The notes beneath the pieces are model-generated. The model saw nothing but the letters and a program-made list of their open reading frames with translations. It had not been told where the DNA came from and did not search any database. Source: Planctomycetota bacterium (GTDB lineage Bacteria > Planctomycetota > PLA2 > JAEUHO01). From it: 64,000 nucleotides of DNA. Made by a program: the position numbers and the translations under genes. Shown one piece after another: positions 1 through 64,000 of this stretch. The stretch spans positions 42,634 to 106,633 of the forward strand of contig CAXQZU010000045.1 of the NCBI GenBank assembly GCA_964228555.1. The letters run 5' to 3'. Positions within the stretch are counted from its first letter, which is position 1. Each line of letters opens with the position of its first letter.

Positions 1-396
1 CGAGCCGAACAGGTCGGCCGCCTCGAAGGTGGCCTCCAGGTCCACGCTCTCGACCGCCAGCCACGAGAAGCTGGCGTAGGGCGTGCCCTGCACGACCTCT
101 TGCACGATGCGCAGCTCGGCCGCCGTGACCGTGGCCCCGGCCGGGATGCCGGTGATCGGGAAGGTCACGATGGCGCGCGCCTCGTCGTTGTTGGGCAGGT
201 CGCCGACATACAGCGTGGGGCCGCCCGCCTGGAGGGCGCCTCCGCCCGTGGTGGAGCCCCAGCCCGAGCGCGTGATCGACGGGGGGATGTCCACGGTCAC
301 CGGCCCGGGGGGCGTGGTCGGCGTGGTCGAGCCACCACCGCCGCCACCACAGGCTGCGAGGACCAGCAGGGCGGGGGCGATCAGCAGGTGGCGCAT
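1..396 (-). CDS. secreted lipoprotein, N-terminal part (the gene runs off the left edge)
   Basis: Minus-strand ATG at 396 is preceded by GGAGA. Translation MRHLLIAPALLVLAACGGGGGGSTTPTTPPGP... has a signal peptide with a lipobox Cys. The frame stays open to position 1 with high GC3. Confidence 0.6.
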   Translation of the reverse strand, partial: MRHLLIAPALLVLAACGGGGGGSTTPTTPPGPVTVDIPPSITRSGWGSTTGGGALQAGGPTLYVGDLPNNDEARAIVTFPITGIPAGATVTAAELRIVQEVVQGTPYASFSWLAVESVDLEATFEAADLFGS

Positions 397-478
397 GGCG
401 GTCTCCAGGAGCATGGCCCCAGCCTATCAAGCCCTGCGGCCCACGCCGGGCCGTGCGCCAGCCACGCAGACGGCGCGG

Positions 479-2056
479 CTAGGCGCTGGCCGGCCGCTGC
501 GGCGGGGGGAACATGCGGTCGAGGGCCACGCGGTCTCCCTCCAGCGCCACGCGCTGCTGGTAGAGCGCCATGCCGCGGAACTGGCCCAGCTCCTCGCCGC
601 CCCCGGCGCGGCCGGGCCCGCCGTGCGTGGTGTGTGGCAGCACGGTGCCGGGGCCGGGGGCGTAGGGCGCCATGGCCTCGCTGCCCAGGTAGAGGCGGCC
701 GTGCCAGGGCCCGATGGCCACGGCCAGGTCGCGCACCCAGGCGCGCTCGTCGCTGAACACGCTGGCCACGAGGCTGCCCTCGCCCTTGCGCACCAGCGCT
801 GCCGCCTGTGCGACGCTGCCGTCGTAGGCCAGCAGGGTGCTCACCGGGCCGAACACCTCGTGCTCGTGCACGGCGCAGGCCTTGTGGCTGTCGCGCGCGC
901 GCAGCAGCACGGGCCCCAGGAAGAAGCCCTTGCCGGGCTCGGCGCCCACCAGCGCGGGCTCCTTGTCCGAGCCGAAGGCCCAGTCGCACTCGGCGGCGAG
1001 GCGAGCCAGCCCCTTGCGCGCGTCAGCCAGCTGCTGCGCGGTGGCCAGGGGGCCCATCGTGACCTTGTCGTCGGCCGGGTTGCCCACCACGGTGGCCGCG
1101 AGACGTGCCTTGAGCTCGTCCTCGACCTCCGCCATGCGGTCGGCGGGCACGAGGATGCGGCGGATGGCCGTGCACTTCTGGCCCGCCTTCTGCGTGATGT
1201 CGGTGGTGACGTCGCGCAGGAAGAGGTTCCATGCCTCGCTGCCGGGGCCCACGTCCGGGCCCAGCACGGCCGAGTTGAGGCTGTCGGCCTCCACGTTCAC
1301 GCGCACGCTCTGGCGCAGCAGGCGCTCCTTGCTGCGCAGCAGGTAGCCGGTGTCGGCCGAGCCCGTGAAGGCCAGCACGTCCTGCGGGCCCAGGTGCTCC
1401 AGCAGGTCGCCGGCGCTGCCGCACAGCAGCGTGAGCGCGCCCTCGGGCAGCACCTTGGCCTCCACGAGGATGCGTGCCACGCGCTCGGCCACCAGCGCCG
1501 TCGCCGTGGCGGGCTTGCTCACCACGGGCATGCCGGCCAGCCACGCCAGCGCGGCCTTCTCGGCCAGGCCCCATGCCGGGAAGTTGAACGCGTTGATGTG
1601 CACGGCCACGCCGTGGCGCGGCAGCAGCACGTGCTGCGCCCACATGCGGGCCGAGCGGCCCAGCTGCAGGCCCTCGCCGTCCAGCATGACCTGCGTCTCG
1701 CCCAGGCGCGCGGCCCACTCGGCGTAGGCGGCCAGCGTGCCGGTGGCCCCGTCGAGGTCGAACTTGGCGTCCTTGCGCGTGTTGCCTCCGTTCAGGATGG
1801 CCAGCTCGATGAGCGCATCGCGCTGCGCGTGGATGGCCTTGCTGGCCGCCATGAGGATCTGCCCCCGCTGCGCGAAGGTGAGCGCGCGCAGGGCCGGCCC
1901 GCCCACGTCGCGTGCGTGGGCCAGCGCCGCGCGCATGTCCACGCCGCCCGTGCCCGTGCGCGCAAGCGGTGCGCCGGTGGTGGGGTTGGCCAGCGTGGCC
2001 AGCGTGCCGGTGCCCGGCTGCCAGCGACCCTGCACGTAGTTCTCGAGCGTCTGCAT
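479..2056 (-). CDS. aldehyde dehydrogenase family protein, PaaZ/PaaN-like (3,4-dehydroadipyl-CoA semialdehyde dehydrogenase-like)
   Basis: 525-aa ORF with ALDH hallmarks: catalytic Cys context [13 protein letters not shown], general-base context VNVEADSLN and NAD-binding FTGSADTG. N-terminus [12 protein letters not shown] resembles PaaZ-type enzymes. Confidence 0.7.
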
Positions 2057-2165
2057 GGGGGACTCCGCGTGGGGCGCGTGAGCCTACGCGATCCCAGCCG
2101 CCGCGGGCATCCCCGTGCCGGGCGGACGCACGCGGCGCCGGGCCTCGGGCGCTCCCGCGCGGCGC

Positions 2166-3467
2166 TCAGCGCGCACGGGAGGCGACGAGGCGCCGGTGGC
2201 GCAAGGGGGCCTGCAGCGCCAGCAGCGCCAGCGCGGTGGCCATGACCCGCCCGCCCGACTGGCGCTCGTAGGTGCCCTCGGGCGGCCAGGAGCCGCGCGC
2301 GCAGCCTTGCGCCTCTTGCGCGGGCAGCAGCGCCGCGCGCAGCGCGGCCCACCAGTGGGTCCATGCGGCGCCGCCCCGCTGGAAGGTGCCCACGGTCCCG
2401 TACCACCACGCGTACACGGACAGGTGTCCCACCTGCACGCGCACGCGTCCACGTCCGGGCACCTGCATCGCGCGGAAGCCCACCTTCCAGGCCGGCGGCC
2501 GGTCGTGGAGCAGGCGCAGGTGGCTGCCGTGGCGTGACGATGCCGTGCCCACCTCGAGCAGCTCGCGCAGCGCCACCGCCGCGTGGGCGTTGTCGCGCGT
2601 GGGCGTGTAGCCGTAGGCGCGCCCGTCCAGCAAGTAGGCGAGGCGGCCCTCCTCCTCCTCGAGCGTGCCCAGCCACGCCTCCACGCGCGGTGCGAGGTCG
2701 TCCGGGAGCGTGGCCCCTGCGTCGCGAGCCGCCAGCAGGGCGGGCACGACGAGCGCGGTGGTGGGCACGTCGCTGCCGCGCCGCATGGGGGCCGCATAGC
2801 CCCACGCGCCGTCGGGCTGGCGTCGTGCGAGCAGTGCCTCGCAGAGGCGCGCGATGGCGGGGGTGAAGCGCCCGCGCGCTTCCAGCACCTCCGCCTCGGC
2901 CAGCGCCTCCAGTGCCAGCGGCTGGCCCCAGGGCCCCGCTGCGGACGCCAGCCGCGCGAGGCCCCGCTCGAGCGCACGTGCCGCGGGCGTGTCGGTTCCG
3001 GGCAGGTGGCCCGCGCCCAGCAAGGCCAGGCAGCACATGGCCGAGATGGGCTCGTCGAAGGGGCACGGCACGTCCTCGCCGTGCTGGCCCCGGCCCGTGC
3101 CCGTGCAGGCCGTGCTGCCCGGCTCGCAGCGAGAGGGGAAGCCGTCGGCGTCCCACAGGCCGTCCTCGCCTTGGTGGCGCAGCAGCCAATCCACGCCCCG
3201 GCCGATGGCCGCCAGCGCCTCGGGCGTGCCCCCGTGCCGCCGCCAGGCCTCGGCGCGTGCGGCCGCGTCCCGAGGTGCCACGAGGCGGGGCGCAGGGCGT
3301 GCCCCTGGCGCCGGCGCATCGCAGAGGGCTGGGCGCAGCCCGGGCAGCGCGCAGGCAGCGCCCAGCACCACCATCCGCGCCGCACGCGCCAAGGCGGGCA
3401 GGCGGGCGGGGGCCAGGCGGGGCCGGTGGGACTGCGGGCCTGCCGGCGGCGGCGTGGCAGGGAGCAT
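2166..3467 (-). CDS. prenyltransferase/squalene-cyclase-repeat (terpenoid cyclase fold) secreted protein
   Basis: Repeated Q-x-x-DG-x-W motifs (RHQGEDGLWDADG, RRQPDGAWGY) and an N-terminal hydrophobic segment. The true start may be the internal MVVLGAACALPG. Confidence 0.65.
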   Translation of the reverse strand: MLPATPPPAGPQSHRPRLAPARLPALARAARMVVLGAACALPGLRPALCDAPAPGARPAPRLVAPRDAAARAEAWRRHGGTPEALAAIGRGVDWLLRHQGEDGLWDADGFPSRCEPGSTACTGTGRGQHGEDVPCPFDEPISAMCCLALLGAGHLPGTDTPAARALERGLARLASAAGPWGQPLALEALAEAEVLEARGRFTPAIARLCEALLARRQPDGAWGYAAPMRRGSDVPTTALVVPALLAARDAGATLPDDLAPRVEAWLGTLEEEEGRLAYLLDGRAYGYTPTRDNAHAAVALRELLEVGTASSRHGSHLRLLHDRPPAWKVGFRAMQVPGRGRVRVQVGHLSVYAWWYGTVGTFQRGGAAWTHWWAALRAALLPAQEAQGCARGSWPPEGTYERQSGGRVMATALALLALQAPLRHRRLVASRAR

Positions 3468-3610
3468 GGCCCCATCCTAGGAGATGACACGCGAGGATCG
3501 TGTGAGACCCCGCGTCCAGGCTACCGTGCCTGCGTGGCCACCGGGGGGTCCGGTGCTGCGCACGGCACGGAGAGCCGTTCGCGCCACGCTGGAGACGGCT
3601 GCGGCCGGGA

Positions 3611-4240
3611 ATGAGCATGGACAAGCAGGAGATCGCCTCGAAGTACCTCGACTTCCTCTCGCAGGAGGGGTTCCGTCCCTCGGTGGACGAGGACGGGGAC
3701 GTCACCTTCCGTTACGAGGGTGGCTTCTACGGGATCCTGATCGATCCCAAGGACGTCAAGTACGTGCGCCTCGTGTTCCCCAACTTCTGGTCCATCGACA
3801 GCAAGGACGAGGGGGACCGCGCGTCGCGCGCGTGCGTCTACGCCACCGGCAAGACCAAGGTCGCCAAGGTCTACACGGTGCGCGACAACGTGTGGGCGGC
3901 CATCGAGCTGTTCTGCCCCAGCACGGAGGCGTTCCAGGCCGTGTTCCCGCGCTGCATGGGCGCGCTGCGCGCCTCGGTGAGCAACTTCCGCGAGTACATG
4001 ACGCTGGGTGACGAGGCGCAGGCGTGGCAGGAGATCGCCCCCGACGCCGCGCCCGGCGGCCCGCACGAGCCGGGCCTCGAGAGCGGTCCCAGCGATGGCG
4101 ACGACACCGGAGGCGGCGCCGACGACGCCTCCCACGAGGACCCGCCGCGCGAGGGACGCAGCCCGGATGGCACCGATCGCGGCGAGCCGGGCCCGGCAGG
4201 CCCCGAGGGCACGGACGGCGCAGGCCCCACGCAGGGCTGA
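3611..4240 (+). CDS. YbjN-like (putative sensory transduction regulator fold) protein with acidic Gly/Pro/Asp-rich tail
   Basis: 209-aa ORF. The N-terminal 130 aa (YLDFLSQEGFRPSVDEDGDVTFRYEGGFYGILID...) resemble the YbjN/T3SS-chaperone-like family. The C-terminus is low complexity. Confidence 0.55.
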   Translation: MSMDKQEIASKYLDFLSQEGFRPSVDEDGDVTFRYEGGFYGILIDPKDVKYVRLVFPNFWSIDSKDEGDRASRACVYATGKTKVAKVYTVRDNVWAAIELFCPSTEAFQAVFPRCMGALRASVSNFREYMTLGDEAQAWQEIAPDAAPGGPHEPGLESGPSDGDDTGGGADDASHEDPPREGRSPDGTDRGEPGPAGPEGTDGAGPTQG

Positions 4241-4305
4241 GCGGCCGGGCCGCGCGCGCACCTCCCGCGCCGGCGGGCGCTGGATGCGCGCCAGCGGGCG
4301 CTGGA

Positions 4306-4379
4306 TGGAGGTGCCGCCCGGAATTGAACCGGGATAGACGGATTTGCAATCCGTTGCCTAGCCATTCGGCCACGGCACC
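4306..4379 (-). tRNA. tRNA-Cys (GCA)
   Basis: Reverse complement reads GGTGCCGTGGCCGAATGGCTAGGCAACGGATTGCAAATCCGTCTATCCCGGTTCAATTCCGGGCGGCACCTCCA. It has a 7-bp acceptor stem, anticodon loop TTGCAAA, T-loop GGTTCAATTCC and an encoded CCA. Confidence 0.9.
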
Positions 4380-4539
4380 AACGCGCACCTCATTCAAGCA
4401 GGGACCGTGTGCCGGGCAAGCCCGTGCGGCGAGCCGTGGTGCAGGGCGGGATGGTGCAGCCCTGCACGGCGGCACGCGGCCTGCGGCGTCACGCCGCGCC
4501 GGGGCGCGCTGCGGTACAGTCCGCGCGCCGCGCGCGCGC

Positions 4540-4627
4540 GGGCGAGTGGCGGAACGGCAGACGCAGGGGTCTTAAAAGCCCCGGGGTGCAAGCCCAGTTG
4601 AGGGTTCGAGTCCCTCCTCGCCCACCA
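4540..4627 (+). tRNA. tRNA-Leu (UAA), class II with long variable arm
   Basis: Acceptor GGGCGAG pairs with CTCGCCC. It has anticodon loop CTTAAAA, a long variable arm (GGGGTGCAAGCCCAGT), T-arm GAGGGTTCGAGTCCCTC, discriminator A and an encoded CCA. Confidence 0.9.
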
Positions 4628-4713
4628 CCTGCAGTGCCGGCCACCTGGACTGCCGGCCAGATGGAGTTCCGGCGTCCCACGGCGCGAGCACGAGCCCGCA
4701 GCACCGCCGCGCC

Positions 4714-5793
4714 TCAGCGCGGCATCCACGACACCGTGACGTGCATGATCGTCCAGTAGGGGAAGGCGTCCTTGCCCAGCACCAGGTGGAATGCGGAGAG
4801 CGCGGGGTCGTTGCCGAAGCCGTAGGCCCACACCAGCGCAGCCGCCATCACGAGGCCCAGCAAGCCCAGGTGCAGCGTGTTGAAGCCGGCGGGCGTGCTG
4901 CGCATCCACGACCACGAGAAGGCCTGCGGCGGGGGGCTGGGGGCTGGGCGGCGGGCCTGCCCGGCCAGCACGAACACGTACCAGGCCGCGACGTGCAGGG
5001 TGACGATGGCGTAGGCGCGGCGGTTGACGAGGATGTCGAACAGCAGCACCGCCAGGATGCCGCCGTAGACGACGAGCATCGGGCGATGGGTGCGCAGGAA
5101 GGCGCGCAGCCCGCCCTCGTGGTGGCGCTCGATGCCCGCGCGCCAGCGCGCGAAGCCCAGCAGCACCAGCGCCAGCGGCAGCAGGCCGATCACGGGCACG
5201 AGCGACTCCGGCGCCCAGCCCAGCAGCTGGTCGGTGTAGCGGCGCGCGCCGCCGATCCGGAAGCCCGCGCCCACGCTGAACACCGCCAGCACCACGCCCA
5301 GCGCCAGCAGCGGGATGCCCAGCAGGTCGCGCCGCGTGCGCGCCGCGTCGCCGCCCCGGGGCAGGTCGCCGTTGGCCTCGTAGAAGAAGGCCTGGTCGCG
5401 GAACTCGTGCACGAGGAAGTAGGTGAAGAACAGGGCCTTGGGGATGGCGGCCTTCACGCCGCCTGCGTCGTCGAACATCCAGCACAGCCCGGCGCCCAGG
5501 GCCAGCAGCCCGGCCAGCCAGCCCCAGGAGGCGGGCCGCTGCATGGCGCGCGAGGTGCTCATGAACAGGATGGCGACGAGGAAGTGCGCGAGGCCCACCA
5601 TGCGCATGGGCGTCTCGGCGGGGTGGTAGACGAAGCCCGCCTCGCGCGAGGGCTGGCCGGCCGTCCGTTCCAGCCACTCGATGCCATGGAACAGCAGGAT
5701 GCTGGCCACGACGATGGCCAGGGCCCGCAGCCAGTTGCGCTCGGTCACCGTCAGGCCGCGCGCGGGCGGGGTGATGGCGAGGGCGGCCGTCAT
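4714..5793 (-). CDS. polytopic integral membrane protein of unknown function (about 8-9 TM, conserved His residues)
   Basis: Counted from the internal ATG (MTAALAITPP...) of ORF 4714..5904. It has multiple hydrophobic helices and motifs FLVHEFRD, TLHVAAWY and TIMHVTVSW. It is divergent from the SelW-like gene. Confidence 0.6.
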   Translation of the reverse strand: MTAALAITPPARGLTVTERNWLRALAIVVASILLFHGIEWLERTAGQPSREAGFVYHPAETPMRMVGLAHFLVAILFMSTSRAMQRPASWGWLAGLLALGAGLCWMFDDAGGVKAAIPKALFFTYFLVHEFRDQAFFYEANGDLPRGGDAARTRRDLLGIPLLALGVVLAVFSVGAGFRIGGARRYTDQLLGWAPESLVPVIGLLPLALVLLGFARWRAGIERHHEGGLRAFLRTHRPMLVVYGGILAVLLFDILVNRRAYAIVTLHVAAWYVFVLAGQARRPAPSPPPQAFSWSWMRSTPAGFNTLHLGLLGLVMAAALVWAYGFGNDPALSAFHLVLGKDAFPYWTIMHVTVSWMPR

Positions 5794-5878
5794 GGCGGCG
5801 AGGGTACACGCGGCGCACGCAACCGGGGCCCGGCTCGCGCGTCGTGGGGGTATGCTCGGCCTACCCCCCGGAGGCCCC

Positions 5879-6115
5879 ATGCGCATCCGCATCGAGTACT
5901 GCACCGCGTGAGGCTACGAGCCCAAGGCCGTCGGTCTGGCGGCCCTCCTGCTCGAGGAACTCAAGCGCAAGGTGAGCCTGCTGGAGCTGCAGCCTTCCAA
6001 GGGCGGCTGCTTCGAGGTCACGGTGGACGGCGACCTCGTCTACTCCAAGCTGGCCACGGGCGAGTTCCCGGACCCGCAGGCCGTCCTCGCGCAGGTGGCG
6101 TCGCGCGGGCGCTGA
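5879..6115 (+). CDS. selW: SelW/Rdx-family selenoprotein (UGA 5909-5911 read as selenocysteine)
   Basis: GGAGG lies 5 nt upstream of the ATG. Translation is MRIRIEYCTA-U-GYEPKAVGLAALLLEELKRKVSLLELQPSKGGCFEVTVDGDLVYSKLATGEFPDPQAVLAQVASRGR. It has a CxxU redox motif and the Rdx-family GG-FEV-V-G-LV-SK-G-FP block. GC3 stays high after the TGA and a SECIS-like hairpin follows. Confidence 0.8.
5926..5944 (+). promoter_or_regulatory. bacterial SECIS-like hairpin (upper stem and apical loop)
   Basis: GGCCGUC-GGUCU-GGCGGCC forms a 7-bp stem (one G-U pair) closing a GGUCU loop. It starts 15 nt after the in-frame UGA. A possible lower stem pairs GAGC with GCUC on either side. Confidence 0.6.
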
Positions 6116-6152
6116 GGCGCCCGCGGGCCGTGCCGGTGCGGGAGGTGTCGCG

Positions 6153-6518
6153 GTGCTAGGCCTCCGCGCATCCCGTCCCCTGCGGCCTTGGGCGATGGCC
6201 GGCCTCGTCGTGCTGGCCATCGGCCTGCTGCACCTGGGCCTCGCGCTGGTGCTCACGCGAGGGGCCCGCGCGGAGGTCGCTGCGCTGCGGGCGCGCTGGA
6301 CGGAGGCCGAGCTCGAGCAGGCCCGTGCGCCGGGGCCCGCACCCGAGTCGCTGGGCGCTGGCTACGCGGCCTGGATGAGGGCCCGCGACCTGCACGCCGA
6401 CGCGCAGCAGCTGGCCACGCGGCAGGGACATGTCCAGTGGCTGCAGGCTGCGCTGGCCGTGTCCTTCGCCGTGCAGGCCGTGGCGGTGGTGGCCCGGCTG
6501 GCCCGCGCGCCGCGCTGA
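6153..6518 (+). CDS. small hypothetical membrane protein
   Basis: 121-aa ORF with hydrophobic segments at both ends (MAGLVVLAIGLLHLGLALVL and LQAALAVSFAVQAVAVVA). It has no recognisable domain and the start is uncertain (GTG 6153 or ATG 6195). Confidence 0.4.
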   Translation: MLGLRASRPLRPWAMAGLVVLAIGLLHLGLALVLTRGARAEVAALRARWTEAELEQARAPGPAPESLGAGYAAWMRARDLHADAQQLATRQGHVQWLQAALAVSFAVQAVAVVARLARAPR

Positions 6519-6539
6519 GCGCGTGCGCCGCGCGCCCGC

Positions 6540-6899
6540 CTAGGCGGCGATGACGTGCCCCTCGAGGGGCACGCTGCCCGGGGCAGCCGCGGCCACGAAG
6601 CCGGCCACCTCTGCCACCAGCACGCCCTGCAGGCGCTCGAGGAAGGAGCGACGCGACTCCCAGTCCGTGAACTTGGCCTGCGCCTGGTTGCGGCGGCCGG
6701 CGTGCGGGTAGATCGGAACCTCGACCTCGGTGCTCTCGAAGAACTTGCCGGCGTCGTCCACGTAGTTCGTCGCGGACAGGCGCAGCACCAGCGGGCCGCC
6801 CAGCGCCTTGAGGCGGCTCACCTCGCTGCCCTCGTAGGTGATCTCCCAGCGCAGGAAGTGCGTGGTCGTGTCGTCGTGCAGGGTGACGTCGGCGTGCAT
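6540..6899 (-). CDS. hypothetical protein
   Basis: Counted from the internal ATG (MHADVTLHDDTTTHFLRWEITYEG...) of ORF 6540..6998. Amino-acid composition is balanced, unlike the antisense frames. No family was recognised. Confidence 0.5.
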   Translation of the reverse strand: MHADVTLHDDTTTHFLRWEITYEGSEVSRLKALGGPLVLRLSATNYVDDAGKFFESTEVEVPIYPHAGRRNQAQAKFTDWESRRSFLERLQGVLVAEVAGFVAAAAPGSVPLEGHVIAA

Positions 6900-6948
6900 G
6901 CGCGTCACCTTACGCGATGGGCCTGCGAGGCCAAGCCGTGCGGGCGGG

Positions 6949-8244
6949 CTAGAGGCATCCACCCTGCGGGTCGCCGGTCTTGCGCGCGCGCTCGGCAATC
7001 ACGGCCTTGCGACGCTTGGCGCCCTCCCGTTGCTCCGTCCGCCAGGCCTCGCCCTTGGCCTGCCACGCGGCCATCTCGGCCTCGCTGGCCGGCGGCTGGT
7101 CGGGAGGCACCGGGCCCCCGGCGCGGGCGTGCGCATTGAGCATGTAGTCCAGCGTCGTGGGGCAGTCGGGATCCAGCGCGAAGGCCCGCTCGAAGGCGGC
7201 CAGCGCTTCCAGCGGGCGGTCCTTCTCCTCGTAGGCCAGCACGCCCAGCCAGAAGGGGCCCAGCGCGTCGCGCGGCCACAGCGTGCAGAAGCGCTCCAGC
7301 TCGGCCTGCGCCTCCCTCACGAGCGCTTCCCGCTCCGGCCCGGGGGCCATGCGCCCGGCCTTGAGGCGCAGGCAGTTGCCCAGGCGCAGCCGGGCGCGGC
7401 CGAGGTCGGCCAGCATCTCGGGCCGGTCGTTCCAGCCCTCCTGGAGGCGCAAGGACTGCCGGTAGAGCACGATGGCCTCGTCGTAGTTGAACAGCTGGGC
7501 CACCATCAGGCCCAGGTGGTAGGGCCAGGCCGGATGCTGCGGGTCCTCGGCGCACAGGGCGCGGAAGAGGTCGGCCGCCTCCTGGAAACGCTCGTCGCCG
7601 GCCAGCGTCATGCCGGCCAGCGCCCTTGCGCGCCGGGCGCGCGCCAGCTTGCCTGCGCGCCGTGCCAGCGCCTCGGCGGCCTGCTGCAGCCGCAGGGCCT
7701 CGGCGTGGCGGTCCTCGACCACCAGCATCGCCGCGTGCCCCAGCAGGGCCTCGTAGTAGAGGAGGTCACGCTGCTCCACGTGCAGGCCGGGCTCCAGCGC
7801 CTGCATGCGCTCCAGCGAACGCACCGCCTGGTCGGGCCGCCCGGTCAACCGCACCTCGAGCACGGCGCGCAGGTAGTGGAGGCGCGGGTCCCGCTCGCCC
7901 AGCCGGGTGAGCGCGGCGTAGCGCTCGAGCCAGTGCAGGCCGCGGTCCACGTTGCCGGCGAAGGCCGCGAGCAGCACGCCGCGCCCGGCGACGTCGAGGT
8001 TGTCAGGGCACAGGTCGCCTGCGCGATCCAGCAGGGCCAGCCCGCGCACGGCGATGCCCTGCGCCTTGGCGTCCTGGCCGAAGCGCGCGGCCTGCTCGGC
8101 CTCCGTCAGCAGGCCCTGCGCCTGCTCCAGGAGGGGCAGGCAGGCCGCGTCGTCCGCCCGGGCCGGGGGCGCCCACGGGCCGGCCAGCACGGCGGCCACG
8201 GCCGTACACAGGACCCAGCGCAAGGAGGCGGGGAGCACGCGCAC
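6949..8244 (-). CDS. secreted TPR-repeat protein
   Basis: It has a signal peptide (MRVLPASLRWVLCTAVAAVLAGPWAPPARA). TPR-like helical repeats run throughout (AEALRLQQAAEALARR, YHLGLMVAQLFNYDEAIVLYRQSLRL...). Confidence 0.75.
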   Translation of the reverse strand: MRVLPASLRWVLCTAVAAVLAGPWAPPARADDAACLPLLEQAQGLLTEAEQAARFGQDAKAQGIAVRGLALLDRAGDLCPDNLDVAGRGVLLAAFAGNVDRGLHWLERYAALTRLGERDPRLHYLRAVLEVRLTGRPDQAVRSLERMQALEPGLHVEQRDLLYYEALLGHAAMLVVEDRHAEALRLQQAAEALARRAGKLARARRARALAGMTLAGDERFQEAADLFRALCAEDPQHPAWPYHLGLMVAQLFNYDEAIVLYRQSLRLQEGWNDRPEMLADLGRARLRLGNCLRLKAGRMAPGPEREALVREAQAELERFCTLWPRDALGPFWLGVLAYEEKDRPLEALAAFERAFALDPDCPTTLDYMLNAHARAGGPVPPDQPPASEAEMAAWQAKGEAWRTEQREGAKRRKAVIAERARKTGDPQGGCL

Positions 8245-8381
8245 GCCCGGATGCTACGCGCCGGCGCCCGCCCGGGGCCGGCCCGCCGGGGTCGGGAACC
8301 GCGCGCAGGCAGGGTGCGTCGGCGTCGGGCCCTAGGTCCGGGATGCGGCCACCGAGGGCACGCCCCGCGTCCAGGGGCTGG

Positions 8382-8397
8382 CGTGCGCTTCCGCACG
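8382..8397. promoter_or_regulatory. inverted repeat CGTGCG-N4-CGCACG, candidate enhancer (UAS) site
   Basis: A perfect 6-4-6 inverted repeat lies about 95-110 bp upstream of the sigma54 -24 element. An AT-rich island sits between the two. Confidence 0.3.
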
Positions 8398-8489
8398 TCC
8401 GCCGGGCCGACCTGCGGGTGCTTCGTCCGATAAGAAAACGCAAGTTGTTGTAATAAATAGACTTACGATCATCCATGGACACAGATGGG

Positions 8490-8506
8490 TGGCACGGTCC
8501 GTGCAT
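8490..8506 (+). promoter_or_regulatory. sigma54 (-24/-12) promoter candidate
   Basis: TGGCACGGTCCGTGCAT compares with consensus TGGCACG-N4-TTGCW. The GG-to-GC spacing is exact and there is one mismatch in the -12 box. It lies in a 484-bp intergenic region just downstream of the most AT-rich stretch in the window. A GAFTGA-type activator is encoded at 41109..42488. Confidence 0.55.
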
Positions 8507-8728
8507 CCACGCCCCCGGCACCCCGTGCGGGCTGCGCGCGGGCCTCCGCCAGCGCGCAGCCCGCCCCGGCCTGCCCGGCGTGCGGCCGCAAGGCTGCGAC
8601 CGGCTCTTGGACCGCTTCGGCTTGCGACTGGCGCCCGGCTTCCCTATAACCACGGCGTTGGCGCAGGCACCCCCGACCCCGGGGGCCCCCGTACGTCCAG
8701 CCTTCCCGGGCTGGCGAGGAGTTCTGGC

Positions 8729-11329
8729 ATGGCCCTTCGCACCCGTCCCTGGTCCGTCCTCGGCACCGGCTTGGCAGCCCTGCTCCTGGCGGTCGCGCCC
8801 GGCTGTGGCGGCGGCGCGCCCAGCGAGCACGTCGAGCGCCCGGTCGTGACGTGGTTCTCGCCCAACCTGAGCCCCATCGTGTTCGAGGACGGCGCGGTCA
8901 ACCAGAACCCGACGTTCAGCGACGGCCTGCTGCTGACGAACAATGCCAGCGCCGACCTGCTGCGGCCCGAGTGGCGTGCCACCGTGCCGATCCCGGCGCT
9001 GGGGCTGGGCGTGGGCGATCGCGTGCCCTACACGTCCACCTTCGCCAACGCCACCTACGCCCAGAACATCGGTTCCGCGGGCCGCATCGCCATCTACTTC
9101 CAGGCGGGCACGGTCATCGACCCGAAGAGCGTGCTGGACGTGGGCGGCCGCCCCAACCCGGCCTCGGTGCTGGTGACGCGCACCATCGCGCCCTGTGACA
9201 ACGACTGCTTCACGGGCTACGTGGCCAACGAGATCCTGCCCTGCCGCATCGAGGAGATCAGCGCCGAGCGCATCGTGATCATCCCCGACGCGTTCACGCA
9301 GACGCCGATCCAGCCGCTGGCTGCGGGCCAGTACACGGTGAAGGTGGACGCCAACGTCACCAACACCGACGGCGACCGCCTCTACCCCTGGCCGGCCTTC
9401 CACAGCTTCACGGTGGGCGACACCGACTGCGCCCGGCCGCAGGTGGTCAACACCTACCCGATCGCGGGCCAGGAGAACGTGGGCTCGGGCGTGCCGGTGG
9501 ACACCTCGGGCACGCCCTGGGTGGACAGCCTGCGTGAGGGCCGGACCTCGATCTTCGGCCCCGCCTCGCCTGACATCCGCATCTTCTTCAACGAGCCCGT
9601 GCGCAGCACGACGGTCAACGAGACCACCGTGGGCGTGACGGTCGAGGGCCCGGCGCAGGCCGGTGGCGGCCCGCTGGCTCCCGCGGCGGGCTACCCCATG
9701 CTCAAGAGCGAGCAGGAGGCGGCCAGCCTGCCCAGCAACGGCCACGAGATCGTGTGGCGTGCGGCCAACCTGCCCGCCACCGTGGGCATCCCCGGCCAGG
9801 CGGCCATGCCGCCGGGCAAGGTGATCCGCGTCGTGGTGCTGGGCGAGTACGCCGACCTGGCCTCCGTGTGCGCGGCCACGCCCGTGGCCAGCCCGATCAG
9901 CGACCTCTCCGGCCGCAAGCTGCTCACGAACTACGTCTTCACCTTCAAGACGGCCGAGGAGCTGCCGCTGCCGCAGAACCCCTTCCCGGAGTTCGCGGTG
10001 TGGTGGTCGGCCACCGACCGCATCGGCGTGCTCGACCGCGTGAACCAGGAAGACCTTGCCACCTACTACCTCGCCCCGGGCTCGATCAGCCTGCCGGTGG
10101 ACAAGAACGTGCTGGTGGCCAACTCGGACCTGTGGTGCAACCAGGCCTACTTCACCGGCTTCTCGCCCAGCGAGATCCTGATCGACTCGCGTACCAACGC
10201 CTTCACCTGCCACACGTTCCTGTACGTGATGTCGTCGGGCAGCAACGAGGTGATGATCGTCGACTCGCGCAACTCGCTGCCGGTGGCCGCGCTGCGCACG
10301 CCCAGCCCGGGCGGCATCGGTGGCCAGTTCAGCACGCAGGGCGCCAACGTCCTGGCGGTGGCCAACCGCTCGGCCAACACGGTGACCTTCTTCAACGTGG
10401 GCCAGCTCGAGACGGGCCAGCAGCAGCTGACCGGCCGCATCCTCCAGGAGCGCATCCTGCCCACCGGCAACTCGCCGACGGCCATCACCGTGTCGGCGCC
10501 TCCCGGCGCCACGCTGGCCGAGTGGAACCGCGACCTGGGCATCACCGGCCCCATCGTGCCGCTGGTGATGTGGACCGAGCAGATCGACGGCACGCTGGTG
10601 ACGTACGGCTACGGCAACACGGCGCCCTCGCAGCGCATGTTCCTCGGCCCCACGTCGGTGCCCACGGACGTCGTGATGACGCCCTGCTTCGACCTCAACC
10701 CGCTGCTCGTGGCGGCCGTGTCCCAGGCGGGCACGGGCCCGGACGAGGGCAAGGTGTCCTACTACGTGGCCGGCCCCGGCTGCCAGACGGGCATCTCGAC
10801 GAACGCGCGCCCGGACATCCTCGTGGGCACGCTGGGCGGCTTCGACGGCCCGCAGACCATGGACTCGGTGCTGGCGCCCTCGGGTGGCTCGTACTGGTTC
10901 GCGCTGGCCGAGGCCGGTGCCAACGCCAACCGCGTGTCGATGCTTGCCTCGGCCCTCGGCCAGGTGGGCACGCCCCGCGTGGTGAAGTCCTTCACGGACG
11001 TGGGCTCGGCGCCCACGAGCGTGGCGCACGCCTCCGGCTACGCGGCGGATGCGAACCCGCTGGCGCAGGCCCTGCTGTGCTTGCGCATCGAGAACACGGG
11101 CGTGTGCGTGCCCCAGAACTTCCGCACCTGCTGGTACAACGGCACCGAGCAGGCGATCCTCCAGCCGGATGGCAGCGGCGTGGCCGCGCGCACGCTCTAC
11201 GTGTGCGCCCAGGGCGAGCAGCGCATCGTGGCCGTGGACCTGCTGACGGGCGCGCGCAAGGGCGAGAACGAGCAGCCCGGCGCGACGATCCCGCAGCTCA
11301 AGCGCGTGAGCACGCAGGGCTCGCAGTAG
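8729..11329 (+). CDS. large surface lipoprotein with Ig-like domains and a YVTN-type beta-propeller region
   Basis: ATG 8729 has GGAG upstream. It has a signal peptide and lipobox (LLLAVAPGCGGG). There are SbsA-Ig-like segments (IRIFFNEPVRSTTVNETTVGVTVEG) and beta-propeller-like repeats (SGSNEVMIVDSRNS..., ANRSANTVTFFNVG...). Composition is rich in Asn, Thr, Ser and Gln. Confidence 0.8.
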   Translation: MALRTRPWSVLGTGLAALLLAVAPGCGGGAPSEHVERPVVTWFSPNLSPIVFEDGAVNQNPTFSDGLLLTNNASADLLRPEWRATVPIPALGLGVGDRVPYTSTFANATYAQNIGSAGRIAIYFQAGTVIDPKSVLDVGGRPNPASVLVTRTIAPCDNDCFTGYVANEILPCRIEEISAERIVIIPDAFTQTPIQPLAAGQYTVKVDANVTNTDGDRLYPWPAFHSFTVGDTDCARPQVVNTYPIAGQENVGSGVPVDTSGTPWVDSLREGRTSIFGPASPDIRIFFNEPVRSTTVNETTVGVTVEGPAQAGGGPLAPAAGYPMLKSEQEAASLPSNGHEIVWRAANLPATVGIPGQAAMPPGKVIRVVVLGEYADLASVCAATPVASPISDLSGRKLLTNYVFTFKTAEELPLPQNPFPEFAVWWSATDRIGVLDRVNQEDLATYYLAPGSISLPVDKNVLVANSDLWCNQAYFTGFSPSEILIDSRTNAFTCHTFLYVMSSGSNEVMIVDSRNSLPVAALRTPSPGGIGGQFSTQGANVLAVANRSANTVTFFNVGQLETGQQQLTGRILQERILPTGNSPTAITVSAPPGATLAEWNRDLGITGPIVPLVMWTEQIDGTLVTYGYGNTAPSQRMFLGPTSVPTDVVMTPCFDLNPLLVAAVSQAGTGPDEGKVSYYVAGPGCQTGISTNARPDILVGTLGGFDGPQTMDSVLAPSGGSYWFALAEAGANANRVSMLASALGQVGTPRVVKSFTDVGSAPTSVAHASGYAADANPLAQALLCLRIENTGVCVPQNFRTCWYNGTEQAILQPDGSGVAARTLYVCAQGEQRIVAVDLLTGARKGENEQPGATIPQLKRVSTQGSQ

Positions 11330-11361
11330 CGCTGCGCTCCTCCCAGGCGCGACCAACCCTT

Positions 11362-11387
11362 GCGGGCGGGCCCACGGGCCCGCCCGC
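11362..11387 (+). terminator. GC-rich hairpin after the lipoprotein gene (terminator candidate)
   Basis: GCGGGCGGGCCC-AC-GGGCCCGCCCGC is a perfect inverted repeat 33 nt after the stop. It is followed by TTGCTTGG, a weak T tract. Confidence 0.45.
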
Positions 11388-11494
11388 TTGCTTGGGTGGC
11401 CTGGCGGCGCGACGGGCCGGGACGCCGGGCGGCCCGCGGGGAACGTGAGCGCGGGGCGGGCCCAGTCCCTCCCGCGCGGCCTCTGCCGCGCGGC

Positions 11495-12541
11495 CTAGGC
11501 CTGCGGCTCGATCGCCGACAGCACCCGCTGCACCTCGCGCGGCAGGCCCGCCACCGGGGCCAGCACGTCGGCCACGAGGCGATCGCCGACCAGCCCGCGT
11601 GCCTCGGCCTCGAAGGAGGGCAGCAGGCGGTGGCGCAGGGCAGGCGCCAGGGCGAAGGCGAGGTCCTCCATGCGCACGTGGTCGCAGCCGGCGGCGAGGG
11701 CGGCCGCGCGTGCCACGCGACAGATGGCCTCGCCCGCGCGCGGGCTGGCGCCCAGGCGCAGGTTGCGCCGCGCGCTGTCGGTGGCGCCCGCGCTGCCGGG
11801 GTCGGTGGCCAGCACGAGGCGCGCCACCTGCCGCGCCAGCGGCTCGGGCAGGAGCACGGCGCGCGCCGCCGCCTGCAGCGCGGCCACCTCGCCCGGCGCC
11901 AGCACGGCCCCGGGCAGCGTGGGCTCCGGCTGCGCGGTCCGCTGGAAGATGGCCACCAGCGCGGCCTCGTCGGGCGCGGCCACCTGCACCTTCAGCAGGA
12001 AACGGTCCAGCTGCGCCTCGGGCAGCGGGAAGGTGCCCTCCATCTCGATGGGGTTCTGCGTGGCCAGCACGCAGAAGGGGGCGGGCAGGGGGATGCGCTC
12101 GCTGCCGGCACTCACGGCCTGCTCCGCCATGGCCTCCAGCAGCGCGGCTTGCGTGCGCGGCGTGGCGCGGTTGATCTCGTCGGCCAGCACGAGGTTGCCG
12201 AACAGCGGGCCGCGCTGGAACACGAAGCGCCGGCCCTCGGGCAGGTCGAGCAGCACGTGCGTGCCGGTGACGTCGGCGGGCAGCAGGTCGGGCGTGAACT
12301 GCACGCGGGAGAACGACAGGCCCGTGGCCGCGGCCAGCGCGCGCACCAGCAGCGTCTTGCCCACCCCGGGCGGGCCCTCCAGCAGGGCGTGCCCACCGGC
12401 CACGAGGCAGGCCAGCGTCTCGCGCACGGCCTGCGCCTGTCCCAGCACCGTGCCCGAGACAGCCTGCTCCAGCGCCGCCAGGCGCGCGGCGGCGGCAGGC
12501 GGGGGCAGGGGGGGCGGGGTGGCGGCCATGGCGGGGGTCAA
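11495..12541 (-). CDS. MoxR-family AAA+ ATPase
   Basis: Walker A is LEGPPGVGKT and Walker B is LVLADEINR. The MoxR-typical block FSRVQFTPDLLPADVTG and the NPIEMEGTFPLPEAQLDRF motif are present. Confidence 0.9.
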   Translation of the reverse strand: MTPAMAATPPPLPPPAAAARLAALEQAVSGTVLGQAQAVRETLACLVAGGHALLEGPPGVGKTLLVRALAAATGLSFSRVQFTPDLLPADVTGTHVLLDLPEGRRFVFQRGPLFGNLVLADEINRATPRTQAALLEAMAEQAVSAGSERIPLPAPFCVLATQNPIEMEGTFPLPEAQLDRFLLKVQVAAPDEAALVAIFQRTAQPEPTLPGAVLAPGEVAALQAAARAVLLPEPLARQVARLVLATDPGSAGATDSARRNLRLGASPRAGEAICRVARAAALAAGCDHVRMEDLAFALAPALRHRLLPSFEAEARGLVGDRLVADVLAPVAGLPREVQRVLSAIEPQA

Positions 12542-12656
12542 GGGCTCCGGGAGGGCGGCAGGGGTGGGGGCCCGGCAGGGGGAACGCGGCTGCCGGCCCC
12601 GCGGATCACGGGTGCCGCCGGCACCCTGCCCGGGGGGACGGCCGGCGCCGGGGCGA

Positions 12657-13955
12657 TCAGGGGTAGACGCGCCCCATGGTGCGCGCGAAGGGGGCCGCCT
12701 CGCGCACGTGGTCGAGGCCGCACACCCAGGCCACCACGCGCTCCAGGCCCATGCCGAAGCCGGCGCTGGGACAGGCTCCGTAGCGGCGCAGGTCCAGGTA
12801 CCACTCGTAGGCCTCGCGGGGCAGCTTCTCCTCCGCGATCTTGTGCTCGAGCCACGCGATGTCGGGGCAGCGCTCGCCCCCGCCGATGATCTCGCCGTAG
12901 CCCTCGGGCGCGATCAGGTCGCAGCCCAGCACCACCTCGGGCCGCGCAGGATCGCGCTGCATGTAGAAGGCCTTGATGCGCGTGGGGAAGCGGTGGACGA
13001 GGATGGGCTTGCCGAACTGGGTGCTCAGCGCGTCCTCCTGCGGGGCGCCGAAGTCCTCGCCCCACGGGATCGACGCTGGCGTGCCCTCCAGGCGCTTGAG
13101 GGCCTCGTCGTAGGAGAGCGAGGGGAAGGGCGGCAGGGCCGACTCCAGACGCGCGATGTCGCGCTCGAGCACCTTGAGGTCCTCGCGCCGGCGCTCCAGC
13201 ACGCGCTCCAGCACGTGCCCGATGAGCCCCTGCATGAGGCCCATCACGTCCTCGAGGCGCCAGAACGCGGCCTCCGGCTCCAGCATCCAGAACTCGGTGA
13301 GGTGGCGCCGGGTCTTGCTCTTCTCGGCGCGGAAGGTGGGGCCGAAGCAGTAGACCTTGCCCAGCGCCTGCGCAGCCGCCTCCATGTAGAGCTGGCCGGT
13401 CTGCGACAGGTAGACCTTGTCGCCGAAGTACTCGACCGGGAACAGCGTGGCCGTGCCCTCGGCCGCTGCGCCGTTGAAGATGGGGGCATCCACCGCCGTG
13501 AAGCCCTGGGCGTCGAGGTGGTCGCGGCAGGCACGCTCGACCTCGGCGCGGATGCGCAGCACGGCGCTGGGCCGGCTGCTGCGCAGCCACAGGTGCCGGT
13601 TGTCCATCAGGTAGGCGATGCCGTGGTCCTTCTTCCCCAGCGGCCACTCGCCCTGGCAAGGCGCCAGCACCCGGAAGGCGCGGGCGGCCAGCTCCACGCC
13701 GCCGGCCTGCCGAGCGTCGGCGCGCACGCTGCCCTCCACCTCCACGGTGCTCTCCTGGCCCACCTGCGAGGCGGCCTCCAGCGCGGCCGCGTCGGCCTGC
13801 CCGCCCTTGACCACCACCTGCACCACGCCGCTGCCATCGCGCACCTCGACGAACACCAGCTTGCCGGCGGTGCGCCGGTTGCGCACCCAGCCCTGCACCA
13901 GCACCTCCTGTCCGACGTGCCGGGCGAGGTCAGAGACGAGCGTGCGTGCAGCCAT
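12657..13955 (-). CDS. asnS: asparagine--tRNA ligase
   Basis: 432 aa from MAARTLVSDL. It has an N-terminal OB anticodon-binding domain and class II motifs (FRAEKSKTRRHLTEFWMLEPE, GFGMGLERVV). The length and sequence are typical of the short AsnRS type. Confidence 0.9.
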   Translation of the reverse strand: MAARTLVSDLARHVGQEVLVQGWVRNRRTAGKLVFVEVRDGSGVVQVVVKGGQADAAALEAASQVGQESTVEVEGSVRADARQAGGVELAARAFRVLAPCQGEWPLGKKDHGIAYLMDNRHLWLRSSRPSAVLRIRAEVERACRDHLDAQGFTAVDAPIFNGAAAEGTATLFPVEYFGDKVYLSQTGQLYMEAAAQALGKVYCFGPTFRAEKSKTRRHLTEFWMLEPEAAFWRLEDVMGLMQGLIGHVLERVLERRREDLKVLERDIARLESALPPFPSLSYDEALKRLEGTPASIPWGEDFGAPQEDALSTQFGKPILVHRFPTRIKAFYMQRDPARPEVVLGCDLIAPEGYGEIIGGGERCPDIAWLEHKIAEEKLPREAYEWYLDLRRYGACPSAGFGMGLERVVAWVCGLDHVREAAPFARTMGRVYP

Positions 13956-13997
13956 GGAGGCGTCTCGGGGAGGGGAGCGCGGGAGTATACTCCGGGC

Positions 13998-14573
13998 GTG
14001 TTCGACTCGATCCATGGCCGCGTGCTCGTGCGGGAGCCTGCCCGCGTGGTGCTGGAGGCGGCGGGCCTGGGCTACCTGCTGCACGTGCCGCTGGGCACCT
14101 TCGATGCCCTGCCGGCCGTGGGGGTCGAGGCGCGCCTGCTGCTGCACCTCGTGGTGCGCGAGGACGAGTGGCGCCTCTACGGCTTCGCCACGGGCCGCGA
14201 GCGCGAGGCCTTCCGTGACCTGCTGCGCGTGAGCGGCGTGGGCCCGGCACTCGCGTTGGTCCTGCTCTCGGGGCTGGGCCACGAGGCGCTGGTGGACGCG
14301 GTGCGGTCCGGGGACGTGCGCGCGCTGGTGCGCGTGAAGGGCGTGGGCAAGAAGACGGCCGAGCGCGTCGTGGTCGAGCTCAAGGAGCGCTGGGCGGCCG
14401 GGGCGGGCGAGCCCGTGCTCCCGGCGCCGCAGGGCGTGGCGGGCGACGCGCTGCGCGCGCTCGTGGCGCTGGGGCTGGAGCCCGCCGAGGCGGCGCGCCG
14501 GCTCGAGGCGCTGGGCGAGGTGGCGCGCAACGTGCCCGTGGCCGACCTCGTGCGCCGGGCCCTGCGGGGCTAG
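13998..14573 (+). CDS. ruvA: Holliday junction DNA helicase subunit RuvA
   Basis: GTG start. The 191-aa sequence VFDSIHGRVLV...GYLLHVP...LYGF...FRDLLRVSGVGPALAL...LVRVKGVGKKTAERVVVEL has the RuvA domain I/II HhH motifs and domain III. Confidence 0.9.
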   Translation: MFDSIHGRVLVREPARVVLEAAGLGYLLHVPLGTFDALPAVGVEARLLLHLVVREDEWRLYGFATGREREAFRDLLRVSGVGPALALVLLSGLGHEALVDAVRSGDVRALVRVKGVGKKTAERVVVELKERWAAGAGEPVLPAPQGVAGDALRALVALGLEPAEAARRLEALGEVARNVPVADLVRRALRG

Positions 14574-14649
14574 CCCGGGCCCCGTGCCGCCTGCGGCTAG
14601 GCGCGCCCCGCACGGCGCGCTAGGGTCGCACCTGCACCGGAGGCTCGCC

Positions 14650-15438
14650 ATGCATCGTCTCGTGTGCTGCCCGTCGCTCGCCTCGCGGGGCGTGCGCTTG
14701 CTGGCCTTCCTGCTGGCGTGGCTCCTGGCGCGCCCGGCCGGGGCCGAGGAGGCGGGGCCCGCCACGCCTGCCGTGCAGCTGGTGGCCGTGCTGGAGGCAG
14801 CTCGCGAGGCGCGTGATGCGACGGCGTGGGCAGGACACCTGCCGCGCGTGGGCGAGCTGTGGGCCACGGCCTCCGAGCCCGATCGCCGGCTGCTGGCCGC
14901 CCAGCTGGGCCACGCCTTCAAGGCCCGCGAGGAGCCGGTGCAGCAGGCCGCACTGGGCGCGGCGCTGGCCACGCGCGACGGCGAGGCGATGTGGAAGGCC
15001 GGCCTCAAGTCGCTGCTGCCCGAGGCGCGGGATGAGCAGCCGCGGCCGCTGGCCATGAAGGCGCTGGCCGCCGTGGGCTCGCTGGCGCCGGAGGGGGCCA
15101 TCGGCACGCTGCAGGGCCTGCTGGAGAAGGCCAAGGACCCGCAGGTGGCGGCGGGGGCCTTCGAGGCGCTGGGTGGCTACGAGCGCAGCAAGCAGCGCGA
15201 GGCGGTGCTCGAGGGGCTCATCAAGGTGCTGCGGCTGCAGATGCCCAGCGGCGGTGGCGGGCAAGGCGGCAAGAACCCCAGCGGCCCCAGCCCGCGCTGG
15301 AAGGCGCTCGAGGCCAAGGCGCTGCCTGCGCTCAATGCCCTCACCGGGCAGCGCGTCGGCGACCTCGCCGCCTGGATGCAGCTCTACGACGAGAACAAGA
15401 AGCGCCCGGCCGTGCTGTTCCAGCAGCCCCTGGACTGA
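14650..15438 (+). CDS. secreted HEAT/armadillo-like repeat protein
   Basis: It has a signal peptide (MHRLVCCPSLASRGVRLLAFLLAWLLARPAGA) and alpha-helical repeats. No enzymatic motif was seen. Confidence 0.55.
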   Translation: MHRLVCCPSLASRGVRLLAFLLAWLLARPAGAEEAGPATPAVQLVAVLEAAREARDATAWAGHLPRVGELWATASEPDRRLLAAQLGHAFKAREEPVQQAALGAALATRDGEAMWKAGLKSLLPEARDEQPRPLAMKALAAVGSLAPEGAIGTLQGLLEKAKDPQVAAGAFEALGGYERSKQREAVLEGLIKVLRLQMPSGGGGQGGKNPSGPSPRWKALEAKALPALNALTGQRVGDLAAWMQLYDENKKRPAVLFQQPLD

Positions 15439-15510
15439 CGGTCCCGCGCGGCAGGACGGCCGGCCCGCGCTCCTGTCGCGCGGCGCCCGGGACGTGCACG
15501 CCGGCTGCGC

Positions 15511-16878
15511 CTAGGGGCGCAGCGTGAGGCCCAGGTCCTTGAGCTTCTTCTGCACCTCGAGGGTGGAGGTCACGCCCACGGTCTTCGACTCGCGCAGCGC
15601 GGCCTCGCTCTGCTCGGTGAGCTCGCCCACGGTGCCGACGCCCAGCGCCTCGAGGGCGCGACGGGTGCGCGTGGACAGGCCCAGCGAGAGGATGCCGTCG
15701 TTGCGCGGGTCGCCGCCCGCATCGTCCTCGTCCTCGTCGTCGTCCTCGTCCTCGTCACGACCCCCGAACAGCGCGCTCACGTCGTCGTCGCTGGCCGGCT
15801 TGGTGCGCAGGTCCAGGCCCTCGGCGTCGTCCTCGACCTGCATGCCCAGGCGCAGCTTCTTCTGCGCGAGGATGTCCTTGATCTCCTGCAGCGAGGTCTC
15901 GCCGAAGTTCTTGTACGCCAGCAGCTCGGCCTCGGTCTTGCGCACGAGGTCGCCCAGCGTCTCGATGTTCATCTTCGCCAGGCAGTTGCGCGAGCGCACG
16001 CTCAGCTCGAACTCGCTGATCGGGGTGCGCAGCACCTCCTTGACGCGGTCCTCGCGACGCTCGCTGTCCTCGTCGAAGTGCATGTTGAGCGAGGCGTGGC
16101 AGTCGCGCAGGCCGAGGCGTGCGCGCACGTGGTTGGGGTCGGCCTTGAGCACGCGCTGGTAGGCCGCCTCGGCCTCCTGGAAGCGCCCGGCATCCTCCAG
16201 CAGCAGGCCTGCGTTGAGGAAGGCGTTGACCGGCGCGCCCGGCAGGGCCATGAGCCGCTGGTAGGCCTCGAGGGCCTTGGCATCCTGGCCCTCGAGGTCC
16301 AGGCGCAGCGCGAGGCGGAACAGGGCGCGCCCGTGCTGGGCGTCCTTGGCCAGCGCCGCCTCGTAGCGCTCCTTGGCGTCGGCGTACTCGCCCTCGCTCT
16401 CCAGCGCGATGCCCTGGGCGTAGAGCGCGTCGGCGCCGGCGGGCAGCTTGCTCGCAGCCTTCTGCGCGGTGCTGCTGTCGCCGCTGAGCGCCGCGGCGGT
16501 GGCAAGGTCCACCAGCAGGCTGGGGCCATCCACCTCGGTGCCCACGAGCGCGGCGAGCACCTTGGCCGCGTCGGCGGGCTGGCCGTTCTCGAGCGCGGCG
16601 CGCGCGTGGATGAGCTGCGCCTGCGGCCTGTCGCCCGCCTTCTGGGCCTCGGGCGCAGCCGCCTCGGGACGCGAGAGCAGGTAGAGGGCCGTGGCGCGCT
16701 TGAGCGAGGTGGCGCCGCCGGCCAGCTCGGGCAGGCCGCGCAGCGTGGTCTCCACGACGCGGCGGAACTCGCGCGAGGTGCGCACGGCGTCCTTGGCCGA
16801 GCGCAGGTCCTCGCTGCCGAACGAGAGGCGCTCGAGGAACTGCTGGGCGTCGGTGACGGGCGTGGCGGCAGGGGCCAT
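15511..16878 (-). CDS. TPR-repeat protein with two RNA polymerase alpha-subunit C-terminal-domain (alphaCTD, HhH) modules
   Basis: 455 aa from MAPAATPVTD. TPR repeats occupy the N-terminal two thirds. The first alphaCTD-like module is ISEFELSVRSRNCLAKMNIETLGDLVRKTEAELLAYKNFGETSLQEIKD. An acidic linker DEDEDDDEDEDD follows. The second module is LSLGLSTRTRRALEALGVGTVGELTEQSEAALRESKTVGVTSTLEVQKKL. Confidence 0.8.
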   Translation of the reverse strand: MAPAATPVTDAQQFLERLSFGSEDLRSAKDAVRTSREFRRVVETTLRGLPELAGGATSLKRATALYLLSRPEAAAPEAQKAGDRPQAQLIHARAALENGQPADAAKVLAALVGTEVDGPSLLVDLATAAALSGDSSTAQKAASKLPAGADALYAQGIALESEGEYADAKERYEAALAKDAQHGRALFRLALRLDLEGQDAKALEAYQRLMALPGAPVNAFLNAGLLLEDAGRFQEAEAAYQRVLKADPNHVRARLGLRDCHASLNMHFDEDSERREDRVKEVLRTPISEFELSVRSRNCLAKMNIETLGDLVRKTEAELLAYKNFGETSLQEIKDILAQKKLRLGMQVEDDAEGLDLRTKPASDDDVSALFGGRDEDEDDDEDEDDAGGDPRNDGILSLGLSTRTRRALEALGVGTVGELTEQSEAALRESKTVGVTSTLEVQKKLKDLGLTLRP

Positions 16879-17037
16879 GGCGCGGGCTCCACGGGGCGAT
16901 GGGGGAATGCGGGAAGATAGGGTGCGCCGCACCGAGGCCCCATGCCTGCCGAGAGCGCCGTGGGGGGGGCCGTGGGGCCCTCGGCCCCGCCCGGCGGCCT
17001 GCGGCGCGCGTCGCCCCCCTCGCGGAAGGTAGGCGGC

Positions 17038-18330
17038 ATGGACCGTTTCGTCATCGAGGGCGGCGTGCCCCTGCGCGGCGAGGTGCGCGTCTCGGGCGCC
17101 AAGAACAGCGCCTTGCCGCTGCTGGCGGCCACGCTGCTGGCCGACGGCCCCTGCCGGCTGGAGGGCGTGCCCGACCTGCGCGACATCGACACGATGCTGC
17201 GCATCCTCCGCACGCTGGGCCTGCGGGCCGAGCGCTCCGCCGACGGCACGGTGGAGACCGAGGTGCTGGACGAGGGGGCCTGCCGCGCGCCCTACGAGCT
17301 GGTGAAGACGATGCGGGCCAGCATCTGCGTGCTGGGCCCGCTGCTGGGCCGCCGCCGCCGCGCCGAGGTGTCGTTCCCGGGCGGCTGCGTGATCGGGCCC
17401 CGGCCCGTGGACCTGCACGTCTCGGGCCTCTCGTCCCTGGGGGCGGACCTGCGCGTGGAGGCGGGCTACATCCTGGCCGATGGGCGCGGGATGGGCGGCG
17501 ACCGGGAGATCTACCTCGGCGGGCCCTACGGGCCCACCGTGACGGGCACCGGCAACGTGCTGTGTGCCGCGGTGCTGGCGCCGGGCACCACCGTGTTGCA
17601 GTCGGTGGCCTGCGAGCCGGAGGTGCAGGACCTCTGCCACTTCCTCGTGGCGATGGGCGCGCGCATCGAGGGCATCGGCGGTCCCACGCTGGTGGTGACG
17701 GGCGTGGAGCGCCTGCGCGGCACGCGCTACCGCGTGATCCCCGATCGCATCGAGGCGGGCACCCTGCTGGTGGCGGGCGCGATGACCCACGGCCGCGTCA
17801 CCGTGCTGGGTGCCGAGCCGCGCCACCTCTCGGCCCCGCTGGCGTTGCTGGAGCGCATGGGCGTGCGCGTGCTGCGCGGCCCGGCGGGGGCGCTCACGGT
17901 GGAGGGCTACGACCGGCCGCGCCCGGCGGACGTGGTCACCTTGCCCTATCCCGGCTTCCCCACCGACCTGCAGGCGCAGTTCATGGCCCTGCTCACCGTG
18001 GCCGAGGGCAACTCGTTCGTCACCGAGAAGATCTATCCCGAGCGCTTCATCCACGTGGCCGAGCTGCAGCGCATGGGCGCGCGCATCCGCAAGGAGGGGC
18101 CCACCGCCATCGTGGAGGGCGTGGACCACCTCTCGGGCTGCCCGGTCATGGCCTCCGACCTGCGCGCCTCGGCGGCGCTGGTGGTGGCAGGCCTCGCGGC
18201 TCGTGGCACCACGGAGGTGGACCGCGTGTACCACATCGACCGTGGCTACGAGCGCATCGAGGCCAAGATCGAGGCGCTGGGCGGTCGCATCCGGCGCGCC
18301 GGCCGGGAGGGAGCGCCCGCCGAGGCCTAG
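17038..18330 (+). CDS. murA: UDP-N-acetylglucosamine 1-carboxyvinyltransferase
   Basis: 430 aa. [34 protein letters not shown] is the canonical MurA N-terminus. The EPSP-synthase fold runs throughout. Confidence 0.95.
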
Positions 18331-18474
18331 GCCCGCCGGCCGCGGCGCCCTGTGTCAGCGGGGCACCCCTTGTTTCCGGGCCAGAGCCTGCCGGGGCTGC
18401 TTCAATGCCGCCGTGGCCCAGCCCCGCCCCAAGGGGTCGCGCTGGCCGGGCCCGGTGCGAGGACCCCCCGGCGC

Positions 18475-19908
18475 GTGTTCGACCAGCTGGCCCAGCGCTT
18501 CACCCGGCTCTTCTCCGGGCTCTCCCGCAACGCGCGGCTGACCGAGAAGAACATCGAGGAGGGGATCCAGGAGGTACGGCAGGCCCTGCTCGAGGCCGAC
18601 GTCAACCTCAAGGTGGTGGACGGGTTCGTGGACCGGGTGCGCCAGAAGGCGCTGGGCGCGCCCGCGCTGCCCGGCGTATCGCCGGCCCAGCAGTTCATCG
18701 GGGTGGTCAGCCAGGAGCTGGAAGCGCTGCTGGGCGGCGAGGCGCCGCGCATGCGCTGGAGCGACCGCGGGCCCACCGTGATCATGCTGGTGGGCCTGCA
18801 GGGCACGGGCAAGACGACCACCTGCGCCAAGATCGCGCGCTACCTGGCCAAGAAGGAGGGCAAGCGCCCGCTGCTGGTGGCGGCGGACGTGCAGCGCCCG
18901 GCGGCCATCGAGCAGCTCAAGGTGCTGGGCCGGCAGCTGGACCTGCCCGTCTATGCCGAGGAGGGCGGCCGCCCGCCCAAGATCTGCCGCCGCGCCGTGG
19001 ACAAGGCGGTGGAGCTGGGCCGCGACGTCGTGCTGCTGGACACGGCCGGCCGCCTGCACGTGGACCGCGAGCTGATGGACGAGCTCACGGACGTGCGCGA
19101 CATGGTCCAGCCCCACGAGACGTGGCTGGTCGTGGACGCCATGCTGGGCCAGGACGCGGTGCGCAGCGCGCAGGAGTTCCACCAGCGCCTGGACGTGACC
19201 GGCTTCGTGCTGACCAAGGCCGACGGCGACTCGCGCGGCGGTGCCGTGCTCGCCGTGCGCGAGGTGACGGGCCGGCCCGTGCGCTTCGTGGGCGTGGGCG
19301 AGAAGGTGGAGGCGCTCGAGGCCTTCGATCCCAAGCGCATGGCCCAGCGCATCCTGGGCATGGGCGACGTGGTGGGGCTGGTGGAGGAGGCGCAGGAGAA
19401 GGTCGACCAGGAGAAGGCGCAAGAGGCGGCCGAGCGGCTGTTCCTCGACACCTTCACCCTCGACGACCTGCGCAGCACCCTCGAGCAGGTGCAGCGGCTC
19501 GGGCCCATGCGCGAGATCCTCAAGAAGCTGCCCGGCGGGGCGTCCATCTCGCAGGACCAGCTGGCCATGCTCGACGACCGCCAGCTCACCCGCTGGTGCG
19601 CCGCGATTGCCAGCATGACCCCGTCCGAGCGGCGCGACCCGGGCCTGCTCAACGGCCAGCGCCGCCACCGGGTGGCCCGCGGCTCGGGCACCACGCCCGC
19701 CACGGTGGGCGAGGTGATCAAGGCCCACAAGCAGATGCAGCAGCAGATGCGCCTGCTCAAGCAGCAGGGGGGCCTGATGCAGCGCATGGGCGTGGGCGCC
19801 ATGCAGCGGCAGAAGGAGCGCCAGCTCAAGGACCTGAAGAAGCGCGGGACCGACCTGCGCGGCTGGTTCGACCCTCCGGGCTCCCGCCCGGCCCCCGGCA
19901 GGCACTAG
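18475..19908 (+). CDS. ffh: signal recognition particle protein Ffh
   Basis: GTG start at [13 protein letters not shown]. It has the N domain, the SRP54 GTPase ([26 protein letters not shown]) and a Met-rich M domain. Confidence 0.95.
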
Positions 19909-19990
19909 GGACGCCCGCGCCTAGCCTTCCCACGAGGCCCTCCCTGCCTCACCCTGTGCTCACGATCCCCAACCCCGCAGGAACCGACCC

Positions 19991-20332
19991 ATGTCGATCG
20001 TCATCCGCCTCTCGCGCCTCGGGCGCACCAACCGCTCGCACTTCCGCGTTGCCGTGTTCCCCAAGCGCAGCCGTCGCGACGGCCCGGCCATCGAGCAGCT
20101 GGGCATCTACGACCCGCGCGCCACGGACCCGGCCCAGAAGACGCGCCTGTCCACGGACCGCATCCTGTACTGGTACGGCCAGGGCGCCGAGGTGACGCCC
20201 CGCGTGCGCCTGTGGCTCAACCGTGCGGGCGTGGCGCTCAAGCCCCGCAAGAGCAACAAGCCCAACAACCGCATGCGCAAGTCGGCCGCCCGCAAGAAGG
20301 CCGCCGGCGCCAAGGGCAGCTCGAAGAAGTAG
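19991..20332 (+). CDS. rpsP: 30S ribosomal protein S16 (with basic C-terminal extension)
   Basis: MSIVIRLSRLGRTNRSHFRVAVFPKRSRRDGPAIEQLGIYDP is the canonical S16 sequence. Confidence 0.95.
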   Translation: MSIVIRLSRLGRTNRSHFRVAVFPKRSRRDGPAIEQLGIYDPRATDPAQKTRLSTDRILYWYGQGAEVTPRVRLWLNRAGVALKPRKSNKPNNRMRKSAARKKAAGAKGSSKK

Positions 20333-20416
20333 CCGCCAGGCCCGGCCGGGGGTGGGGCACGTGCGTGCCCCCGCCCGTCCGTGCCCCGGCTCCTGCCTCG
20401 CGGCAGGGGAGGTCTC

Positions 20417-21778
20417 GTGAACGCACCCGTCCAGCCCAAGGCCGCCAAGGCACCCAAGGCGCAGAAGCCCCCGATGTTCCCGCGCCCGGTGGGCAAGAAG
20501 CCGACGCTGGCCGAGGTGCTGGAGGTGCTGCAGCCCCTGTGCGGCGAGCCCGTGCACCTCGACCGTGCCGAGGACCCGCTGCTGGACCACCTGCTGGTGG
20601 CCGTGCTCTCGCTGCACACGACGCCCGCGCGCGCCCGCGACGCGCTGCGCGCCCTCTCGGGCACCTACCTCGACTTCAACGAGCTGCGCGTGAGCGCCCG
20701 CTCCGAGATCGAGAAGGCCCTCGAGGACTACGTGCCTTCCGACGTGCGCAAGAAGGCGGCGTGGGACCTGCGCATGGCACTGCAGGATGTCTACGACCAG
20801 ACCCACGGGCTGGACCTCGAGCCCCTGCGCAGCCGCGACCCAGACGACCTGGGCAGCTTCGTGGCGAACATGAAGAAGCCCGAGGAGAAGCCGGCCTACC
20901 CGCAGAGCGTGGGCGGCCCCGTGCCCGCCCTGCCCAACACGCCCGGCGGGCCCGCCGCCATGGTGTTCCAGCTGGCCGTGGGCAAGTCCAGCCTCGCGCT
21001 GGGCCCGCTGGAGCGCCGCTTCCTGGGCCGGCTGGGCCTGATGCCCAACGGCGCGCGCCTCGCGAACAAGCGCAAGGCGCTGGAGCGGCAGGTCAAGCCC
21101 GACGAGCGGCTGCGCTTCGCCTGGGTGGCGGGCACCTGTGCCCGCCTCTTCGAGACCGACTTCGACGAGCGCCATCCCTTCGCGCGCCTGCTCGTGGAGC
21201 GGCGCAGCAAGGAGCTGGAGGAGCGCGAGCGTGCGGCCCGTGCGGCCGAGAAGCTGGCCGAGGAGCTGCGCAAGAAGGAGGCCATCGAGGCCGCGCGCCG
21301 CCAGCGCATCGAGGACGAGGAGCGGCGCAAGCGCGAGAAGGTCGAGCAGCGCAAGGCGGCCGAGGCCGCGCGCAAGAAGGCCATCGAGGACCGCAAGCGG
21401 GCCGCCGAGGAGAAGCGCAAGGCGGCCGAGGCCGCGCGCAAGAAGGCCATCGAGGACCGCAAGCGGGCTGCCGAGGAGAAGCGCAAGGCGGCCGAGGCCG
21501 CGCGCAAGAAGGCCATCGAGGAGCGCAAGCGCGCTGCCGAGGCCAGGCGCAAGGCGGCCGAGGCCGCGCGCAAGAAGGCCATCGAGGAGCGCAAGCGCGC
21601 CGCCGAGGCCAAGCGCAAGGCGGCCGAGGCCGCGCGCAAGAAGGCCGCCGAGAAGGCCCGGGCCGAGCGCGAGCGGGCGGCCAAGGCCCGCCTCGCCAAG
21701 GGCAAGGGTGGCAAGGGCAAGGGTGGCAAGGGCAAGGGCGGCAAGGGTGGCAAGGGCGGCGGCGGTCGCAAGCGCTAG
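20417..21778 (+). CDS. HhH-GPD (endonuclease III)-like domain protein with Lys/Glu/Ala-rich tandem repeats and a KGKGG tail
   Basis: GTG 20417 has GGGGAGG upstream. The N-terminal region (LLDHLLVAVLSLHTTPARARDALRALSGTYLDFNELRVSARSEIEKAL) resembles EndoIII helices. The C-terminus carries about 4.5 copies of a 22-aa repeat RKAAEAARKKAIEDRKRAAEEK, then GKGKGGKGKGGKGKGGKGGKGGGG. Confidence 0.7.
   Translation: MNAPVQPKAAKAPKAQKPPMFPRPVGKKPTLAEVLEVLQPLCGEPVHLDRAEDPLLDHLLVAVLSLHTTPARARDALRALSGTYLDFNELRVSARSEIEKALEDYVPSDVRKKAAWDLRMALQDVYDQTHGLDLEPLRSRDPDDLGSFVANMKKPEEKPAYPQSVGGPVPALPNTPGGPAAMVFQLAVGKSSLALGPLERRFLGRLGLMPNGARLANKRKALERQVKPDERLRFAWVAGTCARLFETDFDERHPFARLLVERRSKELEERERAARAAEKLAEELRKKEAIEAARRQRIEDEERRKREKVEQRKAAEAARKKAIEDRKRAAEEKRKAAEAARKKAIEDRKRAAEEKRKAAEAARKKAIEERKRAAEARRKAAEAARKKAIEERKRAAEAKRKAAEAARKKAAEKARAERERAAKARLAKGKGGKGKGGKGKGGKGGKGGGGRKR
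21350..21650 (+). repeat. 66-bp tandem repeat, about 4.5 copies, in-frame inside CDS 20417..21778
   Basis: Units start at 21350, 21416, 21482, 21548 and 21614 (CGCAAGGCGGCCGAGGCCGCGCGCAAGAAGGCCATCGAGGACCGCAAGCGGGCCGCCGAGGAGAAG). There are only a few substitutions between copies. Confidence 0.85.
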
Positions 21779-21784
21779 GCGGCG

Positions 21785-22417
21785 ATGATCCCCGGCGGGC
21801 GCCAGCCCCTGTTGCTGGCCAGCGGCTCGCCGCGGCGCGTGGCGCTGCTGGAGGCGGCGGGCATCGCCTTCGAGCGCGGGGCGGCCCCGGGCGTGGACGA
21901 GACGCCCGAGCCCGGCTGGAGCGCTCGCACGACGGCCCAGAGGCTGGCCGAGCGCAAGGCCTGCGCGGGCCTCGGGGCCGCGCCCGGGCGGCATGTGCTG
22001 GGGGCAGACACCGTGGTGGCCGTGGACGGGCTCCTGCTGGGCAAGCCGCGCGACGCGGCCGATGCCGAGGCCATGCTGGGGCGGCTGCAGGGCCGTGAGC
22101 ACGAGGTGCTCACGGGCGTGGCGCTGGCGACGCCTGGAGGCCTGTGGAGCGAGGTGGCGGTGGCGCGTGTGCGCATGGCGCCGCTGTCGCCGTCGCAGGT
22201 GCGCGACTACGTGGCCGGCGGCGAGCCCATGGACAAGGCCGGTGCCTACGCCCTGCAGGGGGAGGCGAGTGCCTTCACGCGCGTGGTGCTGGGCGAGGCC
22301 GACACGGTGGTGGGGCTTTCCGTCGCGCTGGTGCGGCGGCTGCTCGCGGCCGCCGAGGCGCCCGACGGGTATGCTGCCCTGCGGAGGCCGCCGTGCGCGC
22401 CACGACCAAGGCCGTGA
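21785..22417 (+). CDS. maf: Maf-family nucleoside triphosphate pyrophosphatase
   Basis: LLLASGSPRRVALLEAAGIAF, GADTVVAVDG..LGKP and DKAGAYALQG are Maf signatures. Confidence 0.9.
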   Translation: MIPGGRQPLLLASGSPRRVALLEAAGIAFERGAAPGVDETPEPGWSARTTAQRLAERKACAGLGAAPGRHVLGADTVVAVDGLLLGKPRDAADAEAMLGRLQGREHEVLTGVALATPGGLWSEVAVARVRMAPLSPSQVRDYVAGGEPMDKAGAYALQGEASAFTRVVLGEADTVVGLSVALVRRLLAAAEAPDGYAALRRPPCAPRPRP

Positions 22418-22974
22418 TCGTGCTGTTCGTGCTGGCCTTCGGCACGCTGTTCTGGCTCGCCAGCAGCAGCCTCGACATGGTGCGCCCCGACATCGAGGCG
22501 GCGCGCGCGCTGGGCGCCGAGCTGCGCGCTGCCGGGCTGGTGGAGGGCGAGGTCCCGGTGCGCCTGCGGCGCATGCAGGGCTCGCGCGACCGCGAGGGCC
22601 CGGGGCTGAACATGGAGCTGGTGCCCTCGGCGGCTGCCTGCCGCCGGCAGGGCGGCCTCGCCGACCTGGCGGTGCGTGCGGCGCTGGCCGCCGCGCGCAT
22701 CTACGGCGAGCGCGGCGAGGTGCTGCGCTGGTGGAAGGTGACGCTGGAACTGCCCGGCGGGCAGGCACGCACGGCGCACCTGGACCGCCGCGAGGGGCTG
22801 GCCGGGGCGGCGGCCCTGGAGGGCCCCGAGCCCGCCTTCCCGCTGGCCTGGGCCGTGCCGGGCGACCCGGCTGACCCGGGGCCCCCGCCTGCGCCTGCGG
22901 CCGCCCCGGGGCCGCCTGCGCCGGCCCCGGCCATCCCCGCCGGCGGGGCCTCCACGCCCGCAGGCGGGCGCTAG
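22393..22974 (+). CDS. membrane-anchored hypothetical protein with Pro/Ala-rich tail
   Basis: GTG start overlaps the maf end by 25 nt. It has an N-terminal TM helix (AVIVLFVLAFGTLFWLASSS). No family was recognised. Confidence 0.5.
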   Translation: MRATTKAVIVLFVLAFGTLFWLASSSLDMVRPDIEAARALGAELRAAGLVEGEVPVRLRRMQGSRDREGPGLNMELVPSAAACRRQGGLADLAVRAALAAARIYGERGEVLRWWKVTLELPGGQARTAHLDRREGLAGAAALEGPEPAFPLAWAVPGDPADPGPPPAPAAAPGPPAPAPAIPAGGASTPAGGR

Positions 22975-23070
22975 GCGCGGCCTCCGGGGCAGCGCCTCCC
23001 CGGTCCCGGCTGGCACGGGAGCGGGCTGGGGCTACCTTGCCTCGTTCCCGCCCGATCCCGGAGCCCGGCC

Positions 23071-23361
23071 ATGAAGAAGGACATCCATCCCGCCTACCAC
23101 CCCGTGGTGTTCGTCGACACCGGGGCCAACGCCGAGTTCCGCACCCGCTCCACCCTCAAGAGCAAGGAAGTGCGCAAGATCGACGGCGTGGACCACTACG
23201 TGGTGCGCCTCGACGTGTCCTCGGCCTCGCACCCGTTCTACACGGGCAAGCAGCGCTTCGTGGACGCCGCGGGCCGCATCGACAAGTTCCGCAGCAAGTA
23301 CGGCACCTCGTACGCGAAGAAGAAGGGCGAGGGCGCGGCGGAGGCTGCGCCCGCCAAGTAG
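23071..23361 (+). CDS. rpmE: 50S ribosomal protein L31, Cys-less (type B-like)
   Basis: MKKDIHPAYHPVVFVD...HPFYTGKQRFVDAAGRIDKFRSKYG is L31. No CxxC zinc-ribbon cysteines are present. Confidence 0.95.
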   Translation: MKKDIHPAYHPVVFVDTGANAEFRTRSTLKSKEVRKIDGVDHYVVRLDVSSASHPFYTGKQRFVDAAGRIDKFRSKYGTSYAKKKGEGAAEAAPAK

Positions 23362-23385
23362 GCCGGGGTCGGGCGCGCGGCGACG

Positions 23386-24468
23386 ATGCTCTCCAGCCAC
23401 CTCGAGGAGCGCGTCCGCGACATCGTGCGCCACGCCCGCGAGCTCGAGGCCAAGAGCCTCGACCCCGCGGTGGCCGCCGACCACAACGCCTACCGGCGCC
23501 TGCGGCTGGAGCTGATCCGCTACCAGCCCACGGTGGACGCCTACTCCACCTACACGCGCGCGCTGGCCGAGATCGACGAGGCCAAGGCCCTGCTGGCCGA
23601 CGGCGGCACCGACGCCGCCATGCGCGCGCTGGCGCAGGAAGAGCTGGCCGCGCTGCAGCAGCGCGTGGCCACGGCCGAGGAGGACGTCAAGTCCAGCCTC
23701 GTGAGCCAGGACGAGGACGACCACAAGGACGCCATCGTGGAGCTGCGCCCGGGCGCCGGCGGGGACGAGGCTGCGCTGTGGGCGCGCGACCTCTACCGCA
23801 TGTACAAGCTGCTGGCCGACCGTCGCGGCTGGAAGATGGAGACGATGGAGCTGGCGGCCGGCGAGGGGGGCGGCCTCAAGGAGGCCGTCTTCGCCCTGCG
23901 CGGCACCAACGTGTTCCAGGACATGCGCTACGAGTCGGGCGTGCATCGCGTCCAGCGCGTGCCCGAGACCGAGACGCAGGGCCGCATCCACACCTCGACG
24001 GCCACCGTGGCCGTGCTGCCCGAGGCCGAGGACGTGGACATCGAGCTCAAGGACAGCGACATCGAGATGCAGGCCATGCGGGCCGGGGGCCCGGGCGGCC
24101 AGAACGTGAACAAGACCTCGTCGGCCGTGCGGCTCACGCACGTGCCCACGGGCATCACCGTCAAGTGCCAGGCCGACCCCTCGCAGCACAAGAACCGCGC
24201 CACCGCGATGCGCATGCTGCGCACCAAGCTCTACGAGATGGAGGTCGAGCGGCGCCAGAAGGAGCGCGCCGACGCGCGCCGCGGCCAGATCGGGCGCGGC
24301 GACCGCAGCGAGAAGATCCGGACCTACAACTACAAGGAGAACCGGGTCACCGACCACCGCATCAGCCTCACGGTGCATGCGCTGGACCGGGTGCTGGAGG
24401 GCGAGCTGGACGTGGTGCTCGACGCGCTCAAGAAGGCCGACCGCGAGGAGCGGCTGCAGAGCCTCTAG
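23386..24468 (+). CDS. prfA: peptide chain release factor 1
   Basis: It has the GGQ motif ([13 protein letters not shown]) and an RF1-type PxT tripeptide ([14 protein letters not shown]). The length of 360 aa fits. Confidence 0.95.
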
Positions 24469-24602
24469 GCCGCCGGGCGGGGCGCCCGGCGCCAGCCCGG
24501 CCCGGCGCACCGGGCCGGGCCGCGTGGCGCATCGGGGGCCCACGCTTGGAGGGCCGTGGGGCCTTCCGTAGGATGGGGGACCACCTGCGAGGGAGCCCAT
24601 CC

Positions 24603-25193
24603 ATGAGCGACGCCAACGATCCCATCGAGAACGAGGCCGCCCCCGCGCCGGGCAGTGCCGAGGCCCTGATGCAGGAGGCCGAGATGGGCCGCCGCCGCGC
24701 CGTCGCGGCCATGAGCCAGGTGCACAAGGAGCACTTCGCGCTGCTCTTCGCCCACTGCTTCTTCCTGGCCGGCTCGCTGGCCGCCTGGAATCGCGCGGAG
24801 CCGGGGGCCACGGCCTCCAGCGGCGCCCTGCTCCACGGCCTGGACACCATCCGCGGCGCCGCGATCTTCGCGCTGGCGCTCTACGGCTTCTGGGTGTCGG
24901 CCATCGGCCTCTACACGAGGCGTACGGTCGTGTGGCCCTTCCTGCTCAACGCACTGCTGGCCCTGTGGGTGGGCCTGGGCGGCGTGATCGATGGCTTCAA
25001 GGCCGAGGCCTTCGGCAAGGCCATGGACAGCGTGCCCGCCGGTTCCTCCTACCTCGCCAAGTACCTGGCCGGGCCCGGCTCCATCGCCCCGGGCTTCTGG
25101 ATGCTGGCGGCGGCGGGCGTGCTGGTGATCTTCCTGATCATCAAGGGCATCCTGGGCGGTGCGTCCAAGTCCAAGGCGCGCGCCTCGAAGTAG
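24603..25193 (+). CDS. hypothetical integral membrane protein (about 5 TM)
   Basis: 196-aa ORF with several hydrophobic helices. It is inserted between prfA and prmC. Confidence 0.6.
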   Translation: MSDANDPIENEAAPAPGSAEALMQEAEMGRRRAVAAMSQVHKEHFALLFAHCFFLAGSLAAWNRAEPGATASSGALLHGLDTIRGAAIFALALYGFWVSAIGLYTRRTVVWPFLLNALLALWVGLGGVIDGFKAEAFGKAMDSVPAGSSYLAKYLAGPGSIAPGFWMLAAAGVLVIFLIIKGILGGASKSKARASK

Positions 25194-25246
25194 CCCGCCG
25201 GCGAGCGGCCGCCCTCCAGACGGGGCGTGCCGTGTCGTGACATGCC

Positions 25247-26122
25247 CTGCGGAGCCCTGCCCTGAAGCTGCTCGAGATCCTGCAGCGCTCCACCGCATGG
25301 CTCAAGGAGCGCGGCTGCGAGTCGGCGCGCCTGGACGCCGAGCTGCTCATCGCGCACGGGCTGGGCGTGGGGCGCCTGGACCTCTACCTCCAGTTCGACC
25401 GGCCCGTGTCGCCGGCGGAGGCGGAGACCCTGCGCGGGCTGGTGCGCGAGCGGGGGCGCGGCGTGCCCGTGGCCTACCTGGTGGGCACGCGCGGCTTCTG
25501 GTCGCTGGATCTCGCGGTGACGCCCGCCGTGCTGGTGCCGCGGCCGGAGACCGAGCACCTGGTGGAGGTGGCCCTGCTGGCGTTGCGCGCGGCCCCGGCG
25601 CCGCGCTTCGTGGACGTGGGCACGGGCAGCGGCTGCGTGGCGGTGGCGGTGCTGCATGAGCTGCCGCAGGCCCGCGCCCACGCCACCGACCTCTCGGGGG
25701 CGGCGCTGGAGGTGGCGCGTGGCAATGCCCAGCGCCACGGCGTGCTGGAGCGACTCTCCCTGCACCCGGGCGACCTGCTCGAGCCGCTGCGGGACAGCGA
25801 GGACTGGGGGCGCCTGGACGCCGTGCTGAGCAACCCGCCCTACATCGTGCGCGGCGACCCCTCGGTCGAGGCCGCCGTGCATGCCCACGAGCCGCACGAG
25901 GCGCTCTACGTGCCGGGCGACGATCCGCTGGAGGTGGCGATGCGGCTCTCCACGCAGGCGCTCGAGGCCCTGGCGCCTGGCGGCCTGCTGGCGCTGGAGG
26001 TGGGGGCAGGCAGCGCCGCCACCGCCTGCGAGCGCCTCGCGGGGGCCGGATGGGAGGAGCCCACGGCGTGGGCGGACCTCGCCGGCATCGACCGCATCGT
26101 GAGCGCGCGGCGCCCCTCCTAG
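25247..26122 (+). CDS. prmC: release factor glutamine N5-methyltransferase PrmC/HemK (start uncertain, see finding)
   Basis: It has the SAM motif VDVGTGSGCVAV and the NPPY catalytic motif (LSNPPYIV). The conserved N-terminal helical domain (LKLLEILQRSTAWLKERGCESARLDAELLIAHGLG) is encoded in frame upstream of the first ATG/GTG/TTG at 25367. Confidence 0.85.
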   Translation: MRSPALKLLEILQRSTAWLKERGCESARLDAELLIAHGLGVGRLDLYLQFDRPVSPAEAETLRGLVRERGRGVPVAYLVGTRGFWSLDLAVTPAVLVPRPETEHLVEVALLALRAAPAPRFVDVGTGSGCVAVAVLHELPQARAHATDLSGAALEVARGNAQRHGVLERLSLHPGDLLEPLRDSEDWGRLDAVLSNPPYIVRGDPSVEAAVHAHEPHEALYVPGDDPLEVAMRLSTQALEALAPGGLLALEVGAGSAATACERLAGAGWEEPTAWADLAGIDRIVSARRPS

Positions 26123-26961
26123 GCGCGTGCGCCGGCCCGGCGCCCGCGGCGAGCCCCGCCCCCGGCCATCCCGAAGGCCTCGCGCAGGTGGCGCACCGCG
26201 TTGCGGAAGGGCAGCATGCCCTCGGGCACCGGCGGGGCCTCGCCGGCGTGGAAGCGCGGGTCCTGCCAGGGGAACTGGTTGCGCTCGGGGTGCGGCATGA
26301 GGCCCAGCACGCGGCCGGTGGGGTCGGTGATGCCGGCCACGTCGCGGGTGGCGCCGTTGGGGTTCCACGGGTAGCGCGCGGGCACGCGGCCCGAGGGATC
26401 GACGTAGCGCAGCGCCAGCTGGCCGCCTGCCGCCAGCCGCTCCAGCGTGGCCTCGTCGCGTGCGAGGAAGCGGCCCTCGCCATGCGCCACGGGGCAGGCG
26501 ATGCGGTCGCCGCGCGTGAAGAAGGCGTTGCTGGCGGTGGCCTCCAGCGTGACCCAGCGGTCCTCGTAGCGGTTGCTCACGTTGGCGGCCAGCGCCACCG
26601 ACTGCTCCTCGCTGCCCTCCAGCGCGGGCAGCAGGCCCGTCTTCACGAGCACCTGGAAGCCGTTGCAGATGCCCAGCACGATGCCGCCGCGGTCCACCAG
26701 CCGGCGCACGCGAGGCAGCAGGCGGTTGCGCACCAGCGCGCCGTAGACCGTGCCGGCGCCCAGGTCGTCGCCGAACGAGAAGCCGCCCGGCAGCGCGAGG
26801 CCCTGCACCTCCTCCAGCAGCCGCGGACGCGCCAGCACGGCGTTGAGGTGCGCATGCACGGCCTGTGCGCCGGCGGCCTCGAAGGCGAAGGCGGTCTCGC
26901 GCTCGCAGTTGGTGCCGGGGGCGCGCACCACCAGGATGCGGGGGTCGCGGGAGCGGGTCAT
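26119..26961 (-). CDS. purQ: phosphoribosylformylglycinamidine synthase, glutamine amidotransferase subunit PurQ
   Basis: 280 aa from MTRSRDPRILVVRAPGTNCERE. It has the class I GATase nucleophile context LGICNGFQVL and the HPER motif near the C-terminus. The ATGA overlaps the purL stop. Confidence 0.9.
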   Translation of the reverse strand: MTRSRDPRILVVRAPGTNCERETAFAFEAAGAQAVHAHLNAVLARPRLLEEVQGLALPGGFSFGDDLGAGTVYGALVRNRLLPRVRRLVDRGGIVLGICNGFQVLVKTGLLPALEGSEEQSVALAANVSNRYEDRWVTLEATASNAFFTRGDRIACPVAHGEGRFLARDEATLERLAAGGQLALRYVDPSGRVPARYPWNPNGATRDVAGITDPTGRVLGLMPHPERNQFPWQDPRFHAGEAPPVPEGMLPFRNAVRHLREAFGMAGGGARRGRRAGARA

Positions 26962-29954
26962 TCGGCGGTCTCCGTCGGCACCGGCAGGGCGCTGCGCCAT
27001 GCCTTGCGCAGCACCTCGGTGGGGCTGTGGATGGCGTCGTGCCGGCCGCGGCTGCTGCGCACGCGCAGCACGGGCTCCTGCGTGACCGTGCCCAGCACGG
27101 CGTGCGGGGCGCGCGCGGCCCGCAGCAGGCGGCGCAGGGCCGGCAGGCGCGCCGCGTCCACCTCCAGCAGCAAGCGGGTGGGCGACTCGCTGAACAGGCG
27201 CCGGGCATCGTCCAGCCGTCCCTGCACCGGCAGGGCGCGCAGGTCGAGGTCCAGCCCGTGGTGGCCCGAGAAGGCCATCTCGGCGGCCGCCACGGCCAGG
27301 CCGCCCTCGCTCAGGTCGTGGGCCGAGAGCACCAGGCCCGCGCGGATCGCGCGCGACACCGCGGCCAGCACGCGCGGGGCGTCCGGCTGCACGGTGGGCA
27401 CGCGCGCCCCCAGCCAGCCCTGCAGGCGGTACCAGTGGCTGCCGCCCAGCTCGTCGCGCGTGCGGCCCACCACCACGATGCGCGCGCCGGGGCGCTTGGC
27501 CTCCAGCGTGACCGTCTTGCGCACGTCGTCGATCACGCCCAGCGCCGAGACCAGCAGCGTGGGCGGCACCACGATCACGCGCCCGTCCTCGGTCCGGAAC
27601 TCGTTGTTGAGCGAGTCCTTGCCCGAGATGAAGGGCGTGCCGTAGAGCAGGGCGGCATCGCGGCAGCCCTCGGCGGCCTTCACCCGCGCGCCCAGCGTCT
27701 CGGGGCGGCTGCAGCTGCCCCAGGTGAAGTTGTCGAGGATGGCGACGCGCGCCGGGTCGGCGCCGACCGCCACGGCGTTGCGCAGGGCCTCGTCCACGGC
27801 CAGCAGCGCCATCTGGTGCGGGTCGATGTCGCCATAGGCCGGGTTGATGCCGTTGGAGAGCACGATGCCGCGGCGGCTGCCCAGCTTGGGCGCGAGCACG
27901 GCCGCGTCGCTGGGCCCGCCATGGGGGCCCATGAAGGGGCGCACGACCGCGCCCGACTGCACCTCGTGGTCGTACTGGCGCACGACCCACTCCTTGCTGC
28001 CCACCTGCGGCATGCGCAGCACGGCGGCGAGGTCGGCCGTCCACGAGGCCTTGGCGCGCGGGCGGGGCTCTGCGAGGCGCGGCGGCGTCCAGCACGCGTC
28101 GCGCTGCACGCGGGGCAGGCCCTCGTGGAGGAACTCCATCGACAGGCGGGCCAGCACCGTGCGGCCGTGGCGCACCACCAGGCGGTGGTCGCGCGTGAAG
28201 CGGCCCAGCGCGAACGCCTCCACGTCCTCGCTGGCGCACAGGCGCTGGAAAGCCTTCCACGCGCGCGGCGGCACGGCCGCCACCATGCGCTCCTGCGCCT
28301 CGCTGATCCACACCTCGAAGGCCTTGAGGCCGGGGTACTTGAGCGGGGCCGTGGACAGGTCCACGTCCGCGCCCAGGTCCGCGCCCATCTCGCCCACGGC
28401 GCTGGAGAAGCCGCCCGCGCCGCAGTCGGTGACGGCGTGGAACCAGCCGCGGTCGCGCGCCTGCAGCAGCACGTCCAGCACCTTCTTCTCGGTGATGGCG
28501 TCGCCGATCTGCACGGCACCCGACGACACGGTCTCGCTCTCGGCGCTGAGCTCCTCGCTGCTGAAGGTGGCGCCGTGGATGCCGTCGCGGCCCGTGCGGC
28601 CGCCGAAGGCCACCACGAGGTCGCCGGGCCGCGCGCCCTTGCGCACGAAGCGCCGCGGCAGGATGCCCACGCAGCCGGCGTAGACCACCGGGTTGCCCAC
28701 GTAGCGCGGGTCGAACAGGATGGCCCCGTTCACGGTCGGGATGCCCATGCGGTTGCCGTAGTCCCGCACGCCCGACACCACGCCCTTGAGCAGGCGCAGC
28801 GGGTGCATGCAGCCTTTCGGCACCTTGCCCTGCGGCAGGTCCGGGGGGCCGAAGCAGAACACGTCGGTGTTGGCCACCGGGCGCGCCCCCAGGCCGGTGC
28901 CCAGGATGTCGCGGATCACGCCGCCGATGCCGGTGCCGGCGCCGCCGTAGGGCTCGATGGCGCTGGGGTGGTTGTGCGTCTCCACCTTCATGCACACCCC
29001 GTCGGTGCCGTCGAAGTCGATCACGCCCGCGTTGTCCTTGAACACGCTCCAGCACCAGGGCTTGGCCAGCCGCTGCGTGGCGGCAAACACCGTCTCCTTG
29101 AGCAGGTTGCGGAAGGTGCGCACCGTGCCGCCTTCCGTCATGCGCACCGCGCCGCCCAGCGTCTTGTGCTTGCAGTGCTCCGACCAGGTCTGGGCCACCG
29201 TCTCCAGCTCCACGTCGGTGGGCTCCCGGCCCAGCGTGCGGAAGTGGGCCTGCACGGCCTCCATCTCCACGCGCGAGAGCGACAGGCCCATGCGGCGCGA
29301 GAGGGCCAGCAGGGCCTCGCCGTCCAGCGTGCGCAGCAGCACCTCGACGCGCTGGGCCACGGCCGGCGTGGGATGCGGGAAGCGGTAGGTGGCCGGCGCC
29401 CCGGCCAGCACCTCCTCGATCACCTCGTTGCCCAGGGCGCGCGCGGCGGCGGCCCCCAGCGCCGCGCGCGGCACGCGGCCCTGCACGCGGTAGGTGCGCG
29501 CGGCCTTGACTTGCGCCACGCACAGGCCCAGCGACTGGAGCAGGCGTCGCGCCGTCTCCGCCTCGGGGTCGCTCACGCCGGCGCGGCGCATCACGGTGAC
29601 CTCGTGCACGCCCCGGGGCGCTGCGCGGGGACGGCCGAAGGAGGCCACGTCCAGCACGGCGTCGCCCAGCGCCTGGGCCGCCCGCCGGCGGCCCTCGGCG
29701 TCCAGCGGGCCCTCGAGGAAGTAGGTGCGCAGCACGCGCACGCTGCCAAGGCCCCGGAGGCCGGCCTGCTGCAGCGCGGCGCGGGCGGAGCGCCCGGCGG
29801 GGTCCAGCAGGTCGTCCCGCACGCGCAGCTCGAGGCGCAGCACGGGCAGCGAGGCCGACGCGGCCGTGCCCGCCTTGCGGGGGCCCTTGCCGGCACGGGC
29901 GCGGGAACGACGGGTGGGAGCGGGACGCGGACGCGAGGCAGGTGCGGTGGCCAT
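26958..29954 (-). CDS. purL: phosphoribosylformylglycinamidine synthase subunit PurL with N-terminal PurS-like domains
   Basis: 998 aa. The PurL core has AQTWSEHCKHKTL and ETHNHPSAIEPYGGAGTGIGGVIRD. About 220 N-terminal residues resemble two PurS-like modules (LRLELRVRDDLLDPAGRSARAALQQAGL..., VHEVTVMRRAGVSDPEAETARRLLQSLGL...). Confidence 0.9.
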   Translation of the reverse strand: MATAPASRPRPAPTRRSRARAGKGPRKAGTAASASLPVLRLELRVRDDLLDPAGRSARAALQQAGLRGLGSVRVLRTYFLEGPLDAEGRRRAAQALGDAVLDVASFGRPRAAPRGVHEVTVMRRAGVSDPEAETARRLLQSLGLCVAQVKAARTYRVQGRVPRAALGAAAARALGNEVIEEVLAGAPATYRFPHPTPAVAQRVEVLLRTLDGEALLALSRRMGLSLSRVEMEAVQAHFRTLGREPTDVELETVAQTWSEHCKHKTLGGAVRMTEGGTVRTFRNLLKETVFAATQRLAKPWCWSVFKDNAGVIDFDGTDGVCMKVETHNHPSAIEPYGGAGTGIGGVIRDILGTGLGARPVANTDVFCFGPPDLPQGKVPKGCMHPLRLLKGVVSGVRDYGNRMGIPTVNGAILFDPRYVGNPVVYAGCVGILPRRFVRKGARPGDLVVAFGGRTGRDGIHGATFSSEELSAESETVSSGAVQIGDAITEKKVLDVLLQARDRGWFHAVTDCGAGGFSSAVGEMGADLGADVDLSTAPLKYPGLKAFEVWISEAQERMVAAVPPRAWKAFQRLCASEDVEAFALGRFTRDHRLVVRHGRTVLARLSMEFLHEGLPRVQRDACWTPPRLAEPRPRAKASWTADLAAVLRMPQVGSKEWVVRQYDHEVQSGAVVRPFMGPHGGPSDAAVLAPKLGSRRGIVLSNGINPAYGDIDPHQMALLAVDEALRNAVAVGADPARVAILDNFTWGSCSRPETLGARVKAAEGCRDAALLYGTPFISGKDSLNNEFRTEDGRVIVVPPTLLVSALGVIDDVRKTVTLEAKRPGARIVVVGRTRDELGGSHWYRLQGWLGARVPTVQPDAPRVLAAVSRAIRAGLVLSAHDLSEGGLAVAAAEMAFSGHHGLDLDLRALPVQGRLDDARRLFSESPTRLLLEVDAARLPALRRLLRAARAPHAVLGTVTQEPVLRVRSSRGRHDAIHSPTEVLRKAWRSALPVPTETAE

Positions 29955-29988
29955 GGGCCTCGCATGGTGGCCTCGGGCGGGCTGGGCA

Positions 29989-30011
29989 GGGCATCAGGCT
30001 TCCTGATGCCC
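29989..30011. promoter_or_regulatory. perfect 10-3-10 inverted repeat GGGCATCAGG-CTT-CCTGATGCCC in the purL leader/promoter
   Basis: It lies 35-57 nt upstream of the purL ATG (29954, minus strand). It is less GC-rich than its surroundings. Confidence 0.4.
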
Positions 30012-30508
30012 CGATAAGCGGCCGGGCCGCCCGGCGGGCGATCCGGCCCTGCCGCGCCCCCTGCCGCACCCCCGGCCGCGCCCCCGGCCCGGGCGCAGGC
30101 CGTTTCGCAGGTCGGGGGGCCCCTGGGGCGGGCGGGCGGGCGGGCGACGGGCGCGGGAGGCGGGGTGCTGGGGGGGGCAGGCGCTGGTCCCGGCGCTGGC
30201 CCTGGCACTGGCGGTGGGGATGGCCCCCCGGGCAGCCGATCCAAGGGGAGCCGCCGGCCCGCCGGCCCGCGGTCCAAGCGGGCGGCAGCCTGCCGGGGGG
30301 GCCGGGCCTGCGGGCCGCAGGTCCCCCGGGGTAGACTGCTGCCACACCGATGCGGGGCCTTCCTCCCCTGGCAGGGGGCGGGCGGGCTTGGCACCGGGCA
30401 CCCCTGACGTCGATTCGAGGCCGGGCGCTCGCGCCCTGCCACCCATCCCCGCCCAGGACCGTCGCGCCGAACCGGGCTTGCCCCGGCCGGCCCCGGAGCC
30501 CGACCCGC

Positions 30509-31501
30509 ATGGCCAGCCTGCCCAACGCCCTCCCGAAGACCGCCCGCGGTCCGCTGCCCTTCGAGCAGCCGATCATGGAGCTCGAGCAGAAGATCGCCGA
30601 GCTGCGATCCCTCTCGGAGGTGCCCCTGCAGGGCGAGCTGCGGCCGCTGGAGCGCAAGCGCGACGGCATGGTGGCCGAGATCTACGGCCGGCTCACGCCT
30701 TGGCAGAAGGTGCAGGTGGCCCGCCACCCGCAGCGGCCCCAGTTCATGGACTACGTCCAGGGGATGTGCGACGAGTGGGTCGAGCTGCACGGCGACCGGC
30801 TGTTCGGCGAGGACAAGGCCATCTCGACCGGCCTTGCCCGCATCGGGGACACCCGCTTCATGCTGGTGGGCAGCCGCAAGGGCAAGGAAGCCCGCGACAA
30901 GGTGGCCTGCAACTTCGGGTGCGCCAACCCGGAGGGCTACCGCAAGGCCTTGAGCAAGATGCGGCTGGCCGAGCGCTTCGGCCTGCCCATCGTCACCCTG
31001 ATCAACACCCCGGGCGCCTACCCCGGCCTGGGGGCCGAGGAGCGCGGCCAGGCATGGGCCATTGCCGAGAACATCCTCGAGATGGGCCGCCTGAAGGTGC
31101 CTACCCTGTGCATCGTGGTGGGCGAGGGCGGCAGCGGCGGCGCGCTGGGCATCGGCGTGGGCGACCGCGTGCTGATGCTGGAGTACGCCTACTACTCGGT
31201 GATCTCGCCCGAGGGCTGCGCCTCGATCCTGTGGCACGACCCCACGCGCGCCCCGGACGCCGCCAAGGTGCTGCGCCTCACCAGCGAGGACCTGCTCAAG
31301 CTGGGGGTGGTGGACGGCGTGGTGCCCGAGCCGCTGGGCGGCGCGCACCGTGACCCGGCAGCCATGGTGGCCACGCTCAAGCAAACCATCCTGGAGACGC
31401 TGGCCACGCTGGCCGCCCAGCCCGAGGCGCAGCGGCTGGAGGCGCGCTACCAGCGCCTGCGCAACCTGGGCAACCACGCCCCGTTCCTCGACCCCGCCTA
31501 G
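30509..31501 (+). CDS. accA: acetyl-CoA carboxylase carboxyltransferase subunit alpha
   Basis: 330 aa. FEQPIMELEQKIAEL, ARHPQRP and TPGAYPGLGAEERGQAWAIA are canonical AccA motifs. Confidence 0.95.
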   Translation: MASLPNALPKTARGPLPFEQPIMELEQKIAELRSLSEVPLQGELRPLERKRDGMVAEIYGRLTPWQKVQVARHPQRPQFMDYVQGMCDEWVELHGDRLFGEDKAISTGLARIGDTRFMLVGSRKGKEARDKVACNFGCANPEGYRKALSKMRLAERFGLPIVTLINTPGAYPGLGAEERGQAWAIAENILEMGRLKVPTLCIVVGEGGSGGALGIGVGDRVLMLEYAYYSVISPEGCASILWHDPTRAPDAAKVLRLTSEDLLKLGVVDGVVPEPLGGAHRDPAAMVATLKQTILETLATLAAQPEAQRLEARYQRLRNLGNHAPFLDPA

Positions 31502-31697
31502 CCAGCCTGGCTCGCAGGGATCCGCGTACCGCCCGGCCGGCGCCGCCCGTCCTCGGGCCCTCGTGCGCCCCATGGTTGCATTCTGCAATCTTGCGCGGGC
31601 CCGCGTGGGTGGGCGGCCAACGCCTCGGTCCCGCCTGCCGTAGACACCATGATCGGCGGGGTGGCCCGTGCGCCCCTCGCCCCGGAGGCTCACGACC

Positions 31698-33047
31698 ATG
31701 ACCCACCAACCCTCTGTACGGCACGTCGCCGGCTGCCTGCTGCTGATGGGCGTGGCTGCCGCCGTGCCTGCCCTGGCCGAGGAGGAGCCGATCCCGCCGG
31801 CAGCGCCGGTCCCGGCGCCGGCCGCCGAGGAACCCGCCGGCGAGGCCGGCGCGCGCGAGGCCAGCGCAGAGCAGGTGCTGGCGTGGGTGGCGCAGCTGGG
31901 CAGCGACGACTTCCGCGTGCGTGAGCAGGCCAGCGAGCGGCTGGCGGCCGCCGGCGAGGATGCACGCGAGGCGCTGGAGGCGGCCATGGCCACCAGCGAC
32001 AGCCTCGAGGTGCGCTGGCGCGCCCAGCAGCTGCTGCTGAGGCTGGACGGCCGCCACGAGCGGCGGCTGGGAGCACGCGAGCCCGGCCGAGGCCGGGCGG
32101 CCCCGCCCGGCGCGGCCCCGGGCATGCCCGGCCTCGGCACGCCGCAGGAACTGCGCGAGATGGTCGAGCGCATGCTCGAGGGCCTGGGCCAGGGCGGGGG
32201 CTGGCCGGGGATCGACGTGGCACCGCTGGAGGGCATGGACCTGCTGGGCGGCACCTTCCGCTCCGGCGCGCTCACGCTGCGCCAGGGCTGGCCCGGCAGC
32301 CGCGTGCGGCTGGAGGTGCGCGGCGCCGACGCGCAGGGCCAGCCGCAGCGCACCACCTACGAGGGCGCCAGCCTCGAGGCCTTGCTGGCTGCGCACCCCG
32401 AGCTGGCCCAGCACCCCGACATCGCGGGCCTCAAGAAGGACATCGAGGAGCGCCAGCGCCTGCGCGGCCTGCCGCCGGGCACGCGCATGCCGATGTTCTC
32501 CTTCCGCACCAGCGAGGGGCTGGAGGTGGTGCAGGACGGCGCGGGCGCCACCGTGCGCGTGCACGAGCGCGCGCAGGACGGCAGCCTCGTGACCAAGGAG
32601 TTCAAGGGCGCCACGCTGGAGGACATCCGGCGCGAGCACCCCGAGCTGTCCGACCGGCTCGGCGGCCTGACGCTGCGCGTGGGGCCGCCGCGCGTGTTCC
32701 GGGGCTCGCGCGAGGAGCCGATGCCCCCGCTGCCCGACCGCGAGCAGCCCGAGCGCTCCACCGCACCCGAGGCACGCTTCGGGATGGCGCTGGAGCCGGT
32801 GGAAGGGCTGCTGGCCCGCCACCTGCGCCTGGAGGGCCGCGCGGCGCTGCTGGTGCGCGAGGTGCAGCCGGGGTCGCAGGCCGAGGCGCTGGGCGTGCAG
32901 CCGCTGGACATCCTGCTGGCCATCGACGGCCGCGACGTGACGGGCATGGACGACGCCGTGCAGCGGCTGCGGCAGGCCGCGCGCGAGGGCGGTGCGCTGC
33001 GGCTGGCGGTGCTGCGCGCGGGCGCCCCCGTCGACCTCACCCGCTGA
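31698..33047 (+). CDS. secreted protein with C-terminal PDZ domain
   Basis: ATG has GGAGG upstream. It has a signal peptide (VAGCLLLMGVAAAVPALA). The C-terminal PDZ-like segment is GRAALLVREVQPGSQAEALGVQPLDILLAIDGRDV. Confidence 0.7.
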   Translation: MTHQPSVRHVAGCLLLMGVAAAVPALAEEEPIPPAAPVPAPAAEEPAGEAGAREASAEQVLAWVAQLGSDDFRVREQASERLAAAGEDAREALEAAMATSDSLEVRWRAQQLLLRLDGRHERRLGAREPGRGRAAPPGAAPGMPGLGTPQELREMVERMLEGLGQGGGWPGIDVAPLEGMDLLGGTFRSGALTLRQGWPGSRVRLEVRGADAQGQPQRTTYEGASLEALLAAHPELAQHPDIAGLKKDIEERQRLRGLPPGTRMPMFSFRTSEGLEVVQDGAGATVRVHERAQDGSLVTKEFKGATLEDIRREHPELSDRLGGLTLRVGPPRVFRGSREEPMPPLPDREQPERSTAPEARFGMALEPVEGLLARHLRLEGRAALLVREVQPGSQAEALGVQPLDILLAIDGRDVTGMDDAVQRLRQAAREGGALRLAVLRAGAPVDLTR

Positions 33048-33056
33048 GGCGCGCCG

Positions 33057-33956
33057 CTAGTCCTTGAGCGGGTAGTCGCGCGAGGAGACGCGCCCGGCAC
33101 CCAGCGCCAGCGCCACGGCCGTCACGGCCAGCAGCACCAGCGCGGCGCTCCACGGCTGCATCCAGTCCACGCGCTCGCTGCTGAGCACCTGCGAGATCAG
33201 GTCGCCGGGGTTGATGCTGGCGGGGGCCGCCTCGCTGGAGGAACGCACGCGCTCGCTGAGCGCGCCGAAGTCGGCGTCCACCCCGCGATGGAACAGGCTG
33301 AGCACGTGGTGCACCAGCGAGAGCCGCTGCATGGTGCCCGAGGCCTCGCTCATGAAGCCGTCCACGAGGAACACGTAGACGAGGCCGGCGATGATGCCGC
33401 GACGGAACCAGGCGCCCAGCAGGCAGGTGATGGCCCCGAAGGCCAGCACGCCCAGCACCACGGGCGGCACCAGCGCCCATGCCGTGGAGGCCGGCAGCGG
33501 CAGCCCGGCCACGCCCAGCGCCACCAGCGGCGGCACCAGCGCCACCGGGATGGCGACCGTCACGGCCGCGCTGAAGCGCGCGAGGTAGAGCGTGCGTCGC
33601 GCGATGGGGCGCACCAGGTGGAACACCAGCGTGCGCTCGCTCACCTCGCGCGAGAAGGCGCCCGCCACCAGCACCAGCGCCGCCAGCGGCACCGCCGAGG
33701 GCAGCAACGCCTCCTTGAGCCCTTCCCAGAGCTGGAAGGCGGCCTCGCCGTCGCCGGCCCGCGCCCCGCTGCCGCCGTGCACGCTGAACCAGCCCGTGAG
33801 CGCGCCCAGCGCCGCGGCCACGCCCAGCACCACCAGCATGCGCAGCGGCCGGCCCAGCGCGAGGCGCAGGCCCCAGGCGTAGGCCGGCCCGAAGCCGGCC
33901 AGCAGGCCGCGCGGCGGCGGCGGGGGAGGCGGGCGCTGGCTCACGAGGGTGGTCAC
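33057..33956 (-). CDS. ABC-2 type transporter permease (module 1)
   Basis: 299 aa from GTG. It has a Pro7 run then about 6 TM helices. The GTGA overlaps the upstream ATPase stop. Confidence 0.7.
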   Translation of the reverse strand: MTTLVSQRPPPPPPPRGLLAGFGPAYAWGLRLALGRPLRMLVVLGVAAALGALTGWFSVHGGSGARAGDGEAAFQLWEGLKEALLPSAVPLAALVLVAGAFSREVSERTLVFHLVRPIARRTLYLARFSAAVTVAIPVALVPPLVALGVAGLPLPASTAWALVPPVVLGVLAFGAITCLLGAWFRRGIIAGLVYVFLVDGFMSEASGTMQRLSLVHHVLSLFHRGVDADFGALSERVRSSSEAAPASINPGDLISQVLSSERVDWMQPWSAALVLLAVTAVALALGAGRVSSRDYPLKD

Positions 33957-34879
33957 CGGGTCAGGTACCTGAACACGGCCTCGAGGTCCTCGTCGCCGGG
34001 CAGGATGGCCGTGACGGCCGGCCCGCCCGCGGGCACCTCGCGCTGCAGGTGGTCGAAGAAGGCCTCCGGCTGGGTCGTGAGCAGGTCCACGCCCGCGGCG
34101 TCCGTGCTCACGCGCACCACGCCGGGCGCATCCAGCATGCGCTGCGCCAGCACGCGCGGCTGGGGCGTGAGCAGCCTCACCTGCAGCGGGTGCTGCGGCA
34201 GCTCGCGCCGGATCTCGGCGCGCGTGCCCTCGGCCAGCACGCGGCCCTGGTAGAGGAATACGCTGCGACGCGCCAGGTGCTCCACCTCGTGCAGCACGTG
34301 GCTGGAGACCAGCACGCAGCGGCCCTCGTCGCCCAGCGACTGGATGACGCCGCTGAGGTCGCGCCGGGCGCTGGGGTCCAGCCCGTTGAGCGGCTCGTCG
34401 AGGATCACGATGTCGGGGTCGTGCGCCAGCGCCTGGGCCAGCTTGAAGCGCTGGCGCATGCCCTTGCTGAAGGTGCCCACGCTGCGGTCCAGCACGTGGC
34501 CCAGCCCCACGCGGCCCAGCGCGGCCTCGGCCAGCAGGCGCGCCTCGCGCCGCCCGTAGCCGTGCAGGCGCGTGAGGTAGGCCAGCACGGCCCGGCAGGC
34601 CACGCCGGGGTAGGCCGCGTCCTGCTCGGGGCACAGGCCCACGCGGCGCATCACGCCGGGGTTGTCGAAGGGTTCCTCGCCCGCCAGCAGCACGCGGCCA
34701 AGGCTGGGCCGGAGCATGCCGCAGGCCAGCTTGAGGAAGGTGCTCTTGCCGGCCCCGTTGGGCCCCAGCAGGCCGGTCACGCCGGGACCCACCTCGACGC
34801 TGACCTCGTTGAGGCCCAGCACCTCGCCGTACCACTTGGAGAGGCGCTCGGCCTCGATGCGGGCGGGGGCGGCGCTCAC
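33953..34879 (-). CDS. ABC transporter ATP-binding protein (module 1)
   Basis: Walker A is GPNGAGKST, the signature is FSKGMRQRF, Walker B is IVILDEP and the H-loop is SSHVL. It has a C-terminal accessory domain of about 90 aa. The GTGA overlaps the upstream permease stop. Confidence 0.9.
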   Translation of the reverse strand: MSAAPARIEAERLSKWYGEVLGLNEVSVEVGPGVTGLLGPNGAGKSTFLKLACGMLRPSLGRVLLAGEEPFDNPGVMRRVGLCPEQDAAYPGVACRAVLAYLTRLHGYGRREARLLAEAALGRVGLGHVLDRSVGTFSKGMRQRFKLAQALAHDPDIVILDEPLNGLDPSARRDLSGVIQSLGDEGRCVLVSSHVLHEVEHLARRSVFLYQGRVLAEGTRAEIRRELPQHPLQVRLLTPQPRVLAQRMLDAPGVVRVSTDAAGVDLLTTQPEAFFDHLQREVPAGGPAVTAILPGDEDLEAVFRYLTR

Positions 34880-35805
34880 TCGCTCACCTCCACGCTGCGC
34901 GCGCGCCACCACACGCGCAGGAAGCCCAGCAGCAGCAGCCCGGCGGCCAGCCACGCGGCCGCGGGGATGCTCGGCACCCGTTCCAGCAGCCAGTCGCGCC
35001 GCCCGAAGGCCTCGCGCGCGCGCCAGTGCGCCTCCAGCACGGGGGCCAGCGCGTTCGTGCTCAGGCTGGCGAGCCGGAAGGCCTCGCCCTGCAGGCCGCT
35101 CACGTGCAGCCCGATGCCGCGCACCACGAGGCCCCCGAAGAGCACCGCAGCCGCCAGCCCCGAGGCCACGCCGCGGCGTGGGGTGGCCGACGAGATCAGC
35201 AGCACCAGCCCCGGGTAGGCGCCCGCCGCCAGCAGCGAGAAGGAGGCGATCACCCCGGGCACGTCCGAGGCGGCCTCCCAGAAGGCCTGGGTCTGGCCGG
35301 GCGCCTGCCAGGCGCCCACCAGCAGCCACATCGCCAGCCCCGGCAGCGCCGCGCGCGTGAGCACGAACCAGGGCATGACCAGCGCCTTGCCCAGCGCGTA
35401 GTCCAGCGGACGCACGGGCCGGACCATGATCAGGGTGAGGGCGCGCGCGCGCAGGTCATCGGCCACCAGGCCGGCCCCCGTCAGGATCGAGAGCAGCACG
35501 ATCACCACCGAGGCCGAGGTGTAGTAGACGCGCAGGGCCGTGAGCAGGGCGAGGCGGTGGTCCAGCAGCAGGCGTGCCGGGTCGTCGCCGCGCATGCCGC
35601 GCGCGAAGATGCGCTCGCCCAGGCCCACCTGCACGTAGAGCAGCACGCCCACGCCGCAGGCCAGCAGCAGCAGCAGCGTGTTCATGACGCGCATCGCGCG
35701 CGTGGCCGCGAGCGCCTCCACGTTGGCGCGGAACACCACCCACCAGGCGGGCGGGCCGCCCAGGGCGCCTGCGTAGGCGCGATAGCCGCGGGCGTGCACC
35801 GTCAT
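34876..35805 (-). CDS. ABC-2 type transporter permease (module 2)
   Basis: 309 aa from ATG with about 6 TM helices. The ATGA overlaps the upstream ATPase stop. Confidence 0.7.
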   Translation of the reverse strand: MTVHARGYRAYAGALGGPPAWWVVFRANVEALAATRAMRVMNTLLLLLACGVGVLLYVQVGLGERIFARGMRGDDPARLLLDHRLALLTALRVYYTSASVVIVLLSILTGAGLVADDLRARALTLIMVRPVRPLDYALGKALVMPWFVLTRAALPGLAMWLLVGAWQAPGQTQAFWEAASDVPGVIASFSLLAAGAYPGLVLLISSATPRRGVASGLAAAVLFGGLVVRGIGLHVSGLQGEAFRLASLSTNALAPVLEAHWRAREAFGRRDWLLERVPSIPAAAWLAAGLLLLGFLRVWWRARSVEVSE

Positions 35806-36755
35806 GCGGGCCGTCCCTCGCCGGAGAGCAGGCGGTGGAACACGCTCTCGAGGTCCTCCACCACGGGCTCCACGCGACGCACGCGTGCGCCGCCGGCTGC
35901 GGCGGCGGCCAGCAGCAGCGCCACGGCCTCGGGCGCGCGCGCGGGCTCGATGCGCGCGGTGAAGCTGCGTCGCGGCCCCTCGTCCTCGCTGCCGCGCGGC
36001 TGCAGCGTGAAGCCTCGCCGGGACGCCTCGTCCGCAAAGGCAGGTCCGTGGCCCTCCACCTCCAGCAGGAAGGTGCCGGGCAGGGGGGCGAGGTCCTTGA
36101 TCGGGAACAGGCCGCGCACCTCGCCCTGGTGCATCACCACCACCTGGTCGGCGCTGCGCTGCACCTCGGGCAGCACGTGCGAGGACCACACCACGTGCTT
36201 GCGGTGCTGGCGGGCCAGGTCGTCGATGAGGGCCAGCATCTCGTCGCGGCCCGCGGGGTCCAGGCCCGAGGTGGGCTCGTCGAGGAAGACCAACGCCGGG
36301 TCGTGCACCAGCGCCTGCGCCAGCTTGAAGCGCTGGCGCATGCCGGTGGAGTACTCCACCACGGGCCGGTAGACGGCCTCGCCCAGCCCCACGTGGTGCA
36401 GCACGTCGTGCGCACGGCGCAGGGCCTCGTTGCGCGGCAGGCCCGAGAGCCGGCCGAGGAAGGCCACGGCCTGCACGCCGTTCATGGCCGGCATCCACGC
36501 GTCGTGCTCGGGCATGAAGCCCATGCGCCGGCGCGCCTCGCGCGGCTGGGTGCGGGCATCCACGCCCAGCACGCGCACCTCGCCCTCGAAGCCCCTGAGC
36601 AGGCCCAGCACGCACTGCAGCAGCGTGCTCTTGCCGGCCCCGTTGGGGCCCAGCAGGCCGGTGACGCCCTCGGGCACCTCGACGCTCACGTTGCGCAGGG
36701 CCGGCGGCCGTCGGCCGTAGGCCTTGGTCAGGCTGCGGATGGAGACCACGCTCAC
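35802..36755 (-). CDS. ABC transporter ATP-binding protein (module 2)
   Basis: Walker A is GPNGAGKST, the signature is YSTGMRQRF, Walker B is LVFLDEP and the H-loop is SSHVL. It is a paralog of 33953..34879. The GTGA overlaps the upstream gene stop. Confidence 0.9.
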   Translation of the reverse strand: MSVVSIRSLTKAYGRRPPALRNVSVEVPEGVTGLLGPNGAGKSTLLQCVLGLLRGFEGEVRVLGVDARTQPREARRRMGFMPEHDAWMPAMNGVQAVAFLGRLSGLPRNEALRRAHDVLHHVGLGEAVYRPVVEYSTGMRQRFKLAQALVHDPALVFLDEPTSGLDPAGRDEMLALIDDLARQHRKHVVWSSHVLPEVQRSADQVVVMHQGEVRGLFPIKDLAPLPGTFLLEVEGHGPAFADEASRRGFTLQPRGSEDEGPRRSFTARIEPARAPEAVALLLAAAAAGGARVRRVEPVVEDLESVFHRLLSGEGRPA

Positions 36756-37768
36756 GCGTCGCCCTTGCGCCGGCGGGCCGGTCGTGAGGTGCGCGGGCGC
36801 CGCACGCGCGCCGGCGGCGTCGGAGCCGGGTCGGGCGGGGCCGCCGCGGGCGCCGCTGGAGGCGAGGCAGGGCCGGCTGGGGCGGCCTGCGCCGGCCGCT
36901 GCACGCCCGGCGGCAGCGGCAGGCTGGCCGGCACCTCGCCCTGGGGCTCGAAGCGCTCGCGGTAGGCGGCCAGCACCGTGGCGGCCGTCTCCTCGATGGC
37001 CTTGCGCGTGATGTCGATCACGGTCCACTGCGGGTGCGCGGCGTACAGGCTGCGCGCGTACTCGATCTCGCGCCGGATGTGGGCCAGCTCGCCGTAATCG
37101 CTCTCCGGCGGCATGCCCAGCGCCTCCATGCGCGTCTGGCGGATGCGCATCAGGTGCAGCGGGTCGATCAGCAGGCCGAACACGCGTCGCGGGTCCAGCC
37201 CTGCCAGCTCGCCCGGCAGCGGCACGTCCAGCACGATGGGCACGTTGGCCACCTTGTAGCCGCGCTGCGCCACGTAGTGCGACAGCGGCGTCTTGCCCGA
37301 GCGGCTGATGCCGAGGAACACGATGTCGGCGCGGCGCAGGTTGCGCGGGTCCTTGCCGTCGTCCTGCCGCACCGTGAACTCCACGGCATCGATGCGCCGG
37401 AAGTACTCGGCGTTCGTGGTGTAGCCCAGCCCCGGCACGGCCAGCGGGGCACGGCCCAGGTGCTGCGCCAGCCGCGTCACCAGCGGCCCCAGCAGGTCCA
37501 GCGAGGGCACCTCGAGGTCCTCGGCCACCTCGATCATCACGCCGCGCAGCTCGGGCTGCACCAGCGTGTAGACCACCAGCGCACCCTGCAGCTGGGCGGC
37601 GGCCATCACGGTCTCGATGCTGCGGCGGTCGCGCACGTGGGGGAACAGCCGCACGCGCGCGCGACCGTCGTCGCCGAACTGCGCCAGCGCGGCCTTGGCG
37701 GCCGCCTCCGCGGTGGTGCCGGTGGCGTCGCTGACGGCGAAGACGAGCGGGGCGGCGCCGTCGCTCAT
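36752..37768 (-). CDS. pyruvate,phosphate dikinase / PEP synthase regulatory protein-like kinase-pyrophosphorylase (PDRP, DUF299) with Pro/Ala-rich basic tail
   Basis: 338 aa. LVFAVSDATGTTAE opens the N-terminus, the P-loop is FLGISRSGKTPLS and YKVANVPIV follows. It has a 60-aa C-terminal low-complexity extension. The ATGA overlaps the moaE stop. Confidence 0.85.
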   Translation of the reverse strand: MSDGAAPLVFAVSDATGTTAEAAAKAALAQFGDDGRARVRLFPHVRDRRSIETVMAAAQLQGALVVYTLVQPELRGVMIEVAEDLEVPSLDLLGPLVTRLAQHLGRAPLAVPGLGYTTNAEYFRRIDAVEFTVRQDDGKDPRNLRRADIVFLGISRSGKTPLSHYVAQRGYKVANVPIVLDVPLPGELAGLDPRRVFGLLIDPLHLMRIRQTRMEALGMPPESDYGELAHIRREIEYARSLYAAHPQWTVIDITRKAIEETAATVLAAYRERFEPQGEVPASLPLPPGVQRPAQAAPAGPASPPAAPAAAPPDPAPTPPARVRRPRTSRPARRRKGDA

Positions 37769-38208
37769 GCCGTCCTCGCGGCGGCGCGCGCCTGCGGGTC
37801 GGTGGCGCTCCCGACCCAGCGCGTGCCGTCCTCGAAGTGCTCGCGCTTCCAGATGGGCACGTCCTGCTTGAGGCGCTGGATGTAGTCGGCCGTGGCGGCC
37901 AGCGCCGCCTCGCGGTGGGGGGCGCCCACGGCCAGCACCATGGCCGTCTCGCCCACGGGCACGGCCCCCAGGCGGGGGGCGCAGGCGATGGCGCCCACGC
38001 CGTGGCGCGCGCGCACGGCCACGGCCAGTTCCTCCAGCCCGGCCAGCGCCATGGGCTCGAAGGCCTCGTACCACAGGCCCGTCACGCGGCGCCCGGCGGT
38101 GCTGGCCCGCGCGTCGCCATGGAACACGAGCACGGCCCCGTGCTCGGGGCTAGCCACGGCGCGGCGCAGGGCCTCGGCGTCCAGCGGGCCGTGACGCAGC
38201 AGGAACAC
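37765..38208 (-). CDS. moaE: molybdopterin synthase catalytic subunit MoaE
   Basis: 147 aa. GAVLVFHGDAR, MVLAVGAPHREAAL and YIQRLKQDVPIWKRE are MoaE family motifs. Confidence 0.9.
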   Translation of the reverse strand: MFLLRHGPLDAEALRRAVASPEHGAVLVFHGDARASTAGRRVTGLWYEAFEPMALAGLEELAVAVRARHGVGAIACAPRLGAVPVGETAMVLAVGAPHREAALAATADYIQRLKQDVPIWKREHFEDGTRWVGSATDPQARAAARTA

Positions 38209-38209
38209 G

Positions 38210-38455
38210 CTAGCCCCCGCTCACCGGGGGGATGAGCGCCACCTCGTCGCCGTCCTGCAGCAGCAGGCCAGGCTCCGCGAAGCGCGTGCCCACCGCCCTG
38301 CGCAGGCCCGCGCGGTGCGCCGCGAGGGCGGGACGGCGCGCGCCGAGCAGGTCCAGCAGGTCACCGGCCCGCGTGCCGGGCGGGACCTCCAGCGACTCCT
38401 CGCCCAGGGCCAAGGCCTCGCGGAGCGCAGCGAAGTAGCGGACCTGCACGCGCAT
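38210..38455 (-). CDS. moaD: molybdopterin synthase sulfur carrier subunit MoaD (ubiquitin-like, C-terminal GG)
   Basis: 81 aa. The sequence MRVQVRYFAALREALG...DGDEVALIPPVSGG ends in Gly-Gly. Confidence 0.8.
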   Translation of the reverse strand: MRVQVRYFAALREALALGEESLEVPPGTRAGDLLDLLGARRPALAAHRAGLRRAVGTRFAEPGLLLQDGDEVALIPPVSGG

Positions 38456-38517
38456 GCGCGGAGTGTACGGCAGGCCTCGGCCACGGGACCCGGGCGTCCC
38501 CGCCGCGCGGCAGGCGC

Positions 38518-39930
38518 CTATCTCGAGAGCGCGGCCAGCCACGCCAGGGCGCTGGCTTCCTTGCCGCCCTTGGCCTTGTACTCCTGCAGGTGCAGGCGTG
38601 CCTGCTCGAGGTTGCCGAGGCGGTCGCCGTAGAGCACCGCGAGGTAGAAGTGCGGATCGGGGTCCCCCGGGGCCAGTCGCGCCGCCTCGCGGAAGGCCTC
38701 TGCCGCCTGCGTCCAGCGCTTCTTCTGCATCAGGGCGAAGCCCAGGCGCAGCGGCAGGCCGGCCTCGGCGGGATGGGCCTTGGCGGCCTCGCGCAGCACC
38801 TCGATGGCGTCGTCCACCTGCTCCCGCTCAAGCAGCGCAGCCACCAGCGCCAGCGCGTAGCGCGGCTGCGAGGGGTCCAGCGAGAGGGCCTTGCGGTAGG
38901 CCGCCACAGCCGTCTCGGGCTGCTGCGTGCGCTGGGCGACGACGCCCTGCAGGAAGGCGACCTGCGCATCCTTGGGCGCGAGGCGTGCCGCCTGCGCCAG
39001 CAGCTTGCGAGCCTCGGCCCACTCCTCCCGCTGCACGGCCAGGGCTGCGGCCTGCAGCGTGGCCAGGGCACTGGGCGCCTCCAGCGGCCCGGCTGCGGCC
39101 ATGGCCTTGGCAGCCAGGTCCCACTGCTCGACCTCCGCGAGCGCAGCGGCCAGCACGCGCAGCAGCGCCGGGTCGCGCTGGGCGCGACGCAGGGCCTCCT
39201 CGTAGGCGGTCAAGGCGCCCGCCCGGTCGCCGGCCAGCGCCTTCACCAGCCCCAGGTGCAGCCAGCTGTCGGCCTCCTCGGGCTGCTTGGCGATGCCCTC
39301 CTCGACCAGCTTGCGCGCCTCGCGCGACATGCCGGGCGTGCGCGCCAGGGCCAGCGCCAGCGCGTTGCGGGCCGGGCCGTGACCGGGCGCGAGCACGCGG
39401 GCCGCGCGGTAGGCCTCCACGGCAGGCACCAGCGCTCCCGCCTGCTCGCGCAGCCAGCCGATGCGCAGCCAGGCAGCGGCCGTCGGTGCCAGGGCCACGT
39501 GCTGCTCGAGGGCCTGCAGCGCCAGCCCTCGCTGGCCCCGTGCCTCCTCCACCTTGGCGAGCACGTCATAGGACTCGGCCAGGCCGTGCGCCACGCCCTG
39601 CGGAAGGCCCAGGCGTGCGCGCACCGCAGCCCACATGCGCGCACAACCGCGCTCGCCCCCCTCGAGCCATCCAGCGAGGAAGGCCGCCACCTGGTCGGCA
39701 GGAGCCGCCGCCAGCCGTTCAGTCACGGCCTTGCGCGCGCGCTCGGGGCGCCCCGCGGCAGTCCAGGCCTCGGCCATCGCGAGGCCACGCGTCACCAGGT
39801 CAGGGCGTTCGCGCCAGCGCGCCTCGAGGGCCTCGGCCTCCGTGCCGGCCGCGCCATCGGCCCGTGCCGGGGAAGGCAGCGCCAGTGCGGTGCCCAGCAC
39901 CAGCAGCAGGCTTGCAACGGTGCGCTTCAT
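38518..39930 (-). CDS. secreted TPR-repeat protein
   Basis: It has a signal peptide (MKRTVASLLLVLGTALALPSPARA). Consecutive TPR-like repeats run to the C-terminus. Confidence 0.75.
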   Translation of the reverse strand: MKRTVASLLLVLGTALALPSPARADGAAGTEAEALEARWRERPDLVTRGLAMAEAWTAAGRPERARKAVTERLAAAPADQVAAFLAGWLEGGERGCARMWAAVRARLGLPQGVAHGLAESYDVLAKVEEARGQRGLALQALEQHVALAPTAAAWLRIGWLREQAGALVPAVEAYRAARVLAPGHGPARNALALALARTPGMSREARKLVEEGIAKQPEEADSWLHLGLVKALAGDRAGALTAYEEALRRAQRDPALLRVLAAALAEVEQWDLAAKAMAAAGPLEAPSALATLQAAALAVQREEWAEARKLLAQAARLAPKDAQVAFLQGVVAQRTQQPETAVAAYRKALSLDPSQPRYALALVAALLEREQVDDAIEVLREAAKAHPAEAGLPLRLGFALMQKKRWTQAAEAFREAARLAPGDPDPHFYLAVLYGDRLGNLEQARLHLQEYKAKGGKEASALAWLAALSR

Positions 39931-40007
39931 GCGGGACCTAGACGTACCACGGCCGCGCGTGGACCTTCCACGCGCGGCCGCGATGCGGACTGGGAGTCAT
40001 GCGGGGC

Positions 40008-40922
40008 TTACTTGCCCTGCGGCGCGGGCTCGCTGGGGACCGGCTCTGCCGCGGGCGGCGGGGGCGGCGGACGCTCGCCCTTCGGTGCGGGCGGGGGCTC
40101 GCTGCCCTCAGGCGGCGGGGGACGGTCCCCCTTGGGCGGGGGCGGGCCCTTCGGCTCGCCCTTCTGCCCCTGCGGGGGCGGGGGACGCTCGCCCTTCGGC
40201 GGGGGCGGCGGCTTGCTGCCCTCCGGCGGAGCCGGCGGCTGCTCGCCCGTCCCGGCCTCGGGCGGCGGGGGCGCATCCTCCGCGCCAGGCGGGGGCGGAG
40301 GCGGGGGGTTGTCACCACCACCCGGGGGAGGCGGGGGCGGGGGCTCGTCGCCAGGCGGCGGGGGCGGGGGCAGGCCGCGTTCACGCAGCTCGCGCATCAC
40401 CTTCTTCACGATGCCGTCCACGAGGTCTTCCACCGCGTCCTTCGACTCGGCAGCTTCGCGCGCGCCCATCTCCTCCTCGCAGGCCTGCTCGCGCTGCTCC
40501 TCGGGCGAGGGCGGCTGCTCGCCTTCCTTGGGCTCCCGGCCCTCGGGAGGCGGGCCCTTCTTGTCGCCCTTGGCCGGCGGCTGCGCGGGCTTCTTGCCCT
40601 CCTTCGCAGGCGGCGGCGGCTTGGTGCCTTCCTTGGGCGGCGGCGCCTGCTCCTTCGGCGGCGGCGGCGCCTGCTCCTTCGGCGGGGGCGGTGCACTCTC
40701 CTTCGCGGGGGGGGTGGCGCCCTCCTTGGGCGGCGGGGGCTGGCTGGGCGCAGGAGGCGGACGGTCGCCACCCGCGGCGCCGCCGGGGCGCGGCGGGGGC
40801 CCGCCGCCGCCGCCGCGAGCCTCGGCGGCCTTGAGGGAGGAGGTGCCAGCCAGCAGGCCCGCAACGGCCAGCAAGGCCATGAGGGTCAGGGAGGCCGAGG
40901 GGCGCCCAGTCGAGGTGTGCAT
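40008..40922 (-). CDS. secreted proline-rich low-complexity protein
   Basis: It has a signal peptide (LTLMALLAVAGLLAGTSSLKAAEA). PPPPKE and KGERPPPP repeats flank an acidic helical core (EEQREQACEEEMGAREAAESKDAVEDLVDGIVKKVMRELRERG). It carries the only TAA stop in the window. Confidence 0.55.
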   Translation of the reverse strand: MHTSTGRPSASLTLMALLAVAGLLAGTSSLKAAEARGGGGGPPPRPGGAAGGDRPPPAPSQPPPPKEGATPPAKESAPPPPKEQAPPPPKEQAPPPKEGTKPPPPAKEGKKPAQPPAKGDKKGPPPEGREPKEGEQPPSPEEQREQACEEEMGAREAAESKDAVEDLVDGIVKKVMRELRERGLPPPPPPGDEPPPPPPPGGGDNPPPPPPPGAEDAPPPPEAGTGEQPPAPPEGSKPPPPPKGERPPPPQGQKGEPKGPPPPKGDRPPPPEGSEPPPAPKGERPPPPPPAAEPVPSEPAPQGK

Positions 40923-41065
40923 GCGGGACTCCTAGGGGACGACGCACCTTGAGCAAGACTCGTACCGTCTGCCACCGCGCTGGCGAAGGAGGATGCAAGA
41001 TGTTGCTGGAGAGTGGCTTGCGTCCTCTCCCTGCCGCGCCTCGCGGTCCGCTGCCCGCGTCCGGC

Positions 41066-41102
41066 GTCGACAATCCTGTCGACGGGGCGACAGGCTTGTC
41101 GC
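41066..41102. promoter_or_regulatory. two tandem inverted repeats sharing CGACA-N4-TGTCG, centres 20 bp apart
   Basis: GTCGACA-ATCC-TGTCGAC spans 41066-41083 and GCGACA-GGCT-TGTCGC spans 41087-41102. They begin 7 nt past the stop of the NtrC-like gene and lie 145-180 bp upstream of the proline-rich protein gene. Confidence 0.4.
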
Positions 41103-41108
41103 TGGGCC

Positions 41109-42480
<1,372 letters not shown>

Positions 42481-42488
<8 letters not shown>

Positions 42489-44142
42489 GGGATGCTCCAG
42501 CGGCCGCCGGAAGGCGCAGCTCGACACGCGCGCCCCCGGCGGGAGTGTCCAGCAGCAGCATGCGCCCGCCCTGCTGCTGCACGAAACGCGCGGCCAGCGG
42601 CAGGCCCAGCCCGTGGCCACCGGGCCGGCCGCGCGCGCCCACGCGCAGCAGCTCCTCGCGGCCCTGCGCCGGGAAGCCGGGCCCGGCGTCGTCCACCTGC
42701 AGGCAGGCCTCGCCGGGCGCGCCCGCATGCCAGCCCAGCCGCACGCGCCCGCCGGGCGGGGAGGCCTCCAGCGCGTTGCGGGCCAGGCTGGCCAGCGCCT
42801 GCTCGAGCAGCACGGGGTCGCCCAGCACGGGCGGTGCGGCCGGCGCCACGTCCAGCCCCACCTGCACGTCGCGCGCGGCGGCCTGCGCGGCGACGCGCGC
42901 GCGCACGCGCTCGAGCAGCGCGGGTCCCACGGGCACGCGCGCGCCCTCGGGCACGCGCGCCAGCTCGAGGAAGGAGGACAGGGTGCGGCCCATGCGCGCC
43001 GACTCTGCCTGCAGCGTCTGCAGCACCTCGGCCTGCTCGCCCGGCGGCAGGGTGGGCAGCAGTCCCAGGCCCAGCCGCACGGCGTTGAGCGGGTTGCTGA
43101 TCTCGTGCGTGACCAGCGCCGCCAGCGCGCCCATCTGCGCGAGGCGGCCCTCTTCCTCGCGTTGCGCGGCCTGCCGCCGCTCGGCCTCGCGAGCGGAGCG
43201 CTCGCGCCAGGCGAGCCAGCCGCCGGCAGCCAGCAAGCCCAGCGTGCCCAGCGCCACGCCCAGCGCCAGCACGCGTTGCGAGGCACCCAGCGCGGCATCG
43301 GCCGGGGCGCTGTCCAGCGCCACGTCCACGCGCACCACCCGGCCGTCGGCCAGCGTGCAGGGCAGCACGGCGCGCATGGCGCCGTCCGCCTCCTCGACGG
43401 TGGCAGCACCGTCGGGGCGCGCCGGTGCCAGCGCGAGCGCGGCCTCGGGCACGCCCAGCAGCACCTCGCCGGCCCCGTCCAGCAGGCGCACGTGCCGCAC
43501 GCCCGGCTGCGAGCCGACGCGCTCCAGCAGCGGGGCGATGCCGAAGCGCCGGCGCAACGCCACCACCTCGGCCGCCTCGGCGCGCAGCAGCAGCGTGCCG
43601 CCGCCGGGGCGGCCGTAGGCCAGCCCGAAGCGCTCGCGCGCGGCCAGTGCACCGGCTGCGAGGCCCTCGACCTGCACCGTGCCGGGGGCGGGCGCCAGCG
43701 AGCGCGCCGCCCGCGCCGCCTCCTCGCGATCGACCGATTCCGCCTGCGCCCGCAGCCGTGCCGCATCCTCGTCCATGGCCGGCAAGGATGCGGGATGACG
43801 GGCCATGGCCATCACCTCCCCGTCGGCCGACACCAGCGCGATGCGCCCCACGCGCTCCTCGCGCGCCACGCGCTCCAGCAGGTCGGCCGTGGGCGCCAGC
43901 GCGCCCTCCAGCAGCGCTTGCGTGCGGCGTGCAGCCGCCGCCAGCCGGTCGGCCAGGTGCTGCTCGGCGGCAGCCAGCGTGCCGCTGGCCTCGCGCGCCG
44001 CCGCGGCCAGCGTCTCGGCCAGCGTCATGGCCTCGGCCTCCAGCGCCCGCGTGCGCTGGGTGCGCGCGTCGTGGGCGGCGAGCCACGCCAGCCCGCCCAG
44101 CAGGAGCAGGACGAGCAGGAAGGCGGGCCCGAGCGTGCGCAC
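42481..44142 (-). CDS. membrane sensor histidine kinase
   Basis: It has two TM segments around a periplasmic domain of about 280 aa. The H-box is LVTHEISNPLN. The N and G boxes are ARNALEA, DDAGPGF and GGHGLGLPLA. Its 3' end overlaps the regulator gene start (42481..42488). Confidence 0.85.
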
Positions 44143-44176
44143 GGCCCGATGCTACCTGCGCACGCCGGCGGCCTGC

Positions 44177-45151
44177 TCAGCGGTCGCGCGAGGGCGCCTC
44201 CCAGCGCGCGTGCGCCGGCGTGTTGCGCACAAACCAGTCCCACAGCAGGCCGCCGTAGGACCGGGCGCGGATGCCGTGGGCATCGAGGAAGGGCTGCAGG
44301 AGGCGGCGCAGGGCGGGCATGCGGTAGCAGGGCATGCGCGGGAAGTAGTGGTGCTCGAGGTGGTAGTTGCTGAACAGGAAGACGCGATCCCACAGCAGCG
44401 GGCTGCGCACCATGAGCGTGCCCCACGCAGCCGGGTCAGCCGGGTCCACGTCGTAGTGCTGTCCCAGCCGGTTGATCGTGAAGGCGATGGGGAACACGAC
44501 GAACACCGGCAGCAGGTGCAGGCGCAGGGCGCTGGCCGGGCCCAGCAGCAGCCACAGCGCGGTGGGGACCGCGAGGTGCAGCAGGATCGCGGCCATGCGC
44601 TCGCGCCGCACCTGCCGCTGCACCTCGGGCGGGTAGCCGGCGGCGGCCTTGCGCGCGGCCCGGAAGTAGATCGGGAACAGCGCCGGCGTGAGGTAGAGCG
44701 CCTTGAGCCAGCGCGCCCGGCGCTTGGGGGAGAGGTAGGCGCGCTTGGGGTCGAGGTCGCTGGTCCCCAGGTGGTCGTGGTGGGCGAGGTGCCAGCGCGT
44801 GAACTGGGTCTGGGAGAGCCCGCTGGGGCAGGCGTAGAGGTGGCCCAGCAGGCGCTCCAGCCGCGGCCGGCGCTGGGCGAACACGGCCCCGTGCACCACC
44901 TCGTGCAGCAGGGTGGTGAGCGCGAAGATGGCGAAGCCGATCACGACGCTGGCCGGAACCCACGCCCAGGGCGTGTCGGGACCGCGCAGGATCACGAAGG
45001 CGGCGCCGGCCAGCGCCAGCAGAGGCTGGGCGGCCAGCAGCGCGTGGCGCCAGCCCGAGGGCCGGTGCAGCTCGCGCAGGCGCTCTGCCCCCAGCGAGCG
45101 CGCGAGCTCGGGGAGGAAGGTGCGCGAGGCCTGGTCCCAGGACGACGCCAT
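44177..45151 (-). CDS. membrane fatty acid desaturase family protein
   Basis: It has three His boxes (HEVVH, HLAHHDH, HLEHH) with intervening TM helices. Confidence 0.85.
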   Translation of the reverse strand: MASSWDQASRTFLPELARSLGAERLRELHRPSGWRHALLAAQPLLALAGAAFVILRGPDTPWAWVPASVVIGFAIFALTTLLHEVVHGAVFAQRRPRLERLLGHLYACPSGLSQTQFTRWHLAHHDHLGTSDLDPKRAYLSPKRRARWLKALYLTPALFPIYFRAARKAAAGYPPEVQRQVRRERMAAILLHLAVPTALWLLLGPASALRLHLLPVFVVFPIAFTINRLGQHYDVDPADPAAWGTLMVRSPLLWDRVFLFSNYHLEHHYFPRMPCYRMPALRRLLQPFLDAHGIRARSYGGLLWDWFVRNTPAHARWEAPSRDR

Positions 45152-45227
45152 CGCCCCGGACTGTACCGGTCGGCGGGCGGGGGCCCTGCCGCGTCCGGGT
45201 GCCGGCCGGGGAGCCGGTGCCGGGCCC

Positions 45228-45572
45228 CTAGGGCCCCGCCCCGGCCCCGCGCCGTCGCGCCGGGCGCGCGGCGGCCTGCCGCCGGGCCTGCTCCTCCACC
45301 ACGAGCCGTCGCGAGGCGGCCAGCACCGTGCGCAGGATGAGGGCAAGCTCGCTGCGCGGGAAGCCTCCCGGGGCAGCGTGCAGCATGCGTCGCAGCATGG
45401 ACCGCTCGCGAGCCGGGTCGGCCGCGGGCAGGCCGTGGCGTGCCTTGGCGTGCGCCAGCCGTCGCGCCAGCCCGGCCCGGGCCTGGAGCAGCACCACGAG
45501 CCGCGCGTTGAGCCGGTCCACCTGCGCGCGCATGCGGCGGATCTCGGCGGGCAGCGCGGGCTTCGCGGGCAT
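45228..45572 (-). CDS. chorismate mutase (AroQ class, type II)
   Basis: IRRMRAQVDRLNARLVVLLQARAGLARRLAHAKARHGLPAADPARERSML matches the AroQ helix 1-2 pattern. The start is at MPAKP. The upstream ATG at 45599 would overlap the divergent U32 start. Confidence 0.7.
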   Translation of the reverse strand: MPAKPALPAEIRRMRAQVDRLNARLVVLLQARAGLARRLAHAKARHGLPAADPARERSMLRRMLHAAPGGFPRSELALILRTVLAASRRLVVEEQARRQAAARPARRRGAGAGP

Positions 45573-45597
45573 GCGTGCAGGATGGTACCGTCGCGCC

Positions 45598-48240
45598 ATG
45601 GCAGAGCCCGTCCCCGCGCGCCTGCCCGAGGTGCTGGCCCCGGCCGGGGACGAGGAGGCGCTGGCCGCCGCGCTGGCCGAGGGCGCCGATGCCGCCTACT
45701 TCGGGCTGGCCGAGGGCTTCAACGCAAGGGCTCGCGCAGGCAACTTCACGCTGGCCTCGCTGCCGGCCACGGTGGCCCGCATCCACCGTGCAGGGGCGCG
45801 AGCCTACCTCACGCTCAACACCCTGCTCTTCGAGGGCGAGCTGTCGTTCGCAGAACGCGTCGTGGAGGCCGCGGCCCGCGCGGGCGTCGATGCGCTCATC
45901 GTGCAGGACCCGGCCGTGGCGCTGCTGGCGCGCGAGCTGTGCCCGGCCCTGGAGGTGCATGCCAGCACGCAGATGACCATCTCGAGCCCCGAGGCCGCGC
46001 GCTTCGCAGCCGCACTGGGGGTGACCCGCGTGGTGGTGCCGCGCGAGCTGTCCGTGGAGGAGGTGCGCCGCTTCGCGGAGGGCACGCCCCTGGAGCTGGA
46101 GGTGTTCATCCACGGCGCGCTGTGCGTGTCGTGGTCGGGCCAGTGCCTCACCTCGGCGGCGTGGAGCGGGCGCTCGGCCAACCGCGGCGAGTGCGCGCAG
46201 TCCTGCCGCCTGCCCTACCGCCTCGTGGTGGACGGCGAGGCGCGCGACCTCGGCGAGGTGGCCTACCTGCTCAGCCCCAAGGACCTCGCGGGCGTGCGCG
46301 CCGTGGCCCCGCTGGCCGCCGTGGGCGTGCACAGCCTCAAGATCGAGGGGCGGCAGAAGAACGCCACCTACGTGGCGTCGGCCACGCGCCTCTACCGGCG
46401 GCTCGTCGATGGCCTGTCGGACCCGGCGCACGAGCCGGGGGCGCAGGACGACTTGCTGCGCGCCTCGCTGGCCTACACGCGGGGCTTCTCGGATGGGTTC
46501 CTCGGGGGCAGCAACCACCAGGACCTCGTCGAGGGGCGCTTCCCCAAGCACCGCGGCGTGCTGCTGGGCCGCGTGGCCAGCGTGCTGCCCGGCGCCGTGC
46601 TGGTGGAGCCCATGGACGACGGCCGCCCGTGGACCGGCGCGCTGGCTGCCGGCGCGCGCGAGGCCCCGCAGGGCGAGCCCAGCGCCGCCCTGCACGGCTA
46701 CGGTGGCGACGCGGCCTCGGGGCCGCGGCACGCGCCGCTGGAGCCGCGGGCCGGCATGGGCGTGGTGTTCGACGCGGGCCGGCCCGAGGACCAGGGCGAG
46801 CCGGGCGGGCCGGTGTTCCACGTGGATGCGCTGGGCGGCGGCCGCTGGCGGCTGGGCTTCGGCACGCCGGGGCCCGACCTCGCGCGCGTGGCCCCCGGCC
46901 AGCGCGTGTGGGTGACCAGCGACCCGGCGCTGCAACGCGAGGTGGCACGCGAGGTGGCCGGCAGCGAGCCGGAAGGCCGCGTGCCCGTGCGGCTGGAGGT
47001 GTCGGGCGCGCTGGGCCGGCCGCTCGAGGCCACGCTGGCCACCTGCCGGGCGGGGCGGCCCGTGCTCGTGGCGAAGGCCGCGGGCAGCACCCCGCTGGCT
47101 GCCGCCACGGGCCGCGGCCTCGACGAGGCCTTGCTGCGCGACAAGCTCGGCGCGCTGGGCGGCACGCCCTTCCGGCTGGAGGGCATCGACCTGCGCGCGC
47201 TGGCGCCGGGGCTGCACGTGCCGGTCAGCGAGCTCAAGGCCCTGCGTCGCGCGCTGGTGGAGGACCTGCTGCGGCAGGTGGAGCAGGGCCCGCCGCGGGA
47301 GGTGCAGGCCGGCGCGCTGCAGCGGCTGCGCGCCCGCGCGCCGCTGGCCCCGCCCGCGGCGCTGCCGCCCCGCGCGCAGCTGGTGGTGCTGTGCCGCGAG
47401 GATGCGCAGCTGGAGGCCGTGATCGAGGCCGGCCTGCCCGAGGTGGAGCTGGACTGGATGGAGCTGGTCGGCCTGGAGCGGGCCGTGGCCCGCGCGCGCG
47501 CGGCCGGACTGCGCGTCACGCTGGCCACCACGCGCGTGCAGAAGCCGGGCGAGGCCTCGTGGGACGCCCGCCTCTCGCGGCTGGAGCCCGACGGCGTGCT
47601 GGTGCGCCACTGGGGCGCGCTGGTGCACTTCGCGCAGCAGGGCCGGGCGGCCGGCGCGCCGGCGGCTCCCGGGCTGCATGGCGACTTCTCGCTCAACGTG
47701 ACCAACTCCGTCACGGCCCGCCTGCTGCTGGAGCAGGGCCTCGCGACCTTCACGCCCTCGCACGACCTCGACGCTGCGCAGCTGGCGTCCTTGCTGCAGG
47801 GCGTGGACCCGTCACGCACCACGGTGGTCCTGCATCACCGCATGCCCACCTTCCACACCGAGCACTGCGTCTACGCGCACCTGCTCTCGCAGGGTCGCGA
47901 CTATCGCACCTGCGGCCGGCCCTGCGAGAGCCACCGTGTCTCGCTGCAGGACACGCGCGGTCGCGAGCACCCGGTGATCGTGGACGTGGGCTGCCGCAAC
48001 ACGGTGTTCCACGAGCAGCCCACCTGCGCCGCGGCGCTGGTGCCGGGCCTGCTGGCGCAGGGCGTGCGGCGCTTCCGGGTCGAGCTGGTGCGCGAGGACC
48101 GCACCACGACCGCGGCGCTGCTGGCGGCCTACGGCGCGTTGCTGGCCGGCCGCCTCACGCCCGAGCAGGCCGCGGCGCAGGCCGGCGCGCTGGCCCAGGT
48201 GGGGGTGAGCGCCCGCCCGATGGCCACGCTGGTGCCCTAG
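45598..48240 (+). CDS. U32-family protein, long form (peptidase U32 / anaerobic hydroxylase-like, Fe-S Cys motif)
   Basis: 880 aa from MAEPVPARLPEVLAPAGDEEAL. The U32 core has IHRAGARAYLTLNTL, LIVQD, HASTQM and a four-Cys block CVSWSGQCLTSAAWSGRSANRGECAQSC. A second U32-like region lies in the C-terminal third. Confidence 0.85.
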   Translation: MAEPVPARLPEVLAPAGDEEALAAALAEGADAAYFGLAEGFNARARAGNFTLASLPATVARIHRAGARAYLTLNTLLFEGELSFAERVVEAAARAGVDALIVQDPAVALLARELCPALEVHASTQMTISSPEAARFAAALGVTRVVVPRELSVEEVRRFAEGTPLELEVFIHGALCVSWSGQCLTSAAWSGRSANRGECAQSCRLPYRLVVDGEARDLGEVAYLLSPKDLAGVRAVAPLAAVGVHSLKIEGRQKNATYVASATRLYRRLVDGLSDPAHEPGAQDDLLRASLAYTRGFSDGFLGGSNHQDLVEGRFPKHRGVLLGRVASVLPGAVLVEPMDDGRPWTGALAAGAREAPQGEPSAALHGYGGDAASGPRHAPLEPRAGMGVVFDAGRPEDQGEPGGPVFHVDALGGGRWRLGFGTPGPDLARVAPGQRVWVTSDPALQREVAREVAGSEPEGRVPVRLEVSGALGRPLEATLATCRAGRPVLVAKAAGSTPLAAATGRGLDEALLRDKLGALGGTPFRLEGIDLRALAPGLHVPVSELKALRRALVEDLLRQVEQGPPREVQAGALQRLRARAPLAPPAALPPRAQLVVLCREDAQLEAVIEAGLPEVELDWMELVGLERAVARARAAGLRVTLATTRVQKPGEASWDARLSRLEPDGVLVRHWGALVHFAQQGRAAGAPAAPGLHGDFSLNVTNSVTARLLLEQGLATFTPSHDLDAAQLASLLQGVDPSRTTVVLHHRMPTFHTEHCVYAHLLSQGRDYRTCGRPCESHRVSLQDTRGREHPVIVDVGCRNTVFHEQPTCAAALVPGLLAQGVRRFRVELVREDRTTTAALLAAYGALLAGRLTPEQAAAQAGALAQVGVSARPMATLVP

Positions 48241-49637
48241 GGGCGGGGCTCGGGCCCTGCCGGCGAGGCGAGGCCCTCGAGGTCGAAGCCCTCGTGCAGG
48301 CGGGGCACGGTCACCTCGCAGCCCAGCTCGGCGCGCAGCGTGCCGGCGAAGGCCTCCAGGGCGCGCGGCTCGCCGTGGCAGGCGAACACCCGCCGGGGAC
48401 CGCGCCCCGTGCCCTTCACCCACGCCAGCAGCTCGCTGCGCCCCGCGTGGGCCGAGAAGCCGCCCAGCGTGTGGATGCGCGCACGCACCGGCACCTCGCG
48501 GCCGCGGATGCGCACGTGCGGGGCCCGGTCCACCAGCCGCCGGCCCAGCGTGCCCGGCGCCTGGTAGCCCACGAACACCACGTGGGTGCTCTCGCGCGGC
48601 AGGAAGCGCTCGAGGTGGCCGACGATGCGGCCGCCCTGGCACATGCCCGAGGAGGCGATGATGAGCGCGCCGCGTGCCTCGTGGGCCAGCCGCTCGCTCT
48701 GCTCGGCCTCCGTGACGAGGCGCAGGCCCTCGAAGGTGAAGGGGTCGTCGCCGCGCGCCAGCAGGGCCTTGGTGTCCTCGTCCATGACGCCGGTCTGGCC
48801 CCGGAACACCTGCGTGATGCGCACGGCCAGGGGGCTGTCCACGACCACGGAGAGCCCGCGCAGCAGGCCGGCCGACTTCCATCCGTTGAGGTGGTAGAGC
48901 AGGTCTTGCGTGCGTCCCAGCGCGAAGGCCGGCACCAGCACCACGCCCTGCCCGGCCACCGCCTCCTCGAGGATCCCGCGCAGCTCGTCGAGGCTGGCGG
49001 CGCCCGTGCGGTGGTCGCGGTCCCCGTAGGTGCACTCCACCTGCAGCACGTCGGCGGCCGGGAACGGCGTGGGGTCGCCCACCACGGGCCGGCCGGGCGA
49101 CCCCACGTCGCCCGAGACGCCGAGCACCAGCGAGCGCCCGCCCTCCTGCAGCGACAGTGCCACGTGCGCGCTGCCCAGGATGTGGCCGGCATCGTGCAGC
49201 GTCACCTCCAGCGAGGGACTGAGGCGTCGCGACTGCCCGTAGCGCAGCGGCTCGATGCGCCGTTCGAGGTCCAGCACCTCGCGCTCGCCATAGGGTGGGG
49301 GAGGTCCCCCGCGCCGGGCGTCCTCGTGCGCGATCTTGACGCTGTCGCGCCACATGATGCCGGCCAGCGCCGCCGTCGCGCGCGTCATCAGCACGCGCCC
49401 GCGGAAGCCCTGCCGCACCAGCAAGGGCGCGCGCGCGCAGTGGTCCACGTGCGCGTGCGTCAGCACCAGCGCGTCGATGCCGGGCACGTGGAAGCGGAAG
49501 GCCGCCGAGTTCCAGCGCTCGAGGTCCTCGTCGCCCTGGAACTGGCCGCAGTCCACCAGCACGCGCGTGCCGCCGGCCTCGACCAGCGTGCAGGACCCCG
49601 TCACCGTGCCCGCCGCCCCGTGGAACTCCACCCGCAT
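48237..49637 (-). CDS. metallo-beta-lactamase fold, beta-CASP family RNA-metabolising hydrolase
   Basis: 466 aa. The MBL motif is LTHAHVDHCARAP. The beta-CASP region has ECTYGDRDH, and the C-terminal motif is GFSAHAGRSEL...HGEP. Confidence 0.85.
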   Translation of the reverse strand: MRVEFHGAAGTVTGSCTLVEAGGTRVLVDCGQFQGDEDLERWNSAAFRFHVPGIDALVLTHAHVDHCARAPLLVRQGFRGRVLMTRATAALAGIMWRDSVKIAHEDARRGGPPPPYGEREVLDLERRIEPLRYGQSRRLSPSLEVTLHDAGHILGSAHVALSLQEGGRSLVLGVSGDVGSPGRPVVGDPTPFPAADVLQVECTYGDRDHRTGAASLDELRGILEEAVAGQGVVLVPAFALGRTQDLLYHLNGWKSAGLLRGLSVVVDSPLAVRITQVFRGQTGVMDEDTKALLARGDDPFTFEGLRLVTEAEQSERLAHEARGALIIASSGMCQGGRIVGHLERFLPRESTHVVFVGYQAPGTLGRRLVDRAPHVRIRGREVPVRARIHTLGGFSAHAGRSELLAWVKGTGRGPRRVFACHGEPRALEAFAGTLRAELGCEVTVPRLHEGFDLEGLASPAGPEPRP

Positions 49638-49772
49638 GCGGTCCCTCCTGCGCGGCCCGTGCGCCCACGCACGCCCATCATGCCCTCCGGTGCGGCCGAT
49701 CCCAGCGGCAGGCTGCCGACCCGGCCCTGGGCGGCCGGTGACGCCGGCGGCGCCGCGTGCTAGACCGAGGGC

Positions 49773-50612
49773 ATGCCTGCCATGCCGAGCCTGCTGGGCC
49801 TTGTCGCCGCCCTGCTCGTGCTGGGAGCGGTGTTCGGCGTGCTCGAGCACGTGGCCCGGCGGCGCCGTGGCCAGCCCGGCCGGCTGCTGCGCGAGGGATG
49901 GGGCACGGACGTGGCCTACCTGTTCGTGACGGCCCTCCTCACCAAGCCGCTGGCCCGCCTGCTGGTGATCGTGGCGGCTGCGCTGCTGGTGCTGGTGGGC
50001 CTGGTGCCCGCCCACGCCTTCCAGGACGGGGCGTACGCCGGCTTCGGCCCGCTGTCGCGCCAGCCCGGCTGGCTGCAGGCCCTGCAAGTGCTCGCACTCG
50101 TGGACCTCATCGGCTACTGGAGCCATCGCCTCTTCCACCGCCGGGGCTGGTGGCCTTTCCATGCCGTGCACCATGCCTCGGAGCGGCTCGACTGGCTCAG
50201 CAGCCTGCGCGTGCACCCCGTCAACGACGTGGTGACCAAGCTGCTGCAGGCCGTGCCCCTGCTGCTGCTGGGCTACGACCCGGCGGTGACGCTGGGCGCA
50301 GCGCCGGTGCTCACGCTCTACGCGCTCCTGCTGCATGCGGACGTGACGTGGGACTTCGGGCCGCTGCGCTGGGTGATCGCCTCCCCGGTGTTCCATCGCT
50401 GGCACCACTCGCGCCAGCGCGAGGCGTGGGACCGCAACTTCGCGGGCCTGCTGCCCGCGTGGGACCTGCTCTTCGGCACCTTCTACATGCCGCGCGGGCA
50501 GGTGCCGTCCGACTTCGGCATCCACGAGCCGATGCCGCCGCGCCTCGTGGGCCAGCTGGCCGCCCCCTTCGCCCGCGCGGCCCGTCGCCCGCAGGAGGCG
50601 GAGGCCGCCTGA
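49773..50612 (+). CDS. fatty acid hydroxylase / sterol desaturase superfamily membrane protein
   Basis: It has His boxes HRLFH, HAVHH and HRWHH with TM helices. Confidence 0.85.
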   Translation: MPAMPSLLGLVAALLVLGAVFGVLEHVARRRRGQPGRLLREGWGTDVAYLFVTALLTKPLARLLVIVAAALLVLVGLVPAHAFQDGAYAGFGPLSRQPGWLQALQVLALVDLIGYWSHRLFHRRGWWPFHAVHHASERLDWLSSLRVHPVNDVVTKLLQAVPLLLLGYDPAVTLGAAPVLTLYALLLHADVTWDFGPLRWVIASPVFHRWHHSRQREAWDRNFAGLLPAWDLLFGTFYMPRGQVPSDFGIHEPMPPRLVGQLAAPFARAARRPQEAEAA

Positions 50613-50622
50613 GCGGTGGTGC

Positions 50623-51411
50623 CTACGGCCCGCGCGGGTTGCCCACGAAGCGCCGGCCCAGCAGCGCCAGCGTGGTGACGCTGGTGCGCACCAGCTTCAT
50701 CTTCGACACGCCTTGCTTGCGGTCGTAGCGCAGCACCAGCGGCACCTCGTCGATGCGCCGGCACAGGCGGCGCAGCTTGAGCAGCAGGTCCACCATGATG
50801 CTGAAGCCGCGCTGGTTGAGGAAGTTCGCGCCCCAGCGCCGGCGGCCGGCCGCCAGCAGGCTCACGCGGTAGAGGCGGTAGCCGCAGGTGTAGTCGCGCG
50901 CGCCGGGGAAGAGCAGGCGCAGCACCCACGAGGCGCCGTGGCTGATGAGGCGGCGGTACCACACCAGCCCGTGGATCTGGGCCCCGGGCTGGTAGCGCGA
51001 GGCGATCACGAGGTCGGCGCCGGCCTGCGCGCGTGCCCACATGCCCAGCAGCAGCTCGGGCGGGTGGGTGTGGTCGGCGTCCATCGAGGCCATCCAGTCC
51101 TGCGGCGCGGCGTGGGCCAGCACGTGCTCGATGCCGGTGCGCATGGCTGCGCCCAGGCCACGGTTCACGCCGTGCGGCACCACCGTGACGGGGATGCCGT
51201 AGTCGCGGCGCGCCACGGCCGCCGTCTCGTCGCGGCTGCCGTCGTCCACGACCACCACCTGCAGCCGCGGGGCGCCCGGGCCCCAGGCGGCGTGCATCGC
51301 GGCGAGGTCCGTGAGCAGCGGCGCGAGGTTGGCGGCCTCGTTGTAGGCCGGCAGCATCATCCACAGGGCGGGCGCCGCGTGGGGGGCGGCGGCGGGGATG
51401 GGCTCGGCCAT
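50623..51411 (-). CDS. family 2 glycosyltransferase (polyprenol-phosphate sugar transferase-like)
   Basis: LPAYNEAANL, VVVVDDGSRDET and MDADHTHPPE (DxD) are GT2 / Dpm1-like signatures. Confidence 0.85.
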   Translation of the reverse strand: MAEPIPAAAPHAAPALWMMLPAYNEAANLAPLLTDLAAMHAAWGPGAPRLQVVVVDDGSRDETAAVARRDYGIPVTVVPHGVNRGLGAAMRTGIEHVLAHAAPQDWMASMDADHTHPPELLLGMWARAQAGADLVIASRYQPGAQIHGLVWYRRLISHGASWVLRLLFPGARDYTCGYRLYRVSLLAAGRRRWGANFLNQRGFSIMVDLLLKLRRLCRRIDEVPLVLRYDRKQGVSKMKLVRTSVTTLALLGRRFVGNPRGP

Positions 51412-51444
51412 GCGCGGGCATCGTAGCCCGGCGGCGCGCGTGCC

Positions 51445-52572
51445 CTAGGCCGCGGGCTGCCAGGGTGCGACGGGCTCGCCGCACACGCTGGCGGCGATGC
51501 GCTGCGCGGCGGCGCCGTCGCCGAAGAGGTCGCGCGGGCGGAAGGCCGCGCGCGCGGCTGCCTCGGCCAGCAGGCGGTGGCCCTCGGCCTCGATGCGCTG
51601 GGCGTCGGTGCCCACCAGCAGGCCGGCGCCGGCTTCCACGATCTCGGGCCGCTCGGTCACCTCGCGCAGCACCAGCAGCGGCTTGCCCAGCGTGGCGGCC
51701 TCCTCCTGGATGCCGCCGCTGTCGGTGAGCACCAGCTCGGCGCGCTCCAGCAGCCAGACCAGGTCGCCGTACTCCACGGGCGGCAGCAGGCGCACGTTGG
51801 GCAGGTCCAGGGAGGCGCGAGCCGGGCCTTCCACCTGCGGGTTGGGGTGCACGGGGTAGGCGAAGGTGACCTCCGGGTGGCGACGCGCCAGCGCGGCGAT
51901 GCCGCGGAAGGCCTCGGCCAGCGGGGCCCCGAAGGACTCGCGGCGGTGGGCCGTGACCAGCGCGAGGCGGCGCGCGCCGCGGAGCAGGGCGGGCACGGCC
52001 AGCGGCGCGCCCGAGAGGCGCGTGCGCGCCAGCGCCAGCGCGTCCACCGCCGTGTTGCCCGTGACCACGATGCGCGCCGCTTCCAGGCCCTCGCGCGAGA
52101 GGTTGCGCGCGGCGCCGGCGGTGGGAGCCCACAGGTGCTGGGCCAGCCGGTCGATCACGACGCGGTTGAGCTCCTCCGGGAAGGGCGCGTCCAGGCGCCC
52201 GGAGCGCAAGCCGGCCTCGACGTGGCCCACCGGCACGCCGCGGTAGAAGGCGGCCAGCGCGGTGGCCATGGCCGTCGTGGTGTCGCCGTGCACCAGCACC
52301 ACGTCGGGGCGCTCGGCCTCCAGCACGGCGGTCATGGCCTCCAGCACGCGCGCGGTGAGCGCCGCGAGCGACTGGCCCGGCTGCATCAGCGCGAGGTCGA
52401 TGTCCGGCACGATCCCGAAGAGGGCGTTGACCTGGTCGAGCAGGTGGCGGTGCTGTGCCGTGACGCAGGTGCGCACCACCAGCTCTCCGGCCCGGGCACG
52501 CAAGGCCGCCACCACGGGCGCCATCTTGATGGCCTCGGGGCGCGTGCCGTAGGTGACGAGGACGCGGCGCAC
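51445..52572 (-). CDS. wecB: UDP-N-acetylglucosamine 2-epimerase (non-hydrolysing)
   Basis: GTG start. VLVTYGTRPEAIKMAPV, LVHGDTTT, VGHVEAGLRS, TDSGGIQEEA and LREVTERPE are WecB motifs. Confidence 0.9.
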   Translation of the reverse strand: MRRVLVTYGTRPEAIKMAPVVAALRARAGELVVRTCVTAQHRHLLDQVNALFGIVPDIDLALMQPGQSLAALTARVLEAMTAVLEAERPDVVLVHGDTTTAMATALAAFYRGVPVGHVEAGLRSGRLDAPFPEELNRVVIDRLAQHLWAPTAGAARNLSREGLEAARIVVTGNTAVDALALARTRLSGAPLAVPALLRGARRLALVTAHRRESFGAPLAEAFRGIAALARRHPEVTFAYPVHPNPQVEGPARASLDLPNVRLLPPVEYGDLVWLLERAELVLTDSGGIQEEAATLGKPLLVLREVTERPEIVEAGAGLLVGTDAQRIEAEGHRLLAEAAARAAFRPRDLFGDGAAAQRIAASVCGEPVAPWQPAA

Positions 52573-52577
52573 GCGCG

Positions 52578-52946
52578 CTAGGCAGGACGCGCCGGGCCGA
52601 GCGCCAGGCCCGCGGCCTGCCACGCATCCAGGCCGCCGGCCAGGCTGCAGGCCTGCGTGAAGCCCATCTCGCGCAGCACCTGCGCCGCGAGGATGCTGCG
52701 CCGGCCGGTGCTGCAGACGACGACGATGGGCCCCTCGGGATCGAAGATCCAGTCGGGCGCGTCCAGCTCGAGGCGCCCGCGCGGGATGGACATGGCGTCC
52801 GGCACGGTGCCGCGCGCCACCTCGCCCGCCTCGCGCACGTCCAGCGCGAGTGCGCCGGCTGCCACGAGCCGCTGCGCCTCGGCCGGGCCCACCTCGGGCA
52901 CCACCTGCTGCGCCGCGCGCACGAAGTCGTCGATGGTCTTGGCCAT
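52578..52946 (-). CDS. single-domain rhodanese sulfurtransferase
   Basis: 122 aa. The active-site loop is VVVCSTGRRS, and the GGLDAW motif is present. Confidence 0.85.
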   Translation of the reverse strand: MAKTIDDFVRAAQQVVPEVGPAEAQRLVAAGALALDVREAGEVARGTVPDAMSIPRGRLELDAPDWIFDPEGPIVVVCSTGRRSILAAQVLREMGFTQACSLAGGLDAWQAAGLALGPARPA

Positions 52947-53006
52947 GCGCGGTAGGTTCTAGGTTCCTGCCGAGGCGGCCGCGCCACCTTGGCGGGGAGA
53001 CCCCCC

Positions 53007-53695
53007 ATGCGCGAGCCCATCCGCCTCTTCGTCGAGTCCGCGGCGCGCCACCTGGCGGGCCCGGGCCCGGTCGTGGAGTTCGGCGCCTACCGCGTGGAGG
53101 GCCAGCAGCGCCTGGCCGACCTGCGGCCGCTGTTCCCGGGGCGCGAGTACACCGGCGTGGACCTGCGCGCAGGCCCCGGCGTGGACACGGTGGCCGACCT
53201 CGCCGCGTCGCCGCTGGCCTCGGGCAGCGTGGGCACGTTGCTGTGCCTGGAGACGCTCGAGCACGTCTTCGAGCTGCCGCGGGCGCTCGCGGAGGTGCAG
53301 CGCATGCTGGCCCCGGGCGGCCTGCTGGTGGCCAGCACGCCCTTCCACTTCCACATCCACGCGCACCCGGACGACTACTGGCGACTGACGCCCTCGGCGT
53401 GGGCTCGCTTGCTGGCGCCCTACGCGGCCTGGCGCGTGGGGGCCGTCGGCGTGCCCTCACGCCCTCACACCGTGCTGGTGCTGGCTGTCAAGGCGCCGGC
53501 GCCCGCGGACGTGCAGGCCCGGCTGGAGGCGGCCTCTGCCGCCACCACGGCGGCGCTGCAGGTCCTCGCGCGCGCGCGGCCGCTGGGCGCGCGCATGGCT
53601 TGGGCCCTCAAGGCCCCGCTGCGCTCGCGCGGCGAGCGCGAGGACCGCCGGCGTGCGCACGAGGTGGCCTGGCGCCGCAGCGAGGACGCGCGGGC

Positions 53696-53699
<4 letters not shown>
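53007..53699 (+). CDS. class I SAM-dependent methyltransferase
   Basis: Methyltransf_11-like features are VVEFGAY, YTGVDL, LEHVFELPRALAEVQRMLAPGGLLV. The start is taken at MREP. Confidence 0.7.
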
Positions 53700-54381
<682 letters not shown>

Positions 54382-54382
<1 letters not shown>

Positions 54383-55587
54383 CAGGTCTCCTGCAGGTTG
54401 GCGCTGGCGTCGAAGCGCGAGGCCAGCCAGGCCGGCAGCAGCGAGCCCAGCACGGCCACCAGCGTCGCCAGCGCGGTGGCCAGCGGCAGCCAGGCCAGCA
54501 GCGGGGCCACGTACAGGCCCAGCACGGAGCGGCCCAGCAGCACCACGCAGCCCGTGCCCAGCGCGTAGCCCAGCACGCCGCCCAGCAACCCCAGCACCAC
54601 GGCCTTGGCCAGCAGCACGCCCAGGATGCGCGCGCGGCTGGCGCCCAGCAGGCGCAGGATGCCGATCTCGCGGCGGCGCTGGTTGACGTTGGCCCACATG
54701 AAGTTGCCGATGGACAGGCCGCCCACCACCAGCACGATGGCCAGGAAGCCCCACGAGAGCCGGTCCATCAGGCGGTTGGTCTCCACCTGCGTGTGCACCA
54801 CCTGCGCGATGCCCACCACGTGCGTGTCGGGCAGCACGTTGCGCAGGCGCGCGAGCAGGCCGTCGGTGATGGCTGCACAGCAGCCCATGATCTCGATGGC
54901 CGACACCTGCGGGCCCGAGCCCAGCGCCTGCTGCATCTCGTGCAGGTGCACGAACAGCCGGTCGTCATCCACCGTGCCCGTGGGGGGCAGCAGCCTGGCC
55001 ACGCGCAGGTCGCGGTCCCAGATGCGCAGCGTGGCCCCCTCGGACAGGCGCAGGCGCTGCGCGGCGCTGCTGCCCACCAGGCAGTCCTTGCGCCCCAGCA
55101 CGTCCACCGGGCGGCGCTTGAGGCGCGGGTCGGCGTGCGGCGTGGGGTCAGCCGCGCACACGTGCTGCGCGCCCGGCTCGCCGTCGCCTTCCAGCTGCCA
55201 GGTGGGCTTGGCGGCCACCTCGTGGTCCGGCAGGATGCCGGTGACGACGACGTCCTCGCCGGCCACCCGCCAGCGGCGCGAGAGCTTGGGCGAGAGGTTC
55301 TCGACGCCCAGCAACCCGCTGGTGGCGATGCGCTCGACGTAGGACTCGGGCAGGGTGGGGGCGTCGATGTCGGCCGCGTGGTAGTCGTCGATGCGCGCGC
55401 CCTGCGGCAGCACGAGCACGTTGGCGCCCAGGCTGTCGAGGCGCACGGCCACGGCGCGCTGGCTGGCCACGGCCACGGCGCGGATGCCCACGATCACGGC
55501 CACGCCCAGCGTGATGGCCACCACGCCCGACACGAGGCTGCCGCGGCGGTGGCGGATCTCCTTCCAGGCCAGCCCGAGCATCGCCAT
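54382..55587 (-). CDS. FtsX/MacB-type ABC permease with large periplasmic domain
   Basis: 401 aa. It has TM1 then a periplasmic domain of about 230 aa (MacB_PCD-like) then three TM helices with the FtsX motif region (RRREIGILRLLGASR). The periplasmic domain contains a vicinal Cys pair (IMGCCAAITDG). Confidence 0.85.
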
Positions 55588-55597
55588 GGCGCGTGCG

Positions 55598-56344
55598 CTA
55601 CGAGCCGCAGCTCGTGCAGCCGGGGTCCGAGCAGCAGGGGGCCTTGGCGCTGGCCGCCTTGAGCACGCCCTCGGCGGTCACGGCCTCGCCCTCGAGGCGG
55701 CCCAGCACCTGCGCCTTGGTGTTCATCACGATCACCACGGGATCCGTCGCGTCGGGCTTGACCTTCATCTGGGCCAGGAAGCGCTTCTCGGCCACGTCCT
55801 GCGTGTCCACGAGCACCAGCCCGGCGCGGCCCTCCATGCGTCCTGCCGCATCGCGCGCCGCGGCGGCGGCCGCCTCGCGCGCGGGCATGCCGGCGTGCGT
55901 GAAGGCCAGCACGGCCACGCGGCCCTCGGCCATGTGCTTGAGCCACGCGGCCTTGGCCGGGGAGGGAAGCAGCGCGACGAGGCGCGCCGCCGCGCCCTCG
56001 GCCGGGCGCTGTGCGCCGGCCGGCACGCCGTTGCGGGCGATCACCAGCACCAGCGGCACGGGCGCTGCGGCCAGGCGGAACGCGTCCACCGCAGCGGCGC
56101 GCGCGGGGTCCTGGCGGTCGAGGTGCAGCACGGTGGTGGCCGGGGCCAGCGATGCGGCGGCCTCGGCCACGCGGCGGGCCTCGTCGAGCCCCTGGCCCCC
56201 GTCGGTGACGACGAGGAACACGGCCTTGCCCGCGGCATTCGCGGCCTGCACGTCGGGAGCGGGCCCGGTCACCTCGGCGCCCAGCGGGGCTGCGCCGAGC
56301 AGCAGCAGGCAGGGCAGGACGAGCGAGAGCAGGACGGTACGCAT
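55598..56344 (-). CDS. secreted two-module protein with C-terminal Cys-rich tail (APCCSDPGCTSCGS)
   Basis: Start MRTVLL has GGAGG 6 nt upstream. It has a signal peptide. Two similar alpha/beta modules follow (KAVFLVVTD...PLVLVIARNG and RVAVLAFTH...PVVIVMNTKAQVLG). Four Cys lie in the last 12 residues, including a CC pair. Confidence 0.6.
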   Translation of the reverse strand: MRTVLLSLVLPCLLLLGAAPLGAEVTGPAPDVQAANAAGKAVFLVVTDGGQGLDEARRVAEAAASLAPATTVLHLDRQDPARAAAVDAFRLAAAPVPLVLVIARNGVPAGAQRPAEGAAARLVALLPSPAKAAWLKHMAEGRVAVLAFTHAGMPAREAAAAAARDAAGRMEGRAGLVLVDTQDVAEKRFLAQMKVKPDATDPVVIVMNTKAQVLGRLEGEAVTAEGVLKAASAKAPCCSDPGCTSCGS

Positions 56345-56404
56345 GCAAGCCTCCAAGCCCGCAGGGTAGCGGTGTGCGTACGGGGGGAGAACCGAAACCA
56401 GCCC

Positions 56405-57694
56405 CTATCCGCCGGCGCGCGCGCCCGTGCCCGGGGCTTCGACGGGGGGCGGGCCCGCCAGCGGCAGCCCCGGCCCGGCGGCACCTGCGGCGAAGGCTGC
56501 GCGCACGCGCGCCTCGGCGGCGGCCAGCCGTGCGTCGCGCAGCCCACCGTGGGCGTCGAGCACCTCGCGCGTGGCCAGCAGGGCCTCGGTGAAGCCCTGG
56601 GCGCCGGCCAGCATTCGCTGGCGCTCGCTGCCGGCAAGCGCCTGCGCGGCGGCAAGGCGCGCTGCCGCGGCCTGCACGCGTGCCTCGGCGGCCTGCCACT
56701 GCGCGCGCAGCGCCTGCGCCTCGGCCAGGGCCGCCAGCACGGTGCCGCGTACGCGGCTGCGCGCCGCCTCCAGTCGCGCGAAGGCCGCGCGCACCTCCTC
56801 CCCGGCAGCGAGCGGCAGTCGCAGCTGCACGGCACCGAAGAAGGTGCTGGGGTCGAGCACCAGCGAGGGCGAGAGCACGAGGCCCGGGTCGCGCGCGGCC
56901 TGCGCCTGCAGCACCTCGCCGCGCGCCACCTCGTAGGCCGCCAGCGCCCGCTGCACGCCGGGATGGACAGCCAGCAGCGCAGCCGGCCCGGCCGTGGGCA
57001 CCGCGGGCCAGCCGGAGGCCGGGGGCTGCAGCACGGGTGCCGTGCCGGCCGGCGCGCCCACGCGCACGCCCACGCGCAGCGCATGGCCCAGCTGCTCCGC
57101 CGCGCGTGCGGCCTCGTCGGCTGCCCACGCGGCGCGGTCGGCCTCGAGCAGGGCCTGCACGGCCGCCGGCGCCAGCCCGGCCTGCACCAGGCCCGCGGCG
57201 TCCAGCGGCGGCGGGGCCTCCAGCGGCTCGGCCAGCGCTGCCTCGCGGGCATAGGCGCGCGCCAGATCCTCGGCCGCCTCGCGTGTGCGGGCTGCCAGCT
57301 CGCGGCCGGCCTCGTCCCGGCGCAGGCGTGCCAGCACGCGCTCGGCGCGCGCGGGGCCCTGCCCCAGCACGGCCAGCAGGTCCAGCGTGAGCACGCCCTC
57401 GGGACGCCGGTCGGTCTCGGTGCCCGCACTGGCCTCCAGCGCGCCCGGCGAGGGCGCGGCCACGCCCGCGGCCGCCGCACGTGCGGCGGCCAGCGAGGGG
57501 TCGTGGGCGAGCGTGCGCGCCAGCGCCTCGTCCCACGCCAGCGGGCCGTCCAGCGCCGGGGCCTCGCTCGCCGCCAGCGAGGCCGGCTCGAGCGTCGCGC
57601 CCGGCAGCGGGCGTGCGCAGCCGCCGCCGGCGGCGGCCATGGCCATGGCCAGCACGCCGGCGAGGTGCAGCGGAAGGGTCGCGCGCGCGATCAC
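56405..57694 (-). CDS. outer membrane efflux protein (TolC/CzcC-like OMF), lipoprotein
   Basis: GTG start overlaps the upstream stop (GTGA). The signal and lipobox-like segment is LAGVLAMAMAAAGGGC. The Ala-rich coiled-coil repeats are typical of OEP family proteins. Confidence 0.65.
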   Translation of the reverse strand: MIARATLPLHLAGVLAMAMAAAGGGCARPLPGATLEPASLAASEAPALDGPLAWDEALARTLAHDPSLAAARAAAAGVAAPSPGALEASAGTETDRRPEGVLTLDLLAVLGQGPARAERVLARLRRDEAGRELAARTREAAEDLARAYAREAALAEPLEAPPPLDAAGLVQAGLAPAAVQALLEADRAAWAADEAARAAEQLGHALRVGVRVGAPAGTAPVLQPPASGWPAVPTAGPAALLAVHPGVQRALAAYEVARGEVLQAQAARDPGLVLSPSLVLDPSTFFGAVQLRLPLAAGEEVRAAFARLEAARSRVRGTVLAALAEAQALRAQWQAAEARVQAAAARLAAAQALAGSERQRMLAGAQGFTEALLATREVLDAHGGLRDARLAAAEARVRAAFAAGAAGPGLPLAGPPPVEAPGTGARAGG

Positions 57695-58209
57695 TTGTGG
57701 GCGTGCCCTTCGCCCTCGAGCGGGGCCTGGAAGGTCTTGCCACCGAGCATGAGGCGGACGCGGCCTTCCCACGGGTCGCACTTGAGCGCGTCCGACTGTG
57801 CCTTCCAGTGCGGCGCGGTGCCGTCGGGCAGGCCGTCCACCGGGGTGAGCGGCACGTCGATGGGCCCGGCCTTGGACTGCACGGTCAGCACGGGCCGCGC
57901 CACGGGCACCGGCTTGTCGATCGTGGGCCCGTAGACGTAGAAGCCGATGTTGCCGCCGTCGTGGTCGTGCAGGATCTCGATGTGGCCCTCCTCGGCGCCG
58001 AGGACCTGGATCTCGCCACCATGCGGCGCGCTGTGGTCGTGGGCGTGGTCGGCCTGTGCCGGCGGCGTGGTGCCGGTGCCGCCGGCGCTGGGCGCCTCCT
58101 GCGCGCCGCATCCGGCGAGCAGCATGGCAAGCGCGAGCGGGGCGAGCGGGGCCCGTGCGTGGTGGCCGCGCTGGGTGCTGGGCGATGTGGGGTCAGTCGT
58201 TCGGGGCAT
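57691..58209 (-). CDS. His-rich periplasmic lipoprotein (candidate metallochaperone)
   Basis: Start MPRTT has GGAG upstream and the lipobox is LLAGC. His clusters are ADHAHDHSAPHGG, HIEILHDHDGG and the C-terminal EGEGHAHK. Confidence 0.6.
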   Translation of the reverse strand: MPRTTDPTSPSTQRGHHARAPLAPLALAMLLAGCGAQEAPSAGGTGTTPPAQADHAHDHSAPHGGEIQVLGAEEGHIEILHDHDGGNIGFYVYGPTIDKPVPVARPVLTVQSKAGPIDVPLTPVDGLPDGTAPHWKAQSDALKCDPWEGRVRLMLGGKTFQAPLEGEGHAHK

Positions 58210-61200
58210 GGGGGGCTCCAGGGGACGGGGGAACGGGGTGGGAAGGCAGGCCGGCCGTGGCGTCCGGCGCGGCACGGGCGCCGGGCAGGGCGAGGCCGAG
58301 GTCCTCGACCAGCTGCTCCTCGACCCGGTCGCGCCGCGGCGGCCGGGCGGCGTGGCGCTCGGCCGCGCGCCGGCCCAGCAGCAGGAACAGGCCGGGCGTG
58401 ACCAGAAGGTCCAGCAGCGTGCTCGACACCAGCCCGCCGAGGATCACGGTGGCCACCGGGTAGATCAGCTCGCGGCCGGGGCGGTCGGGCGTGAGCGCGA
58501 TGGGCACCAGGGCGATGCCGGCGGTGAGCGCGGTCATCAGCACGGGCACCAAGCGCTGCTTGCCGGCCTCCAGCACGGTCTCCACGCCGAAGGGGCGACC
58601 CTCCTCGCGGATCAGGTGCAGGTAGTGGTCCACCAGCAGGATGCAGTTGCGCGCCGCGATGCCGGCCAGCGACACGAGGCCGACGAGGACCGCGATCGAC
58701 ACGCTCTGGCCGGTCATCACCACCGCGGCCACCGCGCCCACCAGCGCCATGGGGATGCTGGCCAGCACCTGCAGGGCGAGGTTGGCCGAGCGGTAGTGCG
58801 CCACGAGGATGCCGAACATCGCCAGCAGGGCGATGGCCGAGAGCAGCACGATGCGTCGCGCCGCGGCTTGCTGGGCCTCGAACTGGCCCGAGATGCGCAG
58901 GCTGTAGCCGGGGCCCAGGCGCGCCTCCAGCGGGGCCAGCGCGGCGCGCACGTCGCGCACCACGTCGCCCAGCGCGCGGCCCTCCACGTTGTGCTTGACC
59001 ACGATGCGCCGCGACCCGGCCTCGCGGTTGACGGTGGTGGGCGTCCAGCCCATGCGCACGTCGGCCACCTCCTGCACGAGGGCGCGCGCCCCGTCCGGGC
59101 CATGCACCACCAGCCGCCCGATGCGCCCGAGGTCGGCGCGGTCCTCGGGCTTGAGGCGCAGCACGACCGGCACGGGCAGGGCACCCGTGAGCAGGCGGTC
59201 CACTTCCTCGCCCTCCAGCGCGTGCTCCACCGTGGTGGCAAGGTCTTGCACGCGCAGGCCCCGCCGCGCGAGGTCGTCGCGCCGCGGCGCGACCTCGACG
59301 CGGCGCACCAGCACCTGCGGCTCGACGGCGAGGTCGGCCACGCCGGGCACGCCGGCCAGCGCGGCCTGCGCCTCGCCGGCCAGCACGCGCAGGCGCTGGA
59401 GGTCGTCGCCGAAGATCTTGACGGCCACCTGCGCGTTCACGCCCGAGAGCATGAACGAGAGCAGGTGCGCCAGCGGCTGCTCCACCTCGGTGGTCACGCC
59501 GGGCAGCTCCGCGGCGAGGCGCTGGCGGATGTCGTGGATCACCTCGTCACGGGTGCGCCCCGACTGCGTGTCGAAGGTGACGGTGGCGTGCGTGAGGAAC
59601 ACGCCCTCGGCGTGCTCGTCGCCCTCGCCGCGGCCCGTGGTGCGGCCCACGCCCGCCACGCCCGGCACCTCGCCCAGCACCTGCTCCAGGCGCCGGCCGA
59701 AGGCGTCGCTGGTCTCCAGGCTCACGCCCGGCGGCAGGCTCATCAGCACCTGGGCCGTGCCCTCGTTGAAGGGCGGCAGGAACTCGCTGCCGCGCGTGGC
59801 CAGCACCACGCCGCCCGCGAGCGCCAGCGCGGCCGTGACGGCCCCGATGGCCACCGGGTGGCGGCAGGAGAAGGCCATCAGGCGCCCGCCCACGGCCTTC
59901 ACGTGCCGCACGGAGATCGGGTCGTCCTTGCGCTCGGTGGCCCTCGCGCGGGGCAGCAGCCACGCGGCCAGCACGGGCGTGACGGTGAGCGAGACCAGCA
60001 GCGAGGCCAGGATGCTCACCACGTAGGCCACGCCGATGGGGGTGAAGAGGCGGCCCTCCATGCCCGAGAGCGCGAACAGCGGCGTGTAGACCACCACCAC
60101 CAGCAGCGTGCCCACGAGGATGGGCTGGCGCACCTCGCTGGAGGCGCGGTAGACCACGCGCAGCGGGTGCAGTGGCTGGGGCAGGGCGCGGTTCTCGCGC
60201 AGGCGGCGGAAGATGTTCTCCACGTCCACGATGGCGTCGTCCACCAGCACGCCGATGGCCACGGCCAGGCCACCCAGCGTCATGGTGTTGATGGACAGGT
60301 CGAAGAGCGCGAAGACCAGCGCGGTGATGCCCACCGAGAGCGGGATGGCGGTGAGCGTGATGAGGGTGGTGCGCAGGTTGAGCAGGAACAGGAACAGCAC
60401 CGCCAGCACGAGCAGGGCGCCGTCGCGCACGGCCTCGCCGACGTTCTCCATCGCGCGCTGCACGAAGCCGGCCTGCGCGAAGATGGTGGGCACCACCTCG
60501 ATGCCCTTGGGCAGCGAGGGGGCCAGGGCGGCCAGCTCGGCGTGCACGGCCTCCGTCAGCTCCACGGTGTCCACGTGGGGCTGCTTGAACACCACCAGCA
60601 CCACGCCGGGCTTGCCGTCGATGCCGGCCTCGCCCACGCGCACGGCCGCCGGGCCGTAGCGCACCTCGGCCACGTCGGCGGTGCGCACGGGCCGCGCCGG
60701 GCCGGCCCGCACCACGGCCGAGGCCAGCTCGGCGGGCTGCACCACGAGGCCGGGCACGCCCACCTCGGGGCCCTCGCCGGCCACGGGCAGCACGCCGCCC
60801 GAGGCCGAGTGGTTGGCAGCGCGCACGGCCTCGGCCAGCTCGGCCAGTGCCACGTCATGGTGCTCGAGCGCACGGGCGTCCGCGATCACCTGCACCTGCC
60901 GCGGCGCGCCGCCGATCACCACCACCTGCGCCACGCCGGGCAGCGAGCGCACGCGCGGCTTGACCAGCGTGTCGGCCCAGCGGCGCAGCTCGTCGCGGTC
61001 GATGGACGGGTCGCCGGCGCGCAGGCCGAGGTAGAGCACCTGTCCCACGATGCTGCTCACGGGCGTGAGCTCGGGCACCACGTCGGGCGGCAGGCTGCTG
61101 CGCGCGGTCGCCAGGCGTTCCTGCACCACCTGCCGGTTGCGGTAGAGGTCGCTGCCCCAGCCGAACTCCACGAGCACGGTGGACAGGCCGGGGCTGGACG

Positions 61201-61459
61201 AGGAGCGCACGGTCTCCACGCCCGTCACGCCGTTGACCGCGCTCTCGATGGGGCGCGTGACGAGGCGTTCGACCTCCTCGGCCACCAGCCCATGGGCCTC
61301 GGCCATGATCGTGACGCGCGGGCGGTCGAGGTCGGGCAGCACGTCCACCGGCAGGCCGAGGGCCACCAGCGTGCCCACCACGGCCACGACGAGGGCCAGC
61401 GCCGCCACGGCGGTGCGGGCGCGCAGGCTGCCGGCGATGACACGATCGAGGTCGAGCAT
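58193..61459 (-). CDS. heavy-metal efflux RND transporter, CzcA/CusA family
   Basis: 1088 aa with 12-TM RND architecture. N-terminus ...LPVDVLPDLDRPRVTIMAEAHGLVAEEVERLVTRPIE and blocks such as AIGVLVDDAIVDVENIF are typical of the HME-RND family. Confidence 0.9.
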   Translation of the reverse strand: MLDLDRVIAGSLRARTAVAALALVVAVVGTLVALGLPVDVLPDLDRPRVTIMAEAHGLVAEEVERLVTRPIESAVNGVTGVETVRSSSSPGLSTVLVEFGWGSDLYRNRQVVQERLATARSSLPPDVVPELTPVSSIVGQVLYLGLRAGDPSIDRDELRRWADTLVKPRVRSLPGVAQVVVIGGAPRQVQVIADARALEHHDVALAELAEAVRAANHSASGGVLPVAGEGPEVGVPGLVVQPAELASAVVRAGPARPVRTADVAEVRYGPAAVRVGEAGIDGKPGVVLVVFKQPHVDTVELTEAVHAELAALAPSLPKGIEVVPTIFAQAGFVQRAMENVGEAVRDGALLVLAVLFLFLLNLRTTLITLTAIPLSVGITALVFALFDLSINTMTLGGLAVAIGVLVDDAIVDVENIFRRLRENRALPQPLHPLRVVYRASSEVRQPILVGTLLVVVVYTPLFALSGMEGRLFTPIGVAYVVSILASLLVSLTVTPVLAAWLLPRARATERKDDPISVRHVKAVGGRLMAFSCRHPVAIGAVTAALALAGGVVLATRGSEFLPPFNEGTAQVLMSLPPGVSLETSDAFGRRLEQVLGEVPGVAGVGRTTGRGEGDEHAEGVFLTHATVTFDTQSGRTRDEVIHDIRQRLAAELPGVTTEVEQPLAHLLSFMLSGVNAQVAVKIFGDDLQRLRVLAGEAQAALAGVPGVADLAVEPQVLVRRVEVAPRRDDLARRGLRVQDLATTVEHALEGEEVDRLLTGALPVPVVLRLKPEDRADLGRIGRLVVHGPDGARALVQEVADVRMGWTPTTVNREAGSRRIVVKHNVEGRALGDVVRDVRAALAPLEARLGPGYSLRISGQFEAQQAAARRIVLLSAIALLAMFGILVAHYRSANLALQVLASIPMALVGAVAAVVMTGQSVSIAVLVGLVSLAGIAARNCILLVDHYLHLIREEGRPFGVETVLEAGKQRLVPVLMTALTAGIALVPIALTPDRPGRELIYPVATVILGGLVSSTLLDLLVTPGLFLLLGRRAAERHAARPPRRDRVEEQLVEDLGLALPGARAAPDATAGLPSHPVPPSPGAPHAPND

Positions 61460-61462
61460 GGC

Positions 61463-63130
61463 CTAGTGCTCGTGCCCGTGGCCCGCGTCGCCGCCCTCGC
61501 TGGCCAGCAGCGCGATGGCCAGCGCGGGTGCGCCCCGCAGCACCAGCTGGTCGCCGGGGAACAGCGCCCCGTCGGCGGCCACCACGGCCACCTCGGCGTC
61601 GTGGTGCTCGAGCCGCACGGCCACGGGGCGGAAGGAGGAGCCGTCCACGAGCAGCACCACGGCCTCGGCCGCCCGGTAGGCGATCGCGTCGGCCGGCAGC
61701 ACGAAGCGCCCCGGCAGGGAGCGCAGCGGCACGCGCACGCCGTAGCGCGCACCGGGCCGCAGCGCCCAGCTGCGCTGGCCGGGGTCCTGCCCCGGCAGGG
61801 CCGTGTTGGGCACCTGCGCGTGGCCGGCCACGCGCGGCGCGCCCGTCGTCTCGGGGCCCGTCGCCTCGGCGCCCACGCGCAGCAGGCGCACGCCGGCGAG
61901 GGCCGGCCCCGAGCCGCGCACCAGCGGTGCGGCCTCCAGCGCCGTGCCCGCGGCGAGCACCGACTCCAGCGCCGGCAGGTCGCCGGGCGCGGGCGCCAGC
62001 AGCAGCCCGGCCACGGAGGCGTCGTGCAGCACCAGCAGGCGCTCGCCGGCCTGCACGCGCTGCCCCGGCCGCACTTCCACGCGCTCCACGTCCAGCCCGC
62101 TGGCGGGACCGGCGGGCACCGTCACGCGCACCACCGGCTCCAGCGCGCCGGCGCGGGCCAGCACGCCCAGCGCCTCGGGCGTGACGCCCGACTGCAGCAG
62201 GCCTGCGGCCTCCAGCAGGCGCTCGCCCAGCCCCGGGGTGGCCTGCACGGCCGCCACCAGCGCGGGCGTCAGGCGTCCCGTGCCGGCCAGCTCGCCCAGC
62301 ACGGCCACGCTGTGGGGCAGCTCGCGCGCGGCGGCGGGCAGCAGCGCCAGCAGCTGCCCGGCCTCGGGCGACCACAGCCGGTTGCGCTCCAGCACGCGCT
62401 GCACGTCGCGCGCGTCCGGCACCGGCACGTCGGCCGCACCGGCCACCAGCGACTGGACCTGCGCCTCCGTCATGCCGTGGCGCTCGGCCTCGTGGGTGGC
62501 GCTCTCCAGCGCAAGGCGCGCGCGGCGCAGCGCGGCGTCGCCGTCCCGCACGGCGCGCGCCATGGCCGGGTCGGGCGCGGGCCCTGCCAGCGCCAGCAGG
62601 CGCGCCTGCTCGCTGCGCGCCAGCTCCAGCTCCAGCGCGGTGCGTCGCACCTGCACGGCCGCCTCGTGGTGCTCCTCGTTGAGGGGCTTGACGATGGCCT
62701 CGGTGAGCGCCAGCGTGGGGGCAGGGAAGGGATCGCGCAGCAGCTCGACCAGCAGCTCGCCCTCGCGCACGGGCTGGCCGGGCCGCGCGGCCACCGCGCG
62801 CACCACGCCCGCCACCGGCGCGTGCACCGGCCGGTCGCTGCCCGGCAGGCGTTCCACCGTCGCCGGCACCTCGACGTGCTGCACCCAGTCGCCTAGGCGC
62901 GCCTCGCCTGTCTCGACGCCGAGGTGGGCCAGCGCGCGCGCGCTGAGCGTGCGCGGCGCGGCGTGGCCTTCCTCGTGCTCGTCCCCGTGGCCGTGGCCTC
63001 CGGCCTCGTGGTCCTGCCACGCGCTGGCCAGGCCGCCGAGCAGGCCGGCCGCGAACACGGCGAGGAGCACCAAGGCTGCGCCCAGCGCGCGGGCACGACC
63101 GCCCGGGGATGCTGCGGGAACCGGATCCAT
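61463..63130 (-). CDS. RND membrane fusion (periplasmic adaptor) protein with His-rich termini
   Basis: 555 aa with an N-terminal TM anchor. His-rich segments lie at both ends (HEAGGHGHGDEHEEGH and GGDAGHGHEH). It has lipoyl/barrel-sandwich-like motifs (VHAPVAGVVRAV...GQPVREGELLVEL). It ends 3 nt before the RND gene. Confidence 0.8.
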   Translation of the reverse strand: MDPVPAASPGGRARALGAALVLLAVFAAGLLGGLASAWQDHEAGGHGHGDEHEEGHAAPRTLSARALAHLGVETGEARLGDWVQHVEVPATVERLPGSDRPVHAPVAGVVRAVAARPGQPVREGELLVELLRDPFPAPTLALTEAIVKPLNEEHHEAAVQVRRTALELELARSEQARLLALAGPAPDPAMARAVRDGDAALRRARLALESATHEAERHGMTEAQVQSLVAGAADVPVPDARDVQRVLERNRLWSPEAGQLLALLPAAARELPHSVAVLGELAGTGRLTPALVAAVQATPGLGERLLEAAGLLQSGVTPEALGVLARAGALEPVVRVTVPAGPASGLDVERVEVRPGQRVQAGERLLVLHDASVAGLLLAPAPGDLPALESVLAAGTALEAAPLVRGSGPALAGVRLLRVGAEATGPETTGAPRVAGHAQVPNTALPGQDPGQRSWALRPGARYGVRVPLRSLPGRFVLPADAIAYRAAEAVVLLVDGSSFRPVAVRLEHHDAEVAVVAADGALFPGDQLVLRGAPALAIALLASEGGDAGHGHEH

Positions 63131-63184
63131 TTTCCACCTCCTGCCACGAGACGAGGGACTGCGAGAGCACGGGCTCGCAAGGCC

Positions 63185-63625
63185 TCAGCGCAGCAGGACG
63201 GTGGGCTCCTCCTCGCACGCCACGCGCGGCGGCCGGGGGCGCGGGCCCTCGGGGGCACCCGCGAGGCGCGGCTCGGCGCGCCTGGGGGCCGCGCCGGCAT
63301 CCAGCGCCATCACGGCGGGCGGCACCAGCGTCACGCGCGCCAGCGAGAGGCCGGGCACGGCAGGGGCGTCGTCGCAGTGGCAGTGAGGAGCACCCGTGCC
63401 CGGGCCGGGCAGGTGGTCGTGGCCGCAGGTCGATGCGGCGCGCTGGCCGGGACAGGCCGGCGACGGCGCGTGGGGCTCGGCGTGCTCGCGATCGTGGTCG
63501 TGCTCGAGGCCCGGCAGCCACAGGGCGCCGTGCCCTGCCTCGGCCGAGGCCACGATGCGCCACGGTGCCAGGCCCAGCACGAGGGCCACCGCCAGCACGC
63601 AGGAGACAAGCCAGCCGCGCAGCAT
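63185..63625 (-). CDS. small secreted His/Cys-rich protein
   Basis: Counted from the internal ATG (MLRGWLVSCVLAVALVLGLAP...). Metal-ligand-rich stretches are LEHDHDREHAEPH, CPGQRAASTCGHDH and HCHCDD. It is the first gene of the efflux string. Confidence 0.5.
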   Translation of the reverse strand: MLRGWLVSCVLAVALVLGLAPWRIVASAEAGHGALWLPGLEHDHDREHAEPHAPSPACPGQRAASTCGHDHLPGPGTGAPHCHCDDAPAVPGLSLARVTLVPPAVMALDAGAAPRRAEPRLAGAPEGPRPRPPRVACEEEPTVLLR

Positions 63626-63704
63626 CGGCGGGAGGCTAGCAGTCGCCCAGCCCCCTGCCGAGAAGCAAGGAGTGCTGTGGGGGCGGGTAGCCTCGTGGGC
63701 CGCG

Positions 63705-64000
63705 ATGAGCACGCCCTCCACGCAACGGCCCGTCGCCCTGCACGAGCCGCCGCCGCGTGGATGGCGGCGTGCCGCCCTCGTGCTCGGGCCGCTGGGCGTC
63801 ACGCTGGTGGCGTGGGCGGTGCTGTGGGCGGTGGGCGGCGCCACGGTGGCCAACGAGAGCCTCGTGGCCGCGGGGCTGTTCCTGACCATCGTGGGGGCCA
63901 CCGTGATCCTGGGCCCGGCCGTGGTCGGGCAGGACTACGGGTTCGGCCACCTGACCACATGGCAGCTGGTGGGCGTCACCAGCTTCATGACGGTGGTCAC
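63705..64000 (+). CDS. hypothetical membrane protein, N-terminal part (runs off the right edge)
   Basis: ATG at about 63705. Translation is MSTPSTQRPVALHEPPPRGWRRAALVLGPLGVTLVAWAVLWAVGG...LFLTIVGATVILGPAVV... It has hydrophobic helices and high GC3 and is open to the window end. Confidence 0.4.
   Translation, partial: MSTPSTQRPVALHEPPPRGWRRAALVLGPLGVTLVAWAVLWAVGGATVANESLVAAGLFLTIVGATVILGPAVVGQDYGFGHLTTWQLVGVTSFMTVV

Follow-up and report, generated by a model that had tools for sequence, protein, structure and literature searches.

SelW-like selenoproteins are well documented in bacteria, together with their SECIS elements and the mis-annotation of their genes (PMC1088965, PMC1794560, PMC4607533, PMC11955535). 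Prokaryotic members were first catalogued in the selenoproteome surveys of 2004-2005, and SelW-like ranked first in abundance among the selenoprotein families of the Sargasso Sea data, contributing 48 genes with a CXXU motif (PMC1088965). The family has few Cys homologues among Sec-using organisms (PMC1794560), and it was 'completely missed' in the annotation of Epsilonproteobacteria (PMC4607533). Its prokaryotic members share a length of about 80 aa, an N-terminal CxxU, a full-length profile match, an in-frame UGA followed immediately by a bacterial SECIS (bSECIS) hairpin, and a tendency to mis-annotation. One bacterial example, Campylobacter jejuni SelW (an ORF on CJnc60), is 80 aa long and unannotated in the reference genome; its UGA needs tRNA-Sec, and full-length translation through the UGA was documented by Ribo-seq, termination-site profiling, and proteomics (PMC11955535). 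Dedicated databases list ~58,000 bacterial selenoproteins (PMC13326102).

The Escherichia coli fdhF SECIS is a stem-loop within the coding sequence, immediately after the UGA, and its GGUC apical loop contains a G-U dinucleotide. Of 5426 E. coli genomes, 5419 contain the fdhF SECIS sequence, which falls within annotated fdhF in the matches listed. Eukaryotic SelW relies on a 3'-UTR SECIS and SBP2.

We analysed a 64,000-nt stretch of Planctomycetota DNA, referred to here as the window, and conclude with high confidence that it encodes a 78-residue SelW-like selenoprotein (Rdx family, predicted thioredoxin-like fold) with a Cys8-x-x-Sec11 motif, read by standard Sec insertion (Table 1). Compared with the described prokaryotic family, it differs in nothing fundamental. 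The window copy stems from a deep-branching Planctomycetota MAG lineage with 75% GC, and its sub-clade has a post-Sec peptide, (N/G)YEPKAVGLA, and an extra cysteine, Cys44.

The window is a chromosomal region of 75.4% GC with housekeeping genes (Ffh, S16, L31, RF1, PrmC, PurL, AccA, LysRS, EPSP synthase, MoaE, and AcrB). It is ~99.2% identical to contig JBJSYI010000063.1 of NCBI MAG GCA_046089665.1. The nearest species representative, labelled 'Planctomycetia bacterium', has an RF1 that is 95% identical, with all others found at 54% or less. An earlier note on this DNA had proposed a 78-codon frame that runs through an internal TGA to a second, terminal TGA, with high GC3 throughout, and every coordinate of that frame was confirmed. 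The read-through product begins MRIRIEYCTA, passes the internal TGA (U11), continues as GYEPKAVGLAALLLEELKRKVSLLELQPSKGGCFEVTVDGDLVYSKLATGEFPDPQAVLAQVASRGR, and ends at the terminal TGA. GC3 is 1.00 in codons 1-10 and 0.96 in codons 12-78, compared to GC3-equivalent values of 0.45-0.71 in the two other same-strand frames. The GGAGG motif that the note had placed before the ATG is present, with a spacer one nucleotide shorter than the 5 nt it had given. Among five orthologues compared, GGAGG or AGGAG lies 4-6 nt 5' of the ATG in four (L044, L025, L012, and L002), while L003 has no such motif within the 40 nt examined.

Table 1. Features of the selW-like locus in window coordinates, followed by tRNA-Sec genes in the named related loci
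Feature	Position	Strand	Basis
Predicted complete SelW-like (Rdx family) selenoprotein CDS, Sec at codon 11	5879-6115	+	translation, PF10262, TIGR02174, structure matches
Shine-Dalgarno-like GGAGG	5870-5874	+	spacer CCCC, 4 nt, to ATG 5879
Cys8 codon TGC, first residue of CxxU redox motif	5900-5902	+	Cys in 99% of 69 sequences
In-frame TGA, putative selenocysteine codon U11	5909-5911	+	TGA in 68/68 related loci and 11 strain-level contigs
Predicted bacterial SECIS hairpin	5917-5954	+	MFE fold, bSECIS criteria, covariation, third-position conservation, covariance model
Hairpin lower stem CGAGC/GCUCG, 5 bp	5917-5921/5950-5954	+	MFE fold
Hairpin upper stem GGCCGUC/GGCGGCC, 7 bp	5926-5932/5938-5944	+	MFE fold
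Hairpin apical loop GGUCU, 5 nt	5933-5937	+	MFE fold
47-aa C-terminal fragment, GTG start, called instead of full gene	5972-6115	+	ORF list, P0001, P0003
True stop codon TGA, no SECIS downstream	6113-6115	+	sequence
tRNA-Sec, L033	3279-3373		
tRNA-Sec, L051	3237-3331		
tRNA-Sec, L054	3249-3345		
tRNA-Sec, L057	3288-3384		
tRNA-Sec, L060	3291-3387		
tRNA-Sec, L013	3449-3547		
tRNA-Sec, L058	1-93		

Family searches were run with the 78-aa product, with Sec modelled as Cys. The Pfam Rdx profile (PF10262), against which the note had proposed checking the read-through translation, matched residues 2-73 over profile positions 1-72 of 74 (77.7 bits, E 7.7e-22, cut-off 22.6), spanning the UGA position at full domain length. 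NCBIfam TIGR02174 (CXXU_selWTH) scored 71.3 bits against a cut-off of 34.2. NF041051 (SelTWH_Campy) scored 75.3 bits, below its 88-bit equivalog cut-off, so unlike C. jejuni SelW the window gene is not an equivalog of the Campylobacter-type sub-family. The product also matched eight solved Rdx/SelW/MIEN1 structures (best E 4.8e-11), comprising six bacterial Cys-type Rdx proteins (3dex, 2fa8, 2obk, 2oka, 2p0g, and 2ojl), human MIEN1 (2ljk), and mouse selenoprotein W (2npb). In gap-free alignments to 3dex and 2fa8, C8-T-A-U11 falls on their CTQC (CxxC) motif. For 2npb, query residues 2-68 matched chain residues 4-71, ranges that agree with Cys10/Sec13 of mouse SelW. The proposal that the TGA sits within a C-x-x-U motif held. 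Mammalian SelW and the bacterial Cys-type Rdx proteins thus carry CxxU or CxxC at the same aligned position of a homologous thioredoxin-like domain, but the solved bacterial homologues are Cys forms, which read CTQC in place of the window's CTAU and have neither a UGA nor a hairpin. Across the 69 sequences of our codon alignment, U11 is conserved in 100% and Cys8 in 99%. These matches strongly support assignment of the predicted product to the Rdx/SelT-SelW-SelH family, and homology to the eight solved structures suggests that it would adopt a thioredoxin-like fold.

The product has a second cysteine, Cys44, encoded at 6008-6010 within GGCFE and common to 54% of the clade. The same position is Val/Leu in the solved Cys-type homologues 3dex and 2fa8. 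Cys44 could be a clade-specific resolving cysteine.

A search of a genome collection returned 68 related loci, labelled mainly Planctomycetota and Verrucomicrobiota, with some Acidobacteriota, Eiseniibacteriota, Gemmatimonadota, and others. The earlier note had named as evidence against its reading any orthologues without a Cys or Sec codon at this position, or without conservation past the TGA. We instead found TGA at the identical codon in 68 of 68 loci, with the frame conserved on both sides, and Cys-x-x directly 5' of it in 67. Upstream of the TGA, the N-terminal pattern M-x-I-x-I-x-Y-C is conserved at the protein level. The TGA, ATG, frame, and hairpin are intact in 11 strain-level metagenomic contigs, and the syntenic orthologue L044 retains the TGA, ATG, hairpin, and SD-like motif. 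A true Cys form (P0005, CAMCGY...), with Cys at the Sec position, is without the EPKAVGLA peptide, which overlaps the hairpin in Sec forms. The L153-L162 comparison involved sequences too similar for selection tests. An exact 114-nt stretch of the gene had no match in the species-representative genome collection, which excludes the source genome.

Three TGAs in the window have coding-like sequence on both sides, and only that at codon 11 of the selW-like gene also has a bSECIS hairpin. The other two, at 25238 (+) and 38221 (-), were rejected as cases of adjacent genes sharing a frame; neither has a redox motif or a bSECIS.

Downstream of the TGA, the predicted hairpin consists of a lower and an upper stem separated by a 4x5 internal loop. 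The upper stem begins at the 15th nucleotide after the TGA and has seven continuous pairs, one of them G-U, while the apical loop starts 21 nt after the TGA. The stem, loop, and starting point that the note had described were all recovered; its hairpin was too short in that the 5-bp lower stem had been missed. Published bSECIS criteria call for a loop of 3-9 nt, an upper stem of at least 4 bp, a G in the first two loop positions, a spacing to the UGA of 16-37 nt, and an MFE no higher than -7.5 kcal/mol (PMC13188914). The hairpin in the window lies within all of these limits (5-nt GGUCU loop, 7 bp, 21 nt, MFE -21 to -26 kcal/mol, with -23.4 in this comparison), as do 56 of 69 family members in unconstrained folds. 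The hairpin resembles the fdhF SECIS in its position directly 3' of the UGA and inside the coding sequence, and in its GGUC loop with the G-U dinucleotide. The fdhF loop lies 18 nt after the UGA rather than 21, a difference of exactly one codon where the note had estimated about one. In addition, the predicted fdhF upper helix is interrupted by an unpaired U, whereas that of the window is continuous, and the fdhF host protein is unrelated to the SelW-like product. Rfam yielded no SECIS family for the hairpin, either at gathering thresholds across the whole window or at E values up to 10 across 5850-6150; its other matches were two tRNAs and sub-threshold chance matches to miRNA and sucA models. 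This bacterial element thus has no counterpart among the described Rfam families.

Folding energy alone is no more than suggestive in sequence of 75% GC, with z-scores of -2.1 (57 nt) and -1.4 (48 nt). Covariation was tested in a gap-free alignment of 69 sequences, with slid registers and 500 shuffles as controls. The proposed pairs formed in 71% of cells compared to 25-51% in the slid controls, and eight hairpin pairs showed changes on both sides, with none of the 500 shuffles reaching the observed values. Pairing across relatives was 80% in the apical stem and 59% in the lower stem; given the latter value, only the apical stem-loop is firmly conserved. Its apex, GCCGUC-[G/A]GU[C/U]U-G[G/A]CGGC, is near-invariant across Planctomycetota, Verrucomicrobiota, and Acidobacteriota. 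Within the loop, the G at alignment column 29 is invariant and the next U is more than 90% conserved, while the first and last bases alternate between G.U and A-U, fitting the published N1-G-[G/U]-N-N2 pattern. On this comparative evidence, which we consider decisive, the predicted hairpin exceeds chance.

A covariance model was built from the 68 relatives, with the window excluded, and used to scan both strands of the whole window. It gave a single match, at 5906-5962 (+), with 66.1 bits (E 4.7e-11) and all 12 pairs canonical. The note had held that a hairpin not conserved among relatives would count against its reading; both the covariation and the covariance model indicate that it is conserved.

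Codon usage at the apex points in the same direction. In the codon alignment (n=69), third-position information is 1.2-2.0 bits at codons 17-21, which encode the hairpin apex (A-V-G-L-A), compared to 0.2-0.4 bits at the invariant Gly/Pro codons 39, 42, 43, 61, and 64. Codon 19 specifies Gly in some sequences and Ser in others, yet 67 of the 69 retain the loop G-U. The window's own apex codons are GTC-GGT, and in its genes GGT accounts for 2.7% of Gly codons and GTC for 15.5% of Val codons. As read from these alignments, the conservation demonstrates selection on the hairpin at the RNA level.

The in-frame UGA very probably encodes selenocysteine, directed by the conserved hairpin just downstream. 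From the fdhF paradigm and from SelW/Rdx proteins, we infer how Sec would be inserted in the source organism, how SelB would bind, and what redox chemistry the product might perform. Translation would initiate at the ATG after GGAGG. With a ribosome at the UGA, the hairpin would be bound by SelB, the Sec-specific elongation factor, together with GTP and Sec-tRNA(Sec). The apical stem-loop, with its G-U 21-23 nt downstream of the UGA, would tether SelB, which would bring selenocysteine to the A site in place of release-factor termination. Elongation would then continue to the true stop, which has no such hairpin. The product is most likely a small thiol/selenol oxidoreductase, predicted to cycle through a Cys8-Sec11 selenenylsulfide.

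In the window, UGA is also used for termination. Among 22 other family-supported genes, TAG is the stop codon of 14, TGA of 8, and TAA of none, and since TGA terminates 8 of 22, UGA is an ordinary stop in this genome. Such a preference for TAG is unusual, since TGA is normally the commonest stop in very GC-rich bacteria. We found no selA, selB, selD, or tRNA-Sec within the 64-kb window, where the tRNAs are tRNA-Cys and tRNA-Leu only. A genome scan with the SelA PLP-site motif GDKLLGGPQ, back-translated with G/C-ending codons, gave at least 120 matches, with no planctomycete relative among the matches listed. The source organism presumably has Sec-decoding capacity, for which the tRNA-Sec genes near the orthologue in seven relatives offer indirect support, and the gene identifies the deep-branching, GC-rich planctomycete lineage as probably using selenocysteine.

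The lack of Sec machinery within the window would fit a decaying pseudogene, in which a Cys codon (TGC/TGT) had mutated to TGA, or the Sec machinery had been lost, leaving a 10-residue peptide and a relic frame. A TGA found in all 68 relatives is not a private mutation, however, and the frame, ATG, and hairpin remain intact in the 11 strain-level contigs and in L044, the latter with its SD-like motif as well. GC3 is still 0.96 past the TGA, and the loop retains its rare GGT codon; comparative work also shows lineages losing selenoprotein genes (PMC1794560). We therefore regard decay as very unlikely. It is less likely still, and in our view extremely improbable, that the real gene is the short ORF beginning at the GTG, with ATG...TGA as an untranslated leader and the hairpin as a regulatory or chance structure. 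Automatic annotation does call this ORF on 17 contigs, and relatives are deposited as fragments of 43-62 aa, but the start positions of these fragments differ between relatives, as expected of caller artefacts. The short ORF also omits the first beta-strand and the redox motif, both defining features of the Rdx family, whose profile needs residues 2-73. The supposed leader shows protein-level conservation and high GC3, with an SD-like motif preserved in most relatives.

The remaining alternative keeps the full frame but has the UGA read by a standard tRNA, whether near-cognate, suppressor, or under a reassigned code, to give a CxxW or CxxC protein. Such a reading appears in one database entry, P0002, a JGI protein with Trp written at the Sec position, which implies that the gene was called there under a UGA=Trp code. 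In the window, UGA ends conserved housekeeping genes (LysRS, Maf, PurL, and others), so the code is not reassigned. A conserved SelB-type hairpin at constant spacing would be superfluous for near-cognate read-through, a CxxC/U motif with Trp as its catalytic residue would be non-functional, and a tRNA-Sec gene adjoins the selW-like gene in several relatives. We give this reading almost no credence and retain selenocysteine insertion as our interpretation of the UGA.

The earlier note had predicted that standard gene callers would miss or split the gene, and the database record agrees. The protein database searched contains 88 relatives, nearly all of them 43-62-aa C-terminal fragments, which indicates that gene callers do truncate the gene. 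The two closest entries, P0001 and P0003, both correspond to the 47-aa product of the ORF that begins at GTG 5972; together they were called on 17 contigs. Deposited relatives are named 'selenoprotein W-related protein', 'Rdx family protein', or 'SelT/SelW/SelH family protein'. The family, the SECIS type, and the annotation problem are already established, and the locus opens no new question on selenoprotein biology. Its practical value lies in annotation: a 78-aa selenoprotein should replace the 43-62-aa fragment, which in this MAG lineage and in most metagenomic protein catalogues is without the catalytic CxxU motif.

Planctomycete-type copies also occur in three loci (L002, L008, and L015) labelled Miltoncostaea (Actinomycetota), Alcaligenaceae, and Alphaproteobacteria, and L002 carries the planctomycete TPR neighbour as well. 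These odd labels suggest mis-binning or horizontal transfer.

In seven related loci, six labelled Verrucomicrobiota and one, L060, labelled Acidobacteriota, a tRNA-Sec gene (selC) is linked to the selW-like gene. In six of them, five Verrucomicrobiota-labelled and one Acidobacteriota-labelled, it lies downstream of the selW-like stop on the same strand, at 11-59 nt in five and 217 nt in one; in the seventh it lies 2.9 kb upstream. We observed no such linkage in planctomycete loci or in the window, and a literature search gave no description of selW-like/selC adjacency. It is conceivable, if unlikely, that the selW-like gene and its SECIS form a module functionally tied to the Sec-decoding apparatus, beyond an ordinary selenoprotein. 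If so, UGA read-through could couple the supply of selenium or Sec-tRNA to selC transcription or processing; alternatively, the SelW-like protein could serve the Sec pathway as a housekeeping partner. Since the window organism is without the selC linkage, the module reading concerns the family more than the window locus.

The gene neighbourhood is conserved only in close planctomycete relatives, namely in L044 and partly in L002, L004, L007, and L025. About 1.3 kb upstream of the gene, the window has a divergent pair of tRNA genes, tRNA-Cys(GCA) at 4306-4379 (-) and tRNA-Leu(UAA) at 4540-4627 (+). L044 shares this pair and the flanking ORFs, which encode a 359-aa membrane-like protein, 121-aa and 119-aa products, and a 431-aa TPR protein. 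Apart from the TPR repeats of the last, the conserved neighbours had no Pfam assignment, and the neighbourhood therefore gives no clue to function.

Another strain-level sequence, L163, is a mosaic. It is near-identical to the window (two substitutions) from 5749 to ~6084; from ~6085, across the final 10 codons of the gene and beyond its stop, identity falls to ~65%. The break resembles a recombination boundary inside the 3' end of the selW-like gene.

Elsewhere in the window, a 66-nt tandem repeat of ~4.9 copies occupies 21326-21647, within the ORF at 20381-21778 (+), whose product has no Pfam match. Each repeat unit encodes 22 aa rich in Lys, Ala, Glu, and Arg. The array differs in length by apparently one 66-nt unit between the window and the 99.2%-identical contig L069, and thus behaves as a variable-number repeat.
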